This document shows, one piece after another, positions 1 through 64,000 of a stretch of DNA of 64,000 nucleotides. The translations under genes were made by a program, and so were the position numbers. Location of the stretch: contig JABIHH010000046.1 in NCBI GenBank assembly GCA_018649725.1, forward strand, positions 24,508 to 88,507, written 5' to 3'. Position 1 is the first letter of the stretch, and the number at the start of each line of letters is the position of its first letter. This DNA is from Rhodospirillaceae bacterium. GTDB lineage: Bacteria; Pseudomonadota; Alphaproteobacteria; Rhodospirillales; UBA2165. The notes beneath the pieces were generated by a model. That model had not been told where the DNA came from and ran no database searches. It worked only from the letters and a program-made list of their open reading frames with translations.

Positions 1-1064
1 TTTGCGGGTTGATGACCATTCGGGCGGCTTTGGAAGCCAGAGGTGATGGTCGAAAGCGTGTGCTGGTGCCGGAATCGGCTCATGGTACCAATCCGGCCAG
101 TGCCTATATGTGCGGCTATAAGGTTGAAACGATCCCGGCGACCGATCAGGGCCGGGTCGATCTGGCAGCGCTCAAGGCGAAGTTGGACGACGATGTTGCC
201 GCCATCATGGTGACCAATCCCAATACCTGCGGCTTGTTCGAGGACGAGATCATCGAGATGAACCAGGCCGTGCATGAGATCGGCGGCTTGGTCTATTGCG
301 ATGGCGCGAATTTCAACGCGATTGTCGGTAGCGTCCGGCCGGGTGATCTTGGCATTGATGCAATGCATCTCAATTTGCACAAAACCTTCTCAACACCGCA
401 TGGCGGCGGTGGGCCGGGTGCGGGGCCGGTTGTGTTGTCAGAAGCCCTGGCCGCCTTCGCGCCGCTTCCTTTTGTCGTGCATAGCAAGGATGGCTTTGAA
501 TTGATCGAGCAGACAGAGGATGCCGATGGCGCGCAGCCATATGGCCGGATGAAAGGTTTTCACGGCCAGTTCGGCGTTTTTGTCCGGGCGCTTTCTTATA
601 TGCTGAGTATGGGCAGCGATGGCCTGCGCCAAGCGTCAAGCGATGCCGTGCTCAACGCCAATTACCTGATGGCCGAGCTCAGCGATATTTTGACGCCGTC
701 TTACGACGGCCCGTGTATGCATGAAGTCTTGTTTGATGATCGTTTCTTGAAAGACACCGAGGTGACGACCCTCGATTTTGCCAAAGCAATGATCGATGAA
801 GGGTTCCATCCGATGACGATGTATTTCCCGCTGGTGGTTCATGGCGCGCTTCTGATGGAGCCGACCGAGACCGAAAGTAAGGCGACGCTTGATGAGTTTA
901 TTGCGGTGATCCGGAGCCTGGCTGAAAAGGCACAAACCGGCAATGCTGAGATGTTCAAAGAGGCGCCGATCAATACACCACGCCGACGCCTCGATGAAAC
1001 CAAAGCGGCCCGCAATCCGATCCTGACCTGGCATTCGCGAAAATCAAATCGTCCTGAGGGTTAA
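1..1064 (+). CDS. gcvPB: Glycine dehydrogenase (decarboxylating) subunit 2, C-terminal part; 5' end lies outside the window
   Basis: The ORF is open to the window edge. The translation contains ESAHGTNPASA and HLNLHKTFSTPHGGGGPGAGP, the PLP-lysine region typical of GcvPB. Confidence 0.9.
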   Translation, partial: CGLMTIRAALEARGDGRKRVLVPESAHGTNPASAYMCGYKVETIPATDQGRVDLAALKAKLDDDVAAIMVTNPNTCGLFEDEIIEMNQAVHEIGGLVYCDGANFNAIVGSVRPGDLGIDAMHLNLHKTFSTPHGGGGPGAGPVVLSEALAAFAPLPFVVHSKDGFELIEQTEDADGAQPYGRMKGFHGQFGVFVRALSYMLSMGSDGLRQASSDAVLNANYLMAELSDILTPSYDGPCMHEVLFDDRFLKDTEVTTLDFAKAMIDEGFHPMTMYFPLVVHGALLMEPTETESKATLDEFIAVIRSLAEKAQTGNAEMFKEAPINTPRRRLDETKAARNPILTWHSRKSNRPEG

Positions 1065-1075
1065 GTGCCTAGATT

Positions 1076-1363
1076 TTAGGCTTCAAGACTATCGGGCAAA
1101 CCATCTGGTAAATCGGCGGGAGGGTCGTCGGGCAATTCGTCCATCGAATCCTCTGAGATAAACGGCCACAGCATGATCCCCATTTCCGGGCCAAAGGCTT
1201 TAGCCATGAGGAAAGCGGCCTCAGGCGTCATCAGATGTTTGAGATATTGCCGCTCTTCCGGCTGGAGGCGGTTAATGCCATCTCTAAAATTGGGCACAAA
1301 TTTTTTATCGTACTTATAGGTGAGGGGGTTTAACGGGCCTGACTCATTCATTGGGGCGGTCAT
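1076..1363 (-). CDS. Hypothetical 95-aa protein with an acidic Pro/Asp-rich C-terminus
   Basis: The ATG is preceded by AAGGAG with a 6-nt spacer. I recognise no family. It is the last gene of the minus-strand cluster at 1076-5713. Confidence 0.5.
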   Translation of the reverse strand: MTAPMNESGPLNPLTYKYDKKFVPNFRDGINRLQPEERQYLKHLMTPEAAFLMAKAFGPEMGIMLWPFISEDSMDELPDDPPADLPDGLPDSLEA

Positions 1364-1380
1364 TGTGTTCTCCTTGGTTT

Positions 1381-1404
1381 TAAATTTGTGATTATAAATT
1401 TGTG
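1381..1404 (-). promoter_or_regulatory. Direct repeat TAAATTTGTG x2 (14-bp period) containing a minus-strand TATAAT, in an AT-rich spacer just upstream of the 95-aa gene
   Basis: TAAATTTGTG occurs at 1381-1390 and 1395-1404. The reverse complement of 1391-1396 reads TATAAT, about 27 nt upstream of the ATG at 1363. Confidence 0.25.
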
Positions 1405-1481
1405 GTTTAAAAAATTATTTTTGGTTCTAATTTTAGATTTTGAGCACCAACATTGGCTTTTTTATGGTGAATTTTTTTCTC

Positions 1482-2120
1482 CTAATATTTTTGAACCAGT
1501 CCTTCGGGGCACTGTTGTGAATTAGGGATGGGGGAGGGTGGAAGTTGAACGTTTTGGGGCTTCACCCTCCCCCTTTTATCACCGAGGCGGGGATCCCCGA
1601 TGAATTCTGGAAATTTAATGTGTCTGTTATGCTTCTCTCCCAGGGTCGGGCCGACCCAATTGGCCGCAACAGAACTTGGCTTCACCCCGTTTAGCCACTT
1701 TTGCAGCGATAAAAAACTGCCGCCGAGCGGGCTCGATAAGCCGCCATGCAGCACGCCCGGTCTGACCCGAAGCCGCTTGCCATAATCTATGGCTGTCGGG
1801 ATTTCCCAGGGTGTCTGGGTTGGCTTGGCATTCATGCAGCGCGCCATCGGGATCTTGACAATATTGTTGAGTTCCAACTGAACGCCAAAAATCGCCATCT
1901 CATAGCTATCGATATCCGGGTGTGAATGCGGCGGTACAACCACGCTGGGCCCGGCGATAAACAACTGAACCTGATACTCGTTAAATCGAAAAAGTGTCAG
2001 CCCTAAAATACCATCAATATCCATGATCGGCGCTTGGGCCGGAACATTGAAAGATCTGGGTGAACCGCTGGCTAAATACCAATTCACAAATTTATCTAAA
2101 TCATCCATTGCACGCTCCAT
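1482..2120 (-). CDS. Cupin-like protein (212 aa), tightly linked downstream of the Hint-domain protein
   Basis: I chose the start at ATG 2118-2120 (MERAMDD), 5 nt after the upstream stop; the longer ORF-track version to 2414 would overlap that gene. There is a cupin motif-1-like PPHSHPDIDSYEMAIFG and a motif-2-like RPGVLHGG. The C-terminal tail (GRVKPQNVQLPPSPIPN) is translated from a REP-like hairpin. Confidence 0.6.
   Translation of the reverse strand: MERAMDDLDKFVNWYLASGSPRSFNVPAQAPIMDIDGILGLTLFRFNEYQVQLFIAGPSVVVPPHSHPDIDSYEMAIFGVQLELNNIVKIPMARCMNAKPTQTPWEIPTAIDYGKRLRVRPGVLHGGLSSPLGGSFLSLQKWLNGVKPSSVAANWVGPTLGEKHNRHIKFPEFIGDPRLGDKRGRVKPQNVQLPPSPIPNSQQCPEGLVQKY
1530..1573. repeat. GC-rich REP-like hairpin (half element of the CCCTCCCCC family) inside the 3' end of the cupin-like ORF
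   Basis: GGGGGAGGGTGGAAG ... CTTCACCCTCCCCC is an imperfect inverted repeat. Confidence 0.7.
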
Positions 2121-2125
2121 CGTCT

Positions 2126-4405
2126 TTAAGTCCCAGCTCTTTGTTCGCCGGCAACGCCGCCCGGCGTTAACTTGTCGAAGGGGTCTCGTCGGATCAGGAA
2201 GCGAATAATCGGTGTGCCGTAATCCATCGCCAACCGACCCAGAATATGACCTTTGGGTTTGTCGGCATAGCGATGGCCAAGCTCGGTGATCCAGGGGCGG
2301 ATACCGGCCGCAAGCCAGCGGCCAAAGCTCATCGGTGCCCGCCGTGAGAGCGCAATCAGCGGTTTGGCAATCAAACGGTAGGTATGACTGACGCAGTCCG
2401 TATCTTCGGCCCAATCCTCACCAAATCCCCGAAAGGGGTTTTCATAGCGGGAATATTTGCGCTCAATGTCCCACTCTTCATCGGAGAACCAGCCCTGGCG
2501 ATGAAGCTCGGCGCAGATGATGGTCGAGTTGTGAACCCGAAAGCCGCCCGCAACAAAACAATCGCCGCCGGCCACTTCAAGGTTGTAGACGTTGTCTGCC
2601 TCACCATCGCTATAGATTTGGCGGACGATATGGCTCGAACCATCGGCATTGACGAGCTCAATGCCCGGCTCAATTTCACGGGCAAAAATCCATTTGCCAT
2701 TGGCACACAGGAACGGATGCGGCGGGGTGGCCTTCACGCCATCAATATTAATCAGCCGCCGCCGCCCGGAGACAATGTTCTCCAGCACCAGCTCTGATTT
2801 AATCTCACCAAGATTGCTAAAGGAGGCGATCAGATCGCCGGGCTTGATTTCAGCAATTGGCTTTTCCGAACCATCTGCCATCAGGATCGGCGTGTCGCCG
2901 GTAAAGCATTCTGCGCCACCGCCGTCACCGGTTTCAACACCCCAAACGCCATCCGGACTCATACCAGACATAGGTGCACCGGTTGCAGTAGCGGTAAATC
3001 CACTATTCCCGCCCCCTCCTGTTGAACCGCCGGAGCCCATCGTTTCCGCATCATTGCCCATGGCGTCGATCGCACCGCCCATCGTATCCACGGTGCCGTC
3101 TGAATATGCACTTCCCCATTCGCCATCGGAATCAACCCCGTAGCCATAGCCATAATCACCACCAGCATAAGCACCACCGGACATGTCTCCGTTGGAGAAC
3201 ATGCCGCTTGAAAGAGCACTGCCATTGGGACCCGAGGCACCTACACCCCAGCCCCCATTGTAGGTGCCGTCAACAGCATAGCCACTGGCGATGTTACTTT
3301 CTGCACCGAGTAAATTATCGCCAATGTTGGCCGTTTGTTCTCCCAAGGAATTTACTGAATTAGAGGCACCGGCGTTAGCGGGGTCTGTGTCCATCGTGTA
3401 ATTATGAGCCGCCGTGAAAGCATCTACAAAACTCACGGGCTCAACGCCATAATTGGTTTTCTCGCCGCTGGTGTCCGCTTTACCCGCGCTCGGACCAGCG
3501 GTCGTCGGGCTGTTGCCATAGATACTATTGCCCGGATTACCGCTCGTGCTGTGAGCCCCCCGATACGCCGCCCCGATGTCAGTGGTCGCACCCATAACCA
3601 TCGCCGTCGCCCGCTCCGCATGAGCCGCCTGTTCAGCCGGATCTACGGTCAGTGCAGTGTAGGCTGTCTGGTTGCCCGCTTTGGCACCGAGACTAGTGGG
3701 CCCAGTGTTTGTAAAGCCGACCAAGGCGGCATTGGCGACTTCATTGAGCGTATCATTGCCGGTATTGCCCATCAGCGCACCAGGGTCGGTATCTGAGATA
3801 CCTAACGGCGAAGCCGAGTCAGTTGTATCTTCGAGATAGGATTCGCCAAAATAATCATTAATAACGCCGTCTACACCATAGTTTTCTGGAGCCGTGCCAC
3901 CGCCGAGGGGGTCAGTGGGGGCAAATTCGTCATCGGAATAAAACCAAGCTAAGTCTTTGTCACTGATGCCACCCCCAAATGGGTCGGCGTCACGAATCGC
4001 GTTTGCACCTGGATGCGACAATCCCATTTCTTCTGAAATCATATTAGCAGTTTGAGCGGCTGTACGACCAACAGGGTCGGCTGCAATGCCTGCGTAATAG
4101 CCAATACCTTTACCTGCATGTCTACCTAACTGGCTGCCTATGATGGCTCCTTCCTTCCCTAATCTGGAGCCAATTTTTCCTCCGACAATTCCACCGATCC
4201 GGCCTCCTAATTTTGCTCCTTTTTCGTCCAATCCATAATCAGGGGCATTTCCCGGAAGCCCGTTGAACGTAGTAGCGGTATAGGTTTGTGGCTCACCATG
4301 GACATTTCCATTCTGATCAACCGTTGAAACAGATTGTTCCCACATACCGGTATCCTGATTGAAATGAGCGGGGCCATAAGATGTTGAAAACTCGATACTT
4401 GCCAT
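2126..4405 (-). CDS. 759-aa glycine-zipper / low-complexity protein with an internal Hint (pretoxin-HINT / bacterial intein-like) module and an unassigned C-terminal domain; putative self-processing effector or bacteriocin
   Basis: This is a long uninterrupted ORF. GxxxG repeats span aa 66-110. The Hint blocks are CFTGDTPILMADG (Cys500), ATPPHPF (TxxH) and VYNLEVAGGDCFVAGGFRVHN followed by Ser627. The start ATG overlaps the stop of the upstream small gene (TGATG). Confidence 0.8.
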   Translation of the reverse strand: MASIEFSTSYGPAHFNQDTGMWEQSVSTVDQNGNVHGEPQTYTATTFNGLPGNAPDYGLDEKGAKLGGRIGGIVGGKIGSRLGKEGAIIGSQLGRHAGKGIGYYAGIAADPVGRTAAQTANMISEEMGLSHPGANAIRDADPFGGGISDKDLAWFYSDDEFAPTDPLGGGTAPENYGVDGVINDYFGESYLEDTTDSASPLGISDTDPGALMGNTGNDTLNEVANAALVGFTNTGPTSLGAKAGNQTAYTALTVDPAEQAAHAERATAMVMGATTDIGAAYRGAHSTSGNPGNSIYGNSPTTAGPSAGKADTSGEKTNYGVEPVSFVDAFTAAHNYTMDTDPANAGASNSVNSLGEQTANIGDNLLGAESNIASGYAVDGTYNGGWGVGASGPNGSALSSGMFSNGDMSGGAYAGGDYGYGYGVDSDGEWGSAYSDGTVDTMGGAIDAMGNDAETMGSGGSTGGGGNSGFTATATGAPMSGMSPDGVWGVETGDGGGAECFTGDTPILMADGSEKPIAEIKPGDLIASFSNLGEIKSELVLENIVSGRRRLINIDGVKATPPHPFLCANGKWIFAREIEPGIELVNADGSSHIVRQIYSDGEADNVYNLEVAGGDCFVAGGFRVHNSTIICAELHRQGWFSDEEWDIERKYSRYENPFRGFGEDWAEDTDCVSHTYRLIAKPLIALSRRAPMSFGRWLAAGIRPWITELGHRYADKPKGHILGRLAMDYGTPIIRFLIRRDPFDKLTPGGVAGEQRAGT
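2528..2908 (-). other. Hint (Hedgehog/intein) module, 127 aa (aa 500-626), with all canonical catalytic positions present
   Basis: Cys1 is encoded by TGC at 2906-2908. Block B is TPPH and the C-terminal is His-Asn (codons ending at 2528). The +1 residue is Ser. Confidence 0.75.
4076..4210 (-). other. Glycine-zipper segment (aa 66-110) of the 759-aa protein
   Basis: LGGRIGGIVGGKIGSRLGKEGAIIGSQLGRHAGKGIGYYAGIAA shows consecutive GxxxG/GxxxA spacing. Confidence 0.6.
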
Positions 4406-4647
4406 CAGATATTACCTTTTTTGTTGGATTTAAACTTTGAAAATAAAAAATATGAGAAATGTAGGATGAATTCTAATGATAAGAATAAAAATATATAGAC
4501 TACGGATTCTATCATTAGGCTGTAATTTTCTAGAAAAGTGTCTAGATCGAATGAGAAATAAACTATCGAATAAACTAAAAATAAAATTGAATGTTGTTTT
4601 TTTGTTAAAGGCAAAACCCAATTGGGATTTAAATTTGATCTAATCAT
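4405..4647 (-). CDS. Small two-TM protein B (80 aa), paralogue of 4748..4990; candidate immunity or export partner
   Basis: I chose the start at MIRSNL (ATG 4645-4647), which makes it colinear with and the same length as the paralogue. The two share an NP..P N-terminal motif, FD.D, LE and the C-terminal KFKSNK.GNI. The stop TGA overlaps the ATG of the 759-aa gene by 1 nt. The gene is very AT-rich. Confidence 0.6.
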   Translation of the reverse strand: MIRSNLNPNWVLPLTKKQHSILFLVYSIVYFSFDLDTFLENYSLMIESVVYIFLFLSLEFILHFSYFLFSKFKSNKKGNI

Positions 4648-4748
4648 TCTACTTCCAATGCCTCTATTACAGACGGATTTTCCCCACATGCCGGTTTTTG
4701 GTTGAAATGAGCGGGGCCATAAGATGTTGAAAACTCGATACTTGCCAT
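4644..4748 (-). pseudogene. Truncated duplicate of the 5' end of the 759-aa gene (34 codons: MASIEFSTSYGPAHFNQ then divergent and frameshifted)
   Basis: A 47-bp stretch, 4702-4748, is identical to 4359-4405. Flanking similarity extends to about 4663-4780 versus 4320-4437. A 1-nt indel after codon 17 shifts the frame. The fragment's TGA overlaps the ATG of small protein B (ATGA). Confidence 0.7.
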
Positions 4749-4990
4749 TAGATATTGCCTTCTTTGTTGGATTTGAATTTATCCAAAGAAAGGAAAATTA
4801 AATAAATTATTACCTCTAATATCAGTATAGATACTGCAAATATTATAATTGATAATAGTTCATTACTAATGGAAAATAATGAATCAATATCAAATAAGTA
4901 ATAAAGTAATGAATAAAAGATCATTATTGAATAGTATTGTAATCTGCTAATTGGTATATTCAGTTTTGGATTGAATGTTAACCTCACCAT
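4748..4990 (-). CDS. Small two-TM protein A (80 aa), paralogue of 4405..4647
   Basis: MVRLTFNPKLNIPISR...LDKFKSNKEGNI has two hydrophobic stretches. The stop TAA overlaps the ATG of the truncated toxin 5' copy (TAATG). A GAGG lies about 12 nt upstream of the ATG. The gene is very AT-rich. Confidence 0.6.
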   Translation of the reverse strand: MVRLTFNPKLNIPISRLQYYSIMIFYSLLYYLFDIDSLFSISNELLSIIIFAVSILILEVIIYLIFLSLDKFKSNKEGNI

Positions 4991-5086
4991 TTTTAATTCG
5001 CCTCATTTTTATCAATACGCGTTATCTCTTCTATTCTCTATGCCCCTATTAGAGGGCGTTTTTAGTAAAATTGCGCGTTTATTTTT

Positions 5087-5713
5087 TTACTTGTTAGCAT
5101 TCACGTCGTCCGACCAGGTGTTCATGAGGGAGTTGATGCTGTTGATATAGTGCTGTCGGCTTGCCTTCGTGGTGGTTGTGGGTTTGCGGGGTTTGAGCCG
5201 TTTGGCGCGCTGGCGGGAGAGGGGGCCGAGGGTTTCGAGTTGGGCCAAAAGACTATCGGGTGATTCTACTAGGCTTGGGCTTGGGCGGTGGCGGTCTTCG
5301 CTGCGGATCGTGCGCCCTGAGCTATCGACGTTGAGGGGGCCGGGATAGGTGATGGCAAACCACTCGCTGACGGTGTCGCGGACTTTTTCCGAGGCAGGGT
5401 GATACCAGGTGCGATAGGCCTCGCTTTGCATCAAAGTCTCAATCTCGGGTGCCGAGAGCAGCCGGGGAATGAGGGGGATGGCGCGCCCTTCCAAATGAAT
5501 TTCCTGGTCCTCGCTAAATTCAGCCGGGGCAGCCGGGTCAATTTCCGCCTGATGAATGGCGGCCAACAGATCGTGGCCGGTGAGCGCTGGAATATTGGCC
5601 GCCATGTTTGCCGTTTTGTCGGCCGTTTGGCGGGTGAAGCCGTTCTGTTCTCCGCTCTCAGGGGGCTCGTCCACGCCAATTGTCGGTTTATTTTCTGAAT
5701 AATCTTCCACCAC
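5087..5713 (-). CDS. Hypothetical 208-aa protein with an acidic N-terminus and a basic, Thr-rich C-terminus
   Basis: This is a long ORF on the same strand and upstream of the small-TM/Hint cluster. I recognise no family. Confidence 0.5.
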   Translation of the reverse strand: MVEDYSENKPTIGVDEPPESGEQNGFTRQTADKTANMAANIPALTGHDLLAAIHQAEIDPAAPAEFSEDQEIHLEGRAIPLIPRLLSAPEIETLMQSEAYRTWYHPASEKVRDTVSEWFAITYPGPLNVDSSGRTIRSEDRHRPSPSLVESPDSLLAQLETLGPLSRQRAKRLKPRKPTTTTKASRQHYINSINSLMNTWSDDVNANK

Positions 5714-5850
5714 TAAGTGTCCTTATATGTTTTTGTTAACGCATAAGGTAGGGGGGATGTTTCTCATTAGCAAGAACAAATTGTGAACAATTTATTAATA
5801 TTCCTAAAAAGGGTATAATTAATAAGGTGTTAGGTGTTGAAAATTTAGTC

Positions 5851-5953
5851 ACCTCCCACCCCAGCCCTCCCCCTCAAGGGGGGAGGGGGTAAGCTTAAAA
5901 TGAGTGACCCAAACTTCCTCCCCCTTGATGGGGGAGGATTGAGGAGGGGGTGA
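5851..5953. repeat. Composite GC-rich palindromic element (CCCTCCCCC-TCAAGG-GGGGAGGG family), degenerate full-length copy
   Basis: There are two internal hairpins: CCCTCCCCCTCAAGGGGGGAGGG at about 5865-5887 and CCTCCCCCTTGATGGGGGAGG at about 5917-5937. The outer arms resemble those of the element at 59944-60047. Confidence 0.75.
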
Positions 5954-5977
5954 ATTAAAAAAAGAGGAGGTGTGTGT

Positions 5978-7411
5978 TTACTGAATGATCGATTTTAGTT
6001 CAGCGAGGCAGGCGGCGTGGTTGGCCTCACAGCCGCCGTCCAGCCACCAGGCCTCAACCTGCTCAAGCAGGCGGGAGATCTCGGGGCCGGGGTCAATGCC
6101 GAGATCCAGCACATCCTGGCCTTTGAGCGGAAAGGTGGGCTCTTGTCCAATCTGAGCATCGGCGATCTCGACGAGATGAAGCCAGCGGTTTTTTTCTTCA
6201 GCGAGCGTGTCGATTGCGTCGACCTGCATTGCCGCCCAATTGAGCAAGATAAGATCAATCACCGTGGTCGCCCCATGCGTATAAAGCGCTGCCTGGACAT
6301 CTTCGTCGCTCATATCCCAGCGAATATCTACTGTCGGCGCGACCATGGCAGTGAGACGTTTCTGTTCGGCTTTGGACAGGCGCAGGGCAGCGGCAATCTC
6401 CAGGACGCCGCTTTCATCGGTGTCGACGAGGGCAGCCAGCCGCCGTAACGGGTCAGGCTTGACGCTGGCAAAATTCATCGCCCTGGTCTCCAACCAATGG
6501 ACCTGACGCAGTTTATCCGGCGAGATGACATAAGGGAGGATGATCTGCAACACGCCCTGTTGATACATCAACGACATGATATCGAGCAGCATATTTGAGC
6601 TCAAAATTTTGAACAGCTCGGCCCGAATGCGCTCAGCCGAAAGCTCTCTCAGCAAGCCGGCCTGATCAATGCAGGCTTGGAACTCCCGCTTGCTCTCAAC
6701 CCGCATGCCCAAGGTCGCGATAAAGCGGAAATAGCGTAAAATACGTAGATGGTCTTCCTCAATCCGCTCAGGCGCTCGGCCGACAAAGCGGATCACCCGA
6801 TTGGCGAGATCTTGAATGCCATTGAAATAGTCATAGACCATGCCGTCCGGTGTCGCGCTCAGTGTGTTGAAAGTGAAATCACGCCGGGCGGCATCTTGTT
6901 TCCAATCTAGCGTGAACTCGACCACCGCATGGCGACCATCGGTTTTGATGTCTTTTCGAAGGGTGGTGATCTCAAAGCTCTGGCCGTTGATTACCGCCAT
7001 CACTGTGCCGTGCTCGATGCCGGTCGGCACGGCTTTGATGCCAGCTTCTTCTAATAGCCGGACAACTTGATCCGGCGTCTCCTGGGTTGCAAGATCGATA
7101 TCGGTATTTGGTTTTCTAAGCATGGCGTCGCGGACACAGCCGCCGATAAAGCGGGCTTCTTTGCCGTTTTTGGTGATAGCAGCAAGAACCGCTGTTACTT
7201 CCGGGCTTTCCATCCAGGGCTCAACCGGGATTTGCCCGCCGGGCCGTCCGTCCCAATTCACGATGATATCACCAGGCTTGATGGCCGGCTCAAACAGCTT
7301 GCGGCGTGACGATTTGCGGCGCGCGACGAGCAACAAAAAAACTATCAGGGCCAGGGTCGTCACCGTCCAACGCACCGGACCTTCGATATAATTGAGTATC
7401 TCTTCAATCAT
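5978..7411 (-). CDS. cca: tRNA nucleotidyltransferase (CCA-adding) / poly(A) polymerase family; the longest ORF includes a 66-aa N-terminal extension with a hydrophobic helix
   Basis: The FIGGCVRDAMLRKPNTDIDLAT nucleotidyltransferase motif is present. A canonical-length product would start at Met67 (MESPEV, nt 7213). Confidence 0.8.
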   Translation of the reverse strand: MIEEILNYIEGPVRWTVTTLALIVFLLLVARRKSSRRKLFEPAIKPGDIIVNWDGRPGGQIPVEPWMESPEVTAVLAAITKNGKEARFIGGCVRDAMLRKPNTDIDLATQETPDQVVRLLEEAGIKAVPTGIEHGTVMAVINGQSFEITTLRKDIKTDGRHAVVEFTLDWKQDAARRDFTFNTLSATPDGMVYDYFNGIQDLANRVIRFVGRAPERIEEDHLRILRYFRFIATLGMRVESKREFQACIDQAGLLRELSAERIRAELFKILSSNMLLDIMSLMYQQGVLQIILPYVISPDKLRQVHWLETRAMNFASVKPDPLRRLAALVDTDESGVLEIAAALRLSKAEQKRLTAMVAPTVDIRWDMSDEDVQAALYTHGATTVIDLILLNWAAMQVDAIDTLAEEKNRWLHLVEIADAQIGQEPTFPLKGQDVLDLGIDPGPEISRLLEQVEAWWLDGGCEANHAACLAELKSIIQ

Positions 7412-7438
7412 CTCTTACGATACCAAGCTAAATTGGCG

Positions 7439-7696
7439 TCACTTAAATCGACCGGGAACAATCTTGCCATCTTCCAGGCGCGGCGATTGGTATTTGCCTA
7501 TTGTATCATCACCCAAGGTGGTTAGATATATGAGAGAAACTGCGGCAAGAACGCAGCCGATGACGCTGACCCAAAACCAATGGCCTTCTTCCCAATCGGG
7601 CATCCCCCGGCCTTTTCGCTTGGCGTCAATTTTGGCCCAAATAGTGTAGAGCACCAATGGCGTGATCAAAGGGAGAAATATATGAAGGAATATCCG
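7439..7696 (-). CDS. Small membrane protein (85 aa), conserved neighbour of the CoA pyrophosphatase and CCA genes
   Basis: I chose the start at MRIFLHIFLPLITPLVLYTIW. The product has two hydrophobic helices. The longer ORF-track version overlaps the upstream gene. Confidence 0.5.
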   Translation of the reverse strand, partial: RIFLHIFLPLITPLVLYTIWAKIDAKRKGRGMPDWEEGHWFWVSVIGCVLAAVSLIYLTTLGDDTIGKYQSPRLEDGKIVPGRFK

Positions 7697-7713
7697 CATT
7701 TGTTTTTTTTCCG

Positions 7714-8187
7714 TTAATCGCTGAGCAGGCGTTGCGATAAATTGCGCAACATGCCGGCGGTGGCGCCCCAAATAAAATAGTCCTGCCAGGTGATGGCAAA
7801 ATGATGGCGCGTCTGGCCGTTGAACTCGCGGGCAAAGCGCTCGAAATTTTCCGGATGGATGAGAAAGTCGAGCGGCGCTTCGAAAATCTCAGCGACCTCA
7901 TCTTCTTGCGGAGTGAGCTCAAAAGGCGGCTCAATGACGCCGATGATCGGGTTGACGAGATAGCCCGTGCCGACAATGTACTCATCCAGCTCACCAATGA
8001 TCTCAATGTGGCGAGAATGCAGCCCGACCTCTTCTTCGGTTTCCCGTAGCGCCGTGTGCTGGGCGTCGCGATCATTATCATCGACGCGCCCACCTGGGAA
8101 ACTGATTTGCCCGGCATGATTTTTAAGATGTTCGGTGCGCTTGGTCAGCATAACGTTGAGACGATCTTCGCGGACCACCAGCGGCAC
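7714..8187 (-). CDS. nudL: CoA pyrophosphatase, NUDIX hydrolase family
   Basis: The Nudix box is GGRVDDNDRDAQHTALRETEEEVGL. The GTG start at 8185-8187 is the first canonical start, but homologous-looking sequence (TPAAVLVPL context) continues in frame upstream. Confidence 0.8.
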   Translation of the reverse strand: MPLVVREDRLNVMLTKRTEHLKNHAGQISFPGGRVDDNDRDAQHTALRETEEEVGLHSRHIEIIGELDEYIVGTGYLVNPIIGVIEPPFELTPQEDEVAEIFEAPLDFLIHPENFERFAREFNGQTRHHFAITWQDYFIWGATAGMLRNLSQRLLSD

Positions 8188-8336
8188 GAGGACAGCAGCT
8201 GGTGTCAGCGGCTTATCACCTCTGACCCATTCATTGCGCTCTTCCTCGATAAGCTCTTCTTGCTCGGCATCTTCATTGGAGCGCCGCCGCGTGACGCCCT
8301 CGCTGGCCTGGAGGCGCGCAAGAACGTCCTCGAGGC

Positions 8337-8951
8337 TCAGTCTTGATCCGTCAATGTGCCGATCTGAAAGAATTGTCCGCTACTCCATATGCCAAAGGCG
8401 TGTTCTTTAAATATATCCTCTCCTTGCGCCATTTCCACGCCCAATTCAACACCAAGATCAACCAATTGATAAAACACCGCGCGTGTCAATTTCGCCTCCA
8501 GGCCATCCCGCACCATAATGTAGGGGGAAGGCTCCTCGGTTTCAGGATCGGTCTCAATGCGCAGCGGATGGGCCCCATCGGCTATCACAATTTCGTCAAT
8601 ATTGGTGCGAAAAGAGAGAATCTGGGTGTTGTTTTCGCCCTCAACCGTCATCTCTACGGCCTGAAAAGGCACGTCTTCTACGGTGATTTCACCCTTTTCT
8701 GCCGGTGTAATCAGCCAGTACCTGCCATCTTCGTCGATAGTCAGCACAGAGGCGAATAATTTGACGAGTTCTTTGCGACCTATGGGTGATCCATGGTAAA
8801 ACCAAAGGCCGTCAGCATTGATGTGAATGTCCAAATCTCCGCATAGGGTTTGACCTTCGCTCAATTGGGCGGAATCATGCGTAGGGGTGCCAAAGAGTTC
8901 CGAAAGAGAATTTAGATCCCCGGAATTGTGTTGAGGTTTTTGTTTGGTCAT
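8337..8951 (-). CDS. DUF1285-family protein
   Basis: The 204-aa ORF contains INADGLWFYHGSPIGRKELVKLFASVL...DGRYWLITPAEK, typical of DUF1285. It sits divergent from the MoxR operon, as in many alphaproteobacteria. Confidence 0.65.
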   Translation of the reverse strand: MTKQKPQHNSGDLNSLSELFGTPTHDSAQLSEGQTLCGDLDIHINADGLWFYHGSPIGRKELVKLFASVLTIDEDGRYWLITPAEKGEITVEDVPFQAVEMTVEGENNTQILSFRTNIDEIVIADGAHPLRIETDPETEEPSPYIMVRDGLEAKLTRAVFYQLVDLGVELGVEMAQGEDIFKEHAFGIWSSGQFFQIGTLTDQD

Positions 8952-8996
8952 TATGACTTACCAAGGGTTTAAGAATTTATTTTAAGGAGAATACCA

Positions 8997-10019
8997 TTGT
9001 CTGATGCCGCTGAACCATCCGTAACTCCCAATCAAACTGATAATAGTGATGTTGTGGGTGAACTTGAAGACATTAGCAAAAAAATTGTTGAGGTGCGTAG
9101 CGCCATTGGCCGAATTATTTTTGGCCAACAATCGGTTGTTGAAGAGACGCTGGTTACTTTATTGGCCGGCGGCCATGTGCTGCTGATCGGCGTTCCAGGT
9201 CTGGGTAAGACGCGCTTGGTGGAAACGCTTGGCACTGTCTTAGGGTTGGATGAGCGCCGCGTTCAGTTTACGCCGGATTTGATGCCGGCTGATATTTTAG
9301 GCTCTGAGGTTTTAGAGGAAGGCGAAGGCGGCAAGCGCGCTTTCCGGTTTATTCAAGGCCCCGTTTTTTGCCAGCTTTTGATGGCCGATGAGATCAACCG
9401 GGCAAGCCCGCGTACTCAGTCTGCTCTTTTGCAGGCGATGCAGGAGCGCCGGGTTTCGGTTGCCGGTCACTATCATGATCTGCCGGCCCCGTTCCATGTC
9501 TTGGCGACGCAGAACCCGCTTGAGCAAGAAGGCACTTATCCATTGCCCGAAGCCCAGCTTGATCGCTTTTTGATGCAGGTAAACATCGACTATCCGCAAT
9601 TGGCCGCCGAGCGGGAGATCCTGACCGCAACGACGGGCTCGGAAGAAGCAACGCCTCAGCAAGTGATGAGTGCTGATGAATTACAAAACGCGCAGCGAGT
9701 CGTCCGCCATGTGCCGGTTGGCGATAGTGTGATGGCGGCGATATTGGAGCTGGTGCGTTCCGGCCGTCCAAACTCGTCGGATATTCCCGAAGTGATTGAA
9801 CACGTGGCTTGGGGACCAGGCCCGCGTGCCAGTCAGGCCTTGATGCTGGCGGTACGTGCACGGGCAGTCATCGGTGGGCGCTTGGCACCCTCGATTGACG
9901 ATGTGCTCGCTTTGGCCCAGCCTGTCTTGCGGCATCGCATGGCGCTCAATTTTGCCGCCCGTGCCGAAGGTGTCACTTTAGAAAAAATCATTGATAAACT
10001 GGCCAGTCGGATTGGATGA
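8997..10019 (+). CDS. MoxR-family AAA+ ATPase
   Basis: The Walker A motif is GVPGLGKT and the Walker B is LLMADEINRASPRTQSALLQAM. Confidence 0.9.
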   Translation: MSDAAEPSVTPNQTDNSDVVGELEDISKKIVEVRSAIGRIIFGQQSVVEETLVTLLAGGHVLLIGVPGLGKTRLVETLGTVLGLDERRVQFTPDLMPADILGSEVLEEGEGGKRAFRFIQGPVFCQLLMADEINRASPRTQSALLQAMQERRVSVAGHYHDLPAPFHVLATQNPLEQEGTYPLPEAQLDRFLMQVNIDYPQLAAEREILTATTGSEEATPQQVMSADELQNAQRVVRHVPVGDSVMAAILELVRSGRPNSSDIPEVIEHVAWGPGPRASQALMLAVRARAVIGGRLAPSIDDVLALAQPVLRHRMALNFAARAEGVTLEKIIDKLASRIG

Positions 10020-10933
10020 TAAATGATATGCCGGTCCATTTAGCGGAACTCCATAATCGAGCTGAGTTGCTCGCTGCCAATCTGCCGCCATTGATGGTCG
10101 CGGCAGAGCGGGTGGCGGCGACCGTTGCACAAGGCGTGCATGGCCGGCGGCGGGTTGGCCAAGGTGAGACGTTCTGGCAGTTCCGCCATTATGAGCGGGG
10201 TGATCCGATCCAGCATATTGATTGGCGCCGCTCGGCACGTTCCGATAGCGTCTATTTGCGGGAAACCGAATGGGAGGCGGCGCAAAGCGTTTGGCTTTGG
10301 AGTGATGCGTCCCCCTCAATGAATTATAGCTCGTCCAAAAAGCTGCCGACTAAAATGGAGCATGCTGATTTGCTGACCTTGGCATTGGCCTCACTCCTGA
10401 TCAGAGGCGGTGAACATATCGCGCCGCTTGGCCGGGGCACCATCCCTTCGACCGGTCGGATGGCTCTGAACATTTTGGCTGCTGCCTTGGAAGATCGGGA
10501 GATCGAACGCAAAGAACATGCCGGAAGCCTGCCACCTTTTGAGCAAGTGCCGAAGCATGGCCGAGTTGTTTTGATCAGTGATTTTTTGGAGCCTTTGGAA
10601 GAGATCAATCGCGCCGTCGGTGTGTTTTCTGATCGCGGCGTTGATGGCTACATCTTGCAGATCTTAGACCCTGCCGAACAAAGTCTGCCCTTTGGGGGGC
10701 GCACCCGATTTGAAGGGACAGAAAATGAAGGCAATGCGCTGATCGGGCGGGTCGAAGGTGTGCGTGATGACTATAAAACTGAATTGGCAGCTCAACGCCA
10801 GGGGCTCGAAGCCATTGCGCGGACAGCGGGCTGGGGGTTTGGTGTGCACACAACAGATCAGCCGCCCGAAGCAACTTTGTTGAGGCTCTATGTTGCGTTG
10901 ACAGCAACCACAGAATGGACAGGATCGCATTAG
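10016..10933 (+). CDS. DUF58 (vWA-like) protein, partner of MoxR
   Basis: It overlaps the moxR stop by 4 nt. The FRHYERGDPIQHIDWRRSAR motif is typical of DUF58. Confidence 0.8.
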   Translation: MINDMPVHLAELHNRAELLAANLPPLMVAAERVAATVAQGVHGRRRVGQGETFWQFRHYERGDPIQHIDWRRSARSDSVYLRETEWEAAQSVWLWSDASPSMNYSSSKKLPTKMEHADLLTLALASLLIRGGEHIAPLGRGTIPSTGRMALNILAAALEDREIERKEHAGSLPPFEQVPKHGRVVLISDFLEPLEEINRAVGVFSDRGVDGYILQILDPAEQSLPFGGRTRFEGTENEGNALIGRVEGVRDDYKTELAAQRQGLEAIARTAGWGFGVHTTDQPPEATLLRLYVALTATTEWTGSH

Positions 10934-10934
10934 C

Positions 10935-13697
10935 ATGTTTACCCTTGGCGCCCTTTCCTTTGTTGCTCCCGTTGCCCTTTTAGGTTTGGCGAGCCTGCCG
11001 ATTTTGTGGTGGCTGCTGCGCGTCATCCCGCCTGCGCCAAGACGGGTGCGCTTTCCAGCGATCCGCTTGGTAATGCGGCTGGTTAATCCGGAAGAAAGCT
11101 CGGCTAAAACGCCGCTTTGGTTGACGATATTGCGATTAGCGCTGTTGACGTTGGTGATTTTGGGCGCAGCGCATCCGATTTTAAATGCTAACAATCAAGT
11201 GGCTAAAGACGGCCCGCTCATCTTGATTGTTGATGACGGCTGGGCTTCAGCCAAGCATTGGAATAAACGCCAAACAGCCTTTGCTAATCTAATGGATCAG
11301 GCAGAGCGTCAAACCCGGGCAGTTGCGGTTATTACCACCGCTCCCAATTCGGCCGATCGCTCCCGCCAGATGGAGTCTTTGCTGAGTGCCGATGCGGCCC
11401 GGCAATTGCTGTCGGCTTTGCAGCCAAAGCCTTGGCCGGTAAATCGGCTGGCAACGGCATCAATATTAAATGAGTTGAAATTTGAAGGCTCGCCCGAAAT
11501 CGTCTGGCTGAGCAATGGCCTGAACACCGAGCCAGATGGCAGTGATGTGGCTGAGTTTACCAGTATTTTACAAAAGCTTGGGCCGCTTACGGTTTTGGCA
11601 GATACGCCCGGTGCTTTGCCGCCGCTCTTAATGCCGCCGGTTTCTGAGCGCGATGGTCTGACGCTTTCGGCCCGGCGCGCGGCGAGCTCTGTGGCTTCAT
11701 CGCTCAGCCTTCGGGTTAGAGGCGAGGACGGCAACGTGCTGACCCGCCAGCCCTTGAAATTTGCCGCCGGCGAGACAACCGGCAAGCTTAAGCTCCAACT
11801 ACCGACAGAAATTCGCAACAAAGTGACGCTTATTGAGATTGAGAATTTGAACTCAGCCGGCTCTACTGTTCTGGTGGATGAGCGTTGGCGCCGCCGCCCC
11901 GTTGGTCTGGTCTCGAACCTCAAGCGTAGTGCCAGCCAACCTTTATTAGACAATCTGTTTTATCTCGACAAAGCGCTCGATCCTTTTACCGAGGTTCGAA
12001 TTGGTCCGATGGTGGAGCTTTTTAAACGCGAGATTGCCATGGTGGTGTTGGCGGATCCCGGCAAAATGACCACGCAGCAAAATGATCGGCTATTGCGCTG
12101 GATTAAACTGGGCGGCGTTGCACTGCGTTTTGCTGGGCCAAAATTAGCCGCAGATAAGAACCCCGTATTGCCGGTGCGTTTGCGCAAAGGGAACCGGGAT
12201 CTGGGCGGTGCGCTGTCTTGGTCGAAACCGGCGGCGCTCGCCGCTTTTCCGGAAAACAGTCCCTTTGCCGGGTTGGCCATTCCCAAAGATGTCCACATTC
12301 AACGCCAAGTGTTGGCTCAGCCGACGGTCGATCTACCCGAAAAAACCTGGGCCCGGCTGACCGATGGCACGCCCTTGGTAACAGCTGAGAAACGCGGCGA
12401 TGGTTGGCTGGTCTTTGTCCACACCACGGCAAGCCCGGATTGGTCAAATCTGCCATTGTCGGGTCTATTTGTCGGTATGTTGCAAAATCTCGTGCAGCTT
12501 AGCCGGGGGGTTGTTGGTGAGACTGGGGAGCGGGTGCTGAAACCGATCCAGTCAATTGACGGTTTTGGCCGCCTGACCGATCCGCGTGCTGGTGCGCTTG
12601 CCATGAAGAGCAGCGAATTTTTAAGCAAAAAAGCTGGCCCCAAAAATCCGCCCGGCTTTTATGGCGATGAGACGGCAAGGAGGGCCTTTAATCTCTCGCC
12701 GTCGATCACCCATTTGACGCCCTTGGGTGATCTCGGCGCAGGAGTGACACGTGACACTTATCAAGAATCCCGTGAGCAGGATTTCCGGGGCGCGCTGCTG
12801 CTGGCTGCCCTAGCTTTGGCATTGTTAGATATCATCGCGAGTTTTGCGCTCCGCGGATTTTTCACTTTCACCAAAATAAATAAAAGCGCAACGGCGGCTA
12901 TGTTAGCTGTGCTGCTGCTCCCGCTGATCAGTATGACAGTAGCAGCGCAAACGCTGGTTCCGGACCAGCAGGTAAATACGAATGACACCCGCGAATTTGC
13001 CGCGGCGCTTAACATTCGCATCGCCTATGTGAAAACCGGCAATAGCCAGATCGACCGAACCAGCCGTGCCGGTCTTGAAGGCCTGGCTTTTATCGCGAAT
13101 AGCCGAACTGCTGCAGATATGGGCAAGCCCGTGGCGATTGATCCGGCGTCAAGCGTGCTGGCTTTTTATCCGATGATTTATTGGCCGATTACCGAAGATG
13201 CACCGATCATTGATCCGGCAACCGCCAGCAGATTGAACAATTATATTAAAGGCGGCGGCACGATCTTTTTCGACACCCGCGACAGCTCAGGCGCCGGCAT
13301 CGGTGCCGACCGCCTGGAGGAAATCGCCCGCCATTTAGATGTCCCACCGATGACCGCGATCTCCTCCGATCACGTTCTGACCAAAGCTTATTATCTGCTG
13401 CGCGAGTTTCCGGGCCGTTGGACCGGCGGACGCGTCTGGGTGCAAAAGGCCTCTAGCCAAGCAGCCGAGCGCGCCAATGATGGTGTGTCTTCAATTATTG
13501 TCGGCGGCCATGATTGGGCAGGCGCCTGGGCGATGGATGAAGCCCGCAAGCCGCTTCACCCGGTCGTGCCGGGCGGCGAGCGTCAGCGCGAAATGGCTTA
13601 TCGCTTTGGCATCAATCTGATGATGTATGTCCTAACGGGTAACTACAAAGCCGATCAGGTCCATCTGCCGGCCATTCTTGAAAGGTTGGGCCAATAG
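10935..13697 (+). CDS. BatA-N (aerotolerance regulator N-terminal) / DUF4159-type large membrane protein
   Basis: The 920-aa product has the N-terminal LLGLASLPILWWLLR double-TM motif. It is third in the MoxR operon. Confidence 0.7.
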   Translation: MFTLGALSFVAPVALLGLASLPILWWLLRVIPPAPRRVRFPAIRLVMRLVNPEESSAKTPLWLTILRLALLTLVILGAAHPILNANNQVAKDGPLILIVDDGWASAKHWNKRQTAFANLMDQAERQTRAVAVITTAPNSADRSRQMESLLSADAARQLLSALQPKPWPVNRLATASILNELKFEGSPEIVWLSNGLNTEPDGSDVAEFTSILQKLGPLTVLADTPGALPPLLMPPVSERDGLTLSARRAASSVASSLSLRVRGEDGNVLTRQPLKFAAGETTGKLKLQLPTEIRNKVTLIEIENLNSAGSTVLVDERWRRRPVGLVSNLKRSASQPLLDNLFYLDKALDPFTEVRIGPMVELFKREIAMVVLADPGKMTTQQNDRLLRWIKLGGVALRFAGPKLAADKNPVLPVRLRKGNRDLGGALSWSKPAALAAFPENSPFAGLAIPKDVHIQRQVLAQPTVDLPEKTWARLTDGTPLVTAEKRGDGWLVFVHTTASPDWSNLPLSGLFVGMLQNLVQLSRGVVGETGERVLKPIQSIDGFGRLTDPRAGALAMKSSEFLSKKAGPKNPPGFYGDETARRAFNLSPSITHLTPLGDLGAGVTRDTYQESREQDFRGALLLAALALALLDIIASFALRGFFTFTKINKSATAAMLAVLLLPLISMTVAAQTLVPDQQVNTNDTREFAAALNIRIAYVKTGNSQIDRTSRAGLEGLAFIANSRTAADMGKPVAIDPASSVLAFYPMIYWPITEDAPIIDPATASRLNNYIKGGGTIFFDTRDSSGAGIGADRLEEIARHLDVPPMTAISSDHVLTKAYYLLREFPGRWTGGRVWVQKASSQAAERANDGVSSIIVGGHDWAGAWAMDEARKPLHPVVPGGERQREMAYRFGINLMMYVLTGNYKADQVHLPAILERLGQ

Positions 13698-15772
13698 TGG
13701 AAATCATCAGCGGCATTGGCCTTACCGGCATTGGATTTTCCCCACTCGTTGCGTGGCAGGCGATCGTCTTGCTTGGCGGCTTGGCTTTGCTGCTTTTATT
13801 GTTTGGTATTGTGCGCGGCGCGCGGGGCTCGATTTTACGGATCGCGGCGCTCGGCATTCTCGTTTTGGCTTTGTTTAACCCGCACCTCGAAAGCGAAAAC
13901 CGGACCCCGCAGCCGGATATTGCGGTGATTGCCGTCGATGAATCCTCTAGCCAAAATACCGGTGACCGCCGGGCTCATATAAAGTCAGCCTTAAAAGAAG
14001 TGCAGGAGAAACTGGCGCAGCATAAAAATCTGCAAGTTCGGGTGATCCGGGGACAGGAAACCGATGACGGTACCCAATTGTTTAGTGAACTTAACCGAGC
14101 GCTCGCCGATCTGCCAAAGGGCCGTTTAGCGGGTGCGGTGATTATCTCCGACGGTCAAATTCACGACACACCCAAAGCCAAAGACAAAAAATTCGACCGG
14201 CCTTTGCATCTTTTGCTGACCGGTAAGCCTGATGAGCGCGACCGCCGGCTGGTTGTTGAGCGCGCACCGGCTTACGGTATTGTCGGCAAAGAAGTAAAAA
14301 TACGAGTTCGAGTTGAGGACAATCCGAAGAAACCTGCAGGCGCTTCAGGACGGGCAGCTTTAACGCTTAAAATCGATGGTAAAAAAATCATCAGAAAGTC
14401 CGTGCCGATCGGACAAAGTGCGACCATTTCCCTGCCAGTGGATCATGGCGGTGCAACCATTGTCGAAATGGAAGTGCAAAAGATGGCGCGTGAATTATCG
14501 CTCGCTAACAACCGGGCGGTCATTAGTGTCAATGGCGTGCGGGATCGTTTGCGGGTCTTGTTGGTCTCGGGCCAGCCTCATTTGGGTGAACGCACGTGGC
14601 GTAATCTCTTGAAATCCGACCCTTCGGTTGATCTTGTGCATTTTACAATTTTGCGCCCGCCGGAGAAAAATGACTTCACCCCGCTCAATGAATTGGCGCT
14701 GATCTCTTTTCCGATCCGGGAATTGTTTGAGGTTAAGCTGCATGAGTTTGATTTGATCGTCTTTGACCGCTACGTCATTCGCTTTGTGCTGCCGCCGAAT
14801 TATTTCCAAAACATTGAGAAATATGTCCAAAAAGGTGGCGCTGTGTTGGCGGCGGTCGGGCCGGATTTTGCCGGGGTCAGAAGCCTCTACCATACGCCGC
14901 TCGGAAAAATTCTGCCGGGCGAGCCATCGGGACCCGTCATTGAGACCGGCTTTCGGGCCAAGCTTACTGATAAAGGTCGCCGTCATCCGGTGACCGGTGG
15001 ATTGCCGGGCTCGGAGGGCAAAGAGGCAAAATGGGGTCGCTGGTTCCGCCAGATCGATGCGGTGCCCAAAAAAGGGCATACATTGCTGAACGGTGCGGAA
15101 GGCAAGCCGTTATTAATATTGGACCGGGTTGGTGAAGGACGGGTCGCGCAATTTATGAGCGACCAGATTTGGCTCTGGGCCAGAGGTCATGACGGCGGTG
15201 GACCACATGCAGAATTGCTGCGCCGCTTATCCCATTGGTTAATGAAGGAGCCCGATCTCGAAGAAGAGGATCTCCGGGCAAAGGTTGATGGCAAAGAGCT
15301 GACGATTGAGCGCCGCTCGCTTGACCCGAACCAACCGCCGATTACCCTGACGGCGCCATCGGGCAATAAAACCATCTTAAAATTGCAAGATAACAAATCC
15401 GGTGCGGCGACAGTGACAGTGACAGCCGATGAAACCGGGCTCTATAAAATTGAGGATGGTCGACGCCAGACCTTGGCGGCGATCGGCAAGCTTAATCCGG
15501 CAGAGTTATCGGACCTCCGCGCATCGCCTGATAAAATTCAGCCCTTGGTCAAAGCAAGCGGCGGCGGCATTGCCTGGATTTCAGAAGGTATGCCCGATTT
15601 CCGCCGCACCAAGCCGGGCCGCAGTGGGGCGGGCAATGGCTGGTTTGGGCTGGTCAATAACGGCGCGTATACAGTGACCGGTGTGCGCCAGGTTCCGCTC
15701 TTTCCGGCACTCCTCTTCCTGCTATTGGTTGCCGGCGGCATAATGTTCTCATGGTGGAGAGAAGGCCAATAA
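13697..15772 (+). CDS. Conserved membrane protein, fourth gene of the MoxR/DUF58/BatA operon
   Basis: The GTG start overlaps the upstream stop. The 691-aa product has N-terminal and C-terminal TM helices. Confidence 0.65.
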   Translation: MEIISGIGLTGIGFSPLVAWQAIVLLGGLALLLLLFGIVRGARGSILRIAALGILVLALFNPHLESENRTPQPDIAVIAVDESSSQNTGDRRAHIKSALKEVQEKLAQHKNLQVRVIRGQETDDGTQLFSELNRALADLPKGRLAGAVIISDGQIHDTPKAKDKKFDRPLHLLLTGKPDERDRRLVVERAPAYGIVGKEVKIRVRVEDNPKKPAGASGRAALTLKIDGKKIIRKSVPIGQSATISLPVDHGGATIVEMEVQKMARELSLANNRAVISVNGVRDRLRVLLVSGQPHLGERTWRNLLKSDPSVDLVHFTILRPPEKNDFTPLNELALISFPIRELFEVKLHEFDLIVFDRYVIRFVLPPNYFQNIEKYVQKGGAVLAAVGPDFAGVRSLYHTPLGKILPGEPSGPVIETGFRAKLTDKGRRHPVTGGLPGSEGKEAKWGRWFRQIDAVPKKGHTLLNGAEGKPLLILDRVGEGRVAQFMSDQIWLWARGHDGGGPHAELLRRLSHWLMKEPDLEEEDLRAKVDGKELTIERRSLDPNQPPITLTAPSGNKTILKLQDNKSGAATVTVTADETGLYKIEDGRRQTLAAIGKLNPAELSDLRASPDKIQPLVKASGGGIAWISEGMPDFRRTKPGRSGAGNGWFGLVNNGAYTVTGVRQVPLFPALLFLLLVAGGIMFSWWREGQ

Positions 15773-15854
15773 GCCCGTCTACGTGACACGTTTTATTTGC
15801 GCCGCCCTGAAATAGGTGTAACCTTATCCCTCCACAACAATTGGGAATTAGTAA

Positions 15855-16196
15855 ATGCCATTTGTCAGACGTAATGCCGAAGATGAGGTTGAGGCCGTTT
15901 TTACCGCGCCTGAAGACGGGGCGACAGAAGAACTCCCTGCCGGCAGTGAAGAGCTTGTTGCCTTTTTTGGTGTTGGCGTGCTGGACATTATCAAAAACGA
16001 TGAATGGCTCCAGGCGGATTTATCGCTGGCCCGCGTGACCGAGGATTTGATCGAGGTTTTAATCGAGAAAGGGGCGATCGCGTTTACTGACCTTCCCGAA
16101 GGAGCCCAAAGTAAACTGATCGATCGCCAGGGTCTTCGGAGCGAGCTTTCCTATATCGAAAAGCTCTTTGGCTCCGATGAGGATAATTACCTCTAG
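15855..16196 (+). CDS. Hypothetical acidic 113-aa protein
   Basis: This is a clean ORF downstream of the operon. I recognise no family. Confidence 0.5.
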   Translation: MPFVRRNAEDEVEAVFTAPEDGATEELPAGSEELVAFFGVGVLDIIKNDEWLQADLSLARVTEDLIEVLIEKGAIAFTDLPEGAQSKLIDRQGLRSELSYIEKLFGSDEDNYL

Positions 16197-16199
16197 ATC

Positions 16200-16952
16200 C
16201 TATTCAATAATTTCCAAATGTTGCTTTGACGGGTCGACATCGTAATAGATATCTCTCTCAGTCTTACCGAATGTAATGGCACCGGGGCAGGATCGGACCA
16301 ACTTGCGGGTCTCAGGCTCAATGATGTTGAAAAATTCCACGCAGGATGAGCACACCCCGGCATTTTCTGAAATGCTATAGGGGACTTTTTGGCCATCAAT
16401 TTCTGTAGAAAAGGTTTGGGCCAGATGATTGGCATGGTTAGCCCGGTGGGTCAGCCAATGGCTTTTTAGGTTGTCGCCGATGCCCCAGAACCTCGTCACA
16501 GTGAAAAGGATTTTGAACATCACGGCGTCAACAATACCTTTTTTCTCCCACTGGCGTGGTTTGATTTGACTGTATTTTTCGTCTTCTACCAAGGCCTGTA
16601 GTTCTTTGAGAGTTGGTAAACGCTCCGGCATGAAGTTGGACCGGGACAACTTGACCTCAAAAAAGGAATTAAACGCAGCCGCCAGTGGTTTTGCTGTGAC
16701 CACCATATATTTATCGTTTTTATCGGAATCGCGGTACCAGGAACCCTGGCGGACGCAAACGCGGCTCCATACGGCGGGTGAAGCATAATAAACTGTATTT
16801 TTGGCTGCTTTCAGAACTTCGCAAGGTGTCAAAAAAGCAGGTTCCAAACGATGATCCTTCGGCAAACTTGCCTTTAGGGCCATAAAATCTCGCTTCTCCA
16901 TCCAGTAAACATATGTTTCCGTTTTTACTTTATCAGTTTTGTTGATGAACAT
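16200..16952 (-). CDS. Orphan hypothetical protein (250 aa) with visibly lower GC than its neighbours
   Basis: An AAGGAGG RBS lies upstream of the ATG (plus strand cctcctt at about 16961-16967). The C-terminal Cys cluster is GVCSSCVEFFN...VRSCPG. I recognise no family. Confidence 0.6.
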   Translation of the reverse strand: MFINKTDKVKTETYVYWMEKRDFMALKASLPKDHRLEPAFLTPCEVLKAAKNTVYYASPAVWSRVCVRQGSWYRDSDKNDKYMVVTAKPLAAAFNSFFEVKLSRSNFMPERLPTLKELQALVEDEKYSQIKPRQWEKKGIVDAVMFKILFTVTRFWGIGDNLKSHWLTHRANHANHLAQTFSTEIDGQKVPYSISENAGVCSSCVEFFNIIEPETRKLVRSCPGAITFGKTERDIYYDVDPSKQHLEIIE

Positions 16953-17093
16953 GTCTTTCGCCTCCTTAGACGTTATTTGTTAGAATTGTTTGCGTTTGAT
17001 GAGGTTAATATAAAAAGACGGCGTCACGGCGGCATCAAATCAATGGGATTGGGGCGTGAAAAAAGCGTGAAATTGGGAAAAAGGCACAAAAAA

Positions 17094-17125
17094 GGCCGAT
17101 TTTTCATCAAAACCGGCCTTTCTTA
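17094..17125 (-). terminator. Rho-independent terminator hairpin, duplicate of the infC terminator
   Basis: The plus strand reads aaaaaaggccgatttttcatcaaaaccggccttt. The minus strand gives the stem GGCCGGTTTT/AAAATCGGCC followed by a T-run. It is near-identical to 19338-19370. Confidence 0.6.
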
Positions 17126-17141
17126 GTTTATTTTCTCTAAA

Positions 17142-17370
17142 TTACATCGGTGAAATAATCATGGTCATTTGGCGACTTCATCCATGTCTTTTTGAACCGA
17201 ACTCAGAATACCACCGCAATTGCCAGGCTTCATTAAAAATTGGGACCATACTAAATCATAGAATAAAACGTTTGCTTTACTCGCCAATGCGGACATTGAT
17301 GCCAGGATTTTGTATGTAATACCCTGTCATAAACTCAAAATATATTTGTTTGAATCCTTGGTTTTTCTCA
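17142..17370 (-). pseudogene. Decayed partial copy of the infC 3' end (C-terminal domain)
   Basis: The minus-strand translation gives QMTMIISPM* (infC has QMTMVISPK*) and GILSSVQKDMDEVAK (infC has [16 protein letters not shown]) in different frames, separated by a deletion of about 34 nt. Nucleotide similarity is weaker and AT-shifted further 5'. Confidence 0.65.
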
Positions 17371-17482
17371 AATTAGCAACAATCTATAATTAACAGTAGT
17401 TCGTGTTCAATATCCGGTATAATTTTTTTGAATTTTTGATCCGTTTATTTTCCCCATTTCAAACGCAAAGGAAATTAACATC

Positions 17483-19192
17483 GTGCTCGGTGATGAAGCA
17501 GTAAAAGAAATCAGTACCGAACTTCGTCAAAGTGAAGAGCGGTTTTCATTGGCTATGCGAGGAGCCAATGATGGATTGTGGGATTGGAACCTAGAAACAG
17601 ATGAGGTTTATTATTCTCCACGCTGGATTCAAATGTTGGGATTCAAAGAGAGTGAGCTTGATACAACGCTCGATACCTGGAAGACATTGGTTCATCCAGA
17701 TGATCAAGGGGTGGTGCTTGAGAAGGTCCAAGATTATATCGATGGCCGGGCAAATTCATTTGAAGTTGAAATGCGTATGCGACACAAAGATGGTCATTAT
17801 CTTTTTATTCTGTCCCGTGCCTTTTTGGCCAAACAGGAAAACGATGATATGCCGTATCGTCTCGTTGGAACCCACGTGGACATCACCGAACGAAAAAAAT
17901 CTGAACAGTTTGTATTAGATACATCAAATATCCTTGAGATGATTGCAACGGGAGAACCTGCTAGAAATATCTATGATGCTATTGCGCTGCTGTATGAGTC
18001 GTGTCATCCGGGACTGCGTTGTTCAATGCTTGTTCTAGAAGGCAACAAACTCATGCATGGGGGAGCGCCAAGCCTTCCGAAGGAATACTGCGATGCGGTA
18101 AACGGATTGGAAAATGGTCCAAATGTTGGTTCATGCGGAACATCCACATACACCGGAGAAACCGTGTTAGTTGAAAATATTGAGACAGACCCAAAATGGG
18201 AAAAACTCAAGCGGTATGCACTCCCCCATGGATTGCGATGCTGTTGGTCCGAACCTATTATAAATGCTGAGGGCCGGGTATTGGGCGCATTCGGTATGTA
18301 TTACAACCATCCCGCTCTTCCTAACGAAAATGAATTGAATGACCTGCGATCTGCCGCCAGACTTGCCGCCATAATTATGAACCGAGACAATTCAGAAAAA
18401 GAACTCCTTCATCACAGACTAAATCTTGAAGAATCAATTTCACAACGCACGAAGGAACTTGAAAAAGCAAGGAAGCTGGCTGAGAAGGCTAACAACGCCA
18501 AATCTGTTTTTTTGGCAAATATGAGCCATGAACTGAGAACGCCGTTAAATGCGATAGTCGGGTTTTCTGACGTTCTAACTGAAAAAATATTTGGCCCTTT
18601 TAACAATGAAAAACAAGAAGAATATGTCAATAACATTCACGAATCCGGATTGCATTTGCTTAACTTGATCAGTGATGTTCTAGATCTTTCAGCCATTGAG
18701 GCAGATAAACTTGAGTTAGCTGAGGAAGAAATTGATATTACCGAAATGGTTGCCGCATCTCTACTATTGATCAAATCAAAAGCCGAACAAGGTGGTATCG
18801 ATCTCATTAATAAAGTTGCAGGTCAGCAACAGATTATCCGCGCCGACGGCAGACGAATAAAACAAGTTCTCATCAATATTTTGTCAAATGCTGTCAAATT
18901 TACCAAGAGAGATGGAAAAGTTATTGTGTACTGTGAAAACGATCAGGATGGATCAGTTTCGTTGGTTGTATCTGATACCGGTATCGGAATGAGCGCCGAT
19001 GATCTTGAATATGCAATGGAGCCATTTGAGCAAATCAATACAGAGGATATTATGAATCAAGACGGTATTGGATTGGGTCTCCCCCTCACCAAACAGCTAA
19101 CTGAGGCGTTAGGGGCTTCGCTTTTTATTGAGAGTGAACCAAATATTGGAACGACTGTGCGAGTTACGTTTCCGGCAAAAAAAGTTACGTAA
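17483..19192 (+). CDS. PAS-GAF sensor histidine kinase
   Basis: The PAS S-box reads GANDGLWDWNL...YYSPRW. A GAF-like middle region follows. The HisKA box is FLANMSHELRTPLN and the HATPase_c motifs are NAVKFT...DTGIGM...GLGL. GC is visibly lower than in flanking core genes. Confidence 0.85.
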   Translation: MLGDEAVKEISTELRQSEERFSLAMRGANDGLWDWNLETDEVYYSPRWIQMLGFKESELDTTLDTWKTLVHPDDQGVVLEKVQDYIDGRANSFEVEMRMRHKDGHYLFILSRAFLAKQENDDMPYRLVGTHVDITERKKSEQFVLDTSNILEMIATGEPARNIYDAIALLYESCHPGLRCSMLVLEGNKLMHGGAPSLPKEYCDAVNGLENGPNVGSCGTSTYTGETVLVENIETDPKWEKLKRYALPHGLRCCWSEPIINAEGRVLGAFGMYYNHPALPNENELNDLRSAARLAAIIMNRDNSEKELLHHRLNLEESISQRTKELEKARKLAEKANNAKSVFLANMSHELRTPLNAIVGFSDVLTEKIFGPFNNEKQEEYVNNIHESGLHLLNLISDVLDLSAIEADKLELAEEEIDITEMVAASLLLIKSKAEQGGIDLINKVAGQQQIIRADGRRIKQVLINILSNAVKFTKRDGKVIVYCENDQDGSVSLVVSDTGIGMSADDLEYAMEPFEQINTEDIMNQDGIGLGLPLTKQLTEALGASLFIESEPNIGTTVRVTFPAKKVT

Positions 19193-19221
19193 ACAAGCCT
19201 TAAAAAAATGTCTGAGCAAAT

Positions 19222-19252
19222 GTCCGCTTTGGGTCTAAAGCGGACTCTTTTG
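19222..19252 (+). terminator. Rho-independent terminator after the histidine kinase gene
   Basis: The hairpin GTCCGCTTT-gggtct-AAAGCGGAC is followed by TCTTTTG. Confidence 0.6.
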
Positions 19253-19337
19253 CGTTATGTCGATAACGTCCGCTTTCGGGAGTATAGCGGACTTATACGC
19301 ATTGTCGTCTTCGTCATAAAAGCAGCCAACCTACCAA

Positions 19338-19370
19338 TAAAAAAGCCGATTTTTCTCAAAACCGGCCTTT
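19338..19370 (-). terminator. Rho-independent terminator of infC
   Basis: The minus strand reads AAAAAGGCCGGTTTTGAGAAAAATCGGCTTTTTT, about 20 nt after the infC stop. Confidence 0.65.
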
Positions 19371-19391
19371 TTAAATTTATTTAGATAAAAT

Positions 19392-19928
19392 TTACTTCGG
19401 TGAGATCACCATCGTCATTTGGCGGCCTTCCATCTTGGGGAATTGCTCAACCTTGGCGACGCTGTCCATGTCTTCTTGAACCCGGTCTAGGATCTTGGCA
19501 CCTAATTCCTGGTGGGCCATTTCCCGGCCCCGGAAGCGCAGCGTCACTTTGACTTTGTCACCTTCACCAATGAACTTGTTCATCGCGCGTAGTTTGACCT
19601 GATAATCGTGGGTTTCAATGCCCGGACGCATTTTGATCTCTTTGACCACGATGACATTTTGCTTTTTCTTGGCTTCATTCTTTTTCTTCTGGGCTTCGTA
19701 TTTAAACTTGCCGTAGTCAAGAATTTTACAAACCGGTGGAACTGCATTTGGTGATATAGCAACCAAATCCAGGCCAGCGTCATAAGCGCGTTCTATAGCT
19801 TCTTCTTTGGAAACAACCCCGGCCATTTCTCCGTCGGCTAATACCAGCCTGACTTCTTCCGAGTTGATGTCTTCATTAATTGCCGGACCCTCTTTGGATG
19901 GGGTGGCGTTAAAGGGTGGACGTGCGAT
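19392..19928 (-). CDS. infC: Translation initiation factor IF-3, with a non-canonical ATC start
   Basis: The ORF-track Met (19826) lies inside the N-terminal domain. The in-frame sequence [34 protein letters not shown] continues upstream to ATC at 19926-19928, which is preceded by AAGGAG at about 9 nt. Confidence 0.85.
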
Positions 19929-20058
19929 CCTTCTTTGCTCCTTTTACAAGCCCTCGCCTTCCGGGGGGCTGTAACTTGCATATTTCATCAATGCTGTACC
20001 CTTTGGAACGTGAAGGTCTTTCTCCTCAAATGTGGTGCTATCATAATAGCAAATAATT

Positions 20059-21972
20059 TTAACTGCCGGGAATAATAGCTTCTTCGCGTAGTTTAGCAAC
20101 TGCTGTTTCAAGCGCAAGAATTTCTTGGTCTTTTCCACCCAATCGGCGCATGGCAACCGTGCTTTCTTCGGCCTCTCTGCCGCCAACCACCATGATTACC
20201 GGGACTTTTGCGACGGAATGCTCTCGAATTTTATAATTAATTTTTTCGTTGCGAAGATCGGCCTCAGCGCTCAATCCAGCCGATTTTAGCTCTTCGAGTA
20301 CTTTTTCGGCATACGGAATGGCTTCATCGGTAATCGTTGCCACCACCACTTGAAGCGGTGCCAGCCAGAACGGGAAGCGTCCGGCATAGTTTTCAATCAA
20401 GATACCCAAGAAGCGCTCAAACGAACCTAGGATGGCACGGTGCAGCATAACCGGGCGGTGCTTTTCACCATCTTCACCGACGTAAGCGGCGTCCAAACGC
20501 TCCGGCAATACGAAATCAACCTGTAGCGTGCCACATTGCCAATCGCGGCCAATCGCATCGCGCAAGACAAACTCAAGCTTAGGGCCATAGAATGCGCCTT
20601 CGCCGGGGTTGAGATCATACTCATAACCGGCAGCTTTCACCGCCTCTATCAAAGCGCCCTCGGCTTTATCCCACGTCGCATCATCGCCGGCTCGAACTTC
20701 CGGGCGGTCGGAGAATTTAATAACAACGTCTTCGAAGCCGAAATCCTTATAGACACTCATCAAAAGATCACAGAAGGTTTTGGTCTCTTCGGTGATTTGA
20801 TCTTCGGTGCAGAAAATATGCGCATCATCTTGGGTAAAGGCGCGCACCCGCATCAAACCATGCAACGCACCGGATGGCTCATTTCTGTGACAGGAGCCAA
20901 ATTCCGCCATGCGTAATGGCAGATCGCGATAGCTTTTGGTACCATGGCGGAAAATTTGCACATGGCAGGGACAATTCATCGGTTTGATGGCGAGGATTTT
21001 ATCTTCGGCCTCAGAAATAAACATCGCATCCCGGAATTTCTCCCAGTGCCCTGAGTCTTCCCAGAGCGAGCGGTTAACCAATTGCGGCGTGTTGACCTCA
21101 ACATAATCAGCCTTCTCAAGCCGGTTGCGAATATAAGTTTGGACCGTCCGGTAAAGCTGCCAGCCTTTGGGATGCCAGAACGCCGAGCCGATGGCTTCTT
21201 CCTGAATATGGAATAACTCCATTTCGCGGCCGAGGCGACGGTGGTCGCGCTTCTCGGCTTCTTCCAACATGTGGAGATAGGCTTTGAGCTGCTTTTTATC
21301 GGCCCAAGCCGTGCCGTAAATCCGTTGCAACATTTCATTGTCAGAATTACCGCGCCAATAAGCGCCGGCGAGTTTCATCAATTTGAAATGTTTGCCGAGC
21401 TTGCCGGTCGACGGCAAATGCGGACCCCGGCAGAGATCGATCCAATCGCCTTGGCGGTACATCGAGACATCCTCACCAGCCGGGATCGCTTCAATGAGTT
21501 CAGCCTTATAGGCTTCGCCTTTATCTTTGAAGAATTTGATGGCGTCGTCGCGGTCCCAAACCTCGCGGATAAAGGGCTGATCGCGGTCGACAATTTCGCC
21601 CATCTTGGCTTCGATCTTCTCGAAATCATCTGACGAGAACGGCTCTTCCCGCGCAAAGTCATAGTAATAGCCGTTTTCGATAGACGGTCCGATGGTCACC
21701 TGAGTGCCGGGGAAAAGTTCCTGCACGGCTTCGGCCATCACATGAGCAGCATCGTGGCGGATCAGATCAAGTGCATCATCATCTTTGGCGGTCACGATGG
21801 AAAAATCGCAGTCTTCCTCAATCACGAGAGACAAATCTTTCATCTCATCATTGATGCGGATTGCGAGAGCCGCTTTGGCGAGTCCGGGGCCAATATCAGC
21901 TGCCACATCGGCACCCGAAAGCGGCGCGTCATAGTCGCGGACTGAACCATCTGGAAGGGTTAATTTTACCAT
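20059..21972 (-). CDS. thrS: Threonyl-tRNA synthetase
   Basis: The 637-aa product has a TGS domain at the N-terminus ([10 protein letters not shown]), class II motifs ([25 protein letters not shown]) and an anticodon-binding C-terminus. Confidence 0.95.
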
Positions 21973-22078
21973 CTTATTTTTCTGCTAACTCTATTGGTAT
22001 CTATAGGTTTCTTAAGCTTGTAAATAGGCGCGGAATGTAGCCGGTTTTAACTCACTGTCAAGTTGGATTGTGTGTCTA

Positions 22079-23011
22079 CTACGCCTCCAACAGATCAATC
22101 ACCCGATCAGGTGTTATGTCGGATAAATTATCTTCACGGAGGATTGTGACGTCGGGCCCGCGTTGCGCGCATAGCGCCGGGTCAGAGGCTGAAGAATATA
22201 GCACGATTGTTTTGCATCCACTGGCCGCCGCGGCATGCATTGGGCCGGTATCATTGCCGATGGCGATTTGAGCTTTTTGTGCCAGGGCAAATAAATCAGC
22301 GATCGAAGTTCTGCCGGCAAGTGATACTGCAAGCGGGTCAGATGAGGCCAATTCGGTAAGCAGACTCAGCTCGTCAATCCCACCTAACAGCACCGGCTGA
22401 ATGTCACGCGATACAAGATGCCTGATAAGGGCCGTGTACTGCTCAACTGGCCAGCGTTTGTCTGGCCGGTGTTGGGCGCCGCCTGGAATAAGCAAGGCGA
22501 ACTTCTCAGTCAGTGCGAATTTATTTATATCAGCTTCGGTCCAGCTAAAATTACCAGGCTCAACGCCTGCAACACCGGCCATTGAAAGCTGTTCTTGCTG
22601 GCGCTCAACCGTATGCATGAGATCACGCCGCGTATTGCTGTGTGGATGCGAGCAACCAGGGGCGATGCCGGACCAGTCTGGCGTTGAGCCCGGCCAGAAA
22701 AGCTTGAAATAAAAGCCGCTGCGATCAGAGGTCTGCAAATCATAAATGCGCGTAAACCCGGAATTTCTGAGCCAGGCGCGCAGCTCCAGCCAGGCGCTGA
22801 TTTGCAAGGCCTTGGGCCGGCGGTCAATTTCGACTTTATCAAACCAGGGGGAGGAGCTGGCGAAGTCGACAAACGCAGGAGCTGTTAAAAGCGTAATCTC
22901 CGCCTCTGCATGATGGCGGCGGATGGCGGCAAAAGGCCCTGCCGCCTGAATAAAATCTCCAAGCGCGCCTAATTTGATGACCAGAATTTTTTGTCTATCT
23001 GTCACGATCAA
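22079..23011 (-). CDS. Glycosyltransferase family 9 (LPS heptosyltransferase-like)
   Basis: ILVIKLGALGDFIQA at the N-terminus and IGNDTGPMHAAAA near the C-terminus are GT9 hallmarks. Confidence 0.8.
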   Translation of the reverse strand: MIVTDRQKILVIKLGALGDFIQAAGPFAAIRRHHAEAEITLLTAPAFVDFASSSPWFDKVEIDRRPKALQISAWLELRAWLRNSGFTRIYDLQTSDRSGFYFKLFWPGSTPDWSGIAPGCSHPHSNTRRDLMHTVERQQEQLSMAGVAGVEPGNFSWTEADINKFALTEKFALLIPGGAQHRPDKRWPVEQYTALIRHLVSRDIQPVLLGGIDELSLLTELASSDPLAVSLAGRTSIADLFALAQKAQIAIGNDTGPMHAAAASGCKTIVLYSSASDPALCAQRGPDVTILREDNLSDITPDRVIDLLEA

Positions 23012-24219
23012 GCAGCGTCGCCGGCAATCAGCTCATTGTAAACATCGAGAGTTTTGGCGCACATAATCTCTTTCGAATAATGCATGCGTATGTGCCCAAT
23101 GGCGCGCTCAGCCACTTTAACTCGCTGCTCTTCAGAGAGACCCAATACTTTGGTCAAGGCTTCGGCTAGGCTGTCTGGGTCATTGGGCTCGGCGAGCCAG
23201 CCGGTTTCACCCTCAACTATGGTTTCCTTAGAGCCACCGTGATTGGTGCCGATGACCGGGCGGCCAAGGGCCTGGCCTTCGACAACGACGCGACCAAAGG
23301 CTTCTGGATCGGTTGAGGCAGATACCACGACATCAGTAAGCATATAAGCGGCCGGCATATCATCGCAATGATCGACAACATGAATGATGTTTTGCATGCC
23401 GTAGCTTTCAATTTGGCGTTCTAGCTCTAGGCGATAATCTTCGCGGCCCTGGTCAGAGCCGACCATGAGGCATTGGATATCCTTACGGTTAAGATTTTTG
23501 ATGGCTTGAATAAAGACCGTCTGGCCTTTCCATCTGGTCAGCCGTCCTGGTAAAATAATGATCGGCCGATCATCCGGCAGGCGCCACTCGCTGGCCAATT
23601 TGATCCGGCGTTCCTGGCTGACCTTGTTGGCATCGAATTTATCAATATCGATGCCGCGCGGAATAACGCGAATATTGGACGATGGTACGCCGTAGATTTT
23701 ACGTATATGGCCGGCGATAAAATCTGAGATTGCAATAACCCGCTCGCCTTTGGTCATCACCGCGTTATAGCGGCGTTTGAACCAATTGCTGTGCCCATAC
23801 GTGCCGTGAAAGGTTGTGACAAAATGCGTTTTTGTCCGCCTGGCTGCGTAATAGGCGCTCCAGGCCGGTGCGCGTGATCTGGCGTGGATGATATCGACAT
23901 TTTGCTCGCGGGCGAGATCGGCAAGGCGTTGGATGTTCTGGCGAATGACAAAGGGATTCTTGCTGGCGACCGGTAATTCAAAATGCTCTGCCCCCACCCG
24001 ATTTAGCTCATGGGTCATCGTTCCACCGGCAGAGACGACAATCGATCTTCCTCCGCCTTCAATTATAGCGCCAGCAACATCAACCGTGCCACGCTCCACG
24101 CCGCCGGTCATTAACTCCGGCAATACTTGCATGACAGTTGGGGGGCGAGGGTCGTTCTGCTGGTTCAAAGAAGTCTCTGCCTCAAGATTTTCGTTATCCG
24201 GTTCGGAATTCAATTGCAC
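23008..24219 (-). CDS. Glycosyltransferase family 4 (GT-B, group 1)
   Basis: GGVERGTVDVA at the N-terminus and the EAFGRVVVEGQALGRPVIGTNHGG E-x7-E region are present. The gene overlaps the downstream GT9 gene. Confidence 0.8.
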   Translation of the reverse strand: MQLNSEPDNENLEAETSLNQQNDPRPPTVMQVLPELMTGGVERGTVDVAGAIIEGGGRSIVVSAGGTMTHELNRVGAEHFELPVASKNPFVIRQNIQRLADLAREQNVDIIHARSRAPAWSAYYAARRTKTHFVTTFHGTYGHSNWFKRRYNAVMTKGERVIAISDFIAGHIRKIYGVPSSNIRVIPRGIDIDKFDANKVSQERRIKLASEWRLPDDRPIIILPGRLTRWKGQTVFIQAIKNLNRKDIQCLMVGSDQGREDYRLELERQIESYGMQNIIHVVDHCDDMPAAYMLTDVVVSASTDPEAFGRVVVEGQALGRPVIGTNHGGSKETIVEGETGWLAEPNDPDSLAEALTKVLGLSEEQRVKVAERAIGHIRMHYSKEIMCAKTLDVYNELIAGDAA

Positions 24220-24275
24220 GGCCTAAAAAATTGTAAAATATTGTTTTAATTAATCTATTTCCCACTAACATGTAA

Positions 24276-25076
24276 ATGATGTCAATGGATACCACAGCTT
24301 CCAGCCAATCAACTCAAAGTTTAACACGCCCAGCCGGTGCGTCTATCGCTTATCACGCCCTCGCGGCAACTAAATCTAATTCTTCAGGTGAAAATTTGCC
24401 GGGTATCATCTTTATGCCGGGGTTTATGTCGGATATGAGCGGCGATAAAGCGCTGGCAGTAGAAGAGTTTGCCGGCGAGCGCGGCCTTGCCTGTGTGCGC
24501 TTTGACTATCAGGGGCATGGTCAATCTTCAGGAAAATTCGCCAATGGTCATATTGGCACCTGGTCGGCTGATGCCTTGGCCGTATTGGATGAGTTAACTG
24601 AGGGGCCCCAGATTTTGGTTGGCTCTTCGATGGGAGGGTGGGTTATGTTGCTGACGGCGCTGGCCCGCCCGGACCGCATTGCCGGGCTGGTTGGTATAGC
24701 CGCGGCACCTGATTTCACCGAAGATTTGTTCCCCAATGAATTGTCGGCCGAACAGATGGCCGAGATTGAAGATAAGGGCTTCGTTGTTATTCCAAGCGAC
24801 TATGAAGATGACTACATCTTTACCAAAGCGCTGTTCGATAACGGCCGTAAAAATCTGGTGATGCGCAGTGAAATCCCGCTCGATTGTCCGGTGCGTCTGC
24901 TGCATGGTCTAAAGGACGCTTCGGTGCCGTGGCAAACCGCGCTGAATATCCAGGAAAAGTTACGTTCGACGGATGTTGAAGTGACACTTGTCAAAAATGG
25001 CGATCACCGGCTTAGCGAAACCCCCGATCTGGAACGTCTAACCCGTGTTCTCAGTGCTTTGGTGGATGGCCTTTAA
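24276..25076 (+). CDS. Alpha/beta-fold hydrolase
   Basis: The nucleophile elbow is GSSMGG, with HG...D...H spacing toward the C-terminus (GDHRL). Confidence 0.75.
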   Translation: MMSMDTTASSQSTQSLTRPAGASIAYHALAATKSNSSGENLPGIIFMPGFMSDMSGDKALAVEEFAGERGLACVRFDYQGHGQSSGKFANGHIGTWSADALAVLDELTEGPQILVGSSMGGWVMLLTALARPDRIAGLVGIAAAPDFTEDLFPNELSAEQMAEIEDKGFVVIPSDYEDDYIFTKALFDNGRKNLVMRSEIPLDCPVRLLHGLKDASVPWQTALNIQEKLRSTDVEVTLVKNGDHRLSETPDLERLTRVLSALVDGL

Positions 25077-25913
25077 GCCTTCGCGATAGCTTGGGTAGAT
25101 CAATTTAATCCCGAATTCATTTTTAATTTTTGAATTATCAATACGGCGATTGTCCTGCCAGAAGGTTTGGGCGATCGGTGACATGTCTTTGACCGCTTCA
25201 TTAAACGCGACAAGCGGCGGTGGATCGATGCCCAGCAGTGAGGCGGCGTAAGCTTCAACCACTTGCTGCTCGACCGGCTCGTCATCGCTGAGATTATAAA
25301 TTTGGCCGGGATTTGGATGGTTCAGGGACGCTAAGATCGTTTGGGCGATGTCGTCGACATGGATGCGGGAGAACAGATGGCCGGGATAATCTATCCGTTT
25401 TTTCAGGTCTGATTTTAACCGGCTCAGTGAAGATCGGTCCGGACCATAGATACCGGCAAGCCGGAACACATGAGCAGATATCTCAAGCCAGCTCTTTTCA
25501 GCCGCCGCTCGCCAATGGCTGCGATCATTTGACGGGTTGAGCGGGGCGGTTTCATCAACCAGCGCACCGCCGGTATCGCCATAAACCCCAGTGGTCGACA
25601 AATAGCCAATCCAGTGTGTGTCGCTGAGCTCTCGCAATAACCCACCATAATGTGCCAGCACCGGATCCCCATCGACATTGGGGGGTATGGAAGAAAGTAT
25701 AGCGCTAGCGGCGTTAAGCTTATCGAGAGCATCCTCAAACGGCACCGGCTCAATTCCCAAGGCAGCAAGGGCCCGGGCGTCGTCTTTTTTCCGGAAAGTG
25801 CCAAAGACCGTCCAATTTTGATCGATGAGCGCGCGGGCGATCACTTTGACCGAATAGCCCGGACCAAAACAAAAAAGACTTTTTTTACCAATTGCTCTTA
25901 TGATTGTCGTCAT
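25038..25913 (-). CDS. NAD-dependent epimerase/dehydratase (SDR) family protein
   Basis: I chose the start at MTTIIRAIGKKSLFCFGPGYSV (Rossmann-like). The ORF-track extension to 26198 is antisense to the TPR gene and looks non-coding. Confidence 0.65.
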   Translation of the reverse strand: MTTIIRAIGKKSLFCFGPGYSVKVIARALIDQNWTVFGTFRKKDDARALAALGIEPVPFEDALDKLNAASAILSSIPPNVDGDPVLAHYGGLLRELSDTHWIGYLSTTGVYGDTGGALVDETAPLNPSNDRSHWRAAAEKSWLEISAHVFRLAGIYGPDRSSLSRLKSDLKKRIDYPGHLFSRIHVDDIAQTILASLNHPNPGQIYNLSDDEPVEQQVVEAYAASLLGIDPPPLVAFNEAVKDMSPIAQTFWQDNRRIDNSKIKNEFGIKLIYPSYREGLKAIHQSTENTG

Positions 25914-25914
25914 G

Positions 25915-26661
25915 ATCAAAAAGTACTCTTTTTTAATATCCGTCGCACTGCTTTTATTGGTGCCGCCAGGTGCCGCAAAGGAAATAAACGCAGCGAAGGA
26001 ATATGCGCGTTGCATGAAATTAGCGACATCGAAACCGCGAGCCGGATTTGATATGGCGACGGCGTGGATAGGATCAGGGGGCGGAGATGCGGCAAGGCAT
26101 TGCATCGCGGCCGCCCTGATGAGTTTGAAGCAATTTAAAGAAGCTGCCAACCGGCTGGAGACATTGGCCAGAGAGATGCGTGCGCCGAAAGAGTTCAAAG
26201 CATCTTTGTTGGGTCAAGCTGGTCAGGCCTGGCTGTTGGCCGGCAATCTCCGCCAAGCTGATAGGGTGCTGACGGCAGCGATCAAGCAGGATCCAAAAAA
26301 CGAGAATCACTACGTTGATCGAGCTCAGGTTGCCGCCTTGCGAAAAGACTTTGGGGGCGCCTTAAAAGATCTCGATCGTGTTTTGGACAATGAGCCGAAC
26401 ATGGTCGATGCTCTGGTCTTTAGGGCCAGCGCCAAACGCCAACTTGATCAAAGCGAGAGTGCTGTTATTGATATTGGTCGTGCCCTTTCGATTGACGGCG
26501 ACCATCTGGAAGGATTGCTGGAACGCGGCATTCTACGCCGTATTTTGAAAGACAAAAAAGGCGCCAAGGCCGATTGGCTCAAGGTCATAAAGTTGTCGCC
26601 CAAAAGCGAAACCGCGCGGCTGGCGCGGGCTAATCTTGCGCGCTTGGATGCGCCCAACTAG
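25915..26661 (+). CDS. Secreted TPR-repeat protein
   Basis: The signal peptide is MIKKYSFLISVALLLLVPPGAA. TPR-like repeats follow (A..Y.....A..D......A). The start could also be 25900. Confidence 0.65.
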   Translation: MKKYSFLISVALLLLVPPGAAKEINAAKEYARCMKLATSKPRAGFDMATAWIGSGGGDAARHCIAAALMSLKQFKEAANRLETLAREMRAPKEFKASLLGQAGQAWLLAGNLRQADRVLTAAIKQDPKNENHYVDRAQVAALRKDFGGALKDLDRVLDNEPNMVDALVFRASAKRQLDQSESAVIDIGRALSIDGDHLEGLLERGILRRILKDKKGAKADWLKVIKLSPKSETARLARANLARLDAPN

Positions 26662-27560
26662 CGCCGGCCGATTAGGTTTTTCTTGACCGGCCGACCAAAT
26701 AGACGCTCAGCGTTTTTATAGGCAAACTTTTCGGCATTCTCGCGTGAAAACTGGCTCAACCATTTTCGATTGATCGATATAATTTGCTCATAGTTTTCCC
26801 ATTGGGCGTTGACCCAGGTGTCAGAGCCAACCATGAAGCGGTTTGAAAAGTGCTCCAGAACTTTGCGCCAAGCTGGCTCAATCGAGCCTTGCGAATTTAA
26901 AATACCGCCTTCGCGAAAAGACGTATCGGCATAGAGCGTCTTGTAGCGTGCCATCATATCTTCAACAGTTTTCGCCGGCTCAGACATGCCGGCATGAGCC
27001 CAAATTATTTTGAGCTTTGGCTCTAACGCAAAAAGCAGATCAACCGGTTCTTTCCCGGAGTGAACATGAATAAAAATGTTTCTTTCTATTGCTAGGTCAG
27101 CAATCTTGCGCAGTAGAGGCTTATCGTTAGGGTCGATGCTATGCAGATGAAACTCGCCAATGCCTTGGTGCGGAAAATCGTTTAACCGCTTCACCAGATA
27201 GTCGAGCATACCGGGTGCTTTGGTCCAATTCGAAGAGCCAGCCTGACCATGATAAGGGCGAAGTTCCGGAACGATCCGGTTGGGTGCATATTTCCAGAGC
27301 TTAATGGTGCCGTCGTCAGGGGTCGATGAAACCAAGCCCATCGCGACACCGGTTTTATCCATCAGTTCTAAAATGGTCGCCGGCGGAAAAGGCCCCCAGG
27401 CTGGCTCCTTGTAGTGAATGTGGGCATCAAATAATGGCAGTGTCTCAGCACCTTTGCCGATGTGCTTATCACTTTCATCGGCAAAACTGGCGCAGGAAAG
27501 GCTCACTAGCAGAGCGACAGCCATTATTCCTAAAATAGGGGAGTGTTTCAATTTTTTCAT
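26658..27560 (-). CDS. Secreted amidohydrolase-family (TIM-barrel metal hydrolase) protein
   Basis: There is a signal peptide. The FDAHIHY metal-binding HxH motif is near the N-terminus, with downstream HVH and WAHAG motifs. Confidence 0.7.
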   Translation of the reverse strand: MKKLKHSPILGIMAVALLVSLSCASFADESDKHIGKGAETLPLFDAHIHYKEPAWGPFPPATILELMDKTGVAMGLVSSTPDDGTIKLWKYAPNRIVPELRPYHGQAGSSNWTKAPGMLDYLVKRLNDFPHQGIGEFHLHSIDPNDKPLLRKIADLAIERNIFIHVHSGKEPVDLLFALEPKLKIIWAHAGMSEPAKTVEDMMARYKTLYADTSFREGGILNSQGSIEPAWRKVLEHFSNRFMVGSDTWVNAQWENYEQIISINRKWLSQFSRENAEKFAYKNAERLFGRPVKKNLIGRR

Positions 27561-27582
27561 TTCATCACTTTACCCATTAACC

Positions 27583-28251
27583 TTAAAAATCCGGATCTGC
27601 GTAATGCTTAGGGGCCAGCAGACCTGGGATGGCGTCCGCCAAAATACCTTGAAAGCTGGGCCGCGATTTTATTCGGGCATACCAGTTCTTGGCCGATTTG
27701 TGATCGGCCCACGGCACATCGCCCAAATAGTCCACCGCTGAGATGTGGGCGGCAGCGGCAATATCAGCCAGCGTCATTTGCTCGCCCGCCAGCCAGAACC
27801 GGCGATCGGTTAAAAAAGTAATGTAGTCGAGATGAGTGTGGATATTAGCCTGCGCTGCTCTAATCTCTCGGCTATCGGGTTCGCCCAAGCCTAAGAATCG
27901 CTTCATAACTTTTTCATTCACCAGCTTGTCGGTCACTTCGAGATTGAACTTTTGATCAAACCAGGCAACCAGCCGCCGAACCTCAGCCCGGTCATAAGGT
28001 CGTTTGCCGATCAGATTGGGCTCGGGACTTTGTTCTTCGAGATATTCACAGATCGCCATGGAATCGGCGAGCACGGTATTATCTGGCTCAACCAAGACAG
28101 GCACTTCGCCGGTCGGGTTAAGGGCTAGAAATTCGCGCCGCCGCTCCCAGGTTTGCTCGACCTCCATATGAAAGTCGAGGTTTTTCTCTGCCAGGACAAG
28201 ACGTACCTTGCGCGAGAAAGGGGAGAGCCAAAGATGATAAAGTGTTCGCAT
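27583..28251 (-). CDS. Glutathione S-transferase
   Basis: The thioredoxin-like N-terminus reads LWLSPFSRKVRLVLAEKNL...GEVPVL, and a helical C-terminal domain follows. Confidence 0.85.
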   Translation of the reverse strand: MRTLYHLWLSPFSRKVRLVLAEKNLDFHMEVEQTWERRREFLALNPTGEVPVLVEPDNTVLADSMAICEYLEEQSPEPNLIGKRPYDRAEVRRLVAWFDQKFNLEVTDKLVNEKVMKRFLGLGEPDSREIRAAQANIHTHLDYITFLTDRRFWLAGEQMTLADIAAAAHISAVDYLGDVPWADHKSAKNWYARIKSRPSFQGILADAIPGLLAPKHYADPDF

Positions 28252-28428
28252 ATCTCTTTAGTATATTGCCAGTTGAACAAGGTAAACAGGGATAGTAGAA
28301 AAAGCCTCAAGAATATGCCGATAAAAGCGATGGGATTAAAAATATTCATTTAATGAATAATTAGCACTCCACCGGTTATTTCTTAGAACGAGTTTACCGA
28401 ACGACCAAAAATGTAGAGTTTCAAAGAC

Positions 28429-29259
28429 GTGCCTTTTACCCAAATTCTTATCCTCGCCGCCGTTCAGGGCATCACTGAGTTTTTGCCGATCTCTTCCTCG
28501 GGTCACCTGATCTTAGTGCCTAAATTAGGCGGGCTGGCTGATCAGGGCTTGTTGATGGATGTTGCCGTCCATGTTGGCACGCTGTTGGCTGTGATGCTGT
28601 ATTTCTGGCGCGATATGATCGGCATGACCGGCGCACTCATACGCACTTTCGGCCAGGTTGCCAATCGGCGGCGTTTCGATCCTGAATATTGGTTATTTTT
28701 GAAATTGGTACTGGCAACATTGCCGGTCATTGTTGCCGGCTTCTTGGTCAACAAATATATGGGCGCCGATCTCAGAACCCTGGAGGTCATTGGCTGGGCG
28801 ACCCTCGGCTTTGGTATTTTACTTTATATTTCAGATAAGATGAATATGACCGTCCGCCAAATGGAGCACATCTCATTTGGTGGGGCTTTCTTCATTGGCC
28901 TCATGCAGGTAATTGCCCTGGTGCCGGGCACCAGTCGGGCCGGTATCACCATGACGGCGGCCCGGTTCTTAGGCGTTGAGCGTCAAGACGCAGCCCGCTT
29001 TTCGCTGTTGCTGTCAATTCCAACGATTATTGGTGCCGGAGTGCTAAAAGGCTATGAGCTCTATAAATCGGGCGATCCGGTTCTACTCAACGACGCCGTG
29101 ACCGTTGCCGGGTTGGCGTTCCTCTTCGCTCTTATCGCTATTTCACTTTTGATGGTGTGGCTGCGCCGGGCAAGCTTTACGCCGTTTGTAATTTACCGTA
29201 TTTTGCTCGGCGGCGCGCTGGTTGGCATCGCGTATTATGCTCCTGACTTCACGTTTTAA
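28429..29259 (+). CDS. uppP: Undecaprenyl-diphosphate phosphatase
   Basis: The GITEFLPISSSGHL and PGTSRAGITM motifs are present. Confidence 0.95.
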   Translation: MPFTQILILAAVQGITEFLPISSSGHLILVPKLGGLADQGLLMDVAVHVGTLLAVMLYFWRDMIGMTGALIRTFGQVANRRRFDPEYWLFLKLVLATLPVIVAGFLVNKYMGADLRTLEVIGWATLGFGILLYISDKMNMTVRQMEHISFGGAFFIGLMQVIALVPGTSRAGITMTAARFLGVERQDAARFSLLLSIPTIIGAGVLKGYELYKSGDPVLLNDAVTVAGLAFLFALIAISLLMVWLRRASFTPFVIYRILLGGALVGIAYYAPDFTF

Positions 29260-29262
29260 GCC

Positions 29263-30888
29263 TCAACTAGAAACCACACCGCTGTCATCGGCTTCAATCT
29301 CGAAGGCAGCTTTCATCAAGGCTTGGGTGTAGGCTTCCTTCGGCGCATCAAAAATTTCATCTGATTTTCCGGCTTCGACAACGATGCCTTGGCGAATAAC
29401 GATGATGTCGTGAGCCAGGGCGCGCACGACTTTTAAATCGTGACTGATAAAGATATAGCTGAGCTTGTGGCTTAGCTGGAGGGCGCGCAAAAGGTCAACA
29501 ATTTGCGCCTGCACCGACATATCCAGGGCGGAGGTTGGCTCATCTAAGACCATCAGGCGAGGTTTAAGGACCAGCGCGCGGGCGATGCAGATGCGCTGAC
29601 GCTGACCACCGGAAAACTCATGCGGGTAGCGGTCCATGGTTTCGGGATCGAGCTCAACTTCTTCCAAGACATCGGCAACCAGCTTGCGGCGGTCTTCATA
29701 AGTCTCGCCGAGTTTGTGGACCAGCAGGCCTTCTTCGATGACTTGAAAAACCGACATGCGCGGGCTCATTGAGCCAAACGGGTCTTGGAAAACGATCTGC
29801 ATCTCACGCCTGAGCGGTCGCATCGCTTTCCAGCCATAATTTTGCACCTGATGGCCCATGAAATCGATCAAGCCTTTGCTCGATTCGAGACGCAGAAGAG
29901 CGCGGCCTAAAGTCGATTTCCCAGAGCCCGATTCGCCGACAATACCAATTGTCTGACCTTCGAAGAGGGTCATCGATATGCCATCGACCGCTTTGATGTG
30001 CCCGACAACGTGTTTGATGACGCCGCGTTTGATCGGGAACCAGACCCGGACATCTTCGGCTTTGAGCACTTCATGGGCGTATTCTTTGAGCGGCTCAGGC
30101 CGGCCTTTGGGGGCGGCGGAAAGCAGATGCTGGGTGTAGTCATGTGACGGCTTGGCGAACAATTCCTTGGTTTGATTGTGCTCGACCACCCGGCCTTCAT
30201 TCATCACATAGACAGTGTCCGCCATGCGATGCACGATGCCAAGATCATGGGTAATCATCAGCAGGCCCATATCAAGTTTTTGGGTAAGTTCTTTCAATAG
30301 CTTCAAGACTTGTGCCTGGATTGTTACATCCAGCGCGGTTGTAGGCTCATCGGCGATCAGCAGTTCGGGCTCATTGGCGAGCGCCATCGCAATCATAATA
30401 CGCTGTTGTTGGCCGCCGGAGAATTCATGCGGAAAACTGTGGAGGCGCGACTTGGCTTCCGGCATGCCGACCAAATCAAGCAGTTCCTCAACCCGGTCAT
30501 GGGCCGCCACCGGCGACATGTTTTTATGGAGATGCAGAACTTCGCTGATTTGTTTTTCGACATTGTGCAGCGGATTGAGCGAGGTCAGGGGCTCTTGGAA
30601 AATCATTGAAATGCGATTGCCGCGAATGGCGCGCATCTGGCTTTCATTCGCCTGCATGACTTCCTGGCCATCAAATTCAATGCTGCCACGCGGGTGCCAG
30701 GCCAATGGATAGGGCAGCAGTTTCATAACGCTGAGCGCCGTTACGGATTTGCCTGAGCCTGATTCTCCGACCAAGGCCACCGTTTCGCCGCGCTTCATTT
30801 CAAGCGAAACGTTTTGCACGGCCTTAACTTCTTTGTCGCCTTTGCCGAAACTGACCGAGAGGTCGCTAACTTTGAGAAGTGTGCTCAT
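29263..30888 (-). CDS. yejF: ABC transporter ATP-binding protein with two ATPase domains (YejF-like)
   Basis: There are two Walker A motifs (GESGSGKS x2) and two LSGGQ-type signatures (FSGGQQQR, FSGGQRQR). I chose the start at MSTLLKV, 5 nt after the yejE stop. Confidence 0.85.
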   Translation of the reverse strand: MSTLLKVSDLSVSFGKGDKEVKAVQNVSLEMKRGETVALVGESGSGKSVTALSVMKLLPYPLAWHPRGSIEFDGQEVMQANESQMRAIRGNRISMIFQEPLTSLNPLHNVEKQISEVLHLHKNMSPVAAHDRVEELLDLVGMPEAKSRLHSFPHEFSGGQQQRIMIAMALANEPELLIADEPTTALDVTIQAQVLKLLKELTQKLDMGLLMITHDLGIVHRMADTVYVMNEGRVVEHNQTKELFAKPSHDYTQHLLSAAPKGRPEPLKEYAHEVLKAEDVRVWFPIKRGVIKHVVGHIKAVDGISMTLFEGQTIGIVGESGSGKSTLGRALLRLESSKGLIDFMGHQVQNYGWKAMRPLRREMQIVFQDPFGSMSPRMSVFQVIEEGLLVHKLGETYEDRRKLVADVLEEVELDPETMDRYPHEFSGGQRQRICIARALVLKPRLMVLDEPTSALDMSVQAQIVDLLRALQLSHKLSYIFISHDLKVVRALAHDIIVIRQGIVVEAGKSDEIFDAPKEAYTQALMKAAFEIEADDSGVVSS

Positions 30889-30892
30889 TGCA

Positions 30893-31915
30893 TCAATTCC
30901 GATACGTCTTGCGCGGATCAAGCGCATCGCGCACCGCTTCACCGACAAAGATCAGCAAGCTCAACATCAGCGAGATGACGATAAAGGATGAGATGCCGAG
31001 CCACGGTGCCTGCAAATTGGCTTTACCCTGATTGAGCAACTCACCCAAGGAGGCCGAGCCCGGTGGCAGTCCGAGGCCTAAGAAATCAAGCGCGGTCAGG
31101 CTGGTGATGGCACCAGATAGAATGAACGGCAAGAAGGTGATGGTCGCGACCATGGCGTTTGGCAGGATGTGCTTGAACATCACCTTGCGATTGGAAACAC
31201 CTAAAGCGCGGGCCGCCATAACATAGGTGAAATTCCGACCGCGGAGAAACTCTGCCCGAACGACGCCGACCAAAGACATCCAGCTGAACAGCAGCAATAT
31301 GCCGAGTAACATCCAAAAGCTTGGCACAAACAGGCTCGCCAAAATAATCAAAAGCAACAAGGTGGGTAGCCCAGACCAAATCTCCATGAAGCGTTGGAAC
31401 AATAAATCCGTTATGCCGCCGAAATAGCCCTGCCACGCACCGGCAGCAACGCCGATGATTGAACTCAAAATGGTCAGGATCAGACCAAACAGCACGGAAA
31501 TTCGGAAACCATAGATCAACCTCGCGACAACATCGCGGCCCTGATCATCGGTGCCGAGCCAGTTTTGCGTTGTCGGCGGAGAGGGGGCTGGGCTCGGTAA
31601 ATTATAGACAATCGTGCCAAAGCTGTAGGGCACCGGCGGCCATACAATCCAGCCTTTTTCCTGAATGAGTTCTTGGACTTCGGGGTCTGAGTATTCCGCT
31701 TCGGTCTCAAAATCACCGCCAAATTTAGTTTCCGGGTAAGAAAACAGCACCGGCGCATAATAGCCGCCGTCATATTTGATCAGCAGCGGCTTGTCATTGG
31801 CGATGAGCTCGGCAAAAAGCGTCACGACGAACAAAATCATAAATAGCCAAAAGGAAATATAACCACGTCGATTGGCTTTGAAGTTGGTCAGGCGGCGCTG
31901 ATTTATCGGGTTCAT
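30893..31915 (-). CDS. yejE: Oligopeptide/microcin-type ABC permease
   Basis: The 340-aa polytopic product has a BPD-transport-type EAA loop (AARALGVSNRKVMFKHILPN). Confidence 0.8.
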   Translation of the reverse strand: MNPINQRRLTNFKANRRGYISFWLFMILFVVTLFAELIANDKPLLIKYDGGYYAPVLFSYPETKFGGDFETEAEYSDPEVQELIQEKGWIVWPPVPYSFGTIVYNLPSPAPSPPTTQNWLGTDDQGRDVVARLIYGFRISVLFGLILTILSSIIGVAAGAWQGYFGGITDLLFQRFMEIWSGLPTLLLLIILASLFVPSFWMLLGILLLFSWMSLVGVVRAEFLRGRNFTYVMAARALGVSNRKVMFKHILPNAMVATITFLPFILSGAITSLTALDFLGLGLPPGSASLGELLNQGKANLQAPWLGISSFIVISLMLSLLIFVGEAVRDALDPRKTYRN

Positions 31916-31921
31916 GGGTGC

Positions 31922-33031
31922 CTAGACCTCATTCGCTTCAAAATCGATACGCGGATCTACGACATGATAGGCAACGTCGCCGATCAGTCCCATGATGAGG
32001 CCGAGGATCGTAAAGACATAAAGCGTGCCAAACATGACCGGGTAGTCACGATTGAGCACGGCTTCAAAGGCCAGTAGACCCAGTCCATCAAGTGAGAATA
32101 TAATCTCGATCAACATTGCGCCGGTGAACAGGATGCCGATAAAGGCGCTGGGGAAGCCGGCGATCACGATCAGCATGGCGTTTCTGAAAATATGGCCATA
32201 GAGAATGCGCTTTTCCTCCAGACCCTTGGAGCGCGCGGTGACGACATATTGTTTATTAATTTCTTCAATGAAGGAATTTTTAGTCAGCATGGTGAGACTG
32301 GCAAAGCCACCGATCACCAAGGCTGTTATTGGCAAAACCATGTGGTGAAAATAATCGACGATCTTACCAAATATCGACAGCTCATCCCAATTGGGCGAGG
32401 TCAGTCCTCGAAGTGGGAAGATATCCAGGAAACTGCCGCCGGCAAACATCACAACCAAAAGAATCGCGAACAAAAAGCCAGGGATCGCATTGCCAATGAT
32501 GACGACCACGCTGGTCCACATATCGAAGCTATCGCCATCGCGTACTGATTTGGCAATGCCGAGCGGGATCGAGATGAGATAGACCAGCAAAGTTGTCCAC
32601 AGCCCGAGCGAGATTGAGACCGGCATTTTATCGACCACCAGATCGACGACTTTGCGGTCACGGAAAAAGCTATTGCCAAAATCAAACACGGCATAGTTTT
32701 TGATCATCTCGACAAAGCGAATATGGGCGGGTTTGTCAAAGCCATAGAGCTTCTCAATCTCTTTGATAAGTTCAGGGTCAAGGCCCCGGGCGCCGCGATA
32801 TTTACTCACATTGCCGCCGCCAATGGATGGTGATTGGGTGCCAGGAGTGGAATCCGATTGGCCGGAGCCTGAAACTCTGGCAGTTGCCTCGACCGCTGTG
32901 CCTTGGATTTGAGAGATTGCCTGTTCAACCGGGCCGCCCGGTGCGAACTGCACGACGACAAAATTGATCACCATAATGCCAAACAGCGTTGGGATGATCA
33001 GCAGCAGACGACGGATGATATAAGCTAGCAT
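31922..33031 (-). CDS. yejB: Oligopeptide/microcin-type ABC permease
   Basis: The N-terminus [19 protein letters not shown] is typical of DppB/YejB. The EAA loop is [21 protein letters not shown]. Confidence 0.8.
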
Positions 33032-33090
33032 GGCTTATTTATCTCGCGAGAGAGGGCAGGGCGTCAACTTAAATAGCTGTAATGTTAGCG

Positions 33091-34932
33091 TTATTTTTTT
33101 GTGCTGGTGAGCTTGGAGGCAAGCGCTTTGGCTTTGCCGGTATCGACCCACCAGGAGTCAAAACCGAGACCATATTTTGGCGTTTTAGCCGGTCTGCCGA
33201 ACTTATCCCAAAAAGCTACCCGGAAAGACTGAATATGCCATTGCGGAATGATGAAATGGTTCCACAATAAAACCCGATCGAGGGCGCGGGTGCGGGTGAT
33301 CAAAGCCTCGCGGTCAGGGGCCTGGATTACCAGATCAATCAGCTTGTCGATCACCGGATCCTTGATGCCGATCCAATTTCGCCCGCCCGTGCGATCAGCC
33401 GCCGCACTGCCCCAAAAACTCATTTGTTCGTTGCCGGGCGACAGCGATTGGCCGAAGGAGCCGACGATCATGTCAAAATCATAAGTATCCAGGCGTTTGC
33501 GGTATTGCGCGGTATCGACGGTGCGCACACTGGCGATGATGCCGAGGCGTTTGAGATTGCGCACGAAGGGCAGCACAATGCGCTCAAACGCCGGCGAGAT
33601 AAGCAAGACTTCAAATTTCAGTTGCTTGCCGGTTTTAGCGTTTACCAGCAGCTTGTTTTTTATCTGCCAGCCCGTCTGCTGCAACAGCTTTTTGGCTTGG
33701 CGCAGGTTTTTACGAATGCGCCCCGTGCCATCGGTGCCGGGCGGCAGGTAAGTTTGAGTGAATACTTCGGGCGGAATTTTACCCTTGAACGGGCTTAATA
33801 TCTTGAGCTCTTCGGCTGAGGGCAAGCCCCGCGATGCCAGCTCTGAATTGGAGAAGAAACTCGTGGTGCGGGAATATTGTCCATAAAACAAATTCTTATT
33901 GGTCCATTCAAAATCAAACGCATAGGCCAGGGCTTTGCGGAGAACAGGATTTTTGAAAAAATCTTTTCGCGTATTAAAAACAAAGCCCTGCATACCGGTT
34001 GGGTTTTCATGCCGGACGGTTTGTTTTTTATAGAGGCCTTTTTTGAAAGCCGGCGAGTCGTAGCCGGTCGCCCAAATCTTTGAGGTATTTTCCTGGCGGA
34101 AATCATATTCGCCGGACTTAAAAGCTTCGAGGGCGACGGTCGAATCGCGGTAATAGTCAAAGCGAATTTCATCGAAATTATGCTGGCCAATCTCGACCGG
34201 CAATTTGGCGCCCCAGTAGTTTTTGTCGCGCTCCAACGTGATCGAGCGCCCCGCCTCAAACGATTTTACTTTGTAGGGCCCGCTGCCAATGGGTTTGTCC
34301 AATGTCGTCTTAGAAAAATCTTTGCCCGCCCAGGCATGCTTGGGCAGGATTGGCAATTGACCGACAATCAGTGGCAGCTCGCGGTTTTTGCCCCCACCAA
34401 AGGTAAATTTCACCCGCCGTTCGCCCGCTTTCTCGGCTTTGGTGACGCCGCGATAATAAAACCGATAGAACGGCTGGCCCTTGGTTTTGAGCGCATTGAG
34501 ACTGAAGATGACATCTTCAACAGTCACCGGTTTGCCGTCCTGCCAGCGCGCTTCTTTTCTAAGCGTAAATGCAACCCAGGAGCGGTCTTTCGGCATCTCA
34601 ACACTTTCGGCGAGCTTGCCATATTCCGTAAAAGCCTCGTCTTGCGAACCAACCATTAGGGTTTCATACACAAAATCACCGATCCCGGCAGCCGGTATTC
34701 CTTTGATGGTATAAGGATTAAAGGTATCGAACGTGCCAATGGCGCTCAACCGCACCGCCCCGCCCTTGGCTGCAGTTGGGTTCACATAATCAAAATGCTT
34801 AAAATCCGGGCCATATTTCGGGCTGCCATGCATCGCAATGCCATGCACTGGCTTCGGCATTTCTTGAGCGGCAAGTTGACACGGGAGTGCGAGGGCAATT
34901 AACCCGATCATTACCTTATATGTTGGACCCAT
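33091..34932 (-). CDS. yejA: Periplasmic solute-binding protein, family 5 (YejA-like)
   Basis: The 613-aa product has a signal peptide. It is the first gene of the yejABEF-type operon. Confidence 0.8.
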   Translation of the reverse strand: MGPTYKVMIGLIALALPCQLAAQEMPKPVHGIAMHGSPKYGPDFKHFDYVNPTAAKGGAVRLSAIGTFDTFNPYTIKGIPAAGIGDFVYETLMVGSQDEAFTEYGKLAESVEMPKDRSWVAFTLRKEARWQDGKPVTVEDVIFSLNALKTKGQPFYRFYYRGVTKAEKAGERRVKFTFGGGKNRELPLIVGQLPILPKHAWAGKDFSKTTLDKPIGSGPYKVKSFEAGRSITLERDKNYWGAKLPVEIGQHNFDEIRFDYYRDSTVALEAFKSGEYDFRQENTSKIWATGYDSPAFKKGLYKKQTVRHENPTGMQGFVFNTRKDFFKNPVLRKALAYAFDFEWTNKNLFYGQYSRTTSFFSNSELASRGLPSAEELKILSPFKGKIPPEVFTQTYLPPGTDGTGRIRKNLRQAKKLLQQTGWQIKNKLLVNAKTGKQLKFEVLLISPAFERIVLPFVRNLKRLGIIASVRTVDTAQYRKRLDTYDFDMIVGSFGQSLSPGNEQMSFWGSAAADRTGGRNWIGIKDPVIDKLIDLVIQAPDREALITRTRALDRVLLWNHFIIPQWHIQSFRVAFWDKFGRPAKTPKYGLGFDSWWVDTGKAKALASKLTSTKK

Positions 34933-35036
34933 TTCAGCTCTCCCGATTTAAGTTTCTTCTTAAAACTCATTGTGGGCGAGAATGTGGCAGGATCAAGTAT
35001 ATTTATCGTGAAGTTAAAAAAGTGCCTAATGCGCTT

Positions 35037-35258
35037 TTAAGATGGTCCCCAGCCGAGAACCAGTTCGCCAGCTTTGTCAGGTGTGATGGTAATGGCGTCT
35101 TCTTGGCAGTAGAGCGAGCAGAGGTAGCAAATCTGACAGTCATCGGGATAGGCAATAAGCGCGGTGTTGGTTTTTTCATCCATCCGCAGGACATCGGTCG
35201 GGCAGACCAGCACGCACATCTGACAGCCATTGCAGTTTTCAATTTTTGCGATTGCCAT
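35037..35258 (-). CDS. 2[4Fe-4S] ferredoxin (73 aa)
   Basis: There are two Cys clusters, CNGCQMCVLVCP and CQICYLCSLYCQ. Confidence 0.85.
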   Translation of the reverse strand: MAIAKIENCNGCQMCVLVCPTDVLRMDEKTNTALIAYPDDCQICYLCSLYCQEDAITITPDKAGELVLGWGPS

Positions 35259-35268
35259 GGTGCTCTCC

Positions 35269-36876
35269 TTAAGCTGCTTTTTGCCCGGCGCGGAATTCCA
35301 GCTCGCCTGGGAAGCGCGCGGGGTAGCGCTCCTCGTAAGGCACTGAGGTGTCCGGGCGCCAGCTTTCTGGAATGGGATGCTTGAGGAGTTCCATGCCGTC
35401 TTCCGATGATTTGATTTTTATCCAAGCCAGCCACTCCTTATCATCGCGGGCCGGGAAATCTTCACGGTAGTGTGAGCCTCGGCTTTCGGTGCGATAAAGC
35501 GATGCGCGTAATTTCATCTCGGCATTGAGCACCATATTTTCAGTCTCATGAACCAGCCGCAATTCGTGGGGATCGCGGGCAATCATTTTCGGCACCAGAT
35601 GATCGCGCATAAATTCGACATTGGTCAGCGCCGCTTCCATACGGCTTTGTTCTTTCACATAGAGAACATAATAAGGGATCATCGCATTTTGTAGAATTTG
35701 TGTGACCCAGGCAGCCGTAATGGCGCTTTCCCGCTCCATAGGCTCGAACATGGAATTGTTGAGAGCAGCTGTATCCAGTTGAGAAATTTTGACCAAATCG
35801 GCTTTCTGGGCATAGTCTGCTGCTTCTTCGCCAGCTTTTGCGCCTTGTACGGAAGAGCCACTAAACGAGAAGCCGATCCCAGCATACAGAGTGCCGCACA
35901 GCATTGAGCCCAAACCATCGCCCGCAGCAAAGAGGCCCGGAATGTTAGAGGCGCACGTATTGTTTTGCGGGAAGATGCCCTCAGCTTTGTGAACAGCGAG
36001 GCCCGCCGAAGAGCCGCCGACCATTTGATGTTTAGGTAAATTTTCCGGCGGCGGCACCTGTGATCCGTCCGGCAGTGCGCCGAAAGCATAAGGCGGGGGA
36101 CCGGCCAGTGGCGGCAGCCCGCCCATATGAACTTCGATTTCTTTATCGAGATTCAACGCCCGGGCGCCATGTTTAGGTTGCCCCGTCATAAAAATACCAT
36201 GCGGGTTTAAATTCCACTGGGTGCGCCCAGCGGCGGGTTTATTGGCCGGCGTGCCATGGGCATCAATCCATTCTTTGCCGGTAATTTCAGCGCCCACCCG
36301 ATAGGCCATCGCGTCGCCGTCATGGGTCAGCGAGCGGATCGGAAAACCTGTTGGCTTAAAGCCGCCAGCGCCGGCGCACATAATGGTTGCCTTGGCTGTG
36401 ATGGTAACCGGCTGGCCATCCTGGAGCGCAAAGCCCGCCGCGCCGATAACACGCTCTTCTTTTTTGAGCAGCGTCGTCATCATGACACGCTCGATGACGT
36501 TTACTTTGTTGCGGATGACGTGTTTCCTGAGCACGAGACCAAACTTCACTTCGCCCAAGACGCCCCAATCCTGAAGGTCCTGAAAACGTGCCTTGGATTG
36601 ATCCATTAGTAGATCGAGAAAAGCGCGGTTATTGAGATATTCGCCGTTAAAGGCAACGGTATCGATCCAGTCCTGGCGCTTGTGGCCGCGTTCTTCGTCA
36701 AACACCACAAAAGTATCGGCAAACGGTGTTGCGCCCGAATTACCGGGCGAGCCTTTATCGACCAAGGTAACCTCAAGGCCCTTCTGCTGCGCCGTTATGG
36801 CGGCAAAAATGCCTGCGATGCCACCGCCAATCACCAGGACATCGGTTTCAATCTCACTCGGTACAGCTTTTGTCAT
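35269..36876 (-). CDS. FAD-binding oxidoreductase of the succinate dehydrogenase / fumarate reductase / AprA flavoprotein superfamily
   Basis: The dinucleotide fold is DVLVIGGGIAGIFAA. The C-terminal ESRGSHYREDFP motif is typical of the family. A ferredoxin gene lies 10 nt downstream. Confidence 0.75.
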   Translation of the reverse strand: MTKAVPSEIETDVLVIGGGIAGIFAAITAQQKGLEVTLVDKGSPGNSGATPFADTFVVFDEERGHKRQDWIDTVAFNGEYLNNRAFLDLLMDQSKARFQDLQDWGVLGEVKFGLVLRKHVIRNKVNVIERVMMTTLLKKEERVIGAAGFALQDGQPVTITAKATIMCAGAGGFKPTGFPIRSLTHDGDAMAYRVGAEITGKEWIDAHGTPANKPAAGRTQWNLNPHGIFMTGQPKHGARALNLDKEIEVHMGGLPPLAGPPPYAFGALPDGSQVPPPENLPKHQMVGGSSAGLAVHKAEGIFPQNNTCASNIPGLFAAGDGLGSMLCGTLYAGIGFSFSGSSVQGAKAGEEAADYAQKADLVKISQLDTAALNNSMFEPMERESAITAAWVTQILQNAMIPYYVLYVKEQSRMEAALTNVEFMRDHLVPKMIARDPHELRLVHETENMVLNAEMKLRASLYRTESRGSHYREDFPARDDKEWLAWIKIKSSEDGMELLKHPIPESWRPDTSVPYEERYPARFPGELEFRAGQKAA

Positions 36877-36987
36877 CTCACGTGCCCCACTTTGAAATTC
36901 TATTCAGACACTAAATTTCCAGGCGCCGAACGCCTTGATAGATATCAATTAAGTGATGCTTTAGGGGATGGGGCGATGCTAAAAATA

Positions 36988-37776
36988 TTAGCCGGCAAGA
37001 AGGTTAATTGCCGATTCATGGAGCTTGGCATCGCCGCTGGCGAGGACGCGGCCATCGGAAGTCATGGTCAGCGGAGCGCCTCTCCAATCCGACATTATGC
37101 CGCCGGCGCCTTCGACAATCGGCACCAGAGCACAATAGTCGTAGGGCTTCATTGTGGCTTCGCAGACAATATCGGTAAAGCCCGAGGCCAACAGTCCATA
37201 GGCGTAACAATCGCAGCCGAAGAGGGGGAATTTTACGTGCTCGGCCAGACGATTGAACGCGACCTCATCCGCACCTCGAAACATGTCGGGCGAAGTTGCA
37301 TAGAGCCAGGCATCTTTGATGTCGGCGCAGTCACGGGTCGAGATTGCCTCACCATTATAAGTCGTCGCATGACCGGCTGCGCCGACCCAGCGTTCTTTTA
37401 GGATCGGCTGATCAATCACGCCTAAGATGGACGAGCCGTTTTGACAGAGCGCGATGAGCGTGCCGAAAAGCGGCTTGCCAGTCACAAACGCCTTGGTGCC
37501 ATCAATGGGGTCCAGCACCCAGACATATTCAGCGTCAAGATTATGTCCGCCATACTCTTCGCCGAGAATACCGTGATCGGGACATTCCGCCTCAAGCACA
37601 GCCCAGATCGCCGCTTCGGCTTCACGGTCGGCAGCCGTGACCGGGCTGGCATCACTTTTGTCGGCGATCGCAATACCAGAGCGAAAATAACGCGCCACAA
37701 TCGGGCCGGCGATATCTGCCAGTCGATTTGCGATTTTGATATAGGAAGCGGGAACTGTCATTTCATTATGCCCCAT
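36988..37776 (-). CDS. Inositol monophosphatase family protein (probable histidinol-phosphatase HisN type)
   Basis: The WVLDPIDGTKAF and ILGEE motifs are present. Assignment to HisN is an inference from its size and the alphaproteobacterial context. Confidence 0.7.
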   Translation of the reverse strand: MGHNEMTVPASYIKIANRLADIAGPIVARYFRSGIAIADKSDASPVTAADREAEAAIWAVLEAECPDHGILGEEYGGHNLDAEYVWVLDPIDGTKAFVTGKPLFGTLIALCQNGSSILGVIDQPILKERWVGAAGHATTYNGEAISTRDCADIKDAWLYATSPDMFRGADEVAFNRLAEHVKFPLFGCDCYAYGLLASGFTDIVCEATMKPYDYCALVPIVEGAGGIMSDWRGAPLTMTSDGRVLASGDAKLHESAINLLAG

Positions 37777-37781
37777 TAAAC

Positions 37782-38324
37782 CTATTTCGGTAGCGCCATC
37801 GGCGCATCGGCGAAGCTGCGGAGATAGAGGATTAGCGCGGCCCGATCGCCCGCTTTCTTGAGGCCGTTATAGGTCATCTTGGTGCCCGGCATAAAGGTTT
37901 TGGGTTTGGTCAGGAATTTATCCATATCGGCAAAGCTCCACGTGCCACCCATTTTTTTGATCGCGCCGGAATAATTAAATCCCGCAGCCTTGGCGCGTTC
38001 CGCACCCAATATGTTAAACAGGTTCGGGCCAACTTTATTTTTGCCGCCCTTGTCGAAACTGTGACACGCGATGCATTTTTTTGCTACTTTCTTACCTTTA
38101 TCAACATTTGCTGAGGCTAGCAAAACGGGTAATGGCTGAGCGGGTTCCGCTTTTTTGGCAGTCTTTTTGGCCGCTGGTGCTTTTGGCGCAGTTGAATTGG
38201 CCTTGGCTTCATGGGTCGGCTCAAAAGGTGGAATAAGCAGATTGCCGATAATATGACTGCCGAACAGCAACCAGCTGGCGGCGAGTAGGCCCGCTAAAAT
38301 GTTATTTGTATTGGTACTCCACAT
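37782..38324 (-). CDS. Membrane-anchored c-type cytochrome
   Basis: There is an N-terminal TM helix, an Ala/Lys/Pro-rich linker, the haem motif CIACHSF and a distal Met in PGTKMTY. Confidence 0.85.
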   Translation of the reverse strand: MWSTNTNNILAGLLAASWLLFGSHIIGNLLIPPFEPTHEAKANSTAPKAPAAKKTAKKAEPAQPLPVLLASANVDKGKKVAKKCIACHSFDKGGKNKVGPNLFNILGAERAKAAGFNYSGAIKKMGGTWSFADMDKFLTKPKTFMPGTKMTYNGLKKAGDRAALILYLRSFADAPMALPK

Positions 38325-38527
38325 GGCCTGATCCTTTATTTAATGCCGTTTGTCTCTGCTCTACACATAATATAGGGATTAAATTCCTATATTAAAATAC
38401 TGCAAAAATAACGATGTAACGAATTAATTACCGAAAATTGCGAACTGGGTATAGATGAACCTGAATAAAATGTATATAGAAAGCCGCGGTGGGGAACAAA
38501 AATAATATTATTTGAGAGATAAAGAGC

Positions 38528-39322
38528 ATGACCGAACGTAATCCGTTGATCGTCATACCGTCGCAGGTTGATGAAAATGGCATTCCTAAAAAACAATTAT
38601 TGGATATTCACGGCAAGCCAATGATCGTCCATTCATGGAGCCGCGCCGTTGAAGCGGGCTGCGGTAACGTCATTGTTGATTGTGTCGATGATGAGATCGC
38701 CGAAGCGGTTGGCGAGGCGGGGGCCTACACCTATCGGACCGACCCGGATCATCATTTAAAGAGCCATAACTACCGGACAGAATCTGGTGCTGATCGGGTA
38801 GCCGCGACCGTCAATAAGTTCGATCGCTTTTACAATCACGACATCATCATCAATCTCCACGATGATCTTCCGGCGATTGATCCCAAATATATCCGCGCCT
38901 TACTCTATCCGCTGGCCGATTACGAGGTCGCGATTTCGACCTTGGTTTGCCCGATGCAGGAAGGCGATGAGACCAATACGAGCGTCGTTAAAGCGACCAT
39001 CGAATGGGAAGAGGGTCGTAATGTAAGCTGGATCCCCGCCTCAAAAATCGGCCGCATCAAAGACCTCAGCCGCGATATCGCTGATCTGGGCGACGGTCCT
39101 TATTACCATCATATTCCGATCTACGCCTATCAACGCCCGCAATTGGACCGCTTTGTTAATCTCGAGCCCACTGATAGCGAGTTGAACGAACGCATCGAAG
39201 GTAAACGCGCGCTCGAAAATGATATGCGCATGGATGTCGCCCTGATCGACCAGCTGCCGCTTGATGTTGATTGGGAAAATGAAGTCGAACAAGCCCGCGA
39301 ATTGCTAGACAAGTCTCTTTAA
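38528..39322 (+). CDS. kdsB: 3-deoxy-manno-octulosonate cytidylyltransferase
   Basis: The IVIPSQVDENGIPKKQLLDIHGKPMI N-terminus and the IPIYAYQR motif region are present. Confidence 0.8.
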   Translation: MTERNPLIVIPSQVDENGIPKKQLLDIHGKPMIVHSWSRAVEAGCGNVIVDCVDDEIAEAVGEAGAYTYRTDPDHHLKSHNYRTESGADRVAATVNKFDRFYNHDIIINLHDDLPAIDPKYIRALLYPLADYEVAISTLVCPMQEGDETNTSVVKATIEWEEGRNVSWIPASKIGRIKDLSRDIADLGDGPYYHHIPIYAYQRPQLDRFVNLEPTDSELNERIEGKRALENDMRMDVALIDQLPLDVDWENEVEQARELLDKSL

Positions 39323-39430
39323 TGGCACGATCGAGGGAAACGCAATTCGCTTAAAGAATATGAGCGAGCTGCTTGATAAGTCTCTCTAACTTAGTGGACA
39401 AGTGGCTCCCCTGTCGGTATATGGGGGGCC

Positions 39431-40300
39431 ATGACAAATGATCCAAAAAATCTGATCGCTTTTCAGGGCGAGCTAGGTGCTAACGGCGACCTTGCTTGTC
39501 GAGTTGTGCAACCTGATATGGCAACGCTACCGTGTCACACATTTGAGGACACGTTCGCCGCCGTGCGTGATGGCAAGGCGAAGTATTTACTGATCCCGAT
39601 CGATAATACGGTCGCAGGGCGCGTTGCTGATATTCATCATCTATTGCCGGATTCTGGCCTGCATATCATTGGCGAGCATTTTCAACGGGTTGAGCATCAC
39701 TTGCTTGCGGTCAAAGGCACTAAAATTGAAGAGCTCACTTATGTTCATTCTCATGTCCATGCGCTCAACCAATGTCGGGATGCCATCAAGGAATTGGGTT
39801 TGGAGCCGATGGTTCATGTTGATACCGCTGCCGCCGCCCGCGATATTTCGGAGCGTGGTGAGAAAGCCCATGCGGCGATTGCTTCTGAACTCGCCGGAGA
39901 AATTTACGGTCTCGATTCACTGCGTGCCAACTTTGAAGATGCCGAACACAATACGACGCGCTTTTTGCTGATGGCTCAGGATGCGTCGGATCTGACCCCG
40001 GATGACGGCGACATTATGACAAGTTTTGTCTTTCGGGTGCGCAATGTGCCGGCCGCACTCTATAAGGCGCTGGGTGGCTTTGCCACCAATGGCGTCAATA
40101 TGGTGAAGCTTGAAAGCTACCTCGTTGGCGGCGGTTTTGTTGCCGCCCAATTCTATGCCGAAGTTGATGGTCATCCGGAAAGTCAGAACGTCCGTTTGGC
40201 CTTGGAGGAACTCTCCTTCTTCACCCACGAGGTGCGCATCATGGGCGCTTATCCGCGTAATCCGGTGCGTGACGTGATCAACAAAAATGGCGCCGAGTAG
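39431..40300 (+). CDS. pheA: Prephenate dehydratase
   Basis: IAFQGELGANGDLA and the TRF motif (EHNTTRFLLM) are present, followed by an ACT domain at the C-terminus. Confidence 0.9.
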   Translation: MTNDPKNLIAFQGELGANGDLACRVVQPDMATLPCHTFEDTFAAVRDGKAKYLLIPIDNTVAGRVADIHHLLPDSGLHIIGEHFQRVEHHLLAVKGTKIEELTYVHSHVHALNQCRDAIKELGLEPMVHVDTAAAARDISERGEKAHAAIASELAGEIYGLDSLRANFEDAEHNTTRFLLMAQDASDLTPDDGDIMTSFVFRVRNVPAALYKALGGFATNGVNMVKLESYLVGGGFVAAQFYAEVDGHPESQNVRLALEELSFFTHEVRIMGAYPRNPVRDVINKNGAE

Positions 40301-40308
40301 TTCAACTC

Positions 40309-40752
40309 ATGACAACTGAGGATTTTCGAGAAGTAAATCGCCGCCAGGTCACCGCAGAAATGTGTGACGCCTTGGGCCATATGAACATTCAGCATTACTT
40401 TGAGACGCTGAGCAGTGGCGTCTTCAATATCATGGCAATCTTAGGTGAGCCGATTGACGAAATCGCTGAGCGCCGCACCGCCTTCGCGCTGCATAAAGAA
40501 GAGTCTCATTTCGCGGAAGAAATCTACAGCGGCGATGAATTTTATATGGCGACAGCCCTTGAGCATATCGGCACTAAGTCGATGATCCTACAGCACCGTT
40601 TTTTCAGCGCTGAAGAAAGCAATGAGCTATTCCGTTCGCGCTTTATCACGGTAAATATGAATTTAGACACCCGCTCCAGCATGGCGTTCTCAGCGGAATT
40701 CAAAGCCTTGGCGATAAAAGAATTCCCCGGATATAGCCCGGAATCTTCCTAA
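40309..40752 (+). CDS. Hotdog-fold acyl-CoA thioesterase (4HBT/YbgC-like)
   Basis: The N-terminal pattern V..EMCDALGHMNIQHYFE matches the YbgC-type catalytic region. Confidence 0.6.
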   Translation: MTTEDFREVNRRQVTAEMCDALGHMNIQHYFETLSSGVFNIMAILGEPIDEIAERRTAFALHKEESHFAEEIYSGDEFYMATALEHIGTKSMILQHRFFSAEESNELFRSRFITVNMNLDTRSSMAFSAEFKALAIKEFPGYSPESS

Positions 40753-40766
40753 ATAGTCACATTGAT

Positions 40767-41570
40767 CTATTCGCGCGTCATTTTCTTTGGGAAGCGCAAG
40801 GTGACGGTTGTGCCCTCATGTTCCTGGCTGTGGATTTCCATTTTTCCGCCAAGCGCCATCATCAACTGATTGACGATTGGTAGGCCGAGGCCTGTGCCTT
40901 TGTCGCCATGCGGCGATACGGTCGTTTTATAAGGTTGTAGAATATGGGGTATTTGCGTCGCCGGTATGCCGCCGCCGGTATCGCGGACAACCAAAATTAC
41001 AGCATCATCCAGATCATCAATCTCAGCTTTGATCGCGACCTCACCACCGGCGGGCGTAAACTTCATGGCGTTGGACATGATGTTCGTTAAGGCGCGGTAA
41101 AGGTGGGCCGGAACAGTGTGAATTTTTGGGAAGTTTTCAGAAATTTCCACGCGCAAATTGATATCACGTTCCCGCGCCATTTCAGCATAAAGTGCGGCAA
41201 CCTCTTCAATTATTTCAACTGCATCGACATCTTGAACTTTGTCATTGTCGATCGCTTTCGGGGTCGCCCGATTTTCGTTCAAAGCGGCTTCGGTATGCAA
41301 CAACATGTCTTCACAAAGGTCGAGAATACGGACGGAAGATTGATGGATAATCTCAGCATTGGGCTGAATTTTATCTGCCGTGGTCATACCCGATTTCATG
41401 AGTTTGCTGAGACCTATCATGGCCGTTAGAGGGTTTTTGATGTCGTGGGCAAATTGCTTTACCTTGGCCATGACGTCATCCTTGAGACCGGCATGATCCT
41501 GTAGCGCCTTAACTAAAGTCGCCTCAACATCGCGCATCTCGCGCTCATTTTCTTCATCATTTGAATTCAT
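40767..41570 (-). CDS. Short cytoplasmic histidine kinase (HisKA + HATPase_c only)
   Basis: The H-box is FAHDIKNPLTAM, the N-box is NAMKFT, and the G-boxes are DTGGGI and GTGLGL. Confidence 0.85.
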   Translation of the reverse strand: MNSNDEENEREMRDVEATLVKALQDHAGLKDDVMAKVKQFAHDIKNPLTAMIGLSKLMKSGMTTADKIQPNAEIIHQSSVRILDLCEDMLLHTEAALNENRATPKAIDNDKVQDVDAVEIIEEVAALYAEMARERDINLRVEISENFPKIHTVPAHLYRALTNIMSNAMKFTPAGGEVAIKAEIDDLDDAVILVVRDTGGGIPATQIPHILQPYKTTVSPHGDKGTGLGLPIVNQLMMALGGKMEIHSQEHEGTTVTLRFPKKMTRE

Positions 41571-41619
41571 AAAGCCAATACACTCTTTAAGTTAGTAATA
41601 CCATATTACCTTAGGAAGG

Positions 41620-42561
41620 CTATTTCTCATATAGCCAACCGTCAATGAGCCATCTTGAAATTGAAAGATTGGTGGGCGGCAGCGTTTCATGGCCGTCAGC
41701 CATCTCCAGCACTTCTTCGCGCGAAAACCATTTCGCTTCAACCAATTCCTGATCATGGCAAATGATCTCGGTTGATATAGCGCGCGCTCTAAATCCCAAC
41801 ATGATAGATGCCGGGAAGGGCCAGGGCTGAGATGCTTTATATTCGACATCGACCACCTGGATATTGGTTTCTTCATAGACTTCACGGGCAACGGCTTGTT
41901 CGAGCATTTCGCCCGGCTCGACGAAACCGGCAATGGTTGAATAGCGCAGGCCTTGGAATTTTTTGTTGTGACCCAGCAAGCAACTGTCTTCGTTCGGATG
42001 GGTCACCAGCATAATAACAGCCGGGTCGGTCCTCGGGAAATGCACCTTACCGCAATCGGAATTCAGACAAGCACGATCATGACCACCGCGTCCGGCCTGG
42101 GTTTCACTGCCGCAAACGCCGCAAAACTGATGTCCCCGATGCCAATGGACCAAAGCCCGCGCATAGGCAAGGTAGCCCGCATCAATCGGGTCAAGAGCGG
42201 TTGCGAGGCGACGTAAGTCTTCGAAAATAGCACCATCCGGCAATGGAAGGCTATGTGGATCCTCCAAATGCGAGAGATCGGCAGCGTAATAGATGGCGTC
42301 GCCTTCAAGACCTAAAAACACCAAAGTCGCGGCATTTTGGCGGATGAGTTCTGCCGCCTCGCCTCTTAAGATTGCTGCCTGGGGGGCGGCGGCGTTTTGC
42401 TCATCGGTAAAGACGAGACTTTTGTCTCGCCAGACCGGAATAATATGACTGTTACTGCCAGCCGATTCGCCGGTTAGGTTGGCCGTTAGCCACTCATCAT
42501 CTGTTCTAAGCTGGTGGGCCCGGTCCAGGGTGATGTCATCATAATAGAATTTTGAGCTCAT
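41620..42561 (-). CDS. nudC: NAD+ diphosphatase (NADH pyrophosphatase), NUDIX family
   Basis: The zinc ribbon is CGVCGSETQAGRGGHDRACLNSDCGKVHFPR. The Nudix box is GFVEPGEMLEQAVAREVYEETN. Confidence 0.85.
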   Translation of the reverse strand: MSSKFYYDDITLDRAHQLRTDDEWLTANLTGESAGSNSHIIPVWRDKSLVFTDEQNAAAPQAAILRGEAAELIRQNAATLVFLGLEGDAIYYAADLSHLEDPHSLPLPDGAIFEDLRRLATALDPIDAGYLAYARALVHWHRGHQFCGVCGSETQAGRGGHDRACLNSDCGKVHFPRTDPAVIMLVTHPNEDSCLLGHNKKFQGLRYSTIAGFVEPGEMLEQAVAREVYEETNIQVVDVEYKASQPWPFPASIMLGFRARAISTEIICHDQELVEAKWFSREEVLEMADGHETLPPTNLSISRWLIDGWLYEK

Positions 42562-42687
42562 ATCCGCATGTATGCATAGCTTAGCGGATCACGCAATAAC
42601 CACGTTAAAACATTAAGTTTATTCGCTGTTTATTTGAAGCTGGCTTTGCCGTAGATTAAACCCAATTTCAAACTTCATACGGTAAGC

Positions 42688-43251
42688 ATGATCAGCACTT
42701 TATTTTTCAATCTCCGAAATCGCTTTTCCGGCACGGCTGTACTATTGGCCGTGAATGTGATGTTGATCATTTCCCTTTCAGCTTGCGCCGAGAAAAATAT
42801 ATATGCTCAGCTGGATCGGGACGGCTATATCCGCGATCAAAAAGAAATTGTCGAAGCAGCGGATTGGGGCGAGGCTGAGACTTTTGAGATCGACATCCGG
42901 CAAAATGAATTTCGCCCGACGATCATTCATCTGTTGCAGGGTGAGCCCTATATCATGCTGGTGGAAAATCGTGACGATGTGTCGCATTTTCTGGCCGCCG
43001 AGGAATTTTTTAAAACCATTGCTCTCCGTAAAATTCTCTCTCAGACCGAGGAGATTAGTGGAGTAAATTTGATCGGCATTAATCTCAATCCCGGCGAGGT
43101 TAAAGAGCTGCATTTTGTGCCGGTGCGTGATGGCTGGTACGATTTTGAGGGCGGTCAGGGGCCGGGGCTTTTTGCCACCGATCTCTTTTATTCGCCGCTT
43201 AGCCGGGGGGCGGTGCAAGGCATGATCGGCTCCTTCGTGGTTGAAGAATAA
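42688..43251 (+). CDS. Putative lipoprotein with a cupredoxin-like domain
   Basis: The lipobox is IISLSAC. The FEIDIRQNEFRPTIIHLLQGEPYIMLVENRD pattern resembles cupredoxin-fold domains; this assignment is weak. Confidence 0.45.
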   Translation: MISTLFFNLRNRFSGTAVLLAVNVMLIISLSACAEKNIYAQLDRDGYIRDQKEIVEAADWGEAETFEIDIRQNEFRPTIIHLLQGEPYIMLVENRDDVSHFLAAEEFFKTIALRKILSQTEEISGVNLIGINLNPGEVKELHFVPVRDGWYDFEGGQGPGLFATDLFYSPLSRGAVQGMIGSFVVEE

Positions 43252-43351
43252 ATCCCGAATTTAATACCCCGAATTTTAATCCCTTGAATTTTGTTTCATA
43301 TCGGCATGGTTAGCGCTTGCCACATCTCCCCCCAAAACTGCTATAATCATG

Positions 43352-43453
43352 CCGGGAGGTCGGCTGCGGACGATCCGCTCGCCAACCCGGTCAGATCCGG
43401 AAGGAAGCAGCCGTAACGAGTTTATGTTTCGGGTCGTGGTTTGATCTCCCACC
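43352..43453 (+). ncRNA. ffs: Signal recognition particle RNA (4.5S, small bacterial type)
   Basis: The conserved domain IV core GGUCAGAUCCGGAAGGAAGCAGCCGUAAC is present. The 5' GGGAGGUC can pair with the 3' GAUCUCCC. A TATAAT at 43342-43347 lies just upstream. The position immediately upstream of dnaX is as in other alphaproteobacteria. The ends are approximate. Confidence 0.85.
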
Positions 43454-43490
43454 TAATTTTCCAGCTATAAGTCACTAAAAGTGCGGTGGA

Positions 43491-45281
43491 ATGAGCGACC
43501 CAAAAGATATTTCTGAAGAAGCAGAATACCAGGTTCTGGCGCGCAAATACCGGCCGACGGATTTTACCGCGCTGATTGGCCAGGACGCCATGGTCCGCAC
43601 GCTCAAAAATGCGTTCGAATCGGGTCGCCTGGCGCATGCGTTTATTCTGACCGGCGTTAGAGGTGTCGGTAAAACAACGACAGCTCGGATTATCGCCCGC
43701 GCCCTTAATTGTGTTGGCCCCGATGGCAAAGGCGAGGCAACGATTGAGCCGTGCGGTGTATGTGAGTTTTGCCAAGCCATCGCCGAAGACCGGTTGGTCG
43801 ATGTCCTGGAGATGGATGCGGCGAGCCGGACCGGCGTTGATGATGTCCGGGAACTCATCGAAGGTGTGCGCTATAAGCCGGTATCGGCGCGCTATAAAGT
43901 CTACATCATTGACGAAGTTCACATGCTGTCGCGCAATGCGTTTAACGCGTTGTTGAAGACACTGGAAGAGCCGCCGGCGCATGTGAAATTTATTTTTGCC
44001 ACGACCGAAATTCGGAAAGTCCCCGTGACCGTGCTGTCCCGTTGTCAGCGCTTTGATTTGCGCCGCGTCGATATTGAGACGCTGAGTGAGAATTTCAAAC
44101 AGATTGCCGAAAAAGAAGGCGTTAAAATCACCGATACAGCGATTTCACTGATCGCCCGCGCTGCCGATGGTTCGGTCCGAGATGGCCAAAGTCTGTTGGA
44201 TCAAGTGATCGCGACGGGCGCTGAAGAAAGCGAAGAACTTAGCGAAGACATTGTGCGCGACATGTTGGGTCTGGCCGATCGTGAGCGCAGCTTTGATCTA
44301 TTTGAGTTGGTCATGAAAGGCGATGTCTCGGGCGCGCTTGAAATGCTTGATGGTGATTATGCCAATGGCGCCGATCCGATCATGGTGTTGCAGGACTTGC
44401 TCGAAGTAGTTCACTGGCTGTCGCGCGTTAAGGTAACGCCTGAAATCGTCGATGGACCTATGGTACCGGAAGCTGACTGCGAGCGCGGCAAAGACCTCAC
44501 CGAGCGCCTGTCGATGGGCGCGCTGACGCGTTCCTGGCAGATGTTGCTCAAAGGTTTGCGGGAAGCGCAAACCGCACCATCGCCGATCCAGGCGGCTGAA
44601 ATGATTCTCATTCGGCTGGCCTATCTGGCTGATCTACCGACCCCCGCAGATGCTGTAAAAGCGATGGCCGATGGTAGCGGCGAAAGCGCTCCAGCACCGC
44701 AAGCGCCACCTCCTTCAGGCGGCGGAAACGGGGGTGGACAGCCAGTTAACAATGGCGGTGGTCAGGCAGCTCAGGCGCAAGTTGTTCCCGAGGCCGCACC
44801 CCAAGATGTGCCACAAGCGTATGTTGAGCCAATTGTCGAAGGCCTTGCTTCTCCTGAGACGTTTGAAGATGTCATTGCCTTAGCGGATAAAATGAACGAG
44901 CGCATTTTGCGCGCCAATTTGGTGAATAATGTTCACCTCGTGCGCTTCGAGCCCGGCACCATCGTCTTTCAGCCGGGCGACAATACGCCGCGCGAATTTA
45001 GTCAGGAATTGACGCGCTTTTTAAATGGCACAACGGATCGCCGTTGGGTGGTTTCAGTTTCAATGGATGAAAAAGGCGGCGATACTGTGCAGCAACGCCA
45101 GGACGCAATTTACGCCGAACGCCTCAAGGAAATTTCTGAAACGCCTTTCATGCAAACCGTGTTGGAGACTTTCCCCGGGGCGGAAATCAGTGAGGTCAGG
45201 GAAATTGGCGAGGCCCCAGATATTGACGTGGACATGTTGGACGCGCCATCAGATGAAAATATAGGAGAAGACGACGCATGA
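43491..45281 (+). CDS. dnaX: DNA polymerase III subunits gamma/tau
   Basis: The Walker A motif is GVRGVGKTTTARI, the zinc module is CGVCEFC, and the SRC motif is also present. Confidence 0.95.
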   Translation: MSDPKDISEEAEYQVLARKYRPTDFTALIGQDAMVRTLKNAFESGRLAHAFILTGVRGVGKTTTARIIARALNCVGPDGKGEATIEPCGVCEFCQAIAEDRLVDVLEMDAASRTGVDDVRELIEGVRYKPVSARYKVYIIDEVHMLSRNAFNALLKTLEEPPAHVKFIFATTEIRKVPVTVLSRCQRFDLRRVDIETLSENFKQIAEKEGVKITDTAISLIARAADGSVRDGQSLLDQVIATGAEESEELSEDIVRDMLGLADRERSFDLFELVMKGDVSGALEMLDGDYANGADPIMVLQDLLEVVHWLSRVKVTPEIVDGPMVPEADCERGKDLTERLSMGALTRSWQMLLKGLREAQTAPSPIQAAEMILIRLAYLADLPTPADAVKAMADGSGESAPAPQAPPPSGGGNGGGQPVNNGGGQAAQAQVVPEAAPQDVPQAYVEPIVEGLASPETFEDVIALADKMNERILRANLVNNVHLVRFEPGTIVFQPGDNTPREFSQELTRFLNGTTDRRWVVSVSMDEKGGDTVQQRQDAIYAERLKEISETPFMQTVLETFPGAEISEVREIGEAPDIDVDMLDAPSDENIGEDDA

Positions 45282-45601
45282 AAAATCTCGGCCAAATGAT
45301 GAAACAGGCCCAAGAGATGCAGTCAAAAATGACTGAGATGCAGGACAAGCTCTCAGAAATGGAAGTGACCGGCTCATCCGGAGCCGGCATGATTGAGGTG
45401 ACGCTCTCTGGTAAAAGTGATGTTCGCAAAATTAAAATCGATCCGTCGCTGATCGATCCCAATGATCCCGAAGTATTAGAAGATCTCATCGTCGCGGCTT
45501 TCAATGACGCCAAGGCAAAAGTAGAAGCGCGGGTCAGCGACAAAATGTCTGAAATGACCGGTGGATTGCAGCTTCCTCCTGGCTTTAAATTGCCGTTTTA
45601 A
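45278..45601 (+). CDS. ybaB: Nucleoid-associated protein YbaB/EbfC
   Basis: The 107-aa product reads MMKQAQEMQSKM...VTGSSGAGMIEVTLSG. It overlaps the dnaX stop. Confidence 0.9.
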   Translation: MKNLGQMMKQAQEMQSKMTEMQDKLSEMEVTGSSGAGMIEVTLSGKSDVRKIKIDPSLIDPNDPEVLEDLIVAAFNDAKAKVEARVSDKMSEMTGGLQLPPGFKLPF

Positions 45602-45646
45602 TGGTTGGCACTTGTGATATCTCAGGTGTTGAGACAAAGAGAAATT

Positions 45647-45669
45647 CCCCTCCCATCAAGGGGAGAGGG
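45647..45669. repeat. Half element of the GC-rich palindromic family
   Basis: CCCCTCCCATCAAGGGGAGAGGG forms a hairpin between ybaB and recR. Confidence 0.6.
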
Positions 45670-45688
45670 AGTGTAAGGGAAGCGCAGC

Positions 45689-46282
45689 GTGGCCACCACT
45701 GAAATAGATCGCCTCATTCAGCTTTTGTCAAAACTCCCCGGGCTTGGTCCACGCTCAGCCCGGCGCGCCGCTTTGCATCTCATCAAAAACCGAGAGGGGC
45801 TCTTGAAGCCGCTTGGTGTTGCGATGGAGGCGGCGGCGGAGCATGTTCAGACCTGTTCTACCTGCGGTAATCTTGATACCATAGATCCGTGCGCCATCTG
45901 CACCGATGTAAAGCGTGACCCCACGACAATTTGTGTTGTCGAAGAAGTTGCTGATCTCTGGGCATTGGAGCGGACAGCGACGTTCACGGGCCTCTATCAT
46001 GTGCTGGGCGGTGTTTTGTCGCCGCTGGATGGAGTCGGGCCGGATGATTTAACTCTCGATTCATTGTTGGCGCGGGCGAAAGCAGAAAAGGTGAGCGAGA
46101 TAATCCTGGCGACGAGTGCCACGGTGGATGGTAAGACGACGGCACATTATATAACCGACCGATTGTCAGAGTCGGAAGTCACTGTGACAGCGCTGGCGCA
46201 TGGTATTCCGGTTGGCGGCGAGCTTGATTATCTTGATGATGGCACCTTGAGCGCCGCGATGAAGGAGCGGCGAGGGATCTAA
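45689..46282 (+). CDS. recR: Recombination protein RecR
   Basis: [11 protein letters not shown] (HhH), the zinc finger [16 protein letters not shown] and a Toprim domain are present. Confidence 0.95.
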
Positions 46283-46291
46283 TTTTTGTTT

Positions 46292-47044
46292 ATGAATAGT
46301 AATATGAATATTGAAAATACCCTGGCCGCATTAGCCACCTCGCCGACGGAAAAACATCGCTTTCATTTGTTCGGGAAAACACTCTCCGCCCAAATTGCCA
46401 TTCCTTATCACAATCAAAAGGTGACCGAGTATTATCGTCAAGCTTGTGGTGCCAATTACCCATCGATTTCAGCTCTTGCCGATAAAGAAATAGAGTTTGC
46501 GCATTTTGGTCTCATCCTCGCTTTTGAGGAGCAGACGGTTATTCCGGTTTGTGACGAGGAACGCCATTTGGAGGAAAACCTGCGCCAAGCCGTTCAGCAG
46601 TTTGGCCCGGTTTTTATCCGCAACGGCATTGTCGATAATCTTGGCGAAGATTTTTTGCAAAAGAATATGTTTCCCGGTTTGTCATTTCATGTCGACCGTG
46701 GCTCGCATATGGAAAATCAGATCTCGCTGTTTACCCGTGATCCCCGTGATCCGGATCAGGCCAAGCCGCGCTTGACGTCGACGTTATTTATGTCGCGCCG
46801 GGCAACCTGCTATCAGGCGGCTCTGGAAGGCAAGGATGTCGAGGATTTTCAGCGTTGCTCCAATGTATTTTTATTTGACGACAATTCAGTTGAAGGAAAA
46901 TTGGGTGAGGTCGTGCTCGAGCAATCCTGGCGGGCAGCAGAGGGCGTGGGCGAAATCGGCATTATTGACAATAAAGCCGTCTTTCATGCCAGCTATCATC
47001 GCGGCGAGCGTGGCTATGCAATAGGCACACGTTACCTTTTTTAA
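46292..47044 (+). CDS. Hypothetical protein, possibly a TauD/TfdA-like Fe(II)/2-oxoglutarate dioxygenase
   Basis: There is an HxD in LSFHVDRGSH and a distal DNKAVFHASYHRG resembling the family's DNR...H motif. GC is visibly lower than in recR. The start may be the TTG at 46286. Confidence 0.45.
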   Translation: MNSNMNIENTLAALATSPTEKHRFHLFGKTLSAQIAIPYHNQKVTEYYRQACGANYPSISALADKEIEFAHFGLILAFEEQTVIPVCDEERHLEENLRQAVQQFGPVFIRNGIVDNLGEDFLQKNMFPGLSFHVDRGSHMENQISLFTRDPRDPDQAKPRLTSTLFMSRRATCYQAALEGKDVEDFQRCSNVFLFDDNSVEGKLGEVVLEQSWRAAEGVGEIGIIDNKAVFHASYHRGERGYAIGTRYLF

Positions 47045-47079
47045 GCCCAACATCTAATTTATTTAAAATTCTAGCTAAA

Positions 47080-47095
47080 TGTGATGCGCATCACT
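47080..47095. promoter_or_regulatory. CRP-like palindrome TGTGA-N6-TCACT containing a perfect 14-bp palindrome GTGATGCGCATCAC
   Basis: Read directly from the sequence. It lies about 95 nt upstream of the ATG at 47189. Confidence 0.3.
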
Positions 47096-47188
47096 GTGGT
47101 ATTCCCTAAGGCAGTATACGGTTAGTCCCAGGATCGCGGAAACACGCAATTTATATATGCGAGAAAATAGTTAAAACGAGGATTTTTT

Positions 47189-47476
47189 ATGACCAATTTA
47201 GCCCCCAATCGATTAAAAGCTGACAGCCATCGGCAAATGTCACGGGTCGATCAACAAAAGCTCATTGAGGGGCAATTGCAGCTTGAAGATGAAGACGAGG
47301 CGCGGAAACGCCGTGTAAAGCTGCGCAAACAACGTCAAGCCAAGCTGGTTGCAATGCGTAAAGCCAAACGTCGGGCGCGTGCCTTCAAGCTCGCTGGCTT
47401 CTGGGCTGCCATCATTGTCGGCGGATTCTTCGCTATGGTGTGGTATTCCAACGACGTCATGGCTTTGATTAAATAA
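47189..47476 (+). CDS. Small tail-anchored protein (95 aa) with a Lys/Arg-rich coiled region and a C-terminal TM helix
   Basis: A GAGGA RBS lies about 8 nt upstream. The C-terminal hydrophobic stretch is LAGFWAAIIVGGFFAMVWY. Confidence 0.5.
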   Translation: MTNLAPNRLKADSHRQMSRVDQQKLIEGQLQLEDEDEARKRRVKLRKQRQAKLVAMRKAKRRARAFKLAGFWAAIIVGGFFAMVWYSNDVMALIK

Positions 47477-47515
47477 CGCTCCAAAACTCGTTATCTTATT
47501 GATTTCAAAATTGAA

Positions 47516-48478
47516 TTAATTGCGCGCGCGGGGATGCGAATCACGGTAGACCTCGATGAGGCGGGCTTGATCGACTTCGGTGTAGCGTTGGGTCGTCGAG
47601 AGCGATTCGTGGCCGAGCAATTCCTGGATTGTTCTAAGATCACCACCACCAGCCAGCAAATGTGTCGCAAAACTATGGCGCAGCGCGTGCGGTGTGGCGG
47701 TAGACGGCAGCCCCAATAGAGCCCGAAGTTTACGCACCTGGCGTTGAATGATGCCGGCATTCAGGCGTTTGCCTTGCGCGCCAACAAAGAGCGGCCCGCT
47801 TTTCTTGAGACGCTTGGGGTAGAGTTTTCGGTAATACGCGATGGCATCCAAGACAATCGGCAGGACCGGTACGACGCGCTGTTTGTTGCCTTTACCCGTA
47901 ATTACCATCGCATCGCCTTCCGGCACATCTTCGACATTTAAATTGAGCGCTTCACTGATGCGGAGGCCACAGCCGTAAAGCAGGGTGAGGACCGCCATAT
48001 CGCGAGCGGCAATCCAGGGCGTGTCATGCAGATCACCAATGACGGAGAGCGCTTCCCGGGCTTCAATTTCAGATAACGGCTTGGGGATCGAACGCGGCAG
48101 CTTTGGTGTTTTGACAGCTTTGATCGCAGCGTTATGGGCAAGCTCCCGGCGGTCCAGAAATTTAAAGAAGTTCCTGAGCGTGGAAACGGCCCGGGCGGTT
48201 GATGATCGCGATAGACCGTCATTGTGACGTTTGGCGAGATAGCCTCTGAAATCGATTGTCGTAAGATTTTCAAGATCGCTGAGCCCTGGCGGAAAACCTA
48301 AATGCGGGCTGAGATATTTGAAAAAGGCGGAAAGGTCACGGGCATAAGCGTCCAATGTATGGTCGGAGCAATTTTTCTCGACAGTCATCCACTTCCACCA
48401 TTCCTCAATCGCCCGCACGACCGCAGGCTCGGCGGCAAAATTAACTAAAATTTTTGGACTTACTTCTCGGCCAGCCAT
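47516..48478 (-). CDS. xerC: Tyrosine recombinase XerC
   Basis: The catalytic residues are in ARDMAVLTLLYGCGLRISE and HALRHSFATHLL...LLGHESLSTTQRYT. The gene sits downstream of and overlapping a DUF484 gene, the usual xerC context. Confidence 0.85.
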   Translation of the reverse strand: MAGREVSPKILVNFAAEPAVVRAIEEWWKWMTVEKNCSDHTLDAYARDLSAFFKYLSPHLGFPPGLSDLENLTTIDFRGYLAKRHNDGLSRSSTARAVSTLRNFFKFLDRRELAHNAAIKAVKTPKLPRSIPKPLSEIEAREALSVIGDLHDTPWIAARDMAVLTLLYGCGLRISEALNLNVEDVPEGDAMVITGKGNKQRVVPVLPIVLDAIAYYRKLYPKRLKKSGPLFVGAQGKRLNAGIIQRQVRKLRALLGLPSTATPHALRHSFATHLLAGGGDLRTIQELLGHESLSTTQRYTEVDQARLIEVYRDSHPRARN

Positions 48479-49170
48479 CGGTGAAGTGTCAGCTCAAGCA
48501 CGCGGGTGATGAATATCAGTAAATCTGTGCCTTGGCCGCCGTGGAAGGCCCCCCGATTGCGGGACCCCAAAGCGAGCAAGCCGTTCGGGATGCCGTAGCC
48601 GGGCTGCAGGCGTCCAAGGGCAGCTGATTTAACAATCCCCGCCGCTTCGCCAAAGACCGCGCCATCATCTTTGGTGTGCTCGATCAATTTAGCAAATTCG
48701 TCAGGGCCGCCTAAGACTTTATCGACCGTACCCGCTCCAAACCAGCGGATGTCAGTATCGCCCAGTTCAGGAAAGCCTTCTTCGCCGGTTTCCAAACAAA
48801 GTGAAGCGGCATCAATATCCAATAATAAGGGCAGATCAAAACACACGACATGAACGAGACGCTCTAGATTATCTGCGCCCAAGATCGCGATCACGGCGGC
48901 ATGGGTTCGGGTTTGGATCATCATATTGGAGCGGGTCGTGGAGATCAGTAAATTGGCGGCATCTTTGAGATTGGTTGATTCGTCGCGCATCCGATCCAGC
49001 ATGGAGGTCTGCATATCGACGACATTGCCTCCATCGCCATCTTCCCATCTGGTAGGGGCCGCCAAGACATCTAACAGATCCGGATTGTCGACCAAAAAGT
49101 CCGGATTTTCGCGCAAATATTCAGTAACCTTCAAGGCGTCAATATTACGCGCTTCAGATTTGCCGCTCAT
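48460..49170 (-). CDS. DUF484-family protein
   Basis: The 236-aa product has the N-terminal VTEYLRENPDFLVDNPDLL motif typical of DUF484 and a GAF-like C-terminus. Confidence 0.7.
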   Translation of the reverse strand: MSGKSEARNIDALKVTEYLRENPDFLVDNPDLLDVLAAPTRWEDGDGGNVVDMQTSMLDRMRDESTNLKDAANLLISTTRSNMMIQTRTHAAVIAILGADNLERLVHVVCFDLPLLLDIDAASLCLETGEEGFPELGDTDIRWFGAGTVDKVLGGPDEFAKLIEHTKDDGAVFGEAAGIVKSAALGRLQPGYGIPNGLLALGSRNRGAFHGGQGTDLLIFITRVLELTLHRWLAEK

Positions 49171-49202
49171 TTTTAATCCCCTCTATTCCCCAATAAAATG
49201 GC

Positions 49203-49859
49203 CTATAAAATAGATTGACCCGTTCCAGCCCAATCCTTCAGGAAGGAGTCTAACCCCTTATCGGTTAACGGATGGTTATAAAGTTGGCGAAGTGCGGATG
49301 GAGGAATAGTGACGACATCCGCGCCCATGCGGGCGGCATCAACAACATGTTTGGGTGAGCGAACCGAGGCAACCAGGACTTCGGTCTCAAAAGCCGGATA
49401 GTTTTCATAAATCTCACAAATATCAGCGATCAGATCCATGCCGTCCTGGCCGATGTCATCGAGCCTGCCGACAAAGGGCGAGATAAAGCTCGCACCCGCT
49501 TTGGCTGCCAAGATCGCCTGCGCAGCTGAAAAACACAGCGTCACATTGACCATCGTGCCTTCATCCGACAACACCTTGCAGGTTTTGAGCCCGTCTACGG
49601 TGAGGGGGACTTTGATGGTGACGTTTTTTGCGATCTCAGCCAGCTTGTGAGCTTCTTTGATCATGGTTGGTGTATCGGTCGCCGCCACTTCGGCACTGAC
49701 CGGACCATCAATGAAAGAGCAAATCTCTTCAATAACATCTGTAAACTGACGGCCTGATTTAGCAACGAGAGAAGGATTGGTGGTAACGCCATCGATCATG
49801 CCGGTTTCAGCAAGCTCACGGATTTCGTCGACATCAGCGGTATCAATAAAAAATTTCAT
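49203..49859 (-). CDS. Fructose-6-phosphate aldolase / short transaldolase (type 3B)
   Basis: [31 protein letters not shown] is present, and the Schiff-base Lys is in TIKVP. Confidence 0.9.
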
Positions 49860-49908
49860 AGGTTCTCTTTAACTCCTGAGACTTTCGAATATTGTTCTTT
49901 GATGAATT

Positions 49909-52131
49909 GTGGCTAGAGTGTACCGCATGAGTTCAAACAGCACCACCTCACTCGATTTCGGCGATCAGCCAGATTGCGTTAGCGTTCTATTACCGCTGCC
50001 CTTAGGTAAAGCTTATACCTATGCCGTGCCGCCGGCGCTATCCCTTGATGTAGGTGACTTTGTTTCGGTCCCGTTGGGTGTGCGCGAGGTTGCCGGTGTG
50101 GTCTGGGACGGCGAAGTGGATGACGTGCCGCCGGAGAAACTCAAAGCCGTTCTGGCCAGATTAGATGTGCCGCCGATGCCGGAAAAAACCCGGCGATTCG
50201 CAGAATGGGTGGCGAAGTACAATATGGCGTCGCTGGGCTCGGTCTTAAAAATGCTGATGAGTGTACCGGATGCCTTGAAGCCGCCCAAACAAGTGTCGGC
50301 TTATGCGCTGAATAAGGAGATGCCGGAAATTAAAATGACGGCGGCGCGTAATAAAGTTGTCGAGGTGCTGAAAGGCAGCCCGCCGCTACCGGCGACATTG
50401 CTGGCGAAAGAAGCGGGCGTTGGCACCAGTGTCATCAAGGGGCTCGCCAAATTGGATGCTTTGATAGCGGTTGATCTGCCACCTCCGCCGTCTTTTACCG
50501 TGCCGGACTGGCAGGCGCCGGGGCCAACATTGTCAGCAGAGCAGGCCGCGGCTGCTGAAAACATGCGAGCCCACGTCAAAGCGGGAGAGTTTGCCGTCAG
50601 TGTTTTGGAAGGCGTGCCGGGCTCAGGCAAAACGGAGGTCTATCTCGAAGCCGTCTGTGAAGCGCTTGAACAAGGTAAGCAGGCGCTGGTGTTGTTACCT
50701 GAAATTGCACTAGGCGCACAATGGCTGGGACGCTTTGAAGAACGCTTTGGCTGTCGGCCTGCAGAATGGCATTCCGATCTCACCCAAACCAAACGCCGAA
50801 AGACCTGGCGCGCTGTAGCCGAAGGCGAGGCGAAAGTGATCGTCGGTGCTCGCTCAGCACTGTTTCTGCCCTATCAGGATCTTGGCCTGATCATCATTGA
50901 TGAAGAACACGATCAATCCTTCAAGCAGGAAGACGGCGTCATATATAATGCCCGCGATATGGCGGTGGTCCGGGCACAGCTCAGCGATATCCCAATCTCG
51001 CTGGTGTCAGCAACGCCGTCGCTCGAGAGTTTGCGAAATGTCGCGCAAGGCCGTTATGAGCATTTCGATCTGCCCGACCGTCACGCTGGTGCCGAACTGC
51101 CGGACATCTCGATCATCGACATGCGAGTCGACAGGCCTGATCCCGGCAAATGGATTTCACCTAAGCTGATCGGGGCGCTCAAAGAAACGTTTGCGGCGGG
51201 TGAGCAGGCGTTGCTGTTTTTGAACCGGCGCGGCTATGCACCGCTGACGCTCTGCCAGGGCTGTGGTCATCGCTTTCAATGCCCGCAATGTACCGCCTGG
51301 CTGGTTGAGCACCGTTTTTTGGGCCGCCTGCAATGTCATCATTGTGGCTATCAAATGAAACCGCCGGATAAATGCCCATCTTGCGAGCAGGAAGATAAGC
51401 TTTATGCCTGCGGTCCGGGCGTCGAGCGTCTGGCCGAAGAAGTCGTCGAGCTGTTCCCTGATATCCGGGCTGAAATTGCCGTTAGTGACAATCTTCATAC
51501 GCCAGGCCAAGCGCAGGAGTTGGTCCACCAAATTGAGGATCGCAATGTAGATGTTATTGTTGGCACCCAGATCGTCGCCAAGGGTTATCACTTTCCCTAT
51601 TTGACTTTGGTCGGTGTCGTCGATGCCGATGTCGGTTTGACCGGTGGTGATATCAGAGCGCTCGAGCGGACCTATCAATTGCTTTACCAGGTTGCGGGCC
51701 GAGCCGGGCGAGCAGATCGGCCGGGGCGCGTGCTGGTGCAAACTCATGATCCGGAAAATCCCGTCATGCAGGCGCTTAAAAACGGTGACCATAAGGGCTT
51801 TATCGAGACCATGAGCCAGGATCGGGAGCGCAACCACATGCCGCCTTTTGGCCGATTGGCCGGCGTTATTTTATCCGGCGCAGATGAGCGGGCGGTCGAT
51901 CAAGCTGCCGCTCGCTTGGCCCGCACAGCGCCCCGCGATAACGGCGTTATGACCTTGGGACCCGCACCGGCACCACTTGCTTTATTGCGGGGTCGCCATC
52001 GCCGCCGCTTCTTGGTCAAAGCCGGCAAAGAGGTGAATATTCAGGCCCGGATTCGCTCCTGGCTCAAAGCGACCGAACTGCCACGCAAGGTCCGGGTTCA
52101 ATTGGATATCGATCCCTATAGTTTTATGTAG
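49909..52131 (+). CDS. priA: Primosomal replication protein N' (PriA helicase)
   Basis: The Walker A motif is GVPGSGKTEVY and the DEAH-type box is IIIDEEHD. The zinc-binding Cys cluster is CQGCGHRFQCPQCTAWLVEH...CHHCGY...CPSC. Confidence 0.95.
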   Translation: MARVYRMSSNSTTSLDFGDQPDCVSVLLPLPLGKAYTYAVPPALSLDVGDFVSVPLGVREVAGVVWDGEVDDVPPEKLKAVLARLDVPPMPEKTRRFAEWVAKYNMASLGSVLKMLMSVPDALKPPKQVSAYALNKEMPEIKMTAARNKVVEVLKGSPPLPATLLAKEAGVGTSVIKGLAKLDALIAVDLPPPPSFTVPDWQAPGPTLSAEQAAAAENMRAHVKAGEFAVSVLEGVPGSGKTEVYLEAVCEALEQGKQALVLLPEIALGAQWLGRFEERFGCRPAEWHSDLTQTKRRKTWRAVAEGEAKVIVGARSALFLPYQDLGLIIIDEEHDQSFKQEDGVIYNARDMAVVRAQLSDIPISLVSATPSLESLRNVAQGRYEHFDLPDRHAGAELPDISIIDMRVDRPDPGKWISPKLIGALKETFAAGEQALLFLNRRGYAPLTLCQGCGHRFQCPQCTAWLVEHRFLGRLQCHHCGYQMKPPDKCPSCEQEDKLYACGPGVERLAEEVVELFPDIRAEIAVSDNLHTPGQAQELVHQIEDRNVDVIVGTQIVAKGYHFPYLTLVGVVDADVGLTGGDIRALERTYQLLYQVAGRAGRADRPGRVLVQTHDPENPVMQALKNGDHKGFIETMSQDRERNHMPPFGRLAGVILSGADERAVDQAAARLARTAPRDNGVMTLGPAPAPLALLRGRHRRRFLVKAGKEVNIQARIRSWLKATELPRKVRVQLDIDPYSFM

Positions 52132-52406
52132 TTTCGGCAAAACCAAAAAAAGCTATAACCCATTGTAATAAAGCAATAAAAATGAAGTTTCTAAAGGCAG
52201 CTTTTGGCGTCTTGCGGACTCGGAATGAGTATGGTAGACAACGGGCGCTTTCCTGAGAGGCAGCGCCTATTAGTGGCCTATTTGGAAAGTAAAATTTTGT
52301 TTTCTAATTTCTATATTTCTTAACGTGCCCATGGAATTTATTTCGGAAATTTATTTGTGAAATATATTTGGGCAATTTGAGAAATTAAGTCGAGGAATAA
52401 ACTCAG

Positions 52407-52979
52407 GTGTCATCAGAAACGACAAACGTCGCAGTAGGCGTTACCGGGCTCTCCGGGCGATATGCCACGGCCTTGTTTGATTTGGCTGACGGTGCTTCGG
52501 CACTTGAACAGGTCGCCGATGATCTTCGTCAACTTGCGACGATGATTGAGGAAAGCGATGATCTTGCCCGCTTGCTTCGTTCTCCTGTGATTTCCCGCGC
52601 CGATCAATCAGCGGCCATGCTGGCCTTGCTTGAAAAGTCAGAAAGCTCAGAACTAACCCGCAATTTTATTGGCGTCGTCGCATCAAACCGACGCCTTTTT
52701 GCTTTGTCGGATATCATTAAAGATTATTTGATGGTTTTGGCTGGCCGCCGTGGAGAAATGACGGCGGAAGTAACTTCAGCCAAAGCGCTAACAGACAGCC
52801 AGCAAGCGGAAATCGTTGCCGCTTTGCAAAGCTCGGTTGGCGGCAAAGTCTTTTTAAATTCGTCGGTCGATCCCGCACTGCTTGGCGGCCTAGTCGTCAA
52901 GATTGGTTCGCGTATGGTCGATTCGTCACTTCAAACTAAACTGCAACATTTAAAACTCGCCATGAGAGGTGTTGGATAA
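52407..52979 (+). CDS. atpH: F1 ATP synthase subunit delta (OSCP)
   Basis: It is first in the atpHAGDC order. The [13 protein letters not shown]-terminal motif is present. Confidence 0.9.
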
Positions 52980-54511
52980 TGGAAATCCGCGCAGCGGAAA
53001 TATCCGCTATACTTAAAGAACAAATTCAAAATTTTGGGACCGAAGCTGAAGTCGCTGAAGTCGGACAGGTTCTCTCTGTCGGCGATGGTATCGCCCGTAT
53101 TTATGGTCTGGACAAAGTTCAGGCTGGTGAAATGGTCGAATTCCCAGGTGGTATTCGGGGCATGACCCTGAACCTCGAGGAAGACAACGTTGGTGTTGTT
53201 ATCTTCGGTGACGATAGAACCATCAAAGAAGGTGACACGGTCAAGCGGACCGGCGACATCGTGGACGTACCGGTTGGTAAAGGTCTGCTGGGCCGAGTGG
53301 TTGACGCTTTGGGTGAGCCGATTGACGGTAAAGGTCCAATCGATGCTTCCGAACGTGGCCTGATTGAGGTTAAAGCCCCTGGCATTATCCCACGGAAATC
53401 CGTGCATGAGCCGATGCAAACCGGTCTTAAGGCGATTGATAGCTTGATCCCAGTTGGCCGTGGTCAGCGCGAATTGATCATTGGTGACCGTCAAACCGGT
53501 AAAACAGCGATCATTCTCGACACCATCTTGAACCAGAAAAAAGTCAACGAGGCGGCGAAAGACGATTCAGAAAAACTTTTCTGCATTTATGTCGCTGTTG
53601 GTCAGAAGCGCTCATCTGTTGCGCAATTGGTTAAAGTTTTGGAAGAGCATGGCGCGATGGAATATTCCATTGTTGTTGCCGCAACGGCGTCCGAGCCTGC
53701 TCCAATGCAGTTCTTGGCACCTTACACCGGCTGCACCATGGGTGAGTTTTTCCGCGATAACGGCATGCATGCGGTTATCTTTTATGACGATTTGACCAAA
53801 CAAGCGGTCTCTTACCGTCAGATGTCTTTGTTGCTGCGTCGTCCTCCAGGACGTGAAGCTTATCCAGGTGACGTTTTCTATCTTCACTCACGTTTGCTCG
53901 AACGGGCAGCGAAAATGAACGACGCCGAGGGTGCAGGTTCTTTGACGGCTTTGCCGGTTATTGAAACCCAGGCTAATGACGTGTCGGCTTATATTCCGAC
54001 CAACGTTATTTCGATCACCGATGGTCAGATTTTCCTTGAAACGGATCTCTTCTATAAAGGTATTCGCCCAGCTGTGAACGTTGGTCTGTCGGTTTCCCGT
54101 GTGGGTTCTGCAGCCCAGGTGAAAGCGATGAAGCAGGTTGCCGGCTCAATTAAGTTGGAACTTGCGCAGTACCGTGAAATGGAAGCCTTTGCTCAGTTCG
54201 CGTCTGATTTGGACGCCTCGACCCAGCAATTGCTGGCCCGTGGTGCGCGTCTAACCGAAGTTCTGAAACAGGGTCAGTTCTCACCTTACTCAATGGAAGA
54301 GCAAGTTGTCTCTCTTTTCTCTGGTGTGAACGGCTTCTTGGATGGCATCGAAATTCGCGACGTCGTGCGTTTCGAACAAGCTTTGCTTGATGCTGTGCGT
54401 GAAAAAGGTGCCGACATTTTGGCTGCTATTCGCGACGAAGAAGCGATCTCTGAAGAAACTGATGCAAAGCTTAAAACTTTCATCGGTGATTTCGCCAAGT
54501 CGTTTGCTTAA
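52979..54511 (+). CDS. atpA: F1 ATP synthase subunit alpha
   Basis: [10 protein letters not shown] (Walker A) is present, and the product is 510 aa. Confidence 0.98.
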
Positions 54512-54543
54512 AAGTCGTATAGATAGGGAATTAGCACCAAGCT

Positions 54544-55437
54544 ATGGCCAATCTTAAAGAACTAAAAAACCGTATCTCGAGCGTGAAAAACACGCAGAAG
54601 ATTACCTCTGCCATGAAAATGGTGGCGGCATCGCGGTTGAAGCGTGCGCAGGAAGCTGCCGAAGCGGCCCGGCCTTATGCCGAGCGGATGGAGCGCATGA
54701 TGGGCTCGATCCTTGAAAATGCCGGTGCACTAGAAAGTGCGGGCGCCATGCTCAGCGGCACGGGTTCGGACGCAACGCAATTGATTGTGGTTGTAACCTC
54801 GGACCGTGGTTTGTGCGGTGGCTTCAACTCAAGCATTTCTCGCGCATCGCGCAATCGTATTCGGGCGCTGCAAGCCGATAATAAAGAAACCAAGATTCTC
54901 TGTGTCGGTCGCAAAGGTCGGGACCAGCTTAAAACAGAGTTTGGCGATACGATTGTTGAAACCTATGAAGGTATCGGCAAGTCGGGCGTTAAGTTCGATG
55001 AAGCACTTGGTGTTGCGAACAAGATTGTTGAAATGTTTGAGGCCGGCGAGTTCGATGTCTGCACCATCGTTTACAACAGATTTGTCTCGGCGATTACGCA
55101 AGAAGTGACGGAGTCACAGATCATTCCAGTTCAACTGCCGGAAAGTGACGGCGATGCTGAAGCTCAAGATACAGGGCCAAGCGCCAGTTATGAATTTGAG
55201 CCTTCTGAAGAAGAAATTTTAGCGGAACTATTGCCGGCCAATCTCAATGTCCAGATTTTCCGGGCGCTGTTGGAAAGCAGTGCGTCAGAGCATGGTGCGC
55301 GGATGTCGGCAATGGATAACGCAACTAGAAATGCTGGTGACATGATTGATGATCTGTCGATGATCTATAACCGATCTCGTCAGGCAAAAATTACCAGTGA
55401 ATTGATTGAAATTATATCGGGCGCCGAAGCGCTCTAA
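54544..55437 (+). CDS. atpG: F1 ATP synthase subunit gamma
   Basis: The N-terminus is MANLKELKNRISSVKNTQKITSAMKMVAASRL. Confidence 0.97.
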   Translation: MANLKELKNRISSVKNTQKITSAMKMVAASRLKRAQEAAEAARPYAERMERMMGSILENAGALESAGAMLSGTGSDATQLIVVVTSDRGLCGGFNSSISRASRNRIRALQADNKETKILCVGRKGRDQLKTEFGDTIVETYEGIGKSGVKFDEALGVANKIVEMFEAGEFDVCTIVYNRFVSAITQEVTESQIIPVQLPESDGDAEAQDTGPSASYEFEPSEEEILAELLPANLNVQIFRALLESSASEHGARMSAMDNATRNAGDMIDDLSMIYNRSRQAKITSELIEIISGAEAL

Positions 55438-55445
55438 CTCAATAG

Positions 55446-56882
<1,437 letters not shown>

Positions 56883-56884
56883 AC

Positions 56885-57313
56885 ATGGCTGATACAGCTG
56901 AAAATAAAGTCGCTTTCGAACTCGTCACCCCATCGACCCTCGCTATCTCAGAGGATGTCGATATGGTTGTGGTGCCGGGCGCTGATGGTGACTTTGGTGT
57001 TCTACCAGGCCACGCGCCGATTTTGACGACGGTGCGCCCCGGTGTGATCAACATGTACACCAACGGTGCGATCACCAAGTCTTTGTTTGTTGAAGGTGGT
57101 TTCGCCGAAGCCAACCCAGAGCGCTGCACGGTCTTGGCCGAAGGCGCAACGGATGTTGCCGAGCTGAGCTCAAGCGATGCCGAAGCACGTTTGGCTGCTG
57201 CCCGCGAAGCAGCGGGCTCTGCTGACGAAGATGGCCGAGCGGCTGCCGAGAAAGAACTCCGCATCGCTGAAGAAATGGTCCGCGCTGCTGGCGGGAATAC
57301 TACCCAGCACTAA
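56885..57313 (+). CDS. atpC: F1 ATP synthase subunit epsilon
   Basis: It is the last gene of the operon. The VVPGADGDFGVLPGHAP motif is present. Confidence 0.95.
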   Translation: MADTAENKVAFELVTPSTLAISEDVDMVVVPGADGDFGVLPGHAPILTTVRPGVINMYTNGAITKSLFVEGGFAEANPERCTVLAEGATDVAELSSSDAEARLAAAREAAGSADEDGRAAAEKELRIAEEMVRAAGGNTTQH

Positions 57314-57338
57314 GCTTCCCAAATTGAATTACTAAAAG

Positions 57339-57367
57339 AGGTCGCGGTTTCTCGCGGCCTTTTTTGT
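57339..57367 (+). terminator. Rho-independent terminator of the atp operon
   Basis: The hairpin AGGTCGCG-gtttct-CGCGGCCT is followed by TTTTTTG. Confidence 0.75.
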
Positions 57368-57379
57368 TGCAGGCATTAA

Positions 57380-57474
57380 AGATGGGTACCCGGGTCAAGT
57401 CCGGGTATGACGGGAATACTCGAATACTAATCCCCCCCTGTCGTCATGCGCGGACTTGATCCGCGTATCCATCT
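57380..57474. repeat. Inverted-repeat element of the alphaproteobacterial GGTCAAG(C/T)CCGG...ATGACG type (the kind that yields RVKPGHD-like spurious peptides)
   Basis: The left arm is AGATGGGTACCCGGGTCAAGTCCGGGTATGACG and the right arm is CGTCATGCGCGGACTTGATCCGCGTATCCATCT. They are imperfect reverse complements separated by about 29 bp. Confidence 0.7.
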
Positions 57475-57518
57475 GATACCAATCAAATCCGGGATGACCT
57501 GTAAAGTAGAGGTGGCGT

Positions 57519-58595
57519 TTATTCCGCCGCCGCCATGCGATCTACTTCGGGCGGCAGGCCTAGGCCTTGTTCTTCATACATGCGTTGCAATACGCGGTGC
57601 ACTTCAATGACGAACTTGTCCTGCTTGACCGGGATATCCTGAACTTTGCCAAATAGTTCAAGCGTGTCTTGCTGGGCCTCAACAATCGGAATGTCGTCGC
57701 CTTCGATGATGCCGCATTGCTCCTCATGGACATCTTCATTGTTTGGATAGCCGTCCGGGCCACCGAAATCCCAGGTCCAATCCAGGAAGTAATGACAGGA
57801 GCCGTCGGTTTCCGGTGTCATGATGTGGTCGAGATTGATGGTCTCATTAATAGTGCCATCCATATCCTCAAATTGCAGTTTGAGAATGCACGAGTTTGGC
57901 GCTTCCCACTTGCCGGTCGAAATCCGGTTGATCGGTCCTTCCGAGCCATGCCAGGCAGCGGTGATGCCGGCGAGCAAAGTTTTGTGAACGATGCGAAGGC
58001 TGTGCACGGTATTGCCGTCAACATTGGTCTCAATGGTGACCTTCGGGGCCTCAGATTCCTTGGCGGTTGGGTCGATTTTGGAGGCGATTGAGTTTTTATG
58101 CAGAAAATCGACATGTGACACATCAAGCAGATTATCCGCCATGAGTTGGTGGTTTGCTTTGACGCGCCAATAAAAATATTCAACCCGGCGACCGTCTTCT
58201 TCGGTCCAGGGCAAGTCAGGGATTGTCGATGGATCGGCCTTCTCCTGGTTGCCCCACCATACCCAAATAAAACCCCAGCGTTCCACTGTGGTGAAAGCCT
58301 GAATTTTATTGTTGGCGGATATCGCATCCTGACGCGGAATATGAACGCAGCTGCCTTTGTTGTTATAGATGAAGCCGTGATAGTCGCATTGGAGATCTTC
58401 GCCGATAACATTACCCATCGAAAGAGGTGCCTGGCGGTGCGGGCAACGATCTTCCAAAGCTGCGGGCGTACCGGATTCGCCGCGGTAAAAAACCATCGGC
58501 ATGCCACATATGATGCGGGCCAGTGGTTTATCACTCACTTCGGCCGAATGGGCCGCGCAGTACCAAATATTTTCCAGAACCTGCATTTTTTGCAT
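57519..58595 (-). CDS. Rieske [2Fe-2S] non-haem iron oxygenase, alpha subunit / VanA-like monooxygenase component
   Basis: The Rieske motif is CPHRQAPLSMG...CDYHGF. The mononuclear iron region is DNLLDVSHVDFLH. Confidence 0.85.
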   Translation of the reverse strand: MQKMQVLENIWYCAAHSAEVSDKPLARIICGMPMVFYRGESGTPAALEDRCPHRQAPLSMGNVIGEDLQCDYHGFIYNNKGSCVHIPRQDAISANNKIQAFTTVERWGFIWVWWGNQEKADPSTIPDLPWTEEDGRRVEYFYWRVKANHQLMADNLLDVSHVDFLHKNSIASKIDPTAKESEAPKVTIETNVDGNTVHSLRIVHKTLLAGITAAWHGSEGPINRISTGKWEAPNSCILKLQFEDMDGTINETINLDHIMTPETDGSCHYFLDWTWDFGGPDGYPNNEDVHEEQCGIIEGDDIPIVEAQQDTLELFGKVQDIPVKQDKFVIEVHRVLQRMYEEQGLGLPPEVDRMAAAE

Positions 58596-58686
58596 ATTGC
58601 TCTCCCTTTTTTAATATTTAAGCGGGTTATGAAAATTTTAGCAATGGGCGGAAGGGCAGAGTATGAGATTGTCGAGAGAACGGACT

Positions 58687-59901
58687 CTATTTTTTGAAAG
58701 CGTCGCGTTCCAGCAACCAGGAGGTCGCAAGGCCAAACACCAGCCCCCAAAAGGGCGCGCCGATGTTGAATAAGGATTGGTCGACGACCGTGACCAAAAA
58801 TGACACCAGGGCACCGAGACTGAAATTCCCACCAAAAGAAACAACGAAAGAGTTTTGCAGCACGCGCAGCAAAGCCAGGCCGGCGAGTGTTGCGATAAAG
58901 GCCGGGGGTGCCGCAAGCATCAGCTTGGTAAAGAGCGGTGCGTAGGCGCCAAACAGAATAGCCAAAATCCCGATTGCCAGGGCGGCGATATAGTGCTGAT
59001 GCTTTTCGCCGCTACTGGAAAGAATAGCATTGACCGGGCCCGTCAGACAGGTAGAAACCGCGCCAAAAGCAGCCGTAATGATAGAACCGGCACCGCAAAC
59101 GGCGGTGATGGTGTTCACCGGTGGATTGTGGCCCTTGGCACTCAGGATCGCGATGCCTTGAGCGTTTTGTGCCGCTAATACAGTGACTGCGAGGGGCACG
59201 ACCAGCTCGAAGATTGCGGCCCAGGAGAACTCTGGAACATAAACGCTGGGAGCCGCCATTGAGGTGTTAAGTGTGCCTTCCGGCGCAAAGGAACCTGTCG
59301 CCCAAACGGCAATTATGCCGACGACCAAGACACCAATCATCGGCGGAAAACGTGCGGCAATCTTGGCGTTAAAGGAGAGCAGAATAAACGCCGCCGTCAT
59401 CGGGGCGGCAATGAGCGGTGTCTCACCTATGGCTTTAATCCAATCGATGCCGAATTGCAGAAAGACACCGGCGACCATTGCCATAATGATCGGCATCGGC
59501 AGCAGCGCCATAATTTTTTTAACCCAGCCGCTTAAACCCAGAATCAACAGCAGAAGACCGGTGACAAAAAAGGCGCCAATAACTTCCGGAAAACTAAGAT
59601 GGCCCAAAGCCGGGCCGACCAGAACCGTGCCGGGGATGGTCCAGAAAAAGGACAGGGGCTGGCGATAAAGTAGCGAGATGATCATGCTCAGAACGCCATT
59701 GACTGCAAAGCCGCCAAAAATCCAGGACGCCATGTCAGCTTCGCTCAAACCTCCCTTGATGCCGACGCCAAGTACAATGGCAACCGGCGCAGAAGCGGCG
59801 AACAGGAAGGCGATCACGGCATTGCTGATATGGGTGAGGGAGGTGTCACCAGCAATTGCCTTTAAACTCGGAACGGGTCGCTGGATTGGCTCTAAGTGCA
59901 C
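58687..59901 (-). CDS. benE: Benzoate/H+ symporter family membrane protein (BenE-like)
   Basis: The roughly 400-aa polytopic product begins SLKAIAGDTSLTHISNAVIAFLFAASAPVAIV. I chose the start at GTG 59899-59901 because the ORF-track extension to 60087 is translated from a palindromic repeat. Confidence 0.7.
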   Translation of the reverse strand: MHLEPIQRPVPSLKAIAGDTSLTHISNAVIAFLFAASAPVAIVLGVGIKGGLSEADMASWIFGGFAVNGVLSMIISLLYRQPLSFFWTIPGTVLVGPALGHLSFPEVIGAFFVTGLLLLILGLSGWVKKIMALLPMPIIMAMVAGVFLQFGIDWIKAIGETPLIAAPMTAAFILLSFNAKIAARFPPMIGVLVVGIIAVWATGSFAPEGTLNTSMAAPSVYVPEFSWAAIFELVVPLAVTVLAAQNAQGIAILSAKGHNPPVNTITAVCGAGSIITAAFGAVSTCLTGPVNAILSSSGEKHQHYIAALAIGILAILFGAYAPLFTKLMLAAPPAFIATLAGLALLRVLQNSFVVSFGGNFSLGALVSFLVTVVDQSLFNIGAPFWGLVFGLATSWLLERDAFKK

Positions 59902-59943
59902 GTTAAGTCCTTTTGTTGTTTGCCGATTGGGGCATTTACAAGT

Positions 59944-60047
59944 CCCCCCACCCCAACCCTCCCCCTCAAGGAGGGAGGGGGTTATTGTTGCACGGTATTT
60001 AATCCACTTCTCCCTCCCTCCTTGAGGGGGAGGGTTGGGGTGGGGGG
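59944..60047. repeat. 104-bp composite palindromic element: perfect 36-bp inverted repeats, each with its own internal hairpin, around a 32-bp AT-richer spacer
   Basis: 59944-59979 (CCCCCCACCCCAACCCTCCCCCTCAAGGAGGGAGGG) is the exact reverse complement of 60012-60047. Confidence 0.9.
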
Positions 60048-60105
60048 TATCGGGATTATAAGCAATATGCGCTCGGTAAAAAAGCACCAGATATTGAAGC
60101 CAGGA

Positions 60106-62274
60106 TTATTCTGCGAGTTCACCTGCGACAACATTGCTGACTTTGCAGAGCAGCGCACGGAGCTGATAGGTGCCCATTTGCGGATCGAAGGGCGGCTTGA
60201 CGCTGGTTAGCACGTTGGCATTGGACTTCCAGACGCCGTAATCGGGAGCCGGGTCTTCCGGGAACCACCAGCCGAACTCGGTGTTAATGACACGCGGGTT
60301 GATGCCGTTGGTGACTTTGGCGATTTGGCGGATCTTGCCGCGCGCCGTTTCAATCCACATCCAGGCTCCGTCGGTAATGCCAAACTGAGCGGCGGTAGCG
60401 GGGTGAATTTCGCAGGTGGGCTGTTTAGCGCCCTTACGGCACGACTTTACCTGGCGGCCCTCGGAATTAAAGAAAAACGGATTGCGTCCACCGGTCGTTA
60501 AGATCAGCGGAAAGTCTTTGGCCAGTTCAGGTGTCGAGAGCGGGCTTTCCGGTGGCTCGGCGTAGGATGGCAGCGGATCGTAGCCCATTTCTTCTAGCCG
60601 TGTTGAGTAAAGCTCAAGCTTGCCGGTCGGCGTGTTGAAACCATCTGCTTCGTACTTGCGGTAAGTGATCGGCATTTGATGAAAGCCAACTTGCTTGATA
60701 TCTTCAAAACTCAAGCCGGAGCCACCTGCCTGCATCTGCTGTTCGTAAACTTCTTCAGGTGTTTCGGTGCCGACATCGAGATTAAGACGGCGGGCGAGGG
60801 CTGAGAATATCTCTTCATCTGATTTGCATTCATGGGTCCGAACGGCTTGTTGGTTGGCCGCGATGACATTACCGGCGATGGTCGGCAGGCCGCAAACTTC
60901 ATTAATCTCCGGCCAAAAGGCAGCGGGCAGAACAATATCGGCGAGCGCGGCCGTCGGTGTCATGAAGATGTCCGTATTGACCATGAAATCCAATTTCATC
61001 AGGCTTTCATAGACCGTCTTACTGTCGCCGTAAGTCGTTAGTGTATTATTGCCGAAAATAAGAAACGCTTTAACGGGATAAGGTTCACCCGTCCGCATCG
61101 CTTGCAGCACGGTTGGAATATGGGCGGCTGGGAGAGCAGCTCCTTCGCCGCACAGCATTTTAAAATTCTCAAAGCCCAGACGCTTGGCATTTTGTTCAGG
61201 TGATAGATTTTCGATTAAACTCGGCACGGGCCCGAGGCCATGCATGCCGAACACCCAACCCCCCGGCACGTCAATATTGCCGGTGATCGACGGGATGAGG
61301 GACACCGCTCGGACGGTTTGGATGCAATTTGGGGTTTGTTCCAAGGCGACGCCCCATTCCATCAGGGCGGGCTTGATGGTGGCAAACATGCGGGCGGCTT
61401 CGCGGATTTTTCCGGCGGGCACCCAGGTGATCTCTTCGGCCCATTCCGGCGTCAGGTCAGTAACACGCTCGGCCAGGGCGTCAAAGCCATGGGTGTAGCC
61501 GGTGACAAAATCCGTATCTTCGAGACCTTCGTTGATAATGACATGGATCATCGCGAGGGCCAGAGCATCATCCGTGCCGGGGCGAAGTTACAGCCAGAGA
61601 TCGGCTTTTTTGGCGAGGAAGGTCTCGCGCGGATCAATGACAATGGTTTTGGGATTGTTTTTAAAGGCGTCGCGCGCGTTAAAACGGGTTTCACCATCAG
61701 GGCCGGAATTCAGCGGCTGGTGCCCCCAAAAACAAATACATTCTGCTGGTGTGGGCCCAAGAAAATCACTGACCGGAAAGTCGCCCATGGTTTGGGTACA
61801 GGCATTGACGCGGGGGTGGAAACATTGCGCAAAGCCGGGCTCACTCCAATTGGGGCTGCCAAAAGCAAACGCAAAGCGTGAGACCCAGCGGATGTGATGG
61901 CGGCCGGTGCCAGTGCCGAGATGCACCGCTTCCGCGCCAAACTCATTTTTTATGGCCGTAAGTTTGTCAGCGATTTCGCCCAGCGCATCATCCCACGATA
62001 AGCGTTCCCACTCGCCGGACCCGCGTTCGCCCTTGCGGCGCATCGGATACTTAAGGCGGTCCGGGTGATAAACCATTTCTCGCGTCGCATTGCCGATCGG
62101 GCAGAGACGGCCCTGGTTGAAGGGACTATCGGGGTCGCCCTCCACTTTGACGAGGGTGTCGTCTTTCACATGCAACAACGTGCCGCAACCACCATGGCAG
62201 CTCCGGCAGACACTTTTAAGGACTTTGGTGTCCACTGAATAAATTTCTGGTTTGGGTTCTGCAAACTGATCCAT
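60106..62274 (-). pseudogene. Molybdopterin (bis-MGD) oxidoreductase of the DMSO reductase superfamily, interrupted by one in-frame TAA
   Basis: The N-terminal 4Fe-4S motif is CRSCHGGCGTLLHV...C. ORFs 61588..62274 and 60106..61551 are in the same frame, and TAA at 61588-61590 sits inside the conserved ADLWL-x-LRPGTDDAL motif. Confidence 0.8.
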
Positions 62275-62343
62275 CCACCAAAAATAGCAAATTGGATTCG
62301 GATTGGAATTGATGCCCGTTAAGTCATAGCTCGATGGATTTAT

Positions 62344-62730
62344 TTACTGTTCTAAGGCTCCAAGCCATTGGATTGCTTCTTCGGGCGACGTAAATAATAA
62401 ATGGTCCCGCCCACGATAGCTATTGGCCAATTCAGAGTACAACTTTCCGATTGTCGTTGAAGAAAAACCCTCATTTGGAATGATCACAGTCTTGCCCTTT
62501 TCTTCATCGCCTATTTCTGCTTGTAGGGCAATATTCTTCAGCTCCTCCGCCGATAAGTCAATTTCTATGACTTTTCGATAATCAAATATTCTATGGAAGT
62601 GAGGTTGGAAATCAGGGTCGATCAAAAGATCATTATAATAAGCGAGTATTTCCTTGAAATTCAGAACACCATCCGCCGTGGCAATAACAGCGTTTAATTC
62701 TGGTTTAATTAGATAGTTTATTGTCATCAA
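62344..62730 (-). CDS. Hypothetical 128-aa protein with visibly lower GC
   Basis: This is a clean ORF. I could not assign a family; a possible STAS-like fold is only a guess. Confidence 0.45.
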   Translation of the reverse strand: MMTINYLIKPELNAVIATADGVLNFKEILAYYNDLLIDPDFQPHFHRIFDYRKVIEIDLSAEELKNIALQAEIGDEEKGKTVIIPNEGFSSTTIGKLYSELANSYRGRDHLLFTSPEEAIQWLGALEQ

Positions 62731-62791
62731 ATCTTACCTGAAATATTGATGTTCAGAATATCCGATGCACCTTTTAAAACAAAGTAAGAAA

Positions 62792-64000
62792 TCAAAGTGC
62801 TTTTCGCCATTTAAACCAAATCAGGGTGGTAACCGCGATGCCAAGGGCGACATAGAGATTAACGGTGCCTTGGAAGCCAATGACATTGATGAAATAACTG
62901 GTTCCCATCAGGCCAATGGGCACACCGTAAATCGCCAAAATACGAACGCCGATCACCCGGCCGCGCATGTGTTTTTCAAGCTGGCCCACCAGAATAACCG
63001 ACATCGAGACCATGCCAAGGGCATGAACAATGCCCATCACAAACAGCGAGATGAGGCCATTGAATTTGTCGCCCATCGCCGCGAAGACGGCCAGCATGAC
63101 GTACCATAGTAGAATGTTTGAGAGCATAAATTTGGTTGAGTGGGTGCGGGCACCGGCGACCGCGATGATCGTTGATCCAATCATAGCGCCGAATGAAAAA
63201 GTCGCGATCATATGACCGAGCCCGATCTCAGTGATGAGATAAACCTCTTTGGCAACATAAGGCAGCAGTCCCCGAATGATTGGAAAGGCCGTGAGATTGG
63301 TGATCACAGCGAGTGCCATAATGGCCAATACAGCGGGTGTACTCCAAATGTAGGCGATGCCCTCTTTGAAATCCTTCCACTGGGAGGACTTTGCGAGAAT
63401 TGCTTTGGTGGCGTAATCATGCGTGTTGGTAACACCGAAGCTTAGTAAAAAGGCCAATAGATAGACAGCGCTCACCAAGATATAAGCATAGGCTATGCCG
63501 AGTGCTTCAAAAATACCGGCACCGACCAGGGCACCAAATACGCGGGCTGAATCCATTGAAATCCGGGTCAGGCCGAGTGCGTTGGCGAGACTGCTTTGAG
63601 GGACCGTATCACCAACCAGCGCTTGCCGCATAACCATATCGGAAGGCCGTAACATGCCGTTCAAAAGTGCCAGCACCAGGACCCAGCTGGGGGTCAATTG
63701 ATCCAAGAAGGCCAAGGTCATGAGGCCTAAGGCTAGTACGACAAAGATCGCGCGCATGGTGCAGAAGACAATTTTACGGCCTAAGCGGTCGCCCATAACG
63801 CCCAGCCAAGGGGCGATCAAGGTGCCCATAAATTGCAGGGAGCCAAAGGCCGTGAGCCAAAAAACAGATTCCGTTTCGACCAGGATGTACCAGCCGAGAA
63901 TAAGGGTTTCCATCTCAAACGCCCAATTGGCGCAGACATCAGCTGGCCACTGAAACCGATAGCTCCGGACTTTAAAAGCGATGAGAGGCGCAAATTCGCG
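62792..64000 (-). CDS. MFS transporter; the 5' end lies outside the window
   Basis: The product is polytopic, with GDRLGRK in the loop 2-3 position. The reading frame stays open upstream of Met63913 to the window edge (REFAPLIAFKVRSYRFQWPADVCANWAFE...). Confidence 0.8.
   Translation of the reverse strand, partial: REFAPLIAFKVRSYRFQWPADVCANWAFEMETLILGWYILVETESVFWLTAFGSLQFMGTLIAPWLGVMGDRLGRKIVFCTMRAIFVVLALGLMTLAFLDQLTPSWVLVLALLNGMLRPSDMVMRQALVGDTVPQSSLANALGLTRISMDSARVFGALVGAGIFEALGIAYAYILVSAVYLLAFLLSFGVTNTHDYATKAILAKSSQWKDFKEGIAYIWSTPAVLAIMALAVITNLTAFPIIRGLLPYVAKEVYLITEIGLGHMIATFSFGAMIGSTIIAVAGARTHSTKFMLSNILLWYVMLAVFAAMGDKFNGLISLFVMGIVHALGMVSMSVILVGQLEKHMRGRVIGVRILAIYGVPIGLMGTSYFINVIGFQGTVNLYVALGIAVTTLIWFKWRKAL

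Follow-up and report, generated by a model that had tools for sequence, protein, structure and literature searches.

Two small predicted membrane-protein genes and a duplicated gene junction beside a glycine-zipper and Hint protein gene in marine Rhodospirillaceae

In Caulobacter, immunity to the glycine-zipper proteins CdzC/D comes from CdzI, a small protein with three transmembrane (TM) segments (PMC5380434), and in S. aureus the membrane proteins ExiC and ExiD are required jointly to counter the glycine-zipper toxin EsxX (PMC12744356). The immunity gene for MccL, found upstream of the structural gene, specifies a product of 51 aa with two TM segments (PMC6795089), and the glycine zipper at the N-terminus of Tde1 makes membranes permeable (PMC10240207). 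The locus described here lies on the minus strand of a window, meaning the whole stretch of DNA that was analysed, of 64,000 nt (Rhodospirillaceae bacterium, assembly GCA_018649725.1, contig JABIHH010000046.1, forward-strand positions 24,508 to 88,507), and consists, in order, of small gene A, a 34-codon stub, small gene B and a 759-aa gene, hereafter the big gene (Table 1). The host is an uncultured marine bacterium. The coordinates and overlaps given in the preliminary description were reproduced by a check of the sequence and its ORFs, with successive frames overlapping at TAATG (A/stub), ATGA (stub/B) and TGATG (B/big gene).

As with CdzI and ExiC/ExiD, orphan small or polytopic inner-membrane proteins are encoded beside a protein with extended GxxxG repeats; as with ExiCD, whose pair acts together, two different membrane proteins are involved, and A and B share with CdzI a lack of sequence homologues, here apart from the members of their own family. 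However, neither CdzI nor ExiC/ExiD has sequence similarity to A or B, B is inactivated in part of this population, the EsxX zipper belongs to the C-terminal toxin domain whereas this one is N-terminal in a 759-aa protein, and CdzC/D and EsxX use an adjacent T1SS or T7SS, neither of which was seen here. No secretion system was found within about 10 kb of the locus, where the neighbours are housekeeping genes, and no exporter (ABC/MFP or T1SS/T7SS) occurred among the genes called 6–10 kb to each side in either species. Class II microcins of the MccL type likewise have a tiny two-TM gene directly upstream of the gene that it putatively guards, so that the small protein would be made first. Microcins are smaller than 10 kDa and carry double-glycine leaders, with dedicated ABC exporters adjoining, whereas the partner here is a leaderless protein of 759 aa with no exporter within about 10 kb. 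In common with immunity proteins, A and B are small, predicted integral membrane proteins, positive-inside, whose genes adjoin the big gene.

Table 1. Positions of the features of the locus within the window.
Feature	Position	Strand	Basis or content
Small gene A, A-type, 80 aa	4748..4990	-	ORF; two hydrophobic helices; orthologue of r2
Stub, 34 codons, truncated 5' copy of big gene	4644..4748	-	ORF and alignment
Small gene B, B-type body and A-type tail, 80 aa	4405..4647	-	Orthologue of r1
Big gene, 759 aa	2126..4405	-	ORF
Upstream 208-aa gene	5087..5713	-	Same strand as A
Leader motif, 44 nt, between 208-aa gene and A	5020..5063	-	Sister-species comparison
Proximal junction copy	4327..4437	-	Last 10 codons of B, TGATG, first ~26 codons of big gene
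Distal junction copy	4671..4780	-	Last 10 codons of A, TAATG, ~26 codons' worth of stub start
47-nt perfect core, proximal copy	4359..4405	-	Exact repeat
47-nt perfect core, distal copy	4702..4748	-	Exact repeat
Diagnostic sites 4762, 4757 and 4749, converted in L041	4749..4762	-	Contig comparison
Nonsense polymorphism in B, CAA to TAA, Q18*	4596..4596	-	4/14 contigs
Glycine-zipper segment, residues 62–106	4088..4222	-	GxxxG registers 63–79, 86–102
Hint domain, 127 aa, residues 500–626	2528..2908	-	C1 ... TPPH ... VHN/S; Pfam
C-terminal domain, 133 aa	2129..2527	-	Homologous in all five relatives

The big protein was found to comprise a conserved N-terminal 57 aa, a double glycine zipper, a G/A/T/S/D low-complexity linker, a Hint/mini-intein domain and a helical C-domain, with no signal peptide or classical TM segment predicted. 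Both GxxxG registers are kept in the sister species, and Lys and Arg are frequent in the zipper helices; the match to Pfam Gly-zipper_YMGG (E = 0.0034) falls under the gathering score, and residues 1–140 gave no Pfam, NCBIfam or PADLOC match beyond such sub-threshold glycine-zipper matches. Tde1, a T6SS effector of Agrobacterium, is similarly alphaproteobacterial, with consecutive GxxxG motifs near the N-terminus and a separate C-terminal domain, but its T6SS loading via the adaptor Tap1 and its DNase domain have no detectable counterparts here. Residues 500–629 matched PF07591 (30.4 bits, cut-off 27.7) and PF14623 (37.6 bits, cut-off 27), that is, Pfam Vint and PT-HINT, and likewise above the cut-offs in the sister species. 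As in the polymorphic toxins (CDI, Rhs, PT-HINT), this Hint domain stands directly upstream of the C-terminal domain, and a truncated piece of the big gene appears to have been left by recombination at a conserved junction. Unlike in CDI/Rhs, where the leftover is a 3' toxin tip together with an immunity gene, it is here a 5' end; no orphan 3' toxin/immunity modules were found downstream, the stub being the sole partial copy, and no RHS, FHA or other trafficking domains were found in the big protein. The C-terminal domain, moreover, shows 68–77% identity between the two species, with homologues also in P0002, P0003 and L029, and is therefore not polymorphic; the variable part is the central linker, with 24–32% identity. 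Searches assigned no family or fold to the C-terminal domain, and its AF2 model (pLDDT 47.7) is unusable. Unlike in PT-HINT proteins, the Hint domain has been inserted, and two homologues lack it. The earlier label "toxin-like" is thus weak, since only the Hint match stood behind it, that domain is such an insertion and the C-domain is conserved.

The insertion is placed exactly before a conserved S-[VI]-I-C-[TA]-E-L motif, as seen in the context ...GGGAE/CFTGDT...ATPPHPF...FRVHN/STIICAEL (slashes at the domain ends) when aligned with the Hint-free homologues P0003 (...AGGE-SVICTEL...) and P0002 (...SDD-SVICTEL...). Inteins are characterised by Cys1, a TxxH in block B, a C-terminal His-Asn and a nucleophile at position +1. 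Like mini-inteins and BIL domains, this domain shows Cys1, a TxxH block, HN at the C-terminal end and Ser+1, and its insertion site coincides with the best-conserved motif of a host domain that has homologues without the insert; sequence scores do not suffice to tell intein from BIL. The closest solved chain was 2lwy, a bacterial intein-like domain (E = 0.003). The Hint domain thus looks like a mini-intein, with putative splicing.

The suggestion that A and B are paralogues was borne out, both proteins having 80 aa and aligning colinearly without gaps (31% identity, E = 2e-15). Their status as coding sequences was upheld as well, with codon-position conservation, frame, start, length and topology kept across two species. 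Nucleotide identity among paralogues and orthologues was 0.63–0.81, 0.47–0.62 and 0.32–0.47 at codon positions 2, 1 and 3, respectively, with no indel over 68 codons and with many stops in the two alternative frames, and the G+C of the small ORFs was low alike at all three codon positions (0.21–0.26). The topology check gave two helices, predicted N-in/C-in, for A and B, kept in the sister species, and the pattern of charge and hydropathy was the same in all four small proteins (A, B and the sister-species r1 and r2), with charges of +3 to +4 at the N-terminus, -3 in the loop and +1 to +4 in the tail. The product of gene A, with a basic N-terminus, an acidic loop and a basic tail, was modelled by AF2 as a helical hairpin (helices 16–32 and 44–78, pLDDT 68.6). 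These data show that A and B are genuine genes for inner-membrane hairpin proteins of about 80 aa, of predicted topology, whose second helix carries a conserved glutamate. When 1.84 billion representatives were searched exhaustively with HMMER, only P0014 (A), P0031 and P0032 emerged as real matches, and a word-index search for further relatives of the small proteins gave nothing more, showing that the family is confined to this marine population of Rhodospirillaceae and to a single sister species. The NCBI annotation calls no gene here, the flanking genes carrying consecutive accession numbers.

The AT-richness reported for this region was found again, with a G+C content of 22–32% across 4400–5000 against 50–63% in the flanks, and no other stretch of the 64 kb falls below 33% G+C. 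The upstream 208-aa protein is 46% identical to a homologue in L031. Between its gene and A, the 44-nt leader motif matches its counterpart in the sister species at 84% identity, and significant structure was not found in it. No terminator-like site was found on the minus strand in 900–6100, including between the 208-aa gene and A, and no significant RNA structure was found at the junction (z = +0.5 to +0.9).

The identity of the two 47-nt cores proved exact, with no match in 100 shuffles. The wider repeat stood in alignment, but was slightly shorter at its right end than first noted, with limits at 4327 and 4671 in place of 4320 and 4663; it covers about 111 nt with 13 mismatches and one 1-nt indel; a repeat of 82 nt shows 93% identity. 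With L031 as the outgroup, most differences between the copies are derived on the distal one, and a 47-nt perfect run is not expected of 14 differences scattered at random over 111 nt (P = 0.0035). Codons 1–17 of the stub are identical to those of the big gene, a 1-nt deletion then shifts the frame, and the TGA of the stub overlaps the ATG of B, an overlap that could have arisen by chance (roughly 1 in 8 by a reasoned estimate). An assembly artefact, a concern raised earlier, is contradicted by 14 contigs from different samples and assemblers (megahit, SPAdes, JGI), all with both copies and at least 99.86% identical. Logan, which assembles at about k = 31, gives contigs that end inside the 47-nt core, as expected of a true repeat in short-k-mer assembly.

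The sister species has one A-type (r2) and one B-type (r1) orthologue directly upstream of the orthologous big gene, with a single junction and no stub. The order there is B-type, A-type, big gene, compared with A-type, stub, B-type, big gene in this population. A and r2 are 42% identical and B and r1 45%, the grouping (A,r2)(B,r1) having a four-point bootstrap of 0.99; LPLTKKQH is common to B and r1, and MV.L and IIFA.S to A and r2. The tail of B, KFKSNKKGNI, nevertheless matches that of A and not that of r1 (NLIKYKKSI), which makes B a chimera of a B-type body and an A-type tail. Together, the permuted order and this tail mean that the stub is best read as the probable remnant of a former junction between A and the big gene. 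A rearrangement (duplication plus deletion, or template switching) with breakpoints in the conserved small-gene tail and near codon 27 of the big gene would have brought the B-type gene in behind the A-type gene and ahead of the big gene, leaving the duplicated junction as a scar and the old A-big junction as the 34-codon stub, and gene conversion would maintain the identity of the 47-nt core. The direction and the number of steps cannot be reconstructed from two species. Since r2 runs through the junction without a stop and shares 53 nt with the big gene, the exact geometry of coupling differs between the species. In at least four species the cca-gcvP locus houses the big gene, and between-species identity is 44–47% for the small proteins, 70% for the CCA enzyme and 89% for GcvPB.

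The idea that the junction serves as a recombination substrate gained support from the natural variant L041, whose A-stub copy has taken on the B-big state at three linked sites. Three of its four differences fall on diagnostic sites, each changed to the paralogous base, a pattern with a chance of about 4e-8, and the tract spans 14–73 nt; comparison of the contigs shows that gene conversion still exchanges sequence between the two copies in the natural population. All ten population places returned, from 22 contigs read, have the same gene arrangement. The short contig L040 departs from the window 10 nt upstream of the left edge of the repeat (last shared base 4791, edge 4780), so another arrangement may exist. 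Gene A is intact in all 14 contigs. In L007 the Q18* allele of B lies beside an intact big gene, so that B is dispensable at least in some cells, and a segregating nonsense allele of this kind argues against B being an indispensable immunity protein. A truncated allele of the big gene also segregates in the population.

With respect to function, small genes were found in both of the two lineages with the MASIE.../glycine-zipper N-domain and in none of the three relatives without it (L005/P0003, L029 and L001/P0002), a count that covers five lineages. This co-occurrence suggests that the small proteins may be membrane partners of the N-domain, possibly immunity-like. From the overlapping stops and starts, together with the terminator-free minus strand over 900–6100 and the unstructured junction RNA, we infer co-expression of A and B with the big gene: the four reading frames would form one translationally coupled chain, with the stub as a short relay ORF that would hand ribosomes from A to B, and the membrane proteins would thereby be made before the big protein. 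The small proteins would then partner the glycine-zipper N-domain at the membrane, most likely by shielding the inner membrane of the producer from the N-domain or by handling its insertion, a role like that of the small membrane proteins that confer immunity to glycine-zipper toxins and class II microcins. The sub-threshold zipper matches, the Lys- and Arg-rich helices, the failure to find a secretion system nearby, the Q18* allele and the different coupling geometry in the sister species weigh against it. Taken whole, the explanation by a rearrangement scar, a coupled chain and membrane partners of the zipper domain is one in which we place about even confidence.

Other explanations were weighed against the same evidence. 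The junction had been proposed as a dedicated site of an active 5' cassette system, at which small-gene cassettes are repeatedly added, displaced or swapped, diversifying immunity or export factors in a mirror image of the orphan 3' modules of CDI/Rhs. The recombinational activity of the junction, the chimeric tail of B, the different cassette order in the two species and the divergence of L040 near the repeat edge would fit such a system, but only two cassette types exist in all the public data searched, one of each per species, and the ten population places are arranged alike; there are no stub arrays, no recombinase or mobile-element genes were found near the locus, and the sole exchange observed is short-tract homogenisation, not cassette replacement. 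Repeated addition or swapping is thus not supported, and a system of this kind is improbable. A related reading, in which the tail-plus-start junction is a functional unit for re-pairing small membrane cassettes with a glycine-zipper delivery domain, the stub, which gene conversion would homogenise and which stays open, being an obligatory relay ORF or the source of a functional 34-aa peptide, would make the junction the 5'-end, delivery-domain counterpart of the CDI/Rhs logic of 3' orphan modules, and is considered very unlikely. A reading of the repeat as an assembly artefact, or of the small ORFs as frames open by chance within an AT-rich regulatory spacer, has next to no probability: the equally low G+C at all codon positions, the missing NCBI gene calls and the occurrence of 80-codon open frames in shuffled AT-rich sequence (P = 0.125 for at least one, 0.009 for at least two) would allow it, but it is contradicted by the codon-position pattern, the zero indels and the start, length and topology conserved in two species, and by the agreement of the 14 independent assemblies.

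The remaining alternatives accept A and B as membrane proteins and assign them another role. As structural or assembly subunits (an anchor or an insertion platform) of a non-toxic envelope complex around the big protein, they would agree with the long residence of the big gene at the cca-gcvP locus in at least four species, the conserved C-domain, the tolerated loss of B and the failure to find hallmarks of secretion or immunity; this is nonetheless rather unlikely, given the fast evolution of the small proteins compared with the CCA enzyme and GcvPB, a big protein with no predicted TM segment or signal peptide to reach the envelope, and no positive evidence for any complex. Class II holins have two helices, an N-in/C-in topology and a charged, basic C-terminal tail, and A and B fit these features and the size, precede and overlap the gene of a putative cargo, and accompany a big protein without a signal peptide, so that they might be holin-like export or release factors forming membrane lesions or channels for it. 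Against this, no PHROG, Pfam or NCBIfam holin and no muramidase family was matched, no endolysin-like domain, phage context or dual-start motif was found, scans of viral contigs, phages and plasmids for relatives were empty, and the association is with the N-domain and not with the whole protein; a holin-like role is accordingly improbable.

The locus offers a neat instance of local genome evolution rather than a novel type of system, and a clear example of a short conserved gene tail and start region mediating the reordering of neighbouring genes, which leaves a 5' stub that is afterwards held similar by gene conversion. If the reading of A and B as partners of the zipper domain fails, the locus would be an ordinary rearrangement scar in a fast-evolving island. 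If it is true, it would add an unannotated family of tiny membrane proteins, wholly missed by the NCBI pipeline, whose partner would be an N-terminal glycine-zipper domain, in marine alphaproteobacteria that are abundant and uncultured, and the nonsense allele of B, the truncated big-gene allele and the gene-conversion variant would provide a natural system for how small partners handle, or protect against, glycine zippers.

Between the gene for the CCA-adding enzyme and gcvPB lies a block that runs from a 208-aa gene to a 95-aa gene (see table), in which small gene A, a truncated 5' copy of the big gene (the stub), small gene B and the big gene follow one another through the stop/start overlaps TAATG, ATGA and TGATG. 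The junctions A-stub and B-big gene are copies of one another. By alignment the whole repeat covers 4327-4437 and 4671-4780, and it holds an 82-nt stretch that is 93% identical and a 47-nt core in which 4359-4405 and 4702-4748 agree exactly (0 matches in 100 shuffles). The 32 nt coding for the small-gene tails contain five mismatches, and the last 32 nt contain eight and a 1-nt deletion; the perfection of the core is non-random (P = 0.0035). The alignment and the G+C profile bear out the preliminary description of the repeat, the overlaps, the colinear 80-aa genes A and B and their AT-richness.

Features of the locus (window positions) and of the big protein (residues), with identity to the sister species
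Feature	Location	Strand	Identity to sister species
Upstream 208-aa gene	5713-5087	minus	
Small gene A, 80 aa	4990-4748	minus	
Stub, 34-codon ORF	4748-4644	minus	
Small gene B, 80 aa	4647-4405	minus	
Big gene, 759 aa	4405-2126	minus	
Downstream gene, about 208-210 aa	2114-1482	minus	
95-aa gene	1363-1076	minus	
Big-protein conserved N-terminus	residues 1-57		74%
Double glycine zipper (GxxxG registers 63-79, 86-102)	residues 62-106		52% (measured over 58-130)
G/A/T/S/D-rich linker	residues 131-499		24-32%
Hint domain	residues 500-626 (window 2528-2908)	minus	72%
Helical C-domain	residues 627-759		68-77%

The repeat is genuine. The possibility of an assembly artefact, allowed for when the repeat was first described, was checked in 14 contigs from varied samples and assemblers with at least 99.86% identity to the window, itself derived from a marine Rhodospirillaceae MAG, and A, the stub, B and both copies of the junction were found in 14/14. 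Logan contigs, assembled with k of about 31, stop within the 47-nt core, which is the pattern expected of a real repeat under short-k-mer assembly. P0008, an apparent 739-aa form of the big protein, arises only because its contig begins inside the repeat.

RNA structure was ruled out as the cause of the conserved core, since the RNAs of both junctions fold no better than shuffles. The perfection of the core is explained by gene conversion of the kind found in a natural variant contig, L041, which has 4 differences from the window over 1819 positions. Three of these (4762, 4757 and 4749) are diagnostic sites, at which the two junction copies differ, and each carries the B-big state, with the flanking diagnostic sites unchanged. 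A gene-conversion tract of 14-73 nt is thereby indicated; chance would yield such a pattern with a probability of about 4e-8. The tract upholds the proposal that the junction is recombinogenic, and the genes and their overlapping chain are likewise real; the swapping of small-gene cassettes suggested along with them was not borne out as a recurrent process. Another variant contig (L040, 502 nt, from another sample set) corresponds to window 4759-5260 and, as far as A codon 67, departs from it only at 5063; past that codon comes an unrelated tail of 31 nt (GATGATATTAATTACTTACTAGTAGTCTGTAG), and A stops there after 73 aa. This contig could be a further structural variant or have a chimeric end.

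The order in the window is A-type gene, stub, B-type gene and big gene, and that in the sister species (locus L031) is r1 (B-type), r2 (A-type) and big gene, with one junction and no stub. The pairing of A with r2 and of B with r1 received a four-point bootstrap of 0.99, and the shared motifs concur. The tail of B (KFKSNKKGNI) is A-like and differs from that of r1 (NLIKYKKSI). The repeat starts in the small-gene tail and stops near big-gene codon 26-27, past which only the proximal copy matches the sister species. On the simplest reading, the duplicated junction would be a rearrangement scar: an A-type gene would ancestrally have abutted the big gene directly, a duplication/deletion or template switch whose breakpoints lay in the conserved tail and inside the big gene would have inserted a B-type body between the two, and the stub would be the old A-big junction left over. 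The number and order of the steps are irrecoverable from two species.

When the 1-nt deletion of the stub is undone, its frame continues in-frame into B, as a 94-aa ORF (4689-4405, minus; MWGKSVCNRGIGSR plus B) shows; it is thus the deletion that sets the stub apart from B and gives rise to the ATGA overlap. Programmed frameshifting in the stub was dropped, as CCAAAAACC was judged to hold no recognisable slippery heptamer. Sequential, coupled translation of the chain is plausible because no terminator-like site interrupts the small genes and the big gene and the junction RNA is unstructured. The proximal small gene of the sister species (L031 10001-10297) has no stop at the junction (..KGNT-LNGK..) and extends 53 nt into the big gene, out of frame with it; the two species thus do not share the stop/start overlap.

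Proteins A and B align without gaps (31% identity, E = 2e-15). When 1.84 billion representative proteins were searched exhaustively by HMMER with an A/B profile, two further real relatives emerged and no others: P0031 (78 aa) and P0032. Both come from one sister species, whose CCA enzyme is 70% identical, and lie at a syntenic locus directly upstream of the 826-aa orthologue of the big gene. The four small genes agree most closely at codon position 2 (nucleotide identity 0.63-0.81), less so at position 1 (0.47-0.62) and least at position 3 (0.32-0.47), with 0 indels over 68 codons and many stops in both alternative frames. With this codon-position pattern and the frame kept across two species, the small ORFs are real genes, as first proposed. 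The NCBI annotation of the MAG has zero genes at 4405-4990, and the flanking 208-aa and 759-aa proteins are consecutive in it (MBT3990442 and MBT3990443). In all four proteins the N-terminus is basic (+3 to +4), an acidic loop (-3) separates two hydrophobic helices, the second of which carries an invariant Glu, and the tail is basic; under the positive-inside rule this charge pattern implies predicted N-in/C-in hairpins. Charge and hydropathy, together with an AF2 model of A (helices 16-32 and 44-78, pLDDT 68.6), agree with the two membrane helices originally noted.

No curated family matches A or B, and a search of viral contigs with the small-protein alignment found none; A and B form a new small-protein family of very narrow distribution. 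In Pfam, PHROGs, NCBIfam and PADLOC, no significant match was obtained for A, B, the stub, the 208-aa and 210-aa neighbours, the 95-aa gene or the C-domain. As candidate homologues, P0033 (1479 aa, 28 matched stretches) was dismissed as a repetitive low-complexity protein, and a 100-aa ORF upstream of r1 was dismissed as a third paralogue (hhalign probability 1.3%). The latter ORF (L031 9335-9637), which the window lacks, is located between a 193-aa gene and the small genes; it encodes hydrophobic segments and, at the N-terminus, a zinc ribbon (Pfam Zn_Ribbon_1, E = 4e-5).

The G+C content of the small-gene stretch is 22-32%, against 50-63% in the flanks, and it is the sole stretch below 33% within the 64 kb. 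The small genes have a third-position G+C of 0.25-0.28 in both species (4405-4990; L031 9757-10243), compared with 0.53-0.68 in neighbouring genes, and codons 1-130 of the big gene also have a low value (0.36); the CAI of the small genes is lower than that of all 25 reference ORFs. Because third codon positions and synonymous sites of the small genes are saturated between the two species, the low G+C would seem to have been kept up, and not to be the residue of a recent transfer. Just past the stop of the upstream gene, a 44-nt leader motif (5020-5063 and L031 9279-9321) is 84% identical in the two species; it has a terminator-like hairpin score on the plus strand and no significant structure on the coding strand. 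Long GC-rich REP-like palindromes of the type CCCTCCCCCTCAAGGGGGGAGGGGG occur at 5835-5970 (-69 kcal/mol, z = -5.5), 59930-60060 (-94 kcal/mol) and about 1520-1575. Two of them bracket the block bounded by the upstream 208-aa gene and the downstream gene (about 208 aa), and similar motifs follow the big gene in L031 (12791-12858). Rfam matches within 4000-6000 were of miRNA type only, on the long palindrome, and were rejected as spurious.

The big protein has neither a signal peptide nor a classical TM segment. Its 127-aa Hint domain scores above the Vint and PT-HINT cut-offs, carries the hallmarks Cys1, TPPH, VHN and Ser+1, and sits exactly before S-[VI]-I-C-[TA]-E-L, the most conserved motif of the C-domain. 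The Hint domain is present in the window species, L031 and a third related species (L029) and absent from the relatives P0002 and P0003; the Hint-less homologues are uninterrupted at this site (...GGE-SVICTEL... vs ...GGGAE|C...VHN|STIICAEL...). These read-through homologues, with the residues Cys1, TPPH, HN and Ser+1, point to a mini-intein or BIL-type insertion, unlike a module separating variable toxins. PDB sequence searches gave weak intein/BIL matches and nothing beyond. The label "toxin-like" is weak: of the marks of polymorphic toxins only the Hint match was found, and homologous C-domains occur in every one of the five relatives, with 68-77% identity in the sister species. No family or fold could be assigned to the C-domain from the four family databases or from its AF2 model, which was too poor for a fold search (pLDDT 47.7).

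No match was obtained by tblastn of the C-domain against phage and plasmid collections or of the N-domain against plasmids, and a profile search of genome contigs with the big-protein alignment found no relative. The N-domain alignment recovered two loci from metagenome contigs, both already known. With residues 1-65 of the big protein as query, a word-index search gave 0 candidates and missed even the query's own cluster, and is hence uninformative. The L029 homologue (11650-13290), directly after a CCA-enzyme gene and with no small genes, is without the N-domain and split over several frames; it may be a pseudogene or reflect frameshift errors of the MAG.

A nonsense allele of B, Q18* (4596, CAA to TAA; minus-strand C>T), was found in 4/14 contigs from different samples (L007, L013, L014 and L019), A and the stub being intact in 14/14. 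In L007 it lies beside an intact big gene, and in L013 it accompanies a big-gene stop at codon 454 (window 3046), ahead of the Hint and C-domains, which may represent co-inactivation of B and the big gene. The allele counts against an essential role of B. Both paralogue types have been retained since the species split. The small genes occur in both lineages whose big protein bears the MASIE.../glycine-zipper N-domain, and are absent from three relatives without it: L005/P0003, whose N-domain is of another kind; L029, which has none; and L001/P0002, which lies elsewhere in the genome.

Precedents for a protective partner are available. In Caulobacter, the small orphan membrane protein CdzI guards the producer against glycine-zipper proteins (PMC5380434), and in S. 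aureus the membrane proteins ExiC and ExiD guard it against a glycine-zipper protein (PMC12744356). MccL has a two-TM immunity gene upstream of the structural gene (PMC6795089), and the N-terminal glycine zipper of Tde1 permeabilises membranes (PMC10240207). The arrangement resembles known small-immunity/large-effector operons, with the addition of an unusual 5' stub, and by analogy with these precedents the favoured reading is that the small proteins would be membrane partners of the N-domain, most likely protective ones.

Follow-up and report, generated by a model that had tools for sequence, protein, structure and literature searches.

How did a gene for a PAS-GAF sensor histidine kinase come to lie between the working 3' end of infC and a second, broken copy of that same 3' end? 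In the stretch of DNA analysed here (the window, 64,000 nucleotides), the kinase is bracketed by a direct repeat with a spacing of 2250 bp (Table 1), of which the decayed copy occupies 17088 to about 17231 (about 144 nt) and the copy at the working infC 19339 to about 19515 (177 nt). The repeat contains the last 38-40 or so codons of infC (codons ~143-180), the 3' UTR and the intrinsic terminator. The first-pass annotation had aligned 17094-17215 with 19338-19500 at an offset of about 2250 bp, and this alignment is well founded: the local alignment of 17089-17215 against 19339-19500 has a score of 325, as against 99 ± 14 for shuffled sequences (n=300; z=16), and both blastn and a repeat search recover the same pair. 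By eye the match may reach about 17231, perhaps 17250. A weaker similarity had also been suspected out to about 17370, but it did not survive: 17216-17480 compared with the rest of infC gives z values between -1.0 and +1.0 and tblastn finds nothing there, and any extension of the repeat past about 17231 is thus rejected by the nucleotide tests against shuffles as well as by the translated search. The flanks outside the two hairpins are unrelated to each other (z=-1.1), and the edges of the repeat are sharp, falling exactly at the outer end of the terminator A/U-tract. The terminator has no further copy within the window that would make it a dispersed repeat, and a search near the junction for 3'-end duplicates of p113, p250, the kinase and thrS found none.

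Table 1. Features of the infC-kinase locus, in window coordinates.
Feature	Coordinates	Strand	Details	Basis
p250, conserved hypothetical gene	16200..16952	-	downstream of the fragment, within the species-specific junction segment	ORF
T2, hairpin of the decayed copy	17087..17125	-	A-tract 17088-17093	fold and terminator scan
infC 3' UTR spacer remnant	17126..17141	-	between the pseudo-stop codon and T2; aligned to 19374-19391, about 16/24 identical	
infC', pseudogene fragment	17142..17231	-	stop codon 17142-17144; codons 171-180; deletion junction; codons ~143-161, one codon missing	tblastn, codon alignment and z=16
Junction DNA, left	17232..17266		between fragment and kinase module	
Kinase upstream region	17267..17482	+	decayed hairpin 17267-17298 (AACGTTTGCTTT...AATGCGGACATT); perfect TATAAT 17408-17413	
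PAS-GAF sensor histidine kinase	17483..19192	+	569 aa; convergent with infC	Pfam
Two terminator-like hairpins of the kinase	19219..19291	+	19219-19245 and 19265-19291	terminator scan and fold
Junction DNA, right	19292..19337		between kinase module and T1	
T1, terminator of working infC	19338..19373	-	A-tract 19339-19344; 18 nt past the infC stop codon	fold
infC (IF3), intact	19392..19928	-	repeat-bearing tail 19392-~19515	translation, Pfam IF3_N and IF3_C, C-terminal alignment to relatives

The decayed copy retains two translated matches to infC, in two different frames (tblastn): ILSSVQKDMDEVAK and RQMTMIISP, the latter against RQMTMVISP in infC. Both these matches and the frame-breaking deletion of about 34 nt had been seen in the first reading, and both are real. 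In infC the 34 deleted nucleotides are bounded by the 8-bp repeats TTGGCGGC (19419-19426) and TTGGCGAC (19453-19460), and a single TTGGCGAC is left at the junction in the fragment (17169-17176); one codon has been lost as well. The codon alignment of fragment and infC has 57 of 76 positions identical, or about 25% substitutions. While the intact infC encodes a complete IF3 (a 178-aa gene call with precomputed Pfam IF3_N and IF3_C), the fragment has only residues ~143-161 and 171-180, in two frames and without a start codon. The segment from 17088 to about 17231 can be read with confidence as a dead, non-functional duplicate of the infC tail, 3' UTR and terminator, and the alignment score and the two frames support the original description of it as a displaced, decaying 3' end. 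Alignment to relatives indicates that the Glu of DMDEVAK is ancestral; the fragment still has it, and the working infC has Ser at this position, a difference that would be compatible either with a replaced working tail or with a later change in the working tail. The infC of L001, tried as an outgroup to tell which copy is the original, decides nothing: the three-way comparison of working tail, fragment and L001 is nearly a star (75%, 72% and 71% identity), implying that the event is either very old or involved a diverged donor.

The near-identity of the two terminator hairpins was among the initial observations, and it is confirmed at 31 of 33 positions (94%), compared with 67% in the spacer and 75% in the coding part (Fisher p=0.014). 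Each folds into a strong terminator of A-tract, stem and U-tract (T2 at -21.8 kcal/mol, z -4.8; T1 at -18.5 kcal/mol, z -4.4), and both have the features of a predicted intrinsic (Rho-independent) terminator, with a stable stem-loop and six U after the stop codon; an Rfam search gave only sub-threshold, terminator-driven matches. The comparison covers only 33 positions; T2 was probably kept in place as insulation of p250, the next gene, against transcription from upstream.

Between the two copies the kinase is indeed the only gene, as the ORFs and Pfam both indicate, and the 2.1-kb insert is fully covered by a kinase module bounded by its own hairpins together with about 80 nt of junction DNA. 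The Pfam domains of the kinase are, in order, PAS_3, GAF_2, HisKA and HATPase_c (E-values from 1e-11 to 1e-24). On its upstream side, the decayed hairpin aligns with the hairpin CAATGTCCGCTTTTGGCTAAAAGCGGACATTG of L105, at an equal distance from the start codon; on its downstream side, the two hairpins fold at -33.6 kcal/mol and are conserved 3' of the orthologues in L105 and L103. A genome-wide REP was considered for this flanking motif and rejected, the motif being found only at the kinase module. Nucleotide similarity to the kinase orthologue loci ends at about 19274. The left junction DNA has no similarity to infC or to the upstream regions of the kinase orthologues, and the right junction DNA is unrelated to the left flank of T2. 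The kinase orthologues at 78% identity sit at other loci, and the module occupies a different locus in each of three lineages. Searches yielded no trace of another copy of the kinase.

The kinase is also the lowest-GC 1.7 kb of the window (GC 42.7% and GC3 37.7%, with a GC3 of 52-59% in its neighbours), so that the lower GC that had been remarked on is borne out by the GC and GC3 profile. As an argument for a foreign element, however, it is weak: the orthologues, 78% identical and located in two genomic contexts different from this one, are just as AT-rich (GC3 0.42) at a dS of about 1. A low GC common to orthologues at such a distance is no evidence of recent foreign origin, and we have rejected it as a sign of recent transfer; as the orthologues' composition indicates, the low GC of the kinase is old.

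With respect to the surroundings, 16197-19391 is a species-specific segment that links two conserved blocks. Synteny with L001, the closest genome among the matches listed, extends precisely to two stop codons, that of infC on one side and that of p113 on the other; consequently, the outer edge of the repeat is the core/variable boundary. The 3' UTR and terminator of the repeat are lineage-specific and absent from L001, and the closest relatives among the matches listed have the order infC-rpmI-rplT-pheST. Neither p250 nor p113 has a family match (for p250 in Pfam, NCBIfam and PHROG), and the homologues of p250, none above 65% identity, occur in unrelated contexts. The search for an empty site covered at least 80 genome loci collected via ThrS, exact-protein look-ups with the kinase and p250, the contexts of p250, kinase and p691 homologues, a metagenome scan with p113 and the members of the 90% clusters. 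Among the matches listed in these ThrS loci, homologue contexts, metagenomes and cluster members there was no pre-insertion, donor or intermediate state; nor, among the matches listed, does any relative share the junction, whether as infC-p250 without the kinase or as a kinase-less genome with the fragment. A second or partial infC 3' tail is absent from all of the 68 related genomes/loci. Within the species the layout is fixed, 19 contigs from independent assemblies (ENA, NCBI, JGI, Logan) carrying the full structure with 100% identity.

Considering that two copies of the tail bracket the kinase, some insertion of DNA must have duplicated its target, and the outer edge of the repeat is the very limit of homology between genomes with different downstream DNA, as an insertion-duplication would leave it. 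On balance, we think that the locus is probably an old scar of such an event, in which homologous exchange in the infC tail was combined with one illegitimate junction. Incoming DNA with the arrangement infC tail - terminator - kinase module would have entered the chromosome through a homologous exchange inside that tail, and the second joint, at about codon 143, would have been illegitimate (Campbell-like or by homology-facilitated illegitimate recombination); an identical product would result from a replication template switch, and a dedicated recombinase would not be required. Whichever copy was attached to infC would have stayed under selection, while the other would have lost its function and decayed via slippage deletions and AT-biased substitutions, its T2 hairpin being kept probably since it still shields the promoter region of p250 from upstream transcription. 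As no pre-insertion or donor state was found among the matches listed, it is purely from the architecture of the locus that we infer the recombination route, and the order of events and the function of T2 are likewise deduced. The junction near 17231 is heavily decayed and any microhomology there is illegible; in L109, a young analogue discussed below, one junction shares GGGGT.

The first-pass annotation had instead raised the possibility of an element integrated into the infC 3' end. Its core, an insertion that duplicated its target, stands, but a site-specific island seems distinctly improbable. Such an island would have used a tyrosine or serine recombinase and a long att site in the infC 3' end, replaced the tail of the gene with its own and lost its integrase afterwards, or else it would have been an att-flanked, cargo-only element moved in trans. 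Classically, elements of this kind are recognized by direct repeats that restore the target gene's 3' end, as known from those targeting tRNA genes, fda and rlmH, and the atypical composition of the cargo, the occurrence of the kinase module at three loci in three lineages and a fragment with the ancestral Glu opposite a Ser in the working tail would all suit it. Nevertheless, neither the 2.1-kb insert nor the ±10 kb around it has, according to the precomputed Pfam lists, any gene for a tyrosine or serine recombinase or a remnant of one, as had been noted for integrases at the outset, and the kinase module explains the insert fully. No cognate integrase-bearing element lies downstream of infC in the at least 80 loci, the 68 relatives do not reuse the target, and a literature search for infC as an attachment site returned nothing relevant. 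Moreover, the lineage-specific 3' UTR and terminator, absent from L001, imply that the incoming copy came from the same lineage, and the low GC is of long standing. The alternative originally offered, local duplication followed by decay, would make the history purely local and is rather unlikely. Here the kinase would already have stood behind infC, a tandem duplication of tail, terminator and kinase, or of the tail alone, would have been followed by deletion or decay, and the repeat would be no by-product of the arrival of the kinase. Tandem or segmental duplication junctions of a similar kind in related loci such as L052, and the age of the kinase family in the clade (dS of about 1 to the orthologues), speak for it. 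Against it, at least two events are needed, including either a precise removal that restores the junction of terminator and p250-upstream DNA or an insertion exactly between tandem copies, and no vestige of a second kinase gene was found.

Two further explanations have much less to recommend them. The fragment could have been copied from the 3' end of the infC mRNA as a 5'-truncated cDNA and inserted nearby; the repeat does end exactly at the end of the terminator U-tract, the expected 3' end of the transcript, and its 5' side is truncated. However, the core/variable boundary explains the same edge, no reverse transcriptase is found within ±10 kb, neither of the parallel duplicates, in L109 and in L103, stops at a terminator, and the kinase between the copies would be left unexplained, all of which makes this RNA-mediated copy very improbable. 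Chance similarity or an assembly artefact, for which nothing speaks except the short length of the match, is refuted by the z of 16, the colinear protein matches and the identical sequence in 19 contigs, and its probability is practically nil.

The scar is an ordinary finding of a known kind of structure. Islands and integrative elements that duplicate the 3' end of their target gene include the tRNA/tmRNA islands, ICESt1/ICESt3 in fda and SCCmec in rlmH. As with these, 3'-end repeats bracket extra DNA at infC, with the gene itself left whole and its displaced copy at the far end; unlike them, the locus has no recombinase, its repeat is long (about 144/177 nt) and diverged, its cargo is a single kinase gene with its own terminators and reuse of the target was not found in 68 relatives. 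CIMEs, the cis-mobilizable elements described in Streptococcus thermophilus, are integrase-less, att-flanked remnants of ICEs/IMEs and resemble the infC locus as a cargo-only segment between gene 3'-end repeats without mobility genes, but none of the related loci yielded a cognate element that carries an integrase and uses this site, and the infC locus gives no sign of mobility. A Campbell-type single crossover leaves the insert flanked on either side by a copy of its anchor segment, and homology-facilitated illegitimate recombination takes place when Acinetobacter, Pseudomonas stutzeri and Streptococcus pneumoniae take up DNA; such events have been observed in the laboratory. In such events, as proposed here, one homologous anchor and one illegitimate joint can put foreign DNA beside a core gene; in contrast to them, the infC route is deduced from an old scar in which microhomology at the illegitimate joint is no longer readable. 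Finally, infC' resembles the gene-fragment pseudogenes of segmental or tandem duplication in being truncated, frame-broken, AT-drifting and close to its parent gene, whereas the infC copies are separated by an unrelated, compositionally distinct gene module and not by duplicated sequence.

At this locus, an essential translation gene received an insertion at its 3' end and came to no harm because the tail and terminator of infC were duplicated, and the scar marks the exact break of the ancestral thrS-infC-rpmI-rplT-pheST linkage in this species. Such fragments can mislead gene callers and island predictors: a low GC with a flanking repeat mimics a recent island, yet the low GC of this kinase is ancient. 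A young case of the same shape, with a documented empty site, is provided by L109, where a 103-bp, 99%-identical duplicate of a gene 3' end flanks hipBA without an integrase and the relatives L110 and L112 lack the insert. Further integrase-less cases are L047 and L052, the latter with two housekeeping-type genes bracketed by a gene junction duplicated over 366 bp, and probably L103, whose match is at the noise level of the reversed-sequence control. A scan for C- and N-terminal gene-end fragments over 1232 ORFs is, by that control, noisy below E~1e-6 in high-GC loci, only the strongest cases being usable. It is a speculative and doubtful generalization that, in aquatic Rhodospirillales-type genomes, single cargo modules have repeatedly been placed behind core genes, with duplication of 100-180 bp of the 3' end and without an element-encoded recombinase. 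If the recurrent cases do share one route, they would offer a way to study the entry of single genes into variable islets beside core genes; if that route is biased to 3' ends and terminators, genomic islets would be built in a distinct way that has so far not been described, and the infC scar would be one old example of it. As cargo, the infC locus has the sensor kinase and L109 has hipBA, L047 and L052 have transporters, and L103 probably has MAPEG.

The 3' end of infC occurs twice in this region: the core repeat (17089-17215 against 19339-19500) gives an alignment score of 325, where shuffles give 99 ± 14 (z = 16), and it was also recovered independently by repeat finding and by self-blastn. 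With tblastn, InfC residues 148-161 match the fragment at 10 of 14 positions and residues 171-179 at 8 of 9, the two matches lying in different frames. The frame break is a 34-nt deletion; the missing stretch lies in infC between TTGGCGGC (19419-19426) and TTGGCGAC (19453-19460), and a single TTGGCGAC is left in the fragment at 17169-17176, which is the textbook mark of slippage between short direct repeats. The fragment also lacks one further codon. The hairpins of the working gene (T1, -18.5 kcal/mol) and of the decayed copy (T2, -21.8 kcal/mol) each fold as a strong A-tract/stem/U-tract terminator. The sequences outside both hairpins show no relatedness (z = -1.1), which puts the end of the repeat precisely at the outer edge of the six-base A/U tract (17088, 19339). 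Sensitive nucleotide and translated alignments thus bear out the duplicated infC 3' end with its terminator, and the frame-breaking loss of about 34 nt, described in the first-pass annotation, except for the weaker similarity that it had followed to about 17370: beyond ~17231 alignment with infC is at chance level (z-scores from -1 to +1), and no translated match turns up.

Features of the infC region in window coordinates, with the direct repeats of two comparison loci (L052, L047) in their own coordinates
Feature	Position	Strand	Remarks
thrS	21972-20059	minus	first in minus-strand order
infC	19928-19392	minus	non-canonical ATC start
Spacer, infC to T1	18 nt	minus	
Hairpin terminator T1	19373-19338	minus	
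DNA on T1 side of kinase	46 nt		no assignment
Two hairpins	19219-19291		belong to kinase module
PAS-GAF histidine kinase	17483-19192	opposite to infC	
Kinase upstream region			AT-rich; between kinase and infC-like fragment
infC-like fragment	17231-17142	minus	
Hairpin T2	17125-17087	minus	separated from fragment by spacer
p250	16952-16200	minus	250-aa hypothetical protein; promoter region adjoins T2
p113	15855-16196		adjoins p250, convergent
Bat-type cluster p691/p920			adjoins p250/p113, convergent with p250
L052 direct repeats	825-1190, 4614-4978		95-96% nucleotide identity between copies (range for L052 and L047); contain gene 3' end; enclose Na/H exchanger, acetate kinase/PTAC
L047 direct repeats	16575-16864, 20648-20938		95-96% nucleotide identity between copies (range for L052 and L047); contain gene 3' end; enclose P-type ATPase

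The apparent ATC start of infC (19926-19928) has AAGGAG ahead of it and agrees with the 178-aa gene call in NCBI MAGs; infC autoregulation is known to involve unusual start codons, and this start fits that pattern. The closest genome among the matches listed is L001 (82.6% nucleotide identity; ThrS 91% identical); its colinearity with the window runs from 27768 to 19393, and the similarity ends exactly at the infC stop codon. In L001, as in the related loci L002, L003 and L005, infC is followed by rpmI-rplT-pheS-pheT, genes missing from the window; rplT, pheS and pheT are found nowhere in the 64 kb. The thrS-infC-rpmI-rplT-pheST linkage kept in these relatives has been lost in the window species (window 19393 / L001:12588). 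On the other side, p113 is followed by different genes in relatives whose p691 is 87% identical, and nucleotide similarity to L106, L107 and L108 breaks off at the stop codon of p113; p250 homologues are at most 65% identical and located elsewhere. Between the infC and p113 stops, where two conserved blocks end, the stretch 16197-19391 (p250, T2, the infC fragment, the kinase and T1) thus forms a junction particular to the species. Within the species the region is 100% identical in 19 contigs from independent assemblies; a variant contig has two base differences only, both in p113, and the ThrS 90% cluster is one sequence. The synteny comparison proposed in the first-pass annotation brought up no intermediate state among the matches listed. 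A Bat cluster also lies, independently, convergent about 2 kb behind infC in Magnetospirillum sp. LM-5.

The kinase between the copies has PAS_3, GAF_2, HisKA and HATPase_c domains (Pfam). Two orthologues in related MAGs (78% identity) occupy two other gene neighbourhoods, infC not being nearby, and nucleotide similarity to these loci spans 17481-19274. Copies of a hairpin motif, AATGTCCGC...GCGGACATT, flank the kinase on both sides (17267-17298, 19219-19245 and 19265-19291) and occur at no other site in the window. Flank alignment finds the motif downstream of the kinase in all three loci; the upstream motif is intact in L105 (copies at L105:5994-6025 and 7947-8011) and decayed in the window, at the same distance to the start codon. 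The motif accompanies the kinase gene in three genomic contexts; possible explanations of it are a terminator, a duplication scar of older date or a signal for mobility. From these matches and shared flanking hairpins it follows that the insert consists of a single self-contained module with two pieces of junction DNA, about 35 and 46 nt long. No other 1.7 kb in the 64 kb is as poor in GC as the kinase (GC 42.7%, GC3 37.7%), which the first-pass annotation had noted to be lower in GC than thrS and infC. This gives no evidence of recent import: at a dS of 0.94-1.0 from it, the orthologues are just as AT-rich (GC3 0.42), the loci that hold them having 48-53% GC, so that the low GC is an old property. 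The sensor half (17483-18380, residues 1 to ~300) matches the N-terminal half of numerous GGDEF/EAL proteins from other metagenomes at 72-75% identity, about the level of the full-length orthologues, other full-length kinases reaching 61% or less; this suggests that the PAS-GAF half is a shared, shuffled module.

The evidence best supports reading the infC structure as an insertion-duplication scar that is old and fixed and has kept its terminator. If A denotes the block "codons 143-180 + 3' UTR + terminator", with A1 the working copy and A2 the fragment, the region runs infC(1-142) - A1 - insert - A2 - original downstream DNA. Incoming DNA carrying A and the kinase module would have recombined homologously inside A, its other end being joined via one illegitimate junction; Campbell-type single-crossover integration and homology-facilitated illegitimate recombination are candidate routes, while a replication template switch resuming about 140-180 nt upstream would yield the identical product. 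The outer edge of the repeat would coincide with the terminator end because the core gene unit stops and lineage-specific DNA starts there, which sets the limit of homology between genomes whose downstream DNA differs. The three-way identities among A1, A2 and L001 infC are 75%, 72% and 71%, the site patterns (10, 8 and 7) being nearly equal, and in DMDEVAK the fragment retains the ancestral Glu that is Ser in the working infC; both are as compatible with great age of the event as with a diverged donor of the working tail.

Less probably, the repeat marks an island that has lost its integrase, as the first-pass annotation proposed in suggesting integration into infC. A duplicated gene end that brackets other DNA is indeed present, but two defining features of such an island, a recombinase and a recurrent target, were not found: the insert holds neither space for nor trace of a recombinase, none appears in the precomputed Pfam lists for ±10 kb, and a second infC tail, the sign of a recurrent target, occurs in 0 of 68 related loci. 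A literature search gave no report of infC as an attachment site.

The scar has decayed unevenly. The two hairpins are identical at 31 of 33 positions, the 3' UTR spacer at about 16 of 24 and the coding remnant at 57 of 76 (hairpin versus the rest, Fisher p = 0.014). For the spacer and coding parts, Jukes-Cantor correction gives a divergence of about 0.3-0.44 substitutions per site; set against the dS between the window and L001 (infC 0.64, thrS 1.2), this makes the duplication old, and as a rough estimate its age is anything from a third to the whole of the divergence time from the L001 lineage. That T2, just ahead of the p250 promoter region, has kept its hairpin suggests continuing selection on it.

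Self-comparison of the fetched loci revealed the same architecture elsewhere. In L109 (metagenome contig Ga0209578_10000419; structure at 10260-12355) a 103-bp stretch, made up of the last 98 nt of a p113 homologue and 5 nt more, recurs 1993 bp downstream with 99% identity. The copies enclose the toxin-antitoxin pair hipBA, past which lies an AbiGi-like gene; no integrase is present, GGGGT is shared at one junction, and the relatives L110 and L112 have the empty site, gcvP directly following p113. L052 and L047 have gene ends duplicated at 94-96% amino-acid identity around transporter or metabolic genes, and neither contains a recombinase. L103 (L103:11872-13100; GCA_964574215.1, CAZNLR010000031.1) is a probable further parallel: a decayed copy of MarR residues 118-154, with three stop codons, lies in the spacer adjoining the kinase orthologue, separated from the intact marR by a MAPEG gene, its match (49% over 37 aa, z = 4.1) equalling the noise level of the reversed-sequence control. 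Recombination in these genomes thus seems to leave such scars fairly often as a by-product, which would make the infC case an ordinary one and not the trace of a special infC-targeting element.

Two further features of the window deserve mention. A palindromic element with C/G runs, about 100 nt long (CCCCCCACCCCAACCCTCCCCCTCAAGGAGGGAGGGGG ... and its inverse), is present at 59944-60047 and 5851-5950, and once in L001 (L001:19011-19056); it looks like a REP- or MITE-like repeat. The stretch 2126-4990 encodes a 759-aa protein bearing a Hint-like motif (CFTGDTPILMADGSE...VHNS) and, after it, two small hydrophobic paralogues in tandem, of 94 and 80 aa (their nucleotide sequences 88% identical over 109 nt), and the whole has the appearance of a polymorphic toxin locus with duplicated immunity-type genes.
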